Shown: piece by piece, positions 1 to 32,000 of the stretch
Position numbering within the stretch: the stretch's first letter is position 1
How the letters are laid out: every line of letters starts with the position of its first letter
Assembly (NCBI RefSeq): GCF_001457615.1
Contig: NZ_LN831024.1
Span: 6,180,001 to 6,212,000, forward strand
DNA length: 32,000 nucleotides
Source: Pseudomonas aeruginosa
GTDB lineage: Bacteria > Pseudomonadota > Gammaproteobacteria > Pseudomonadales > Pseudomonadaceae
Direction of reading: 5' to 3'
Translations under genes and position numbers: made by a program
The notes under the pieces: generated by a model
Databases searched by the model: none
What the model was told of the DNA's origin: nothing
What the model saw: the letters and a program-made list of their open reading frames with translations, nothing else

Positions 1-1677
1 GGCCAGCCCGCCCTCCTCCTGGCGCGCCCGCTGGGCCGCCTCGTGCAGCCGCTCGCGGAACAACCGGCGGTTGGCCAGGCCGGTCAGTTCGTCGTAGTGC
101 AGCAGGTGACGCAGGCGCTCCTCGACGTCGCGGCGGGCACTGAGATCGGTGAAGAAACCGACGATGTGGGTCGCCTCGCCATTGCCGTCGCGCAGCAGGT
201 TGAGCTGCAGCCATTGGGGATAGGGATCGCCATTCTTCCGCGTATCCACCAGTTCGCCCTGCCACTGCCCGTGCTGGCGCAGCTCGGCGCGGATCTGCCG
301 GTAGTGGCGCTGGGCCTCGGGGGTATTCACCAGCAGGCTGGCGTTGCGCCCGACCACGTCCTCGCGGCGATAGCCGGTGATGCGACTGAAGGCCTGGTTG
401 ACCGCCAGCAGGTTGTAGGCCGGATCGAGGATCACGATGCTCTCGCTGGCCGCCTCGAACACTGTCGCGGCCAGTTGCTGCTGCTCTTCCAGGCGCTTGC
501 GCGCGCTGATGTCGCTGCGCGTGCCGAGCATCCGCGTCACCCGTCCCCGCGGGTCGCGAGCCATGGCCCGGCCACGATCCTCCAGCCAGCGCCAGCCGCC
601 CTCCCGGTCGCGCACGCGGTACTCCACCCGGTACAGCTCGCTGCGCCCCTTGAGATGTTCGGCGAGGGCGCGACGGATGCGCGGCAGGTCGCCGGGGTGG
701 ATGCTTTCGATCAGCCTGCGATAGTCCTCGGGACCGCCCCCGGCGTCGCTGAAGACCGCCTCGAGATAGGAATGCTGGACCCGGCCGCTCTCCAGGTCCC
801 AGTCCCACAACCCCAGTTCGCTGGCCTCCAGGGCCATGGCCAGGCGCGCCTCGCTCTGGCTGAGCGCCTGGCTGGTCGCGCCAAGCTCCTCGGTGCGCGC
901 CTCCACCCGGCGCTGCAAGGCGTCGCGGGCGGCGCGCAGCTCGCGTTCGACCAGGCGCCGCTGGCCGACCTCCTGGGCGAGCTTGCGATTGAGCGCTTCG
1001 GCCTCCGCATTGACGCGTTCCAGGTGCAGGTTCAGCGCCTGGGTCTGGAAGCGTCGCAGCAGCGCGCCCTGCACCAGCCGGTGGATCTGCCCGGCGACCA
1101 CCAGCAGCGCCACCAGCAGGATCAGGCCGAGCACGCCCCAGCCCTGCAACAGGCTATGCGGCTGCAACAGCAGGAAAACGATGGATGGCAGCAGGCCCGG
1201 CAAGGCGAAGGTGAGGAAGGCCGGCAGGCTCACCGCATAGGCGACGCTGGCGGAGAGGATCGCCGCCGCCACCAGGCCGAACACCAGCACCTGCTGGAGG
1301 AAGGCATCGGCCGGGACCAGCATGATCACCGCGAACGCCAGGGTCAGGCCCGAGGCGCCGGCGCCGCACAGGAAGGTCCGCCGCCAGTGGCGGCTGGCCT
1401 GGCGACGGCTGTCGGCCTGCTGGAAGGCGGCGACCTGCAGCAGGCGCAGGACGGCGAGCAACACCAGCCAGACCAGCCAGCCGCCGAGCAGCCAGCTGCT
1501 GACCTTGCCCCACACCAGGCAGGCGCTGGTCACGCCGCCGAGCAGCATGAGCAGGGTCGGCGTGCGCGAGCCGAGATAAAGGAGCCGGGTACGCTCGATG
1601 GCGATTTCGCGGGCGTAGAGCCGCAGTACATCGGTGCTGCCGCCCGGCAGCGCCAAGGGCTCGACATGGACGGTCAT
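1..1677 (-). CDS. Membrane-anchored PAS-PAS-GGDEF signalling protein, N-terminal 559 codons (3' part lies beyond the left edge)
   Basis: Absent from the ORF track because no stop lies in the window. Manual translation of the reverse strand from ATG at 1677..1675 stays open to position 1 (1677 = 559 x 3). It gives MTVHVEPLALPGG..., then several hydrophobic helices and a coiled-coil segment. Two PAS-like blocks follow (LGLWDWDLESGRV...YRVRDREGGWRWLEDRG and ESIVILDPAYNLLAVNQAFSRITGYRREDVVGRN...GELVDTRKNGDPYP). At the edge comes HYDELTGLANRRLFRERL, the typical start of a GGDEF domain. The 550-aa plus-strand ORF 43..1695 is its antisense shadow. Confidence 0.85.
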   Translation of the reverse strand, partial: MTVHVEPLALPGGSTDVLRLYAREIAIERTRLLYLGSRTPTLLMLLGGVTSACLVWGKVSSWLLGGWLVWLVLLAVLRLLQVAAFQQADSRRQASRHWRRTFLCGAGASGLTLAFAVIMLVPADAFLQQVLVFGLVAAAILSASVAYAVSLPAFLTFALPGLLPSIVFLLLQPHSLLQGWGVLGLILLVALLVVAGQIHRLVQGALLRRFQTQALNLHLERVNAEAEALNRKLAQEVGQRRLVERELRAARDALQRRVEARTEELGATSQALSQSEARLAMALEASELGLWDWDLESGRVQHSYLEAVFSDAGGGPEDYRRLIESIHPGDLPRIRRALAEHLKGRSELYRVEYRVRDREGGWRWLEDRGRAMARDPRGRVTRMLGTRSDISARKRLEEQQQLAATVFEAASESIVILDPAYNLLAVNQAFSRITGYRREDVVGRNASLLVNTPEAQRHYRQIRAELRQHGQWQGELVDTRKNGDPYPQWLQLNLLRDGNGEATHIVGFFTDLSARRDVEERLRHLLHYDELTGLANRRLFRERLHEAAQRARQEEGGLA

Positions 1678-1817
1678 AGGCGCTTGTTCTTGTAGTGGTT
1701 TGCCTTGAAGTGGCCGGAGCATAACCGAGCAGGGGCAGGCTGCCCAAGGCCGGGATAGAGCATTTTTCCGCAGCCAGGCCCGACGCTGCGCCGGCCTGCG
1801 CCGAATGGCGGCCCGGT

Positions 1818-1847
1818 TTGCCCGGCTTTTCCCCGCCCCGGTAGAAT
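1818..1847 (+). promoter_or_regulatory. Putative sigma70 promoter of uvrD (TTGCCC-N18-TAGAAT)
   Basis: TTGCCC at 1818-1823, an 18-nt spacer, then TAGAAT at 1842-1847. The -10 element ends only 6 nt before the uvrD ATG (1854) and no Shine-Dalgarno lies between them. Confidence 0.3.
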
Positions 1848-1853
1848 GCCGCG

Positions 1854-4040
1854 ATGAACGACGACCTCTCCCTCCTGCTGAACTCCCTCAACGACCCGCA
1901 GCGCCAGGCCGTGGCCGCGCCGCTGGGCCGCCAACTGGTCCTCGCCGGCGCCGGCTCGGGCAAGACCCGCGTGCTGGTGCACCGGATCGCCTGGCTGATC
2001 CAGGTCGAGCACGCCTCGCCCTACAGCATCCTGTCGGTGACCTTCACCAACAAGGCGGCGGCGGAGATGCGCCACCGCATCGAGCAGTTGCTCGGGATCA
2101 ATCCGGCGGGCATGTGGGTCGGCACCTTCCACGGCCTCGCCCATCGCCTGCTGCGCGCGCACTGGCGCGAGGCCGGGCTGAGCGAGAACTTCCAGATCCT
2201 CGACAGCGACGACCAGCAACGCCTGGTCAAGCGGGTGATCCGCGAACTCGGCCTCGACGAGCAGCGCTGGCCGGCGCGCCAGGCCCAGTGGTTCATCAAC
2301 GGGCAGAAGGACGAGGGCCTGCGGCCGCAACACATCCAGCCCGGCGGCGACCTGTTCCTCGCCACCATGCTGAAGATCTACGAAGCCTACGAGGCGGCCT
2401 GCGCCCGCGCCGGGGTGATCGACTTCTCCGAGCTGCTGCTGCGCGCCCTGGACCTCTGGCGCGACCATCCCGGCGTGCTCGAGCACTACCAGCGGCGCTT
2501 CCGCCATATCCTGGTGGACGAGTTCCAGGACACCAACGCCGTGCAGTACGCCTGGCTACGGATTCTCGCCAAGGGCGGCGACAGCCTGATGGTGGTCGGC
2601 GACGACGACCAGTCGATCTACGGCTGGCGTGGCGCACGGATCGAGAACATCCAGCAGTTCAGCGACGACTTCGCCGACGCCGAGGTGATCCGCCTGGAGC
2701 AGAACTACCGTTCCACCGCGTCGATCCTCAAGGCCGCCAACGCCCTGATCGCCAACAATCAGGGACGCCTGGGCAAGGAGTTGTGGACCGACGGCGAGGA
2801 CGGCGAGTCGCTGAGCCTGTACGCCGCGTTCAACGAGCACGACGAGGCGCGCTACGTGGTCGAGTCGATCGAGAGCGCGCTCAAGGGCGGCCTGGCGCGC
2901 AGCGAGATCGCCATCCTCTACCGCTCCAACGCCCAGTCGCGGGTGCTGGAGGAAGCCCTGCTGCGGGAGAAGATTCCCTACCGCATCTACGGCGGCCAGC
3001 GCTTCTTCGAGCGTGCCGAGATCAAGAACGCCATGGCCTACCTGCGCCTGCTCGACGGCCGCGGCAACGACGCGGCGCTGGAACGGGTGGTCAACGTGCC
3101 GGCACGCGGCATCGGCGAGAAGACCGTGGAGAGCATCCGCGAATTCGCCCGCGGCAACGATGTGTCGATGTGGGAGGCGATCCGCCTGATGATCGCCAAC
3201 AAGGTCCTGCCCGGCCGCGCCGCCAGCGCCCTGACCGGCTTCGTCGAGCTGATCGAGAATCTTTCGGCGAAGGTCATGGACATGCCGCTGCACCTGATGA
3301 CCCAGACGGTGATCGAGCAGTCCGGACTGATCAGCTACCACAAGGAAGAAAAAGGCGAGAAAGGCCAGGCCCGGGTGGAGAACCTCGAGGAACTGGTCAG
3401 CGCCGCCCGCGCCTTCGAGAACAGCGAGGAAGAGGAAGACCTCACCCCGCTGCAGGCCTTCCTCAGCCACGCCTCCCTGGAGGCCGGGGAAACCCAGGCC
3501 GACGCCCACGAGGACAGTGTCCAGCTGATGACCCTGCACAGCGCCAAGGGCCTGGAGTTCCCGCTGGTGTTCCTGGTCGGCATGGAGGAAGGGCTGTTCC
3601 CGCACAAGATGAGCCTGGAGGAATCCGGCCGCCTGGAAGAGGAACGCCGCCTGGCCTACGTCGGCGTCACCCGCGCCATGCAGCGACTGGTCCTGACCTA
3701 CGCGGAGACCCGCCGGCTCTACGGTAGCGAGACCTACAACAAGGTTTCGCGCTTCATCCGCGAGATCCCGCCGGCGCTGATCCAGGAAGTGCGCCTGTCC
3801 AATACCGTCAGCCGCCCCTACGGCGGCACTTCGCGCAACGCCGGCGGCAGCCTGTTCAGCGGCGCCGGGGTGCCGGAGACGCCCTTCTCCCTCGGCCAGC
3901 GGGTTCGCCACGCGCTGTTCGGCGAAGGGACTATCCTCAACTTCGAAGGCGCCGGCGCCCAGGCCCGGGTGCAGGTGAACTTCGAGAGCGAAGGCAGCAA
4001 GTGGCTGATGCTCGGCTACGCCAAGCTGGAAGCCCTGTAG
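1854..4040 (+). CDS. uvrD: DNA helicase II UvrD (SF1 3'-5' helicase)
   Basis: 728-aa ORF. The N-terminus LNSLNDPQRQAVAAPLGRQLVLAGAGSGKTRVLVHRIAWL (Walker A) is near-collinear with E. coli UvrD. Further helicase motifs are present: TFTNKAAAEMRHRI, VDEFQDTN, VGDDDQSIYGWRGA, LEQNYRS, MTLHSAKGLEFP, RRLAYVGVTRA. Confidence 0.97.
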   Translation: MNDDLSLLLNSLNDPQRQAVAAPLGRQLVLAGAGSGKTRVLVHRIAWLIQVEHASPYSILSVTFTNKAAAEMRHRIEQLLGINPAGMWVGTFHGLAHRLLRAHWREAGLSENFQILDSDDQQRLVKRVIRELGLDEQRWPARQAQWFINGQKDEGLRPQHIQPGGDLFLATMLKIYEAYEAACARAGVIDFSELLLRALDLWRDHPGVLEHYQRRFRHILVDEFQDTNAVQYAWLRILAKGGDSLMVVGDDDQSIYGWRGARIENIQQFSDDFADAEVIRLEQNYRSTASILKAANALIANNQGRLGKELWTDGEDGESLSLYAAFNEHDEARYVVESIESALKGGLARSEIAILYRSNAQSRVLEEALLREKIPYRIYGGQRFFERAEIKNAMAYLRLLDGRGNDAALERVVNVPARGIGEKTVESIREFARGNDVSMWEAIRLMIANKVLPGRAASALTGFVELIENLSAKVMDMPLHLMTQTVIEQSGLISYHKEEKGEKGQARVENLEELVSAARAFENSEEEEDLTPLQAFLSHASLEAGETQADAHEDSVQLMTLHSAKGLEFPLVFLVGMEEGLFPHKMSLEESGRLEEERRLAYVGVTRAMQRLVLTYAETRRLYGSETYNKVSRFIREIPPALIQEVRLSNTVSRPYGGTSRNAGGSLFSGAGVPETPFSLGQRVRHALFGEGTILNFEGAGAQARVQVNFESEGSKWLMLGYAKLEAL

Positions 4041-4077
4041 CGGCGCAGCCCGTGGAGAAGGCCCGGAGGAGGACGAC

Positions 4078-4506
4078 ATGCTGGCATCCTGGGCCTTCTG
4101 GGCACTGCTTTCGGCGCTGTTCGCCGCTCTGACCGCGATCTTCGCCAAGATCGGCCTCGACCGGGTCGATTCGGACTTCGCCACCTTCATCCGCACCCTG
4201 GTGATCCTCGTCACCCTCGGCGGCATCCTCGCGGTCCTGGGCAAGTTCCAGGCCCCGGGCAGCATCCCGCCGCGCAGCTGGCTGTTCCTGGTGCTCTCCG
4301 GGCTGGCCACCGGTGCCTCCTGGATCTGCTATTTCCGCGCCCTCAAGCTCGGCCCGGCGTCGCTGGTGGCGCCGCTGGACAAGTTCAGCGTGGTGCTGGT
4401 GGCACTGCTCGGCGTGGCCTTCCTCGGCGAACGCCTGGACCTGCGCCAATGGCTCGGCGTAGCCCTGGTGACAGCGGGCGTGGTGGTCCTGGCAATCCGC
4501 CCATAA
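4078..4506 (+). CDS. Small (142 aa, about 4 TM) EamA-like / DMT-superfamily membrane protein
   Basis: Strong SD GGAGGAGGA lies 4 nt upstream of the ATG. The protein is entirely hydrophobic-helical, with an EamA half-transporter-like pattern (SALFAALTAIFAKIGL..., ...VAPLDKFSVVLVALLGVAFLGERL...). GC3-rich codon usage. Confidence 0.8.
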   Translation: MLASWAFWALLSALFAALTAIFAKIGLDRVDSDFATFIRTLVILVTLGGILAVLGKFQAPGSIPPRSWLFLVLSGLATGASWICYFRALKLGPASLVAPLDKFSVVLVALLGVAFLGERLDLRQWLGVALVTAGVVVLAIRP

Positions 4507-4603
4507 GCCCGCTGAATGGCGCTTCGACCTTGGTATAAAGGCGAAAAATCGCGGAAACCCTAGACTGGCGGCCTCTAATAATTCGTCGTCTGAGGTTCGT
4601 TCC

Positions 4604-6097
4604 ATGTACCGTGATCGCGTGCGCCTGCCCTCCCTGCTCGACAAGGTGATGAGTGCGGCCGAAGCCGCCGACCTGATCCAGGACGGCATGACCGTCGGCA
4701 TGAGCGGTTTCACCCGCGCCGGCGAGGCCAAGGCCGTACCCCAGGCGCTGGCCATGCGCGCCAAGGAACGTCCGCTGCGTATCAGCCTGATGACCGGCGC
4801 CAGCCTCGGCAACGACCTCGACAAGCAGCTCACCGAGGCCGGCGTGCTCGCCCGGCGCATGCCGTTCCAGGTCGACAGCACCCTGCGCAAGGCGATCAAC
4901 GCCGGCGAAGTGATGTTCATCGACCAGCACCTCTCGGAAACCGTCGAGCAGTTGCGCAACCACCAGCTGAAGCTGCCGGACATCGCCGTCATCGAAGCCG
5001 CCGCGATCACCGAGCAGGGTCACATCGTGCCGACCACCTCGGTGGGCAACTCGGCGAGCTTCGCGATCTTCGCCAAGCAGGTCATCGTCGAGATCAACCT
5101 GGCCCACAGCACCAACCTGGAAGGCCTGCACGACATCTATATCCCGACCTACCGGCCGACCCGCACGCCGATCCCGCTGACCCGCGTCGACGACCGCATC
5201 GGCAGCACGGCGATCCCGATCCCGCCGGAGAAGATCGTCGCCATCGTCATCAACGACCAGCCGGACTCGCCATCCACCGTGCTGCCGCCGGACGGCGAGA
5301 CCCAGGCCATCGCCAACCACCTGATCGATTTCTTCAAGCGCGAGGTCGACGCCGGGCGCATGAGCAACAGCCTCGGCCCGCTGCAGGCCGGTATCGGCAG
5401 CATCGCCAACGCGGTGATGTGCGGCCTGATCGAGTCGCCGTTCGAGAACCTGACCATGTACTCCGAAGTGCTGCAGGACTCGACCTTCGACCTGATCGAC
5501 GCCGGCAAGCTGCGCTTCGCCTCGGGCAGCTCGATCACCCTGTCGCCGCGGCGCAACGCCGACGTGTTCGGTAACCTGGAGCGCTACAAGGACAAGCTGG
5601 TGCTGCGCCCGCAGGAAATCTCCAACCACCCCGAGGTGGTCCGTCGCCTGGGCATCATCGGCATCAATACGGCGCTGGAGTTCGACATCTACGGCAACGT
5701 CAACTCGACCCACGTCGGCGGCACCAAGATGATGAACGGCATCGGCGGCTCCGGCGACTTCGCCCGCAACGCGCACCTGGCGATCTTCGTCACCAAGTCG
5801 ATCGCCAAGGGCGGCAACATTTCCAGCGTGGTGCCGATGGTCAGCCACGTCGACCACACCGAGCACGACGTCGACATCCTCGTCACCGAGCAGGGCCTCG
5901 CCGACCTGCGCGGCCTGGCGCCTCGCGAACGGGCCCGGGTGATCATCGAGAACTGTGTCCACCCGTCCTACCAGGCACCGCTGCTGGACTACTTCGAGGC
6001 GGCTTGCGCGAAAGGCGGCCACACGCCGCATCTGTTGCGCGAGGCGCTGGCCTGGCACCTGAACCTGGAAGAACGTGGACACATGCTGGCCGGCTGA
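4604..6097 (+). CDS. Acetyl-CoA hydrolase/transferase family protein (succinyl-CoA:acetate CoA-transferase-like)
   Basis: 497-aa ORF with GAGG SD. The N-terminus ...SAAEAADLIQDGMTVGMSGFTRAGEAKAVPQAL and later GIGSIANAV, SEVLQDS and NGIGGSGDFARNA blocks are characteristic of the Ach1/AarC/Cat1 CoA-transferase family. Confidence 0.9.
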   Translation: MYRDRVRLPSLLDKVMSAAEAADLIQDGMTVGMSGFTRAGEAKAVPQALAMRAKERPLRISLMTGASLGNDLDKQLTEAGVLARRMPFQVDSTLRKAINAGEVMFIDQHLSETVEQLRNHQLKLPDIAVIEAAAITEQGHIVPTTSVGNSASFAIFAKQVIVEINLAHSTNLEGLHDIYIPTYRPTRTPIPLTRVDDRIGSTAIPIPPEKIVAIVINDQPDSPSTVLPPDGETQAIANHLIDFFKREVDAGRMSNSLGPLQAGIGSIANAVMCGLIESPFENLTMYSEVLQDSTFDLIDAGKLRFASGSSITLSPRRNADVFGNLERYKDKLVLRPQEISNHPEVVRRLGIIGINTALEFDIYGNVNSTHVGGTKMMNGIGGSGDFARNAHLAIFVTKSIAKGGNISSVVPMVSHVDHTEHDVDILVTEQGLADLRGLAPRERARVIIENCVHPSYQAPLLDYFEAACAKGGHTPHLLREALAWHLNLEERGHMLAG

Positions 6098-6129
6098 GGC
6101 TGAACCGTTTCATCCGCAACTATTTCCAG

Positions 6130-6156
6130 CGCCCGGACGATTAATTCTTCCGGGCG
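6130..6156 (+). terminator. Hairpin downstream of the CoA-transferase gene (possible terminator)
   Basis: CGCCCGGA (6130-6137) pairs with TCCGGGCG (6149-6156) around an 11-nt AT-rich loop, 33 nt after the stop codon. It is followed by TCT only, so there is no clear U-tract. Confidence 0.35.
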
Positions 6157-6266
6157 TCTGGACAGGGCAGAAAAAACCACGTAAAAACATATTTCGGCGG
6201 CCTTTTCTCTTGCCGCCATCGCAACACGCCCACCCGGCCCTTTCGCTTTTCCTGCTGTAACACTTC

Positions 6267-6328
6267 GTTGTTTCTTTCGGTAACGCACCATGACGGTGCA
6301 GAGCGGTACAGTTACGCACCGAAACAAC
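6267..6328 (+). promoter_or_regulatory. Nested stem-loop in the long low-GC region upstream of DUF1127 paralog 1
   Basis: Outer arms GTTGTTT(cttt)CGGT (6267-6281) and ACCGAAACAAC (6318-6328) are complementary apart from a 4-nt bulge. Inner hairpin: GCACC (6285-6289) - atgac - GGTGC (6295-6299). Function unknown. Confidence 0.3.
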
Positions 6329-6474
6329 CCATACAGTTCGGAAACACACCCCGGTGATCCAACGCAATTCTCCGCAACTGTTCCTATTCTTGTTGACCTG
6401 TTAGTCAGATCATATTGCTCAGTTAATCACTAGCAACCTGACTACCCACCACAAGTGGGAAGGATCGACACATC

Positions 6475-6678
6475 ATGGAACGTACCCTCGGTTCCAACAC
6501 TTTCGACATCGCTCGCTCCAACCGCCGCAGCAGCAGCCTGCTGGGCACCATGAAACTGTGGCAGCGCCGCATCCAGAGCCGTCGCCAGCTGGCCCGCCTG
6601 GACTCCCGCCTGCTCGCCGACGCCGGCATCAGCGAAGCCCAGCGCTACGCCGAGCTGAACAAGCCGTTCTGGCGCTAA
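6475..6678 (+). CDS. DUF1127-family small arginine-rich protein (paralog 1, 67 aa)
   Basis: The C-terminal half WQRRIQSRRQLARLDSRLLADAGISEAQRYAELNKPFWR fits the DUF1127 pattern (W..R...R..L..L.d..L.D.GI). SD-like GGGAAGGA lies 10 nt upstream. Codon choice (CGT, GGT, GCT, ACT, TCC) resembles highly expressed Pseudomonas genes. Confidence 0.8.
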   Translation: MERTLGSNTFDIARSNRRSSSLLGTMKLWQRRIQSRRQLARLDSRLLADAGISEAQRYAELNKPFWR

Positions 6679-6723
6679 GCGATACTGTAACGTCCCGGTT
6701 CGGCCCAGCCTGAACTGTACCGT

Positions 6724-6747
6724 AGGCCGCTCCTTACCGAGCGGCCT
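6724..6747. terminator. Hairpin between convergent DUF1127 gene and wbpZ (candidate bidirectional terminator)
   Basis: AGGCCGCTC (6724-6732) pairs with GAGCGGCCT (6739-6747) around a 6-nt loop. The loop contains the wbpZ stop codon (TAA, 6736..6734). No U-tract on either strand. Confidence 0.35.
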
Positions 6748-7879
6748 TCACGTATCTGGAAGAAGCCTTTTCCTCCAGCAGTTCACGGTACAGCTCGCTC
6801 CAGCGACGCCCCATCTCTTCGGCGGTGAACAGTTGCCGATAGCGGGCCTCCGCGTTCCTGCCCATTTCCTCCGCCTGCTGCGGATGCTCCCAGAGCCAGC
6901 GCATCGCTTGGCGAAACGCGGCCGGCTGGCTGGGCGGCACGACCAGGCCGGTCTCGCCATGGATATTGATGTAGCTGGTGCCGGTGCCGATCTCGCTGGA
7001 GATCATCGGCTTGCCGTACATCGCGCCCTCCAGCAGGGAGATACCGAACGCCTCGGAACGCAAGTGTGACGGAAAGACCATGGCGTAGCTGAGTTGCAGC
7101 AGGGCGACCTTGTCCTCGTCGTCCACCCGCCCGAGGAAGTGCACGTTGCGCAACCCCAGCGCCGCGGCCTGGACATACAGCTCGGCCTGCAACGGCCCGG
7201 CACCGACGATCACCACCGGGTAATCGGTGCCCTGCAACGCATCCAGCAGGATATGCAGGCCCTTGTAGTAGCGCATCACCCCGACGAACAGGAAGAACCG
7301 CGGCCCGAGTTTCTCTCGCCAGTGCTCCAGACGCTGTGCCGCAGGCTTCGGGTAGCAGGCCTTGTCCAGGCCGTAGGTGATCACCCGGGTCTTTTCCCGG
7401 TACTGGCGGAGCACGTCGCTGGTGCTGAAGTAGTTGGGCGACGCCACCGCGATCCGATCGACGCTATGAAGGAAGCGCCCCATCAGCGGCCGGTACAGTT
7501 TCAACAGGACGCGCTGGCGGATGATGTCCGAATGGTAGGTGACCACGCTCGGCTTGTTCATACCGGTGAGGAAATGCACCAGGTCCATGAACGGCCAGGG
7601 GAAGTGGTAGTTGACCACGTCCGCCTCCGCCGCCAGCTCGCGGAACTGCTTGAACACGCTCAGGGAAAACCCGGTGGAAGCGAGCTGCAGGTCGAGCCTG
7701 GCGCGATGCACCACATGTCCGCCGAAGGGCACGACAGGCGGATGCGGGTCGCTGCTCAGGGTCAGGACGTGGTTGTCGATCCCCCACGACCCGCTGCTCT
7801 CGCAAAGCTGGAAGATCACCTGTTCGATCCCGCCTACCGTTTCGCTCAGGTAGGTCTTGTAGAAGTGCAGTACCCGCAT
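6734..7879 (-). CDS. wbpZ: CPA (D-rhamnan) glycosyltransferase WbpZ, GT4 family
   Basis: 381-aa ORF starting MRVLHFYKTYLSETVGGIEQV..., with a C-terminal GT4 EX7E-type block (PSHLRSEAFGISLLEGAMYGKPMISSEIGTG). It is the last gene of the rmd-wbpZ operon, in the position I recall for P. aeruginosa. Confidence 0.92.
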   Translation of the reverse strand: MRVLHFYKTYLSETVGGIEQVIFQLCESSGSWGIDNHVLTLSSDPHPPVVPFGGHVVHRARLDLQLASTGFSLSVFKQFRELAAEADVVNYHFPWPFMDLVHFLTGMNKPSVVTYHSDIIRQRVLLKLYRPLMGRFLHSVDRIAVASPNYFSTSDVLRQYREKTRVITYGLDKACYPKPAAQRLEHWREKLGPRFFLFVGVMRYYKGLHILLDALQGTDYPVVIVGAGPLQAELYVQAAALGLRNVHFLGRVDDEDKVALLQLSYAMVFPSHLRSEAFGISLLEGAMYGKPMISSEIGTGTSYINIHGETGLVVPPSQPAAFRQAMRWLWEHPQQAEEMGRNAEARYRQLFTAEEMGRRWSELYRELLEEKASSRYVKAAR

Positions 7880-9022
7880 TCAGCCCTCCACGGCACGACG
7901 ATAGGCTGCAGCGGTGAGATTCGCGCAACGCTTCCAGGAAAACTGCTCCGCCCGTCGCAGGCCGGCTTCCCGGCAGCACTCCCAGTAGACGGTATCCTCG
8001 GTCATGCGGACCAGCATGTCAGATAGCCCATTGGCATCATCCGGGTCAATATAGCTGCCCGCCTCGCCGGCCACCTCCGGCATTGCGGAGAGTCGCGTGA
8101 GCAATACCGGCGTGCCGCTGGCCATGGCTTCCAGCACAGGCAGGCCGAAGCCTTCGTAGATCGAGGGGAAGACCAGCGCCCGAGCGCCCGACATCAACTC
8201 GGCGACCCGCTCGTCCGGCAGGTAGCCGAGCAGCCGCACCGTTCCCGAAGCCAGCGCCTGGCGCAGTTCGTCGTCGAGCGAGCGACTTTCCCATCCCGGC
8301 ATGCCGACGATCATCAGCGGAAAACGCTGGCGGACCGCCGCCGGCAGTTGCCCATGGGCGCGCAGGGCCAGCGACAGGTTCTTGCGCGGTTCGAGGGTTC
8401 CTACGCAGAGGAAATACCCGCGCGGCACCAGGCCATGCGCGCGCAAGGGCTCGCGCAGGGACTCCCGGTCCCGCGGACGGAACCGCGCGGCATGGCCGAG
8501 GGGCGCCACCACGAAGCGCTCGCGCGGCAGGCCGAAATACGCCTGCGCCTCGTCGGCGATCGCCTGCGAGTCGGTCAGGATCAACCGCGCCTTTTCCATC
8601 CCGCGCGCCAGCCGGCGTTCTATTTCGCGCAAGCGGGCGGCGGGTTGCGTCGCCGGATAATGCAGGTGGGTCAGGTCGTGCAGGGTCATCAGCATCGGCC
8701 CGTCGAAGTCCAGCGGCCAGAGACTGGGCTCATGGTAGAGATCGACCGGCGGCCGACCGCTATCGAAACGCCGCTGCTCCAGCCAGCGTCGTGCCCGGTA
8801 GGCTCCGGGCAGGTTGCGCAGCCAGGGCGACAGACGCGAATAGCCGGGCAGCGCCGCCGCCGGCAGGTCGCCGCTCCAGCCCCAGCCATGGAACAGGGAA
8901 AACTCGAAGTCCGCGTGCGCCTGCAACGCGCCCAGCAACTCGACCAGGTAATGCCCGATGCCGGTCCGCGGCGCCTGGAGAATCCGCGCGTTAACCGCAA
9001 TCCGCATGTACTGCCTCGCCAT
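7880..9022 (-). CDS. wbpY: CPA rhamnosyltransferase WbpY, GT4 family
   Basis: 380-aa ORF with GT4 motifs (RTGIGHY..., VFPSIYEGFGLPVLEAMASGTPVL). Its stop TGA (7882..7880) abuts the wbpZ ATG (7879). The internal ATG at 9007 (MRIAVNARIL...) has a better SD (GAGG 6 nt upstream), so the true start may be 9007. Confidence 0.9.
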   Translation of the reverse strand: MARQYMRIAVNARILQAPRTGIGHYLVELLGALQAHADFEFSLFHGWGWSGDLPAAALPGYSRLSPWLRNLPGAYRARRWLEQRRFDSGRPPVDLYHEPSLWPLDFDGPMLMTLHDLTHLHYPATQPAARLREIERRLARGMEKARLILTDSQAIADEAQAYFGLPRERFVVAPLGHAARFRPRDRESLREPLRAHGLVPRGYFLCVGTLEPRKNLSLALRAHGQLPAAVRQRFPLMIVGMPGWESRSLDDELRQALASGTVRLLGYLPDERVAELMSGARALVFPSIYEGFGLPVLEAMASGTPVLLTRLSAMPEVAGEAGSYIDPDDANGLSDMLVRMTEDTVYWECCREAGLRRAEQFSWKRCANLTAAAYRRAVEG

Positions 9023-10373
9023 GCGCCGGGGCCTTGCCGAGGGCGAGCAGGATCCGCGCGATCAGTTGCCGACTCGCCTCGTGCCAGCCGATCCAGCGCC
9101 ATTCGCCGACCGGTCGCTCGGCCGGGAACTCGCCCGTGGCTTCGAAGCGGGTGACCAGGTTCGCCAGGGTCTGCGGATCGGCGAGGTCGAAGTAGGCCAT
9201 GAATTCGCCGCCGATCTCGCGGAACACCGGGATGTCGCTGCCCATCGCCGGCAGGCCGCGCTGCATGGCCTCCACCAGCGGCAGGCCGAAACCTTCCACA
9301 TAGGACGGGAAGACCAGCGATGCGGCATGGGAGTATGCGTACTCCAGGCTCTTGTCGGAGAGGTCGTTGAACATGAACAGGCGCTTGTTCAGCTCCGGAT
9401 GCTGCCGCACCCGTTCCACCAGCGCCTCGCACTTCCAGCCGATGCGTCCGGCGATGCACAACCGCGCCTGCGAACCCTGGGCCCAGGCACGCTCGAAGGC
9501 ATCCAGCAGGTAACCGTGGTTCTTCCGCGGCTCGATGGTGCTGACCATCAGGAATACCGGCGCCTTGGCCTTGAACATGCGCAGCAGATCGGGCTCGACG
9601 GAGGCGCCGTCCTCCACCAGGTCCAGCTCCGAACCCAGGTGGAAATAATCGAACCAGCGTTGCGCGACCTTCTCCGGGCCGATGCGCCGCAGCATCTCCG
9701 CGCGCACTTCGTCGCGGATGGTCTCGGAAATCGCGACGTAGCCGTCGGCGGTGGCCGCGATCCAGTCGAACCAGTGGTTGAACACCTTGACCAGGCCGGC
9801 ATCGCAGAATTGCGGATGGGTCAGGGGAATCAGGTCGTAGATCACCGAGACGATGCCCACACCCTCGCTCTTGAGGCGTTCCGCCAGCGGGAAGAAATCG
9901 GCGTGCCAGGAGGAGTCCAGCAAGACCAGTTGGTCGCCGGCCCGATGTTCGAGCGGGGTCGCGCGCACGGGTGCAGGCTGCTGCTTGCCGAGGATGCGGT
10001 CGAGCAGGCGCAGCGGAATGCTGAGGAAGGCGAAGGCGAACAGGCGGCAGGCTACATAGAGAAGGCGCCGGGCCCACGGCGAGGAACGGAACGGGCGGCG
10101 CTTTTCCAGGGTGCGCTGGCCCAGCCAGAAGTAGTTGGCGGCTCGCTCCACCAGGATGCGCAGGCGTACCAGCGGCGAATGCGGCCGCGGGTCCAGCGGC
10201 GCCAGGCTGTGGACCTGATACAGGGTGCCGTCGAGCATTGCCACCGGGATGCACTCCACCGTCTCGTCGGCTTCCGGCAACTCGCGGATGACGTTGCGCA
10301 CCACCCGCTGAATACCAGAATTGACCTTGGGATGCTCGAACACATAGGTGCATTCGACCAACAGACGCGTCAT
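8991..10373 (-). CDS. wbpX: CPA rhamnosyltransferase WbpX, GT4 family
   Basis: The track shows an 888-aa ORF (8991..11657). Only the last 460 codons look like protein (MTRLLVECTYVFEHPKVNSGIQRVVRNV... to VFPSYVEGFGLPLVEAMQRGLP...). The ATG at 10373..10371 overlaps the wzt stop (ATGA). The upstream 428 codons are an R/P/G-rich out-of-frame read-through of wzt. Confidence 0.9.
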   Translation of the reverse strand: MTRLLVECTYVFEHPKVNSGIQRVVRNVIRELPEADETVECIPVAMLDGTLYQVHSLAPLDPRPHSPLVRLRILVERAANYFWLGQRTLEKRRPFRSSPWARRLLYVACRLFAFAFLSIPLRLLDRILGKQQPAPVRATPLEHRAGDQLVLLDSSWHADFFPLAERLKSEGVGIVSVIYDLIPLTHPQFCDAGLVKVFNHWFDWIAATADGYVAISETIRDEVRAEMLRRIGPEKVAQRWFDYFHLGSELDLVEDGASVEPDLLRMFKAKAPVFLMVSTIEPRKNHGYLLDAFERAWAQGSQARLCIAGRIGWKCEALVERVRQHPELNKRLFMFNDLSDKSLEYAYSHAASLVFPSYVEGFGLPLVEAMQRGLPAMGSDIPVFREIGGEFMAYFDLADPQTLANLVTRFEATGEFPAERPVGEWRWIGWHEASRQLIARILLALGKAPAHGEAVHADCG

Positions 10374-11635
10374 GGAGTGCTCTCCGCGGAAGTGGGGTCC
10401 AGAGCCGCCTCGCCGGAGCGGCTGATATGGGTTTCGGCGCCCAGCCAGGAGCAACCGACGAAGTCTTCCTGGCGGTTGTTGATGACATGGAAGACCAGGC
10501 CGTAGTCGCGCCATTCGAAGTTGCGGTCCAGGTGCGAGTCCAGCCGCGACAGGCTCAGCGCCACCGAGTAGTGCCCCTTGCCCAGGCGCATGTCGAAGGC
10601 GAAGCGGTAGGTGATGCGCTCGCCGGCCTTCAGGTCGGTGAGGGCCTTGTCCAGGCGGTGGGTATTGATCCCGTACATCGGTTGGCCGAGGCGGTCCTTG
10701 ATCATGAAGCCGAGGATCAGCCGCTCGATGTCCTGGCGAACTTCGACTTCGACTTCCAGCGTCACCGCCTGGCCTACCTCGACCACCTCCAGCGCGCGCT
10801 GCCGCTGGTCGACCATCCGTACGTCGAGGATCGCTGCCTCGCCAGTGCCGGAAATCGTCCGCACCTGGCCGTCGGCGAGCATTTCCTGGCGCACGGTCTG
10901 CCCCTCGCGCTCGGCGAGCAGGGCGTTGTAGTAGTCCATCACCTCTTCCGGCCGCCCGCGCATGGCCATCCGTCCCTGCTCCAGGAGGATCGCGGAGTCG
11001 CAGATGGACTGGATCGCCGAGCGGTCGTGGGAAACGATCAGCAGGGTGGTGCCGGCCTTGCGGAAACTGCGGATGCGCTCGAAGCTCTTGTGCTGGAAAT
11101 AGGCATCGCCAACCGACAGGGCCTCGTCGACGATCAGGATGTCCGGCCGCCGGGCAGTCGCCACGCTGAACGCCAGGCGCATCTGCATGCCGCTGGAGTA
11201 GGTGCGCACCGGTTGCTCGATGGCCTCGCCGATTTCGGCGAAGGCCTCGATATCCGGCATCAGCGCCTGGATTTCCTCGACCTGCATGCCCAGCAATTGC
11301 CCGGCCATGAAGACGTTCTGCCGGCCGGTGAAGTCCGGGTGGAAGCCCATGCCCAGCTCGAGCAGCGCGGCGACCCGGCCGGCCACGCGGATCTCGCCGC
11401 AGGTCGGCTGGGTGGTGCCGGCGATCATCTTCAGCAAGGTGCTCTTGCCGGCGCCGTTGACCCCGACGATGCCGACCGCTTCGCCCGGCTCGATGGTGAA
11501 CTCGACCTCGCGCAGGATCCAGTGCAGGTGGTGGCGCGGAGGGCTGAAAGGCACCAGCCATTCGAACAACCGGCTCCAGCGATTGGGATACTGCTTGTAG
11601 GCCTTGCCGAGGCCGGATACGCGTATCTGTCCCAT
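10370..11635 (-). CDS. wzt: O-antigen/CPA ABC exporter ATP-binding protein Wzt with C-terminal carbohydrate-binding domain
   Basis: 421 aa with Walker A GVNGAGKST, signature YSSGMQMRLAFS and Walker B ILIVDEALSVGD. A roughly 170-aa beta-rich C-terminal extension, typical of Wzt_C glycan-terminus-binding modules, follows. Confidence 0.95.
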   Translation of the reverse strand: MGQIRVSGLGKAYKQYPNRWSRLFEWLVPFSPPRHHLHWILREVEFTIEPGEAVGIVGVNGAGKSTLLKMIAGTTQPTCGEIRVAGRVAALLELGMGFHPDFTGRQNVFMAGQLLGMQVEEIQALMPDIEAFAEIGEAIEQPVRTYSSGMQMRLAFSVATARRPDILIVDEALSVGDAYFQHKSFERIRSFRKAGTTLLIVSHDRSAIQSICDSAILLEQGRMAMRGRPEEVMDYYNALLAEREGQTVRQEMLADGQVRTISGTGEAAILDVRMVDQRQRALEVVEVGQAVTLEVEVEVRQDIERLILGFMIKDRLGQPMYGINTHRLDKALTDLKAGERITYRFAFDMRLGKGHYSVALSLSRLDSHLDRNFEWRDYGLVFHVINNRQEDFVGCSWLGAETHISRSGEAALDPTSAESTP

Positions 11636-12432
11636 CAGAGTTCATCCACCATTTCACCGACCCGCTGGCGGAACAGACGCAGGCCGAGCGCGCACAGCAG
11701 CAGCGCCAGCAGGGTGATCGGCAGCAATGAAGGCCAGTCCGGCCATTGCCCGTGGAGGAACAGCTGCTGGTAGCTGCGCATCAGCGCGGTCATCGGGTTG
11801 AGTTCGATCAGCGAGCGGATACCCTCGGGCAGGATGCCGATCGGATAGACGATCGGCGTCAGCCAGAACCAGAACTGCAGGCAGATGCCGAACAACTGGC
11901 CGACGTCGCGGAAGAACACGTTGAGCACCCCGAGGATCATCCCCAGTCCCGCCGCGAACAGCACCTGGATCGCCAGCAGCGGCACCAGCGCGAGCAATGC
12001 CGCGCCCGGCAGGCGCCCGCTGAGTGCGAGAAAGCCGAGGAACAAGGCGAGGATGATGGCGAAATTGACCCCGGCGTTGAGCAGTACGATGACCGGCAGG
12101 CAGATGCGCGGGAAGCTGATCTTCTTCAGCAGGTTGGCGTTCTCGATGAACATGCTCTGGCTGCGCGAGGTGATTTCCGCGAACAGGCCCCAGGTCAGCA
12201 GGCCGGCGCAGAGATAGACGCTGTAGGCCAGGCCGTCGTCGACCCCCGGCAGGCGCGCGCGCATCACCTGGGAGAAGATCACCGTGTAGACGACGATCAT
12301 CGACAGCGGATTGAGCACCGTCCACAACGCGCCGAACAGCGACCCGCGGTAGCGCGACTGGAACTCGCGCTTGACGCTGCCGAGAACGAAGCCACGATAG
12401 CCCCACAAGGAACGAGACAAGCCAAGAAGCAT
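11635..12432 (-). CDS. wzm: O-antigen/CPA ABC exporter permease Wzm (ABC-2 type)
   Basis: 265 aa with six predicted TM helices. ABC-2 permease N-terminus (LWGYRGFVLGSVKREFQSRYRGSLFGALWTVLNPL). One-nt stop/start overlaps (TGATG) with wbpW upstream and wzt downstream. Confidence 0.95.
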   Translation of the reverse strand: MLLGLSRSLWGYRGFVLGSVKREFQSRYRGSLFGALWTVLNPLSMIVVYTVIFSQVMRARLPGVDDGLAYSVYLCAGLLTWGLFAEITSRSQSMFIENANLLKKISFPRICLPVIVLLNAGVNFAIILALFLGFLALSGRLPGAALLALVPLLAIQVLFAAGLGMILGVLNVFFRDVGQLFGICLQFWFWLTPIVYPIGILPEGIRSLIELNPMTALMRSYQQLFLHGQWPDWPSLLPITLLALLLCALGLRLFRQRVGEMVDEL

Positions 12433-13871
12433 CAGACCACCCTGCCGTACTGGTCCTCGAAGCGGACGATGTCGTCCTCTCCCAGGTATTCGCCGCTCTG
12501 CACCTCGATCATCACCAGGTCGATGACCCCCGGGTTTTCCAGGCGATGCCGGTGGCCCGCGGGAATGTAGGTCGACTCGTTGCTGTTGACCAGCCGCGCG
12601 CCATCGCCATTGGTGACCCTGGCCATGCCTTGCACCACGATCCAGTGCTCGCTGCGGTGATGGTGCATCTGCAGCGACAAGCGCTCTCCCGGCCTGACCA
12701 CGATTCGCTTGATCTTGAAGCGCGGCCCCTCCTCGAGGACGGTATAGCTGCCCCAGGGACGGTTGACGGTCCGATGCAGCCGATAGGCCTCGTGCCGCTC
12801 GTCCTTCAGCCGCTGCACCACCCTGCGCACCTCCTGGACCCGGTCGGCGCGGGCGATCAGCAGCGCATCGGAAGTATCCACCACGACCAGGTCGTCGACC
12901 CCGACCGTGGCGACCAGGCGCCCGTCGCTCTGCACGAAGGTGTTACGGGTGTCGACGAACAGGGTGTCGCCGCTGCCGCGATTGCCCTCTGCGTCCGCGT
13001 CGAGCAGCGCGCTCATCGCGCCCCAGGAACCGATATCGCTCCAGTCGAAGGCCGCCGGCACCACGGCGACCCGCGCGGAGCGCTCCATCAGCGCATAGTC
13101 GATGGAAATGTCCGGCAGCGCGGCGAAGGCTTCGCCCGCCAGCTCATGCTGGATGCCATCGGCCATCTTCACCGCCGCACTGGCGGCCAGGCAGGCCCTG
13201 GCCTGCTCCAGCAGGGCCGGGGCATGCCGCGCCAGCTCGTCGACCAGGGTCGAGGCCGTGAAACAGAACATCCCGGAGTTCCACAGGAAACCGCCACTTT
13301 CCACGTAGCGACGGGCGGTTTCCTCATCGGGTTTCTCGACGAAGCGGCGCACCTTGGCCGCCCCCTGCTCGTCCAGCCGGTCGCCCAGCTCGATATAGCC
13401 GAAACCGGTTTCCGCTGCATCCGGCACCACGCCGAAGGTAACCAGGTGCCCGGCGACGGCGAGACGCGCGGCATGCCCCACCGCCTCGCGGAAGGCCTCC
13501 TCGTTGCGGATCAGGTGATCCGCCGGCATCACCACCAGTACCGCCGCGTCGCCATGTTCGGCTTGCAGCGCCAGGGCGGCGACGGCAATCGCCGGAGCGG
13601 TGTTGCGTCCGGTCGGTTCGAGGATGAAATGTCCCCGATGCCGCCCCAGGCGGGCCGCCTGGAACTGGTCCTTGCTCTGGAAGTAATGCTCACGGTTGGT
13701 CACCGTGACGATTTCGCCATGCCCGGCCAGGAGCCCGGCGGCACGTCGGTAGGTCTTGCCCAGCAGGGTCTGGCCATCGGGCAGGCGCATGAACGGCTTC
13801 GGCTGTCCTTCACGCGACACCGGCCAAAGGCGGGTACCGGCGCCGCCGGAAAGCACCACGGGAATCAGCAT
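12432..13871 (-). CDS. wbpW: Bifunctional mannose-6-phosphate isomerase / GDP-mannose pyrophosphorylase WbpW
   Basis: 479 aa. N-terminal nucleotidyltransferase motif VVLSGGAGTRLWPVSR and a C-terminal cupin PMI domain (RPWGSYTVLEEGPRFKIKRIVVRPGERLSLQMHHHRSEHWIVV). Confidence 0.93.
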   Translation of the reverse strand: MLIPVVLSGGAGTRLWPVSREGQPKPFMRLPDGQTLLGKTYRRAAGLLAGHGEIVTVTNREHYFQSKDQFQAARLGRHRGHFILEPTGRNTAPAIAVAALALQAEHGDAAVLVVMPADHLIRNEEAFREAVGHAARLAVAGHLVTFGVVPDAAETGFGYIELGDRLDEQGAAKVRRFVEKPDEETARRYVESGGFLWNSGMFCFTASTLVDELARHAPALLEQARACLAASAAVKMADGIQHELAGEAFAALPDISIDYALMERSARVAVVPAAFDWSDIGSWGAMSALLDADAEGNRGSGDTLFVDTRNTFVQSDGRLVATVGVDDLVVVDTSDALLIARADRVQEVRRVVQRLKDERHEAYRLHRTVNRPWGSYTVLEEGPRFKIKRIVVRPGERLSLQMHHHRSEHWIVVQGMARVTNGDGARLVNSNESTYIPAGHRHRLENPGVIDLVMIEVQSGEYLGEDDIVRFEDQYGRVV

Positions 13872-13874
13872 GGC

Positions 13875-15757
<1,883 letters not shown>

Positions 15758-16008
15758 GGAAGCGGGCCTTTTATCTGATGCTACGCTCGGCGACGCTCTT
15801 CCTAGGAATACGACGTTCCAGAGGTCATGCCGGATAGCGTGTTGTTCTGATTATCGCGCTCCAATCTGTGCCAAGAATGCGCCGATTTCAACCGCTTATT
15901 CGTGACCGGTAGGTTCTCATTCGAACGGCATGACGTTTTCTCCGTCAGCCTTCACGTTTTTGCGAAAGGTATGTTTAGAATGCCTCTCGATTTCGTGCTT
16001 GACTGCCT

Positions 16009-16052
16009 CCTGTTCTGTTGATCGAACAGGTCGCGGTCGCGATAACAGAACA
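16009..16052. promoter_or_regulatory. Nested inverted repeats in the divergent rmd / glycosyltransferase control region (candidate operator or 5'-UTR structure)
   Basis: CCTGTTC (16009-16015) pairs with GAACAGG (16024-16030). Alternatively, TGTTCTGTT (16011-16019) pairs with AACAGAACA (16044-16052). A tandem GTCGCG GTCGCG lies between them. The site is just downstream of a TTGACT hexamer (15999-16004) and about 110 nt upstream of the ATG at 16165. Confidence 0.3.
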
Positions 16053-16164
16053 AGAACACGATGGGTCGACCAGTCCGCCGGGAAGGCTTCCGGACAACGA
16101 AGCAGCGCCTGGCCTCGCTCATCACCACCAAGCTGTCGAACGGGCAGTTTCATCACGAGATGCC

Positions 16165-17787
16165 ATGAATTTCATCCTTTACTCGGATATCAACGAGCGC
16201 TCGATCGGCCACAACCTCGGTCGCCCCGAATACAGCTACTACTTCGTCCTCAAGGCCTACCGGCCAATCCTCGAATCGCTGGGACAGGTCCACCTGGTAC
16301 AGAGCACGGACGAAGTCGACCCGCTCTACCGGCAACTGCATGAACAGGGCGAAGACTGCCTGTTCCTCTCCTTCACCCCGCCGCACAAGGCGGCGCGGGG
16401 CCTGCAATGCCCGATGCTGTGCGTGGTCGCCTGGGAGTTCGAGTCGATTCCCGACGTGGCGTGGGACGGCGATCCGGCGCAGGACTGGAGCCAGGTCCTG
16501 GCCGGCCATGGCGCAGCCATCACCCTCTCCGAGCAGACTGCCCGCGCGGTTCGCCGGGTGCTGGGCGAAGACTTTCCGGTACTGGTGCTGCCGACGCCGA
16601 TCTGGGAGGACTTCGCCGCGATCCGCCAGCAAGGCGAACGGAATCCGGTCAAGTCCGGCGAGACCCTGCAACTCAAGGGCTGCGTCATCGACAGCCGCCT
16701 GCTGGGCCTTTCCGCCGACGGCCTCATCGCACCGATCAGGGAAGAGACCGAGGACGAGATCCTCGAGGTCCTCCCCGAGACGCCCGCCGAGCCCGAGCCC
16801 GAACCGGTCCCTGAGCCAGAACCAGAGCCGGTTCCTCTCGACTGGAGGCGCCGACTGGTCATCAGCAAGCACTACCTGCTGCTGTGGTACCGGGAAGCCG
16901 TCAGCGACCTGGTACCCATACCGGTACGCCGCTGGCTGTTCCGTCACCTGCGCCGGCCGCTGCCGCCCCCGCCAACGGCGCTGGAAACGCTGCCGGAGCC
17001 ATTGCCCCAGGCCATCGAGCCGATGCCGCCCGCCGAGCCCGAGCATCCGCCGGCGCTGCTGCCGGACGTCGACCAGCACCAGCAGGTCGTCGTGGACGGG
17101 GTGGTCTACGTCTCGGTGTTCAATCCGCTGGACGGGCGCAAGAACTGGCATCAGCTGATCACCGCCTTCTGCTGGGCATTCCGCGACACCAGCGATGCCA
17201 CGCTGGTGCTGAAGATGACCCAGAGCGACCTGACGACCTACCACGTCGAACTGCTCACCCTGCTTTCCCAACTGTCGCCATTCGCCTGCCGGGTCATCGC
17301 CCTGCACGGCTATCTCGATGCCGCGGAGTACGCCCGCCTGTACGGAGCCGCCAGCTACTACGTGAACGCCTCGCGCTGCGAGGGCCTGTGCCTGCCGCTG
17401 ATGGAATTCATGTCCTGCGGCACCCCGGCGATCGCTCCGGACCATTCGGCGATGGCCGACTACATGGACGCCCAGGTGGGCTTCGTGGTCCGCTCCAGCC
17501 AGGAGCCCGCGGCCTGGCCGCAGGATTCGCGCCGGTTGTACAGCACCCGGCGCTACCGGCCGAGCTGGGAGTCCCTGAAGGAGGCCTACCTGGAGAGCTA
17601 CCGGGTAGCCCGGGAACAGCCGGAGCGCTATCGGCAACTGTCCGCCGCGGCCAACCAACGCATGCGCGGCTACTGCGCCGGCGACGTGGTCCGCCAGCGC
17701 CTGGAACCCTTCCTTTCCGCCCGCAAGGCAACCCCTGCGCCCGGCGTCGAACTGGCGGCCACCGCCACAGGCAACGTTCCATGCTGA
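16165..17787 (+). CDS. CPA-associated glycosyltransferase (GT4-like), paralog A, with a Pro/Glu-rich insertion
   Basis: The track ORF starts at 16018. I place the start at ATG 16165 (MNFILYSDINERSIGHNLGRPEYSYYFVLK) because it aligns residue-for-residue with the N-terminus of the downstream paralog. The C-terminal half carries a GT4-like block (NASRCEGLCLPLMEFMSCGTPAIAP). From memory it corresponds to the first of five genes downstream of rmd reported as needed for normal CPA. Confidence 0.8.
   Translation: MNFILYSDINERSIGHNLGRPEYSYYFVLKAYRPILESLGQVHLVQSTDEVDPLYRQLHEQGEDCLFLSFTPPHKAARGLQCPMLCVVAWEFESIPDVAWDGDPAQDWSQVLAGHGAAITLSEQTARAVRRVLGEDFPVLVLPTPIWEDFAAIRQQGERNPVKSGETLQLKGCVIDSRLLGLSADGLIAPIREETEDEILEVLPETPAEPEPEPVPEPEPEPVPLDWRRRLVISKHYLLLWYREAVSDLVPIPVRRWLFRHLRRPLPPPPTALETLPEPLPQAIEPMPPAEPEHPPALLPDVDQHQQVVVDGVVYVSVFNPLDGRKNWHQLITAFCWAFRDTSDATLVLKMTQSDLTTYHVELLTLLSQLSPFACRVIALHGYLDAAEYARLYGAASYYVNASRCEGLCLPLMEFMSCGTPAIAPDHSAMADYMDAQVGFVVRSSQEPAAWPQDSRRLYSTRRYRPSWESLKEAYLESYRVAREQPERYRQLSAAANQRMRGYCAGDVVRQRLEPFLSARKATPAPGVELAATATGNVPC
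16789..16836 (+). repeat. Imperfect 24-nt tandem duplication encoding (EPEPEPVP)x2
   Basis: GAGCCCGAGCCCGAACCGGTCCCT (16789-16812) is followed by GAGCCAGAACCAGAGCCGGTTCCT (16813-16836). The peptide is identical and the differences are synonymous. Confidence 0.8.
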
Positions 17788-19082
17788 TCATCATCCACTC
17801 CGAGACCAACAAGACCACCATCCGGCAGAACCTCGGGCGCCCGGAGTACAGCTATTACTTCGTCCTCAAGGAATTCCGTCCGCTGCTGGAAGAGATCGGC
17901 CAGGTGGTCGAAGTCAGCGATCCCGACGAACTGGTGGACCGCCTCTACCACGACTGCCGCAAGCGCGGCGAACCCTGCGTCTTCCTCTCCTTCTCGCCGC
18001 CCCATCGCACGCCGATCCACCATGCCTGCCCGACCATCCCGGTGTTCGCCTGGGAGTTCAGCACCCTCCCCAGCGAAACCTGGCACGGCGAACCGCGCCA
18101 CGACTGGCGACATGTGCTGCGCCACAGCGGACGGGCCATCACCCACTCCAGCTTCACGGTCGACGTGGTGCGCGCCGCCATGGGTCGCGACTACCCGGTA
18201 CTGAGCGTGCCGGCGCCGGTCTGGGATCGCTTCGCCAACCGCGCCTCGCAGCAGGCGGGCCGTCCCGAAGCCCGGGATGTGCGCCTGCGCCTGGACGGCC
18301 TGCTGGTGGACAGCCGCCAGCTGGACCTGGCCGTCCATGCCGACCCCGAGCCGTCGGCGGAGGTCCTGGCCCTGCCGGACCGCGCGGCGAAACAGGTCGA
18401 GCTGAGCCTCGACGGGGTCATCTACACCTCGGTGTTCAACCCCTACGACGGGCGCAAGAACTGGCAGGACATGATCAGCGCGTTCTGCGCCACCTTCCGC
18501 GACGAGCCCGACGCCACCCTGGTGCTGAAACTGACCCACCACAACGTCGGCGAAGCGCTGGCCGACATGCTTCACCACCTGTACAAGAACCAGTCCTACC
18601 GCTGCCGCATCGTGCTGATCCACGGCTACCTCGCCGACCCGGACTACGAGCGGCTGGTCGAGGCCACCAGCTACGTGGTGAACACCTCCTACGGCGAAGG
18701 CCAATGCCTGCCGCTGATGGAATTCATGTCCAGCGGCAAGCCGGCCGTGGCTCCGCGCAATACCGCGATGATCGACTACATCGACGCCGACAACGCCTTC
18801 ATCGTCGACTCCTCGGAAGAAGCCACCGCCTGGCCCCACGACCCGCGCGCGGCCTACCGCACGCTGCGCTACATCACCGACTGGGAGTCGCTGTGCCGGG
18901 CCTACCGGGCCAGTTTCGAGGTCGCTCGCCAGGAGCCGGAGCGCTACGCACGCATGTCCGCGCATGCCAGCGCCAGCCTCGAACGCTTCTGCAGCCGCAA
19001 GCTGGCCGTGGAGCGCCTGCGTCGCTTCCTCGACGAAGCGGCACAAGGCGACCCCTCCGCCTTGCAAAGCATCCCGGCATGA
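17781..19082 (+). CDS. CPA-associated glycosyltransferase (GT4-like), paralog B
   Basis: The start ATG at 17781 (MLIIIHSETNKTTIRQNLGRPEYSYYFVLK) overlaps the upstream stop by 7 nt (ATGCTGA). 433 aa, collinear with paralog A except for a roughly 110-aa insertion in A. GT4-like block NTSYGEGQCLPLMEFMSSGKPAVAP. Confidence 0.8.
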   Translation: MLIIIHSETNKTTIRQNLGRPEYSYYFVLKEFRPLLEEIGQVVEVSDPDELVDRLYHDCRKRGEPCVFLSFSPPHRTPIHHACPTIPVFAWEFSTLPSETWHGEPRHDWRHVLRHSGRAITHSSFTVDVVRAAMGRDYPVLSVPAPVWDRFANRASQQAGRPEARDVRLRLDGLLVDSRQLDLAVHADPEPSAEVLALPDRAAKQVELSLDGVIYTSVFNPYDGRKNWQDMISAFCATFRDEPDATLVLKLTHHNVGEALADMLHHLYKNQSYRCRIVLIHGYLADPDYERLVEATSYVVNTSYGEGQCLPLMEFMSSGKPAVAPRNTAMIDYIDADNAFIVDSSEEATAWPHDPRAAYRTLRYITDWESLCRAYRASFEVARQEPERYARMSAHASASLERFCSRKLAVERLRRFLDEAAQGDPSALQSIPA

Positions 19083-19942
19083 TCCGCGCCCTGCTCCAAC
19101 GCTGGCGTTCCCGTCCCGCTGCGGCGAGCGAACCGGTGTCGCCACGCATGTGCGGTCTGCGCGATGCGGTGCTGGATGGCTGGTTCCGCAGCGAAACCGG
19201 CGAACTGCTCGCCGGCTTCGCCATCGGCGCCCAGGACACCCTGCTCGATCTCGGCTGCGGCGAAGGCGTCGCCACCCTCTTCGCCGCCCGCCAGGGCGCT
19301 TCGGTGATCTTCACCGACAGCGAGGAGGACAAGGTGCGGAGCCTGGCGCAGCAGGTCGAGGCGGTGGCCCGGCGGCCCTTCACCGGCCTGGTCAGCGACA
19401 GCGACCCGCTGCCGCTGCGCGACGCCTGCGCCGACAAGCTGGTGTGCATGGAAGTGCTCGAACACGTGGCCAACCCAGCGCGGGTGATGGCCGAACTCGT
19501 GCGTCTCGGCCGCCCTGGCGCGCAGTACCTGCTGAGCGTGCCGGACCCGGTCGGCGAACACCTGCAGCAGGGCATCGCCCCGGCCGACTACTTCCGGGCG
19601 CCCAACCACATCCACATCTTTTCCCGTGACGACTTCGCGCGCCTGGTGCAGGACGCCGGGCTGGTCATCGAGCACCGCCAGGCCAGCGGCTTCTTCTGGG
19701 TGATGGGCATGATCTTCTTCTGGGCCAGCGAACGGGCCGCCGGCCGTGAGCTCGGCGGCGCCGTCCGCGACCGTATCCAGCCGCCCTACCCGGCGCTGAT
19801 GGAAGACTGGGCACGGCTCTGGGAAAACCTCCTGGCCCGTCCCGACGGTCTGGAGATCAAGCACCTGCTCGACCATTTCATGCCCAAGAGCCAGGTGATC
19901 ATCGCGCGCAAGCCGCTCGACCCCGGATCGTCGCGGACATGA
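19079..19942 (+). CDS. Class I SAM-dependent methyltransferase (CPA-associated), paralog 1
   Basis: The start ATG at 19079 overlaps the upstream stop (ATGA). 287 aa with SAM motif I LLDLGCGEG and a post-I acidic residue (IFTDSEE). The C-terminus ends KSQVIIARKP, as in the paralog at 21075. Confidence 0.85.
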   Translation: MIRALLQRWRSRPAAASEPVSPRMCGLRDAVLDGWFRSETGELLAGFAIGAQDTLLDLGCGEGVATLFAARQGASVIFTDSEEDKVRSLAQQVEAVARRPFTGLVSDSDPLPLRDACADKLVCMEVLEHVANPARVMAELVRLGRPGAQYLLSVPDPVGEHLQQGIAPADYFRAPNHIHIFSRDDFARLVQDAGLVIEHRQASGFFWVMGMIFFWASERAAGRELGGAVRDRIQPPYPALMEDWARLWENLLARPDGLEIKHLLDHFMPKSQVIIARKPLDPGSSRT

Positions 19943-21081
19943 GCGGCAAACGCATCCTCGACATCGAACTGTTGCGCGGGCTGGCCGTGCTCGGCGTGGT
20001 ATTCCACCATCTGCACGGCAACCTGTTCAGCGGCTCCCCGGCACTGCTGGACGGCATCAACCAGCGCGTCCAGTTCTGGTGGGGCGTGGACCTGTTCTTC
20101 GCCATCTCCGGCTTCGTCATCGCCCGCACCCTCATCCCGCAACTGCGCGAGGCGCCCACACGCCAGGCATTCTGGGAACAGGCGCGGTACTTCTGGATCC
20201 GCCGCGCCTTCCGCCTGCTGCCCTCGGCCTGGCTGTGGCTGGCGCTGATCCTGGCCTGTTGCCTGCTGCTGAACCGCTCCGGAGCCTTCGGCAGCCTGTC
20301 GGCCAACCTCGCGGCGAGCCTCGCCGGTTTCCTCCAGGTCGCCAACTTCCGCTTCGCCGACAGTTTCTACCGCTACGAATACGGTGCCAGCTTCGTCTAC
20401 TGGAGCCTTTCCCTGGAGGAACAGTTCTACCTCCTGCTGCCGCTGCTGATCCTCTGCCTGCGTCGCTACCTGGGCTGGGCCCTGCTGGCGCTGGTGCTGG
20501 TCCAGTTCTTCAGCCTGCGCACGCCGCTGCTGATGGTATTGCGCACTGACGCCCTGGCCATCGGCGTACTGCTCGCCCTCGCCTCCCTGCAGCCTGGCTA
20601 TGCCCGCTGGAACCCCACCCTGCTGGGCCGCGCCTGGAGCGGGCCGTTGCTGCTGGCCGCCGTGGCCGCGGCCCTGGGCGTGCTGGCCAGCGAAGCGTAC
20701 AGCCTGGTCGCCGTGCGGATCGGCGCCATCGCGCTATTGTGCGGACTGCTGGTGTGGATAGCCTCCTACGACCGCGACTACCTGCTCTCCAACGGGCCGC
20801 TGAAGCGCTTGCTGGTCTGGGTCGGCGCGCGCTCCTATGCGATCTACCTGATCCACATCCCGGCGTTCTATCTCAGTCGCGAACTCTGCTTCCGCCTGGG
20901 CTGGGACGCCGGCGAGCGGCCCCTGTCGCTGCTCGGCACCAGCCTGGTCCTGATCGTCGTACTCAGCGAGCTCAACTACCGCTTCGTCGAGAGCCCCTGC
21001 CGCGACCTGGGCTCCCGCCTGGTCAAGCGCCTGAGCGCCGCCCGCCGCGTCGCCACCACTTCCGGAGCCACCTCATGCTGA
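19939..21081 (+). CDS. Acyltransferase-3 family integral membrane O-acyltransferase (CPA-associated)
   Basis: 380 aa with about 10 TM helices. The N-terminus ILDIELLRGLAVLGVVFHH is typical of the acyltransferase_3 (OafA/YrhL-like) family. ATGA overlap with the upstream gene. Confidence 0.85.
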   Translation: MSGKRILDIELLRGLAVLGVVFHHLHGNLFSGSPALLDGINQRVQFWWGVDLFFAISGFVIARTLIPQLREAPTRQAFWEQARYFWIRRAFRLLPSAWLWLALILACCLLLNRSGAFGSLSANLAASLAGFLQVANFRFADSFYRYEYGASFVYWSLSLEEQFYLLLPLLILCLRRYLGWALLALVLVQFFSLRTPLLMVLRTDALAIGVLLALASLQPGYARWNPTLLGRAWSGPLLLAAVAAALGVLASEAYSLVAVRIGAIALLCGLLVWIASYDRDYLLSNGPLKRLLVWVGARSYAIYLIHIPAFYLSRELCFRLGWDAGERPLSLLGTSLVLIVVLSELNYRFVESPCRDLGSRLVKRLSAARRVATTSGATSC

Positions 21082-21911
21082 ACTTCCTCAAGAAGATCGT
21101 CTCGCCGCCCAGCCCCGCCACCGAGCCCGTCGCCGCGCCACCCGCCCCCGCGCCGGTCGACCCGTACATGCTCGGGTTGCGCGACGCGGTGCTCAGCGGC
21201 TGGTTCAACCAGGAGACCGACGAGCTGTTCAGCGGCTTTCCGATTTCCGCCGAGGACACCGTGCTCGACGTGGGGTGCGGCGACGGCGGCAACGTTCATT
21301 TCTGCGCCATGCGCGGCGCTCGCATCATCATCGCCGACATCGACGCGGAAAAGATCGCCAGGACCCGCGAGCGCCTGGCCGATACCCCGGCCCGCGAACT
21401 GGAATGCCTGGTCAGCGACTGCGACCCGTTGCCCCTGGCTGACGCCACGGCCACCCGGGTGGTCTCCACCGAGGTCATCGAGCACGTCGACGATCCGCGG
21501 CAGTTCCTCGCCGAGCTGGTACGGGTCGGCCAGCCCGGCGCACTCTATCTGCTCAGCGTGCCGCATCCCACGTCGGAAGACCTGCAGAAGGACTTCGCCG
21601 CCGACGAATACTTCCGCAAGCCCAACCACATCCGCGTGCTCGGCGAGGAGCAGTTCGCCGCACTGGTGCGCGAAGCCGGCCTGGAAATCCTCAGCCACAG
21701 CCGCTACGGCTTCTACTGGTCGCTGTGGATGCTGCTGTTCTGGGAGGCCAAGGTCGATTTCGGCAATCCCGACCATCCCCTCCTCGAACACTGGGCCAGG
21801 ACCTGGCAGGCGCTGCTCGACTCGCCGCGCGGCCCGGCCATCAAGCAGGCCCTGGACGCCGTGGTCGCCAAGAGCCAGGTGATCATCGCGCGCAAGCCCG
21901 CTCAGGCGTAG
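21075..21911 (+). CDS. Class I SAM-dependent methyltransferase (CPA-associated), paralog 2
   Basis: The start ATG at 21075 overlaps the upstream stop by 7 nt (ATGCTGA). 278 aa with SAM motif VLDVGCGDGG. Collinear with the methyltransferase at 19079 (LGLRDAVLSGWF..., LLSVPHP..., KSQVIIARKP). Confidence 0.85.
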   Translation: MLNFLKKIVSPPSPATEPVAAPPAPAPVDPYMLGLRDAVLSGWFNQETDELFSGFPISAEDTVLDVGCGDGGNVHFCAMRGARIIIADIDAEKIARTRERLADTPARELECLVSDCDPLPLADATATRVVSTEVIEHVDDPRQFLAELVRVGQPGALYLLSVPHPTSEDLQKDFAADEYFRKPNHIRVLGEEQFAALVREAGLEILSHSRYGFYWSLWMLLFWEAKVDFGNPDHPLLEHWARTWQALLDSPRGPAIKQALDAVVAKSQVIIARKPAQA

Positions 21912-21917
21912 AACCAC

Positions 21918-21974
21918 CGGAACAGTTCCGCTACAGCCGGGCGGAACAGTTGCCGGGGCCACCGAACTGTTCCG
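21918..21974 (+). promoter_or_regulatory. Triple GGAACAGTT / AACTGTTCC repeat (10-bp perfect stem-loop plus a third copy): operon-end hairpin and/or control element of DUF1127 paralog 2
   Basis: CGGAACAGTTCCG at 21918-21930. CGGAACAGTT (21942-21951) is perfectly complementary to AACTGTTCCG (21965-21974) across a 13-nt loop. The cluster starts 7 nt after the methyltransferase stop. No U-tract follows. Confidence 0.4.
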
Positions 21975-22073
21975 TCCAACTCCCGCGTGGTTGCCCCTGA
22001 GCAAGCCAGCGGTCCCGGCGCATCATGAGGTTCCACACCCCGCCCCCATCCCCGGGATGGGAAGGAACGCACG

Positions 22074-22286
22074 ATGAGGACATCCCCGCACCCGCACGCC
22101 GGGAGTTCCAGCGGTCTCCCGGCCGCCCATCCACATCTCGCCGCCCTGTTGGAAAAATTGAATTCCTGGCGACAAAACGCTCGATCGCGCAAGCATCTTG
22201 CGCAAATGTCCGAACACGACCTCGCCGACCTGGCGATCAGCCCGAGCGAACGCTACGTAGAGATTTCGAAACCTTTCTGGCGCTGA
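22074..22286 (+). CDS. DUF1127-family small protein (paralog 2, 70 aa)
   Basis: The C-terminal half SWRQNARSRKHLAQMSEHDLADLAISPSERYVEISKPFWR aligns with paralog 1 and has the same KPFWR end. The ATG at 22074 is preceded by the same TGGGAAGGA SD context as paralog 1 (22058-22066). Confidence 0.7.
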   Translation: MRTSPHPHAGSSSGLPAAHPHLAALLEKLNSWRQNARSRKHLAQMSEHDLADLAISPSERYVEISKPFWR

Positions 22287-22330
22287 GCCGCTGGTGACGT
22301 GGCGCACAGTTGGTTAGTCTCAGCGTTGAC

Positions 22331-22352
22331 ACGGCCGCGCGGATGCGGCCGT
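22331..22352 (+). terminator. Hairpin downstream of DUF1127 paralog 2
   Basis: ACGGCCGC (22331-22338) pairs with GCGGCCGT (22345-22352) around a 6-nt loop. No U-tract. Confidence 0.3.
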
Positions 22353-22381
22353 CTACGCTGACTTCGTTCGGAGCAACTCAC

Positions 22382-22699
22382 ATGAAACGTCTGCGCCTGA
22401 TCGGTGCCGCTGCCCTGCTCGCCTGCGCCTCCAGCGCGTTCGCCAGCAGCTTCGTGGTCACCACGGATACTCTGGTCCGCGCCACCGGCATGACCTCCAA
22501 TGCCACTTCGGACATCACCAATTCCTTCCGCGACGACAAGATCGTCCTCGAAGCGCGCGACGACGCCGCCAGCTTCGTCGCCAGCCAGGGCGACATCCGC
22601 GGTTCGCACCTGGAAGCCGCACTGCGCCACATCCGTGGCAAGCTGCCGAGCCTGGCCGCCAACGACATGCAACTGGCCCAGGCGATCCTGACCATCTGA
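22382..22699 (+). CDS. DUF2388-type secreted mini-protein, copy 1 (105 aa)
   Basis: I use the internal ATG at 22382 because it yields a classical signal peptide (MKRLRLIGAAALLACASSAFA/SS) and has GGAG upstream. Conserved core EARDDAASFVASQGDIRGSHLEAALRHIR. Family assignment is from memory of a roughly 100-aa family described as having several tandem copies in Pseudomonas. Confidence 0.8.
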   Translation: MKRLRLIGAAALLACASSAFASSFVVTTDTLVRATGMTSNATSDITNSFRDDKIVLEARDDAASFVASQGDIRGSHLEAALRHIRGKLPSLAANDMQLAQAILTI

Positions 22700-22714
22700 G
22701 TCGCCCGCCCCGCC

Positions 22715-22736
22715 GCCGCAGCCGCCCGGCTGCGGC
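22715..22736 (+). terminator. GC-rich hairpin between DUF2388 copies 1 and 2
   Basis: GCCGCAGCC (22715-22723) pairs with GGCTGCGGC (22728-22736) around a 4-nt loop, 16 nt after the copy-1 stop. No U-tract. Confidence 0.3.
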
Positions 22737-22823
22737 GATGACCTGGCCGACCGGCCACACTGGCTCCGCGCCGCACATTCCGTTAGCCTTGGCGGCTGTT
22801 CCAGTCCTATTCCGCCCAACCCC

Positions 22824-23117
22824 ATGCGTTACCGGTTCTCGTTGCTCTTCTGTTGCCTGCTGGCGCCCGCTGCGCACGCCTTCGATACCACGACGGCGTT
22901 CACCGCGAAGTCCCTTTACGTCACCAGCAAGCTGACCAGCACGCCGTTCGAGAACAAATTGTTACGCGATGCCCGGGGCGATGCGGCCAGCTTCGTCGCC
23001 AGCGATGGCAGCATCCGTGGTGCGCGCCTGGAAGCGGCGCTGCGCTGGTTGCGTGTCGCGCACCCCGAGCTGGCGGCCAGCGATCAGGAACTGGCCGAAG
23101 CAATTCTTGCCCAATAG
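22824..23117 (+). CDS. DUF2388-type secreted mini-protein, copy 2 (97 aa)
   Basis: Signal peptide MRYRFSLLFCCLLAPAAHA/FD. Core DARGDAASFVASDGSIRGARLEAALRWLR. No obvious SD. Confidence 0.7.
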   Translation: MRYRFSLLFCCLLAPAAHAFDTTTAFTAKSLYVTSKLTSTPFENKLLRDARGDAASFVASDGSIRGARLEAALRWLRVAHPELAASDQELAEAILAQ

Positions 23118-23145
23118 GCGATCACCACCGTTCCGGAGAACCTCC

Positions 23146-23481
23146 ATGCGCCGTAGCTCCATGCGTCATAGCCCCCTGTTCGCCGCCCTGCTGCTGGCGC
23201 TCTGCGCCACGGCCGCGGAAGCACGCTCGGTGGTCGCGACCAGCAATATCATCGTCCGCGCCCTCGACCGCAGCATCGACTTCACTTCCGACACCACCAC
23301 TTCCGTGCGCGACATGAAAGTGGTCACCGAGGCGCGCGACGACGCCGCCAGTTTCGTCGCCAGCGACGGCGCCATTCGCGGCGCCCAGCTGGAAGCCGCG
23401 ATGCGGACCCTGCGCAGCCGTCTGCCGGAAGCCCGTGAAGCCTCCGACCAGGTACTTGCCGAAGCCATTCTCGCCCTGTGA
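23146..23481 (+). CDS. DUF2388-type secreted mini-protein, copy 3 (111 aa)
   Basis: The ATG at 23146 is preceded by GGAGAA. Signal peptide ...SPLFAALLLALCATAAEA/RS. Core EARDDAASFVASDGAIRGAQLEAAMRTLR. Its stop TGA (23479-23481) overlaps the GTG start (23478) of the next gene. Confidence 0.8.
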   Translation: MRRSSMRHSPLFAALLLALCATAAEARSVVATSNIIVRALDRSIDFTSDTTTSVRDMKVVTEARDDAASFVASDGAIRGAQLEAAMRTLRSRLPEAREASDQVLAEAILAL

Positions 23482-25436
23482 GGAAGGCCTGCGCCTGGCT
23501 GCTGGCGCTGGCCCTCTGCGGAGCCGGCAACGCGACGGCGGCCCTGCGCCTGAAACTCGACGCGCCTGGGCTGGACCCTGCGCAGCGCGAGGCCAGCCAG
23601 CAACTCTTGGACGATGCCGCGGACAAGCTGCCGCCGGCCTTCCGCGAACGCCTGGACCGCGAGATCGAGGTCGAGTGGCGCGACGACCTGCCCGCCAACG
23701 GCATGGGCCAGGCCCGTGGCCCGCAGCGCATCGCGCTGAACCGCAAGTACCTGGCCGATCTCACCGACGGCAGCGCCGCCAGCCGCCAGACCGGGCGCGT
23801 GCACGGCACCGAGCGGCGCGAGCTGCTGGCGACCCTGCTGCACGAGCTGACCCACGTCTACGATCGCGCGCGCCTGTGGTCGGCGGAGGAAAAACGCGAG
23901 ATCCGCCGCTGCACGCGCCAGGAAGAAACCCTCGGCCGGATCGCCCAGCCCACCGATTGCCGCGGGCAGAGCGGTCGCCGCTTCACGCTCTCCGACGACC
24001 CGCGCCTGCTCGATCTCGCCGGCTGGCCGCAGCGCGCCGGCCAGCGCGGGCGGCGCGAGGCGCACAATGGCTTCGTACTGCGCAGCCCGGACGTCTACGA
24101 GCTGAGCAATCCGCGCGAGTTCGTCGCGGTGAACATGGAGTACTTCCTCCTCGATCCCAGCTACGCCTGCCGCCGCCCGGCGCTCTACCGCTACTACCAG
24201 CAACGCTTCGGCTGGGCGCCGGAACACAGTGCCTGTGCGCAGAGCTTCGCCTACCTCAACGCCGGCCGCGACTTCGGCCAGCAGCCGCTGGGCCAGCTCG
24301 ACCCCGAGCGGGTCTACGAGGTCGACTACCTGCTGGCCGAGGCCAACGACAACCTGGTCAGCCGCTGGGGCCACACCATGCTCCGCCTGGTGATCTGCGC
24401 CCCCGGCCGGCCGCGTGGGCCGGACTGCCGGCTGGACCTCGACCAGCATCTGGTGCTGTCCTACCGCGCCTTCGTCGGCGACCTGCAATTGTCCAGCTGG
24501 GACGGCCTGACCGGCGCCTATCCGTCGCGCCTGTTCGTCCTGCCGCTGTCGCAGGTGATCGAGGAATACACCAAGGTCGAGCTGCGCAGCCTCGCCTCGG
24601 TGCCGCTGAAGCTGGACCGCGAGGAGGTCGCCAGCCTGGTCGAGCGCGCCGCGCAGAGTCACTGGAGCTACGACGGCCAGTACTACTTCATCTCCAACAA
24701 TTGCGCGGTGGAAACCCTCAAGCTTCTGCGCAGCGGCATCCCCCGGCGACCGCTGCAAAGCCTGGACAGCATCACCCCCTACGGCGTGCTCGAGATGCTG
24801 GAGAACCGCAAGCTGGCCGATCCCAGTGTGCTCGACGACCCCAAGGAAGCCCTGCGCCTGGGCTACCGCTTCGACTCCTTCCGCGACCGCTACCAGGCGA
24901 TGTTCGACGTGCTCAAGCAGCGCCTGCACATTCCCCAGGACAAGGTCGAGGACTGGCTGGCGCTGCCGGCCAGGGAGCGCCAGCCCTGGTTCGCCAAGGC
25001 CGACCTGCGCGCCAGCGCGGCGCTGCTGCTGCTCGAGCAGGCCTCGCTGCGGCGCCAGCTGCTGCTCGCCCAGGACGAGTTGAAGCGCCTGTACCTCGGC
25101 CACCTGGACAAGCCGGCCGGCGACCAGCGCCTGGAAGTGGCCGGCAAGACCTTCCAGCAGATCCTCGACGACAGCGGCTTCCTCAGTCGTCCGGCGGAAC
25201 TCCTGGAGGGCGGCTACGGCCTGCCGCAGGCCGCCGAGTGGAAGCACCTGGAAGAGCAGACCCGCGAACGCCAGGCGCGCCTGCGCCGGCTCAGCGACGA
25301 CCTCGACCGCGAGGTCCGCGCCCTGCTCGATCCCGAGCGCCGCGCCGAGCTGGAAGCCAACGAGGCCAACATCAAGGAGGTCGGCGCGCACCTGCGCGAG
25401 CTGCACAAGGCGGCCGGCGGGCTGATGCTGCCCTGA
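23478..25436 (+). CDS. Secreted 652-aa protein: N-terminal HExxH zincin-like module + DUF4105-like module + C-terminal coiled coil; function unknown
   Basis: GTG start in a GTGA overlap. Signal peptide MRKACAWLLALALCGAGNATA/AL. HELTH lies at codons 122-126 (nt 23841-23855) and is followed by NPREFVAVNMEYFLLDP...PALYRYYQQRF, which recalls MtfA/M90-type zincins. The central region (RWGHTMLRLV ... YYFISNNCAVETL) resembles DUF4105 (Lnb N-terminal periplasmic domain) as I remember it. The last roughly 200 aa are heptad-rich and charged. Confidence 0.85.
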   Translation: MRKACAWLLALALCGAGNATAALRLKLDAPGLDPAQREASQQLLDDAADKLPPAFRERLDREIEVEWRDDLPANGMGQARGPQRIALNRKYLADLTDGSAASRQTGRVHGTERRELLATLLHELTHVYDRARLWSAEEKREIRRCTRQEETLGRIAQPTDCRGQSGRRFTLSDDPRLLDLAGWPQRAGQRGRREAHNGFVLRSPDVYELSNPREFVAVNMEYFLLDPSYACRRPALYRYYQQRFGWAPEHSACAQSFAYLNAGRDFGQQPLGQLDPERVYEVDYLLAEANDNLVSRWGHTMLRLVICAPGRPRGPDCRLDLDQHLVLSYRAFVGDLQLSSWDGLTGAYPSRLFVLPLSQVIEEYTKVELRSLASVPLKLDREEVASLVERAAQSHWSYDGQYYFISNNCAVETLKLLRSGIPRRPLQSLDSITPYGVLEMLENRKLADPSVLDDPKEALRLGYRFDSFRDRYQAMFDVLKQRLHIPQDKVEDWLALPARERQPWFAKADLRASAALLLLEQASLRRQLLLAQDELKRLYLGHLDKPAGDQRLEVAGKTFQQILDDSGFLSRPAELLEGGYGLPQAAEWKHLEEQTRERQARLRRLSDDLDREVRALLDPERRAELEANEANIKEVGAHLRELHKAAGGLMLP

Positions 25437-25490
25437 GGGAGGCGCCTGCAGGACGCATGGTCCCGAGCGCTCTTTCAGCGCCTCGCAGAC

Positions 25491-25524
25491 GGCGGATAAC
25501 GCTCTGCGTTATTCGCCCTACAGG
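25491..25524. repeat. REP-like palindromic element / bidirectional terminator between convergent genes
   Basis: GGCGGATAACGC (25491-25502) - tct - GCGTTATTCGCC (25506-25517) forms a 12-bp stem with one G-U pair. It is followed by CTACAGG, which resembles Pseudomonas/enterobacterial REP tails. Confidence 0.5.
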
Positions 25525-25543
25525 TGCCACCTCCGGTCTTCGC

Positions 25544-25963
25544 TCACGGGTCGTCCGCTCCGGCGATGAACTCCTCGTCCTCTTCGGGCAACTGCGGGTC
25601 GAGGTGTAGCCATGGCAGGCGGCTGCCGACCCAGATGTGCCGGTTGGCGGGGGCGCGCTCGGGATGGTCGAGGCTGGCCACGGTGAAGTCCAGGGTATCG
25701 GCGCTGAGCCGGGTGAACAACGCCAGGTTGGCCCCGCAACGCGGGCAGAAGTAGCGCGTGCAGCTGGCCGACGAGGCATATTCCGCCGGTTCGCCCGCCA
25801 GCCAGCGGAACGCCGCGCGCGGCACCGTGGCCCAGGTGGTGACGATGCCGCCTGTGGTGCGCCGGCAGATCGAGCAGTGGCAGTGAGCGACATCGTCCAG
25901 CGGCGCGGCGACGGCGTAGCGCAGATAGCCGCAATGGCAACCGCCGGTATGGGTCTCGGGCAT
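25544..25963 (-). CDS. GFA / CENP-V family zinc-binding protein (139 aa)
   Basis: I use the ATG at 25963 (strong SD GAGGAGGA). MPETHTGGCHCGYLRY...CHCSICRR...YFCPRCG shows the cysteine pattern of glutathione-dependent formaldehyde-activating-enzyme-like proteins. Confidence 0.85.
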   Translation of the reverse strand: MPETHTGGCHCGYLRYAVAAPLDDVAHCHCSICRRTTGGIVTTWATVPRAAFRWLAGEPAEYASSASCTRYFCPRCGANLALFTRLSADTLDFTVASLDHPERAPANRHIWVGSRLPWLHLDPQLPEEDEEFIAGADDP

Positions 25964-26030
25964 GGCGAATCCTCCTCGCGGGAGTGCCAGCATAAGCCGG
26001 ACTTGCCCTGTGCCGCAGCCACCTCGCAAG

Positions 26031-26975
26031 ATGAGCGGATTCCACTATCCGGGGGTGCCCGTGACCGCTCTGCTCTACTCCCTCTGGCCGCTGTTCGCCC
26101 TCATCGTCGGCGGTTACGCCCTGCGCCGCTGGGACTTTCCCGGCGAAGCCTTCTGGCCTGCCGCAGAACGCCTGAACTACTTCATCCTGTTTCCCGCGCT
26201 GCTGTTCAGCAACCTGGCGACCGCGCCGCTGGACGACCCCGGCCTGGCCCGCCAGGCCCTGGCCGTACTGCTCGGGCTCGGCGTCGCCTGGCTCGCCCTG
26301 CTGCTCTGCAAGCGCTGGCGCGGCTGGGACGCCGGGCGCTTCGGCGCCATCGCCCAGGGCGTATTGCGCTTCAACACCTATCTCGGCCTGGCCGCGGTCG
26401 GCAGCCTGTACGGCAAGCCGGGCCTGACCCTGGCCGCGCTGATGCTGGCGCTGATGGTGCCGACGGTGAACGTGATGTCGGTCTGGGCGCTGACCGCCGA
26501 GCGCGGCATCAGCCTGCGCGCGCTGCTGCTGCCGATCCTGAAGAACCCGCTGATCCTCGCCTGCCTCGCCGGCGCACTGGTCAACCTGGCCGGCGTCGGC
26601 CTGCCCGGCGGCAGCGATCGCCTGCTCAACCTGCTGGCGGTGGCCAGCCTGCCGCTGGGCCTGCTGTGCGTCGGCGCGGCGCTGAAACCCCAGGAACTCG
26701 GCGGCGAAGTCGCGGCCCTTGGCTGGAACTGCGCGGCGCGGCTGCTGGCGATGCCCCTGCTGGCCTTCGCCATCGCTCGCGGGCTGGGCCTGCCGAGCAT
26801 GGAAAGCGCCGTGCTGGTACTGTTCTTCGCCCTGCCGACGGCGCCCACCGCCTATGTGCTGACCCGCCAACTGGGCGGCGACGGCCACCTGATGGCGGGC
26901 ATCATTACCTTGCAAACGCTGCTTTCCGGCGCCACTCTGGTCGGCGTACTCCTCGTGCTGCAAGGAAGCCCATGA
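26031..26975 (+). CDS. AEC (auxin efflux carrier / Mem_trans) family transporter
   Basis: About 10 TM helices. Pattern LFALIVGGYALRR...NYFILFPALLF...ILKNPLILA...LFFALPTAPTAYVL is typical of the AEC family. The start is uncertain: ATG 26031, or GTG 26061 preceded by GGGGG. The track ORF begins at 25962. Confidence 0.8.
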   Translation: MSGFHYPGVPVTALLYSLWPLFALIVGGYALRRWDFPGEAFWPAAERLNYFILFPALLFSNLATAPLDDPGLARQALAVLLGLGVAWLALLLCKRWRGWDAGRFGAIAQGVLRFNTYLGLAAVGSLYGKPGLTLAALMLALMVPTVNVMSVWALTAERGISLRALLLPILKNPLILACLAGALVNLAGVGLPGGSDRLLNLLAVASLPLGLLCVGAALKPQELGGEVAALGWNCAARLLAMPLLAFAIARGLGLPSMESAVLVLFFALPTAPTAYVLTRQLGGDGHLMAGIITLQTLLSGATLVGVLLVLQGSP

Positions 26976-27334
26976 CGACAGGACGCGTCGCCGCCGCCCT
27001 CACGGCGCTCTGCCTGCTCTGCCAACCGGCCTTCGGTTTCATCAAGGTGTTTCCCGAATTCGACGACGAACCCGGCGCCGCCACCTTCTTCTGGGCGGCC
27101 GTCACCACCGTCGGCCCGTTCATCGGCAGCACCGTCAGCGCACAGGAGTCCAGCGCTGACGAGGGCGACAAGCTCGTCCAGGCGCGGGACGACGCCGCCA
27201 GCTTCGTCGCCAGCGACGGTGCGATCCGTGGCGCGTACCTCCAGGCAGCCTTGCAGGTCCTGCGCCAAGCCCCGGAATACGCCGGGTACAGCGACCTGCA
27301 ACTGGCCGCGGCGCTCCTCGCGCGGCAGCCCTGA
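26972..27334 (+). CDS. DUF2388-type secreted mini-protein, copy 4 (120 aa)
   Basis: The ATG at 26972 overlaps the AEC transporter stop (ATGA, 26972-26975). Signal peptide MTTGRVAAALTALCLLCQPAFG/FI. Core QARDDAASFVASDGAIRGAYLQAALQVLR. Confidence 0.8.
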   Translation: MTTGRVAAALTALCLLCQPAFGFIKVFPEFDDEPGAATFFWAAVTTVGPFIGSTVSAQESSADEGDKLVQARDDAASFVASDGAIRGAYLQAALQVLRQAPEYAGYSDLQLAAALLARQP

Positions 27335-27613
27335 TCGACCATATATCCGAAATTACCCGCACGTTTCCCGCCGTTATCCAGCGAAAGCTGCCTGAAAGCT
27401 TCCCGCCGTAGCATCCGCCCACCACCGGCAGAAGACCGGACACGACGGCGCGCCCACGAGACGCCCGCTTACCCGTACAAAAACAACAATGGTGATTGCC
27501 ATGCCCCGTTCCGCACACGCCTACAGCCGCACTCCGTCCGCGCGACGCCACCCGCCCGCCGCCTGCTGACCGCACGCCGCACGCCCGTCCGCCGTCTTCC
27601 CCGGAGTGAACCC

Positions 27614-28918
27614 ATGCTGACCCTGCTCGCCTTCGCCATGGTGGCGACCTTCATGTTCCTGATCATGACCAAGCGCCTGTCCGCGCTGATCGCGCTGATC
27701 CTGGTCCCGATCGCCTTCGCCCTGATCGGCGGTTTCGCCGCCGGCCTCGGCCCGATGATGCTCGACGGCATCCGCACCCTGGCGCCGACCGGCGTGATGC
27801 TGATGTTCGCGATCCTCTACTTCGCCATCATGATCGACTCCGGGCTGTTCGACCCGGCGGTGCGCAAGATCCTCCGGCTGGTCAAGGGCGACCCGCTGAA
27901 GGTCTCGCTGGGCACCGCGGCGCTGGCGATGATCGTCTCCCTCGACGGCGACGGCTCGACCACCTACATGATCTGCGTGGCCGCCGTACTGCCGTTGTAC
28001 AGCCGCCTGGGCATGAGCCCGCTGGTGATGGCCTGCCTGATCATGCTCTCCAGCGGCGTGCTCAACATGACCCCCTGGGGTGGCCCCACCGCCCGCGCGG
28101 CGAGTGCCCTGCACGTCGACCCGGCGGATATCTTCGTGCCGATGATCCCGGCGATGATCGCCGGGCTGCTGGCGATCTTCGCCATCGCCTGGATCTACGG
28201 CAAGCGCGAGCGCGCCCGCCTCGGCGAGCTGCACCTGCCCACCGACCATGAGGACCTGGCGGAGATCAGCGTGTCGCAGTATCCGGAGGCGCGCCGGCCC
28301 AAGCTGCTGTGGTTCAACGCTATTCTCACCGTGGTCCTGATGGCGACCCTGATCGCCGGCCTGCTGCCGATGCCGGTGCTGTTCATGATCGCCTTCGGCA
28401 TCGCCATGATCGTCAACTACCCGTGCATCCAGGAGCAGAAGAAGCGCATCGGCGCACACGCCGAGAACATTCTCGCAGTGGTCTCGCTGATCTTCGCCGC
28501 CGGGGTGTTCACCGGCATCCTCTCCGGCACCGGGATGGTCGACGCCATGTCCAAGAGCCTGCTGGCGGTGATCCCGCCGGCGCTGGGCCCATACCTGGCG
28601 ACCATCACCGCGCTGGTGAGCATGCCGTTCACCTTCTTCATGTCCAACGACGCCTTCTACTACGGCGTCCTGCCGATCCTCACCCAGGCCGCCGCCGAAT
28701 ACGGCATCACCCCGGTGGAAATGGCCCGCGCCTCGATCGTCGGCCAGCCGGTGCACCTGCTCAGCCCGCTGGTGCCCTCCACCTACCTGCTGGTGGGGCT
28801 GGCCAAGATCGACTTCGGCGACCACCAGCGCTTCACCCTGAAATGGGCCGTGCTGGTGTGCCTGGCAATCCTCGCCATGGCCCTGCTGCTGGGCCTGTTC
28901 CCCCTGTTCAGTAACTGA
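27614..28918 (+). CDS. CitMHS-family citrate(-metal):H+ symporter
   Basis: 434 aa. GGAG lies 7 nt upstream. Polytopic membrane protein, MLTLLAFAMVATFMFLIMTKRLSALIALILVPIAFALIGGF..., characteristic of CitM/CitH transporters. Confidence 0.88.
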   Translation: MLTLLAFAMVATFMFLIMTKRLSALIALILVPIAFALIGGFAAGLGPMMLDGIRTLAPTGVMLMFAILYFAIMIDSGLFDPAVRKILRLVKGDPLKVSLGTAALAMIVSLDGDGSTTYMICVAAVLPLYSRLGMSPLVMACLIMLSSGVLNMTPWGGPTARAASALHVDPADIFVPMIPAMIAGLLAIFAIAWIYGKRERARLGELHLPTDHEDLAEISVSQYPEARRPKLLWFNAILTVVLMATLIAGLLPMPVLFMIAFGIAMIVNYPCIQEQKKRIGAHAENILAVVSLIFAAGVFTGILSGTGMVDAMSKSLLAVIPPALGPYLATITALVSMPFTFFMSNDAFYYGVLPILTQAAAEYGITPVEMARASIVGQPVHLLSPLVPSTYLLVGLAKIDFGDHQRFTLKWAVLVCLAILAMALLLGLFPLFSN

Positions 28919-28938
28919 CCGAGACGAGTGACCGCTTC

Positions 28939-29703
28939 ATGGAATGGCTGACCAGCCCGGAAATCTGGATTGCGTTCTTCACCCTGACCGCCCTGGAGAT
29001 CGTCCTCGGCATCGACAACATCATCATGATCTCGATCCTGGTCGGGCGCATGCCGAAGCACCTGCAGCCACGCACCCGCTTCTTCGGCCTGGCCCTGGCG
29101 ATGGTGACGCGGATCCTGCTGTTGCTGTCGATCACCTGGGTCATGCGCCTGACCGCCGACCTCTTCCACCTGTTCGGCCAGGGCATCTCCGGACGCGACC
29201 TGATCCTGTTCTTCGGCGGCCTGTTCCTGCTCTGGAAAAGCAGCTCGGAGATCTACCAGGGCCTGGAAGGCGAGGAAGAAAGCGGCGATGAACCGAAGGG
29301 GTCGGCGGGCGGCTTCATCGGCACCATCATCCAGATCGCGATCATCGACATCGTCTTTTCCCTGGACTCGGTGATCACCGCCGTCGGCATGGTCTCCCAC
29401 GTGCCGGTGATGGTCGCGGCGATCATCGTCGCGGTACTGGTGATGATGCTCTGCGCCGGCGCCATCAGCGACTTCATCGACAAGCACCCGTCGCTGAAGA
29501 TGCTCGCCCTGTCGTTCCTCATCGTGGTCGGCACGGTGCTGATCGCCGAAGCCTTCGAAGTCCATGTGCCGAAGGGCTACGTCTACTTCGCCATGGCCTT
29601 CTCCCTGGCCGTGGAGGCGCTGAACATCCGCATGCGCGGCGCTGCCGCGCGCAAGCGGGGCGAAGAGCCAGTGAAGCTGCGCAAGGAAGTGCTCGGCGAC
29701 TGA
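28939..29703 (+). CDS. TerC-family integral membrane protein
   Basis: 254 aa. The N-terminal IWIAFFTLTALEIVLGIDNIIMISIL and later IIDIVFSLDSVITAVG repeats are the paired TerC motifs. Confidence 0.88.
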   Translation: MEWLTSPEIWIAFFTLTALEIVLGIDNIIMISILVGRMPKHLQPRTRFFGLALAMVTRILLLLSITWVMRLTADLFHLFGQGISGRDLILFFGGLFLLWKSSSEIYQGLEGEEESGDEPKGSAGGFIGTIIQIAIIDIVFSLDSVITAVGMVSHVPVMVAAIIVAVLVMMLCAGAISDFIDKHPSLKMLALSFLIVVGTVLIAEAFEVHVPKGYVYFAMAFSLAVEALNIRMRGAAARKRGEEPVKLRKEVLGD

Positions 29704-29708
29704 GCCGC

Positions 29709-30323
29709 TCAGGCCGGCTCGAAACGCTCGCCGCGGAATACCCGGCGAGCCGCGCCGCGACTGATCCGACCGTGGGCCCGGCGGCGCTCCGCGCGCAGCG
29801 CGTCGGCCGCGCTGCTCGCCTGGTCCGCGAGGCGCCGGGCGATCAGCAGGATCGCCAGGCGTTTGTTGGCGTGCTGGCTACGCTGGCTCTGCACCCTGAC
29901 GCTGATGCCGCTGGCCAGGTGGGTGGCGCGCACCGCCGAGTCGCTGGTGTTGACATGCTGGCCGCCGGGGCCGGAAGAGCGCAGGGTCTCGAAACGGATC
30001 TCGCCCTCCAGACTGGCCGGCGGCGCGGCGAAGCGCTCCGCGCCGATGAACCAGTTCTTGCGCGCATGCCTTGCCCGGTAGGGGCTGGGGCAGATCCACT
30101 GGATACCGCCGCACCAGCGCTCGGCGAGCGCTTCGGCGGCAGTGCCGCGCAGCCCCAGGAGCAGCGAACGCCAGGTGCGCGGACGCTCGCCGGCCACCTC
30201 CTCGATTACCTCGACCTCGACGCCGGCTTGCGCCGCCTCGAGGCACAGCCGCTCGAACGCCTTCGCCACCGCCAGGCAGCATTCCGCCGGCCCCTGGGCC
30301 GCGGAGAGTTGCAGCAGGATCAT
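29709..30323 (-). CDS. prfH: Peptide chain release factor homolog PrfH (204 aa, GGQ motif)
   Basis: I use the ATG at 30323 ([16 protein letters not shown]...), which overlaps the upstream stop (ATGA). The sequence contains [27 protein letters not shown] (the GGQ peptidyl-tRNA hydrolase motif) and lacks a full RF codon-recognition domain. The track ORF (284 aa) is over-extended into the upstream gene. Confidence 0.88.
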
Positions 30324-31459
30324 CGGCAGCACTCCCCACGGGTCTTGTAGGTCAGCACCGGCTTCAGGCGGGCGACCAGGCGCAGCAGGCCGGCTTCGAG
30401 CAGCGCGCCGACCACCGAGTCGATACCCTTGTAGGCTTCCGGCGCTTCCTCGTAGATCAGTTGGCGGTCGCCACAGATCACCCTGCTGCCAAGGCGCGTA
30501 CGGCCCAACTGGTCGACGCTGAAGCGCGCCGCCAGACGCTCCCGACACTCGCCGCGCTGCCATTTGCGACCGGCGCCGTGGGCCAGGGAGAACAGGCTCT
30601 GCGCGCTCGGCACAGGCTCCACCAGGTAGCTGTAGTCGCCGCGCGAGCCGGGGATCACCAGCACGCCCTGGTCGGCCGGGGTGGCGCCCTTGCGGTGCAG
30701 CCAGCCGTCGACGCCATCGACCTGTGCCGGCGCCACCAGGTTGTGGTTGATGTCGAGCAGTTCCAGGCCGTCGCAGCGCAAGCGTTCGAGAATGCGCCGG
30801 GCGATGAGCTGGCGGTTACCCTCGGCGAAGCGCAGCGCATCGGCGTGGCGCGCCAGGTAGGCGGAAGCTTCCAGGCTGCCGTCGAGCAGGCCGGCGTGGC
30901 CATGCAGGCTGACCTGCTCTTGCAGGATCGCCTGGCCGAGACCGCGCGAGCCACTGTGCACCAGCAGTTGCAGGCGGCCGGCATCGAGGCCGAGGGCGTG
31001 CAGGGCGGCCTGGTCGAACACGGTCTCGACCTGCTGTAGCTCGGCGAAGTGGTTGCCGCCACCGATCGTGCCGAGCGCGCGCCAGTGCTCGCGGGCCGGT
31101 AGATCCAGGGCTTCGATGCAGTCGCTCCAGGTCTCGTCCAGCGGCAGGTCGAGATTGCCCAGGCGCTTTTCCAGTTTGTCCGCCGACAGCTTGCCGGGGG
31201 CCAGGCCGGTTTCCCACAGGGCCATGCCACAGCCGATGTCGTTGCCGACCAGCGCCGGATAGAAGCGACCGACGGAGAAGAACGCCGCGCCGACCGGATA
31301 GCCGCGGCCGGGATGCAGGTCCGGGAGACCGACGACGCGGCACATGCCGTCCAGTTCGGCGGTGGTTTGCAGTTGCTGGATCGCCTTGCCTTCGATCCAG
31401 GTGCTGTCCGAGGCGATCAGTGCGACGCCCGCGGACAAAGGCTTGATGTAGTTGCCCAT
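30320..31459 (-). CDS. armZ: RtcB-family RNA ligase homolog; recalled from memory as ArmZ (PA5471), anti-repressor of MexZ
   Basis: The start ATG at 31459 (MGNYIKPLS...) gives 379 aa. Other in-frame ATGs lie at 31471 and 31519. RtcB motifs present: [51 protein letters not shown]. The identity with armZ comes from memory of the locus (leader peptide, prfH-like gene downstream). Confidence 0.88.
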
Positions 31460-31671
31460 AATCCAATCCATGTGATTGAAACGGTAGATCCGGGGGGCAG
31501 ACCGAAGCCGAGCGGGCACTCGCGGAAGGGCGAAGGGCGTCTAACGGAGAAGTGAAAACCTGGGGAGCGGTGACCGCGGCAGCCGATGACCTCTCGCCGG
31601 AAGCTTGCGCGGACGCAAGGGCGGGAATCGTTCAGCGGTGCAGGGGGTCGAGCGGTAGGTTTCGGTGGCCG

Positions 31672-31713
31672 TTAGGCCAGGCGCAGCCTGCAAAGGGTAG
31701 AGAACTGAATCAT
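31672..31713 (-). CDS. 13-codon leader peptide ORF (MIQFSTLCRLRLA) upstream of armZ
   Basis: On the reverse strand: AAAGGAGGT - 7 nt - ATG ATT CAG TTC TCT ACC CTT TGC AGG CTG CGC CTG GCC TAA. This is a strong SD in an otherwise non-coding leader. It is consistent with the published 13-aa leader peptide that couples ribosome stalling to armZ induction (recalled, not verified). Confidence 0.75.
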   Translation of the reverse strand: MIQFSTLCRLRLA

Positions 31714-31760
31714 CGATGTAACCTCCTTTGCGGTGCGTAAGTGGGGGAAATGAAGGGCGA

Positions 31761-31789
31761 ATCCTAGGCGTTTCATTCCCACCGCGCAA
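31761..31789 (-). promoter_or_regulatory. Putative sigma70 promoter of the leader-armZ-prfH operon (TTGCGC-N17-TAGGAT)
   Basis: On the reverse strand, TTGCGC (31789..31784), a 17-nt spacer, then TAGGAT (31766..31761), about 50 nt upstream of the leader peptide ATG. Confidence 0.3.
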
Positions 31790-31826
31790 GCCCCGGAAAG
31801 GCTTCGCGATGGAAATGAGCGGCGCA

Positions 31827-32000
31827 TCACTGCGCCGAAAGAGCCTGCACGGCGCCGGGCACCTCGCTGTTCCAGCGCTGGTAGAGCGCCCGCAGCTCGC
31901 CGGACGCCGCCATCTGCCGTACCCGCGCGTCGTAGACCTCGCGCAGGAGCCGGCCGCTGGCGCTGTCGGCGAAGGTCATGAAGGACTCCTTGCCGGGCGG
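31827..32000 (-). CDS. 3' end (57 codons) of a gene continuing beyond the right edge; possibly a periplasmic solute-binding-type protein
   Basis: The reverse-strand frame is open from 32000 to the TGA at 31829..31827. It encodes ...FADSASGRLLREVYDARVRQMAASGELRALYQRWNSEVPGAVQALSAQ* with GC3-rich codons. The G-x-L-x-x-L-Y-x-(R/K)-W tail resembles family-3 substrate-binding proteins, but that assignment is weak. Confidence 0.5.
   Translation of the reverse strand, partial: PPGKESFMTFADSASGRLLREVYDARVRQMAASGELRALYQRWNSEVPGAVQALSAQ

What the first reader, a model, noticed from the sequence alone, without database searches (positions are those of the whole stretch)
22382..25436. Three tandem DUF2388-type secreted mini-proteins coupled to a large secreted HExxH/DUF4105-like protein: candidate uncharacterised periplasmic system
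Seen in sequence:
- Three consecutive ORFs (105, 97 and 111 aa) each have a cleavable signal peptide and a Thr/Ser-rich N-terminal half.
- All three share an almost invariant core, AR(D/G)DAASFVAS(D/Q)G.IRG..LEAA.R.(L/I)R.
- The third ORF ends inside the GTG start of a 652-aa secreted protein (GTGA at 23478-23481), which implies translational coupling and fixed stoichiometry.

Established knowledge (from memory): this mini-protein family is annotated only as a domain of unknown function, and I know of no functional study of either it or the large protein.

Inference: multiple diverged copies of a small exported protein sit next to an exported enzyme-like protein. That suggests the mini-proteins are substrates, inhibitors or adaptors of that protein, acting as an envelope-modifying or envelope-sensing module.
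Basis: partly seen in the sequence, partly recalled or inferred. Interest (0 to 1): 0.75.

Follow-up and report, generated by a model that had tools for sequence, protein, structure and literature searches.

The report
Exported two-enzyme protein with small partners
Pseudomonas and the predatory bacterium Bdellovibrio both keep a large exported protein with two apparently intact enzyme sites next to one to three small exported helper-like proteins, and nobody has yet studied what this conserved gene set does in the cell envelope.

Summary
Three DUF2388 genes (105, 97 and 111 aa) precede a 652-aa exported protein made of DUF7844 plus Lnb_N (DUF4105), and the third small gene ends in a GTGA overlap with the large gene's start. 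By my mapping, these are P. aeruginosa PA5461 to PA5464.

New findings:
- **Two catalytic sites.** The DUF7844 domain is an MtfA-like zinc protease fold with HExxHxxD and a conserved Glu ligand. The Lnb_N domain keeps the His/Cys pair of permuted NlpC/P60 acyltransferases.
- **Conserved linkage.** All 30 genome loci and 77 of 79 metagenome loci carry DUF2388 genes upstream. Bdellovibrio and Stenotrophomonas keep the pairing too.
- **Conserved coupling.** All 90 three-copy loci have the GTGA junction, and none has a ribosome-binding site.
- **Old, non-redundant paralogues.** Each of the three copies holds its position across loci.
- **Split triplet.** A hairpin and an invariant DNA motif separate copy 1 from copies 2 and 3.
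- **Extra parts.** A fourth copy (PA5467) and an upstream DUF1127 gene belong to the neighbourhood.

There is no sign of a link to the neighbouring O-antigen (CPA) genes, and the function is untested. My best reading is that the small proteins dock on the enzyme and present their Ser/Thr-rich tails to it, as clients or as pseudo-substrate regulators. The families are already catalogued, but the module itself is unstudied.

The parts
22074..22286 (+). DUF1127 (YjiS-like) small protein, most likely PA5460. It is a conserved upstream neighbour within Pseudomonas only.
   Evidence: Pfam PF06568, E 2.3e-12. Found upstream on the same strand in 80 of 89 loci with enough upstream DNA; absent in Stutzerimonas, the Xanthomonad-like loci and the Bdellovibrio-like loci. 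The exact sequence is UniProt Q9HTB0_PSEAE.
22382..22699 (+). DUF2388 copy 1 (m1, 105 aa, most likely PA5461). Signal peptide with predicted AFA|SS cleavage, a Ser/Thr-rich segment, then a conserved helical domain.
   Evidence: PF09498 E 1.9e-32, TIGR02448 E 9.6e-42. GGAG lies 8 nt before the ATG. Positional orthologue in 90 three-copy loci.
22714..22737 (+). GC-rich hairpin (10-bp stem, GCCC loop) directly after the m1 stop. Terminator-like or attenuator-like, with no U-tract in P. aeruginosa.
   Evidence: Folded. An uninterrupted stem of 7 bp or more occurs in 92% of 90 loci against 69% of shuffles; a stem of 9 bp or more in 63% against 35%. The hairpin sequence differs between lineages but the stem is kept (alignment).
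22760..22791 (+). Conserved non-coding motif CTGGCTC-N9-10-CA(T/C)T.CG(C/T)TAGCCTTG, about 35 nt upstream of m2. Probably an internal promoter or operator for m2-m3-large gene.
   Evidence: Many columns are 90% or more conserved across 88 distinct spacers, while the flanks vary. Unique in the window, with 0 expected by chance. No RNA covariation, no Rfam hit.
22824..23117 (+). DUF2388 copy 2 (m2, 97 aa, most likely PA5462).
   Evidence: PF09498 E 1e-31. The exact sequence is UniProt Q9HTA8_PSEAE. Positional orthologue.
23146..23481 (+). DUF2388 copy 3 (m3, 111 aa, most likely PA5463). Its TGA lies inside the start codon of the large gene.
   Evidence: PF09498 E 1.6e-31. GGAG lies before the 23146 ATG. 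AF2 model of the mature protein: residues 27-84 form a helical bundle at pLDDT above 90, and residues 1-26 score about 50. The DFTSDTTTS.RD.K segment is 95% or more conserved among orthologues.
23478..23481 (+). GTGA stop/start overlap between m3 and the large gene.
   Evidence: Read directly. GTGA is present in 90 of 90 three-copy loci, and none of 75 distinct junctions has an SD-like tetramer upstream. The gap is -4 nt in 75 of 77 metagenome loci.
23478..25436 (+). Large exported protein (652 aa, most likely PA5464). It has a signal peptide (residues 1-21) and no other hydrophobic segment.
   Evidence: 100% identical to the NCBI 'DUF4105 domain-containing protein [P. aeruginosa]'. AF2 mean pLDDT 93.7, pTM 0.91. 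Only the N-terminal window exceeds the Kyte-Doolittle threshold.
23547..24233 (+). DUF7844 domain (residues 24-252), an MtfA-like zincin. Contains H122-E123-x-x-H126-x-x-D129 (nt 23841-23864) and the predicted third zinc ligand E214 in NPREFVAVNMEYF.
   Evidence: PF25226 E 3.5e-113. H122, E214 and D226 are invariant, and E123, H126, D129, E208 and E221 are 90% or more conserved in 77 sequences down to 29% identity. A family profile hits MtfA chains 9srw and 3dl1 at E 6e-4 and 6e-3, aligning both motifs. The best Foldseek PDB hit is 3dl1, probability 0.98. Peptidase_M90 scores below threshold, E 0.003.
24288..24803 (+). Lnb_N (DUF4105) domain (residues 271-442), a permuted NlpC/P60 fold with invariant H299 (nt 24372-24374) and C409 (nt 24702-24704). 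The invariant C307/C317 pair is a probable disulfide.
   Evidence: PF13387 E 1.3e-27. Invariant columns. The family's catalytic His/Cys and the acyltransferase role of Lnb come from bioRxiv 10.1101/2024.05.31.596883 and PMC12994826.
24825..25433 (+). C-terminal all-helical region (residues about 450-652) built of long helical hairpins, with the conserved motif G-Y580-G581-x-P583.
   Evidence: AF2 secondary structure. Y580 and G581 are invariant. No Pfam family matches.
26972..27334 (+). Fourth DUF2388 gene (m4, 120 aa, PA5467) with a different, more hydrophobic N-terminal half. Its ATG overlaps the TGA of the AEC transporter gene (25962-26975).
   Evidence: PF09498 E 1.1e-20. AEC transporter assignment. 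PA5466 is an AEC transporter in a PA5466-PA5467 operon according to PMC12606150. This copy is one partner in the natural m1/m4 recombination deletion.

Best explanation
This is a conserved, exported two-part module.

**The large protein (PA5464)** is a soluble periplasmic or secreted enzyme with two apparently intact catalytic centres:
- an MtfA-like zinc metallopeptidase site (H122, E123, H126, with E214 as third ligand);
- an Lnb-like permuted NlpC/P60 Cys-His site (H299, C409), of the kind that moves acyl chains through a thioester.

A C-terminal bundle of long helical hairpins follows these two domains.

**The DUF2388 mini-proteins** are its dedicated protein partners. Their nearly invariant 55-residue helical domain is the docking piece. 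Their N-terminal Ser/Thr-rich segment is conserved within each paralogue but not ordered on its own, and it is what gets presented to the catalytic sites.

I favour the client reading: the enzyme trims and/or acylates this segment. A pseudo-substrate regulator role is the close second.

**Expression** is tiered. Copy 1 is made alone, with a terminator-like hairpin after it. Copies 2 and 3 and the enzyme are made from a conserved internal control site. The enzyme is translated only by ribosomes that have just finished copy 3 (GTG start inside the stop codon, no Shine-Dalgarno sequence).

**What is shown:** the domain identities, the conserved catalytic residues, the conserved linkage and the conserved junction. 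**What is inferred:** export, physical contact, and the kind of chemistry.
For: **Domains and catalytic residues**
- Pfam assignments.
- H122, E214, H299 and C409 are invariant, and E123, H126 and D129 are 90% or more conserved, across 77 to 119 family members down to about 29% identity.
- The family profile matches MtfA in the PDB across both zinc-site motifs. Foldseek's best hit is MtfA, probability 0.98.
- The AF2 model is confident: pLDDT 93.7.
- The mature large protein has three conserved Cys pairs plus the lone C409, and no transmembrane segment. This fits an oxidising, exported location.

**Linkage**
- 30 of 30 genome loci have a DUF2388 gene immediately upstream, as do 77 of 79 metagenome loci.
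- The pairing persists in Stenotrophomonas at 39% identity, in Bdellovibrio sp. ZAP7 and in B. bacteriovorus.
- DUF2388-like exported mini-genes flank still more distant homologues. A profile-profile comparison gives E 5.5e-5, probability 66%.
- Flanking genes are otherwise not conserved.

**Coupling and expression**
- GTGA junction in 90 of 90 loci, with no SD-like tetramer in any of 75 distinct junctions.
- A hairpin and an invariant motif lie between copies 1 and 2.

**Partner features of the mini-proteins**
- Positional orthology of m1, m2 and m3 exceeds 97% of cross-locus best hits.
- The N-terminal segment is conserved within each paralogue but scores only about pLDDT 50 when modelled alone.
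- A Ser/Thr-rich stretch precedes the helical domain even in the Bdellovibrio-like versions.

**Precedent**
- The only studied Lnb_N protein acylates a protein N-terminus.
Against: - Nothing here shows contact between the small and large proteins. The complex prediction could not be run.
- Two of ten distant contexts (L031, L035) have no recognisable DUF2388-like neighbour. Three others rest on weak similarity only.
- Gene order is not fixed in distant lineages: the mini-gene can be upstream, downstream or divergent.
- The first residue of the mature mini-proteins is not conserved (S, F, R, Q, H, A), which argues against a residue-specific N-acylation.
- A DUF2388 copy (m4) is coupled to a transporter gene rather than to the enzyme, and a chimeric copy survives in strains that have lost the enzyme. 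The domain may therefore have a role of its own.
- Translational coupling fits a subunit or inhibitor at least as well as a substrate.
- Signal peptides were judged only by simple rules.
- The MtfA similarity is marginal by sequence: E 6e-4, and Peptidase_M90 falls below Pfam's cut-off.
Confidence: 0.45

Rival explanations
1. Enzyme plus dedicated inhibitor or regulatory subunit. The mini-proteins hold the zinc protease and/or the Cys-His site inactive, or tune it, inside the producer's periplasm. The precedents are AprI for the alkaline protease AprA, the staphostatins for the staphopains, and the Bdellovibrio self-protection protein Bd3460 (all recalled from memory). The extended N-terminal strand of the mature mini-protein would sit in the active-site cleft.
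For: - The upstream gene is translationally coupled to the enzyme, so partner synthesis always precedes and exceeds enzyme synthesis.
- The extreme N-terminus right after the predicted cleavage site is conserved: x-S/T-F/L/V-V-A/V-T-S/T-D/N.
- The helical domain is tiny and near-invariant, as expected for a binding surface.
- Every Pseudomonas locus with the enzyme has at least two copies.
- Permuted NlpC/P60 relatives can be toxic lipid-targeting enzymes (PMC12994826).
Against: - There is no homology to any known inhibitor family. Pfam reports only DUF2388, and there is no PDB match by sequence or by fold.
- It is hard to see why one enzyme would need three old, non-redundant inhibitors in fixed order.
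- Copy 1 is transcriptionally set apart, and copy 4 is tied to a transporter.
- Known inhibitor genes usually lie downstream of their enzyme (from memory).
Confidence: 0.27
2. Secreted antibacterial toxin with periplasmic immunity proteins. The large protein would be an exported lipid-targeting or cell-wall-targeting effector, and the tandem mini-proteins an immunity array.
For: - The sister clade of DUF4105 (Tox-Act1) and TseH are T6SS effectors with cognate immunity proteins (PMC12994826).
- Immunity genes are often duplicated in tandem (from memory).
- Bdellovibrio, a predator, carries the module.
- One P. putida-group locus has a PAAR-motif gene downstream.
Against: - The large protein has a Sec-type signal peptide and no T6SS or other delivery domain.
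- The module is found in many Pseudomonas species at about 69% identity, with stable positional orthology. This is housekeeping-like conservation, not arms-race turnover.
- No PADLOC hit, although PADLOC covers anti-phage systems only.
- The PAAR neighbour is not conserved.
Confidence: 0.08
3. Co-regulated but mechanistically independent envelope proteins. The DUF2388 proteins have a role of their own, such as small periplasmic stress, chaperone or ligand-binding proteins, and share only regulation and location with the enzyme. The enzyme acts on lipids, lipoproteins or peptidoglycan-linked proteins.
For: - DUF2388 copies also occur away from the enzyme: m4 sits with a transporter.
- A chimeric copy is retained in deletion strains.
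- Two distant enzyme loci have no such neighbour.
- Copy 1 looks like a separate transcription unit.
- One DUF2388 gene in P. putida (PP_3743) changes expression on its own in an alr mutant (PMC6034422).
Against: - The linkage survives across two phyla while all other neighbours change.
- The 4-nt overlap without a ribosome-binding site is universal in Pseudomonas.
- Such tight and ancient coupling is unusual for unrelated functions.
Confidence: 0.2

Closest known systems
Lnb, lipoprotein N-acyltransferase of Bacteroides (DUF4105 / Pfam Lnb_N; permuted NlpC/P60)
   Same: The central domain (residues 271-442) matches the Lnb_N model at E 1e-27. It keeps an invariant His and Cys in the permuted order, with His about 100 residues before Cys, and it faces the periplasm.
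   Different: - Lnb is 398 aa with five transmembrane helices. This protein is 652 aa and soluble apart from its signal peptide.
- This protein carries an extra zinc-protease-like domain and a helical tail.
- It comes with DUF2388 partner genes.
- Pseudomonas already has the canonical Lnt (stated in the Lnb paper), so the Lnb job is not vacant.
MtfA (Mlc titration factor A, peptidase family M90), with a fold related to anthrax lethal factor
   Same: HExxHxxD and the downstream D.Y....P.E.FAV..EYF helix, which carries the third zinc ligand, align colinearly. MtfA is the best Foldseek hit in the PDB, probability 0.98.
   Different: - MtfA is a cytoplasmic single-domain protein regulated by Mlc (from memory).
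- Here the domain is exported, disulfide-bearing and fused to an acyltransferase-type domain.
- Peptidase_M90 scores 17.7 bits against a cut-off of 26.2.
LnsA/LnsB two-component lipoprotein N-acylation system of Staphylococcus
   Same: It combines an NlpC/P60-type protein (LnsA) with a second protein of protease-like ancestry (LnsB, CPBP family; from memory) to acylate a protein N-terminus. Here the two kinds of site sit in a single chain.
   Different: No sequence homology was shown. LnsB is an integral membrane protein. Lipoprotein substrates carry a lipobox cysteine, which the DUF2388 proteins lack as a conserved feature.
Co-encoded secreted protease and inhibitor pairs (AprA/AprI, staphopain/staphostatin)
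   Same: A small exported or co-expressed protein is encoded next to a protease and made with it. In AprI the N-terminal strand occupies the zinc site (from memory).
   Different: There is no homology to these inhibitors. The gene order is reversed, there are three diverged copies, and the enzyme has a second catalytic domain.
TIGR02448 / Pfam DUF2388 family entry
   Same: The three mini-proteins are plain members of this family. From memory, the family description already notes tandem triplets in Pseudomonas.
   Different: As far as the searched literature shows, the entry gives no partner, structure or function.

Membership tests
DUF2388 / TIGR02448 | Match to the family HMM above the curated cut-off | tested here: met
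   PF09498 scores 108.6 to 111.6 bits for m1-m3 and 73.9 for m4, against a cut-off of 25. TIGR02448 scores 129.8 to 141.4 bits for m1-m3 and 69.3 for m4, against a cut-off of 53.85.
DUF2388 / TIGR02448 | Small protein of about 100 aa with an N-terminal signal sequence | tested here: met
   Lengths are 97 to 120 aa. Each has a basic n-region, a hydrophobic core and an AxA-type site by rule-based check. Export has not been shown experimentally.
DUF7844 + Lnb_N architecture family | Both Pfam domains in one chain of about 650 aa | tested here: met
   PF25226 377 bits and PF13387 97 bits. The 50%-identity protein library holds 654 representative clusters at E 1e-30 or better.
Lnb (Bacteroides lipoprotein N-acyltransferase) | DUF4105 periplasmic domain with conserved catalytic His and Cys | tested here: met
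   H299 and C409 are invariant in 77 sequences. The domain match has E 1e-27.
Lnb (Bacteroides lipoprotein N-acyltransferase) | Integral membrane protein with five transmembrane helices | tested here: not met
   Only the N-terminal signal segment passes the hydrophobicity threshold. The AF2 model is a soluble multi-domain protein.
Lnb (Bacteroides lipoprotein N-acyltransferase) | N-acylates diacylated lipoproteins and can replace Lnt | not testable with these tools
   Needs a complementation test or a lipoprotein mass shift assay.
Peptidase M90 (MtfA) | HExxH plus a downstream Glu zinc ligand on the E.FAV..EYF helix | tested here: met
   Colinear alignment to 9srw and 3dl1. H122 and E214 are invariant, and E123 and H126 are 90% or more conserved.
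Peptidase M90 (MtfA) | Match to the Pfam Peptidase_M90 model above its cut-off | tested here: not met
   17.7 bits against a cut-off of 26.2, E 0.003, C-terminal 40 residues only. This makes it a related zincin, not a member.
T6SS-type NlpC/P60 effector with immunity proteins (TseH, Tox-Act1) | Linkage to a secretion or delivery apparatus or a delivery domain | tested here: not met
   The protein has a Sec-type signal peptide and no delivery domain in Pfam. Neighbours vary, and only one locus has a PAAR gene.
RiPP-like precursor plus modifying enzyme | Several small genes next to the enzyme, with a hairpin after the first | tested here: met
   This is a resemblance in layout only.
RiPP-like precursor plus modifying enzyme | Cytoplasmic modification guided by a leader peptide, with a short core peptide released | tested here: not met
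   Both partners carry Sec-type signal peptides. The conserved part is a folded 55-residue helical domain.

The most novel reading that the evidence does not exclude
PA5464 would be the enzyme of a cysteine-independent protein lipidation route in the periplasm. Its zinc-protease domain would trim the Ser/Thr-rich N-terminal segment of the DUF2388 proteins. Its Lnb-like Cys-His domain would then transfer a phospholipid acyl chain onto the new N-terminus or onto Ser/Thr side chains. This would create a previously unrecognised class of membrane-tethered mini-proteins shared by Pseudomonas and Bdellovibrio.
Probability: 0.12. Interest if true: 0.85.

Novelty: new variant of a known kind. Interest (0 to 1): 0.55.

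Why it matters
Many Pseudomonas species, including the pathogen P. aeruginosa, carry this four-gene set, yet full-text searches found no study of it.

This work turns three 'domains of unknown function' into a concrete, testable picture:
- an exported enzyme with a zinc-protease site and an acyl-transfer site;
- small partner proteins with a docking domain and a conserved flexible tail;
- a defined expression logic.

If the partners are acylated or processed, this would be a new way of modifying envelope proteins. If they are inhibitors, it would be a new protease or acyltransferase control system. Either way it would show what soluble DUF4105 enzymes do in bacteria that already have Lnt.

The natural deletion strains and the point mutants named here make the experiments simple to set up.

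Tried and rejected
**Jobs that failed or were unavailable**
- An earlier block-diagonal alignment (A3) scattered the mini-proteins along the long row and was discarded.

**Searches that were less informative than hoped**
- The genome-contig scan with a single sequence returned only 30 mostly close relatives.
- The metagenome scan kept only Pseudomonas-like loci at 67-77% identity. Distant contexts therefore had to come from 12 single look-ups.

**Ideas tested and dropped**
- Natural fusions of DUF2388 with the large protein: none among 270 family members.
- Internal DUF2388-like segment in the large protein: none.
- PDB relatives of DUF2388: none by sequence or by fold.
- Anti-phage defence: no PADLOC hit.
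- Known RNA families in 21800-27700: none.
- Sigma-54 reading of the conserved motif: rejected by reading the consensus. The GG-to-GC spacing is 18 nt, or 13 nt by the alternative GC, rather than 12, and the GC is not conserved in P. aeruginosa.
- Simple sigma-70 scan of the region: 0 sites.
- RNA structure in the motif: five predicted pairs with no compensatory change.
- Lipoprotein reading of m1 (LLAC string): Cys15 is not conserved in m1 orthologues.
- Lipoprotein reading of the large protein: orthologues lack the Cys.
- Functional link to CPA O-antigen synthesis: rejected, because the flanks differ in other species and pa5460 is not co-transcribed with pa5455-59.
- The biofilm and stationary-phase expression data for 'PA5460' concern the DUF1127 gene, not a DUF2388 gene. 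This follows from my gene mapping.

Full report
**What is there**

The window is 65-70% G+C. It is Pseudomonas aeruginosa: the large protein is 100% identical to an NCBI P. aeruginosa entry. On the + strand, four ORFs lie at 22382-22699 (105 aa), 22824-23117 (97 aa), 23146-23481 (111 aa) and 23478-25436 (652 aa).

- The three small proteins each hit Pfam DUF2388 at E about 1e-32 and TIGR02448 at E about 1e-40.
- The large protein hits DUF7844 (residues 24-252, E 3.5e-113) and Lnb_N, the former DUF4105 (residues 271-442, E 1.3e-27).
- The quoted core motif, the HELTH string and the GTGA overlap at 23478-23481 are all present.

**Gene names**

I map the genes as follows:

| Gene | Product | Window position |
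|---|---|---|
| PA5460 | DUF1127 protein | 22074-22286 |
| PA5461 | DUF2388 copy 1 (m1) | 22382-22699 |
| PA5462 | DUF2388 copy 2 (m2) | 22824-23117 |
| PA5463 | DUF2388 copy 3 (m3) | 23146-23481 |
| PA5464 | large protein | 23478-25436 |
| PA5465 | GFA-family protein, minus strand | 25544-26029 |
| PA5466 | AEC transporter | 25962-26975 |
| PA5467 | fourth DUF2388 gene (m4) | 26972-27334 |

The mapping is an inference and rests on three things:
- Exact-sequence look-up gives UniProt Q9HTB0 for the DUF1127 protein and Q9HTA8 for copy 2.
- Eight genes lie between the CPA methyltransferase and the citrate transporter.
- A paper calls PA5466 an AEC transporter in a PA5466-PA5467 operon.

One consequence is that the published expression data for 'PA5460' and the RT-PCR result that pa5460 is not co-transcribed with pa5455-59 concern the DUF1127 gene.

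Full-text searches for DUF2388, DUF7844, the Pfam and TIGRFAM accessions and PA5461-PA5467 found no functional study. The only mentions are gene lists.

**The large protein**

I aligned it with 76 to 118 family representatives down to about 29% identity. Conserved residues cluster in four places.

1. *Zinc site.* H122 is invariant, and E123, H126 and D129 are 90% or more conserved. Downstream, E214 and D226 are invariant, and Y207, E208, A217, V218, N219 and E221 are 90% or more conserved.
   - A profile of the family hits the solved MtfA structures (9srw at E 6e-4, 3dl1 at E 6e-3). The HExxHxxD motif and the helix D.Y....P.E.FAV..EYF align colinearly.
   - By my count along that alignment, E214 falls on the Glu that I recall (from memory) as MtfA's third zinc ligand.
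   - Foldseek on a confident AF2 model (pLDDT 93.7, pTM 0.91) also puts MtfA first, at probability 0.98, followed by other zincins.
   - Pfam gives Peptidase_M90, SprT-like and M76 as sub-threshold hits.
   - DUF7844 is therefore an MtfA-like zincin with an intact-looking active site. It is not a member of M90.
2. *Cys-His site.* G298-H299 and N408-C409 are invariant. Published work places DUF4105 in the permuted NlpC/P60 superfamily, with a catalytic His and Cys. Its one studied member, Bacteroides Lnb, is the lipoprotein N-acyltransferase.
3. *Disulfides.* C231/C253 and C307/C317 are 90% or more conserved or invariant, and C145/C161 is partly conserved. That leaves C409 as the single unpaired cysteine of the mature protein. 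This is what one expects of an exported enzyme.
4. *Tail.* The C-terminal 200 residues are long helical hairpins with an invariant Y580-G581 and no Pfam match.

The only hydrophobic segment is the signal peptide. This protein is therefore not an Lnb orthologue, because Lnb has five membrane helices.

**The small proteins**

Each has a basic N-terminus, a hydrophobic core and an AxA-type cleavage site (AFA|SS, AHA|FD, AEA|RS). These calls come from simple rules.

The AF2 model of mature copy 3 has a confident helical bundle at residues 27-84 (pLDDT above 90). The first 26 residues score about pLDDT 50. The fold has no relative in the PDB by Foldseek or by sequence profile.

The low-confidence N-terminal half is not junk. 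Within each paralogue group it is strongly conserved across 70-87 distinct orthologues. For example, DFTSDTTTS.RD.K is 95% or more conserved in copy 3, and the first residues after the cleavage site follow the pattern x-S/T-F/L/V-V-A/V-T-S/T-D/N. A Ser/Thr-rich stretch before the helical domain recurs in the Xanthomonad-like versions, where it is Ser/Gly-rich, and in the Bdellovibrio-like versions.

**Linkage**

- In 30 of 30 loci from one-genome-per-species data, at least one DUF2388 gene sits directly upstream on the same strand. Most Pseudomonas have three copies, two loci have two, and Stutzerimonas, Stenotrophomonas (39% identity) and one mislabelled contig have one.
- In 80 metagenome loci, 77 of the 79 with a detectable large gene have copies upstream. 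Among loci with enough upstream DNA, 63 have three copies and 8 have two. The stop/start overlap is exactly 4 nt in 75 of 77.
- All 90 three-copy loci have GTGA at the junction. None of the 75 distinct junction sequences has a Shine-Dalgarno-like tetramer upstream. I infer that the large gene is translated by reinitiation after copy 3.
- Cross-locus best hits keep position: copy 1 matches copy 1, copy 2 matches copy 2 and copy 3 matches copy 3 in more than 97% of about 24,000 comparisons. The triplication is therefore old and the copies are not interchangeable.

Outside the genus:
- Bdellovibrio sp. ZAP7 and B. bacteriovorus have a Pfam-positive DUF2388 gene directly upstream of their DUF7844/Lnb_N gene.
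- Other distant, lower-G+C homologues at 31-37% identity have small exported proteins with a DUF2388-like motif upstream, downstream or divergently placed.
- Three of these are detected by my HMM, at E 2e-8 to 2e-4. The rest are supported only by a profile-profile score of E 5.5e-5, probability 66%.
- Two contexts (L031, L035) have none.

The genes around the module differ between species. In the P. putida-group and P. savastanoi loci it follows pntAB and an acetyl-CoA hydrolase gene. The adjacency to the CPA O-antigen cluster is therefore particular to P. aeruginosa. The DUF1127 gene is a conserved upstream neighbour within Pseudomonas only (80 of 89 loci).

**Expression layout**

The spacer between copies 1 and 2 has a median length of 106 nt.

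- Directly after the copy 1 stop it holds a perfect hairpin (window 22714-22737). The hairpin's sequence differs between lineages while the stem persists, and in many fluorescens-group loci a short T-rich run follows it.
- The excess over shuffled controls is modest: a stem of 7 bp or more in 92% against 69%, and 9 bp or more in 63% against 35%.
- Downstream of the hairpin lies an almost invariant motif, CTGGCTC-N9-10-CA(T/C)T.CG(C/T)TAGCCTTG (window 22760-22791). It sits about 35 nt before copy 2 and is unique in the window.
- The motif does not fit sigma-54 spacing, shows no RNA covariation and has no Rfam match.

I read this as a terminator or attenuator after copy 1, plus an internal promoter or operator for copy 2, copy 3 and the enzyme. 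This is inference.

**How it most likely works**

The pieces that fit together are:
- an enzyme with two intact catalytic sites;
- small partners with a near-invariant docking-size domain and a conserved but intrinsically unstructured Ser/Thr-rich tail;
- linkage across two phyla while all other neighbours change;
- strict translational coupling.

I conclude that the mini-proteins engage the enzyme physically.

I favour a client role. Several diverged paralogues, including a dispersed one, serve a single enzyme. The variable part is the part that would be worked on. The one studied Lnb_N protein acylates a protein N-terminus.

A pseudo-substrate inhibitor or regulatory subunit is nearly as likely, because coupling with the partner gene upstream is typical of such pairs. 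An independent-function reading and a toxin/immunity reading are less likely, for the reasons given under the rival explanations.

None of this is shown. The decisive complex prediction could not be run.

**Comparison with what is known, and novelty**

The families are catalogued (DUF2388/TIGR02448, DUF7844, Lnb_N), and from memory the tandem triplet is noted in the TIGRFAM text. I did not find the following described anywhere in the searched literature:
- the zincin assignment of DUF7844;
- the two-site architecture;
- the cross-phylum pairing;
- the universal GTGA junction without a ribosome-binding site;
- the positional orthology of the three copies;
- the split expression layout.

The module works like a relative of the Lnb/LnsA acyltransferases but fails the membership test for Lnb, since it has no membrane domain. 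I rate it a new variant of a known kind, of moderate to good interest. It is real, conserved and unstudied, but its mechanism remains open.

**Seen along the way**

Some P. aeruginosa assemblies carry a 4.58-kb deletion formed by recombination between the conserved cores of copy 1 and copy 4. It leaves one chimeric DUF2388 gene and removes copies 2 and 3, the enzyme, the GFA gene and the AEC transporter. The module is therefore dispensable for growth in those isolates, which gives ready-made natural mutants.

Noticed in passing
window 22585-27166; L122 5001-5324; L123 2655-2978: Some P. aeruginosa assemblies (GCA_001007285.1, GCA_001007195.1) have a 4.58-kb deletion. The flanks are 99.6% identical to the window, and m1 is fused to m4 through about 52 nt of shared DUF2388 core. 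The result is a 107-aa chimeric gene (P0279), with m2, m3, the large gene, the GFA gene and the AEC transporter lost. About 14 contigs carry such chimeras, against more than 1000 for intact m1.
   Followed up: partly
window 22074-22286: A DUF1127 (YjiS-like) 70-aa gene, most likely PA5460, is kept upstream of the DUF2388 genes in 80 of 89 loci, but only within Pseudomonas. Papers report 'PA5460' as highly expressed in drip-flow biofilms and as differentially expressed alongside PA4738/PA4739 and osmE. Its relation to the module is unknown.
   Followed up: partly
window 22760-22791: An almost invariant 30-nt non-coding motif, CTGGCTC-N9-10-CA(T/C)T.CG(C/T)TAGCCTTG, lies upstream of m2 across diverse Pseudomonas. 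It matches no promoter consensus that I could fit, shows no RNA covariation and has no Rfam hit.
   Followed up: partly
window 26972-26975: The fourth DUF2388 gene (m4, PA5467) starts with an ATGA overlap on the stop codon of the AEC-family transporter gene (PA5466). After its signal peptide it has an extra hydrophobic stretch (ATFFWAAVTTVGPFIGSTV) that the other copies lack. Among the loci examined, only P. paraeruginosa (L001) also carries this fourth copy downstream of the large gene; none of 79 metagenome loci with a large gene has one.
   Followed up: partly
window 22325-22352: A second GC-rich inverted repeat, ACGGCCGC-GCGGAT-GCGGCCGT, lies between the DUF1127 gene and m1, with no T-run after it. 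I noticed it by eye in the sequence and did not fold it or compare it across loci.
   Followed up: no
L026 (JAHREJ010000006.1), L009 (JBKYMN010000002.1), protein P0015: Public labels look wrong. A contig titled Bacillus subtilis has 68% G+C and a Xanthomonad-like copy of the module. An 'Enterobacterales bacterium' contig and a 'Stenotrophomonas maltophilia' MAG protein are 75-76% identical to the Pseudomonas protein.
   Followed up: partly
proteins P0414, P0419, P0420, P0425, P0428 (clusters of m1 and m2): Several database records name DUF2388 proteins 'Holliday junction resolvase' or 'resolvasome, helicase subunit'. Nothing here supports that name: the proteins carry signal peptides and have only the DUF2388 domain.
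   Followed up: no
L031 5712-8762; L032 2906-5995: In two distant homologue loci the neighbours are lipid-related: an MMPL/RND-type transporter with DUF1329 and TP_0789-like domains, and two fatty-acid desaturases. This fits a lipid-handling role for the Lnb_N domain, but the sample is only two loci.
   Followed up: no
window 22424-22426 (m1 Cys15) and the signal peptides of m2, m3, m4 and the large protein: Every signal peptide in the P. aeruginosa module contains one or two cysteines in its hydrophobic core. m1 even has a lipobox-like LLAC string. The m1 cysteine is not conserved in orthologues, so I treated it as incidental.
   Followed up: partly
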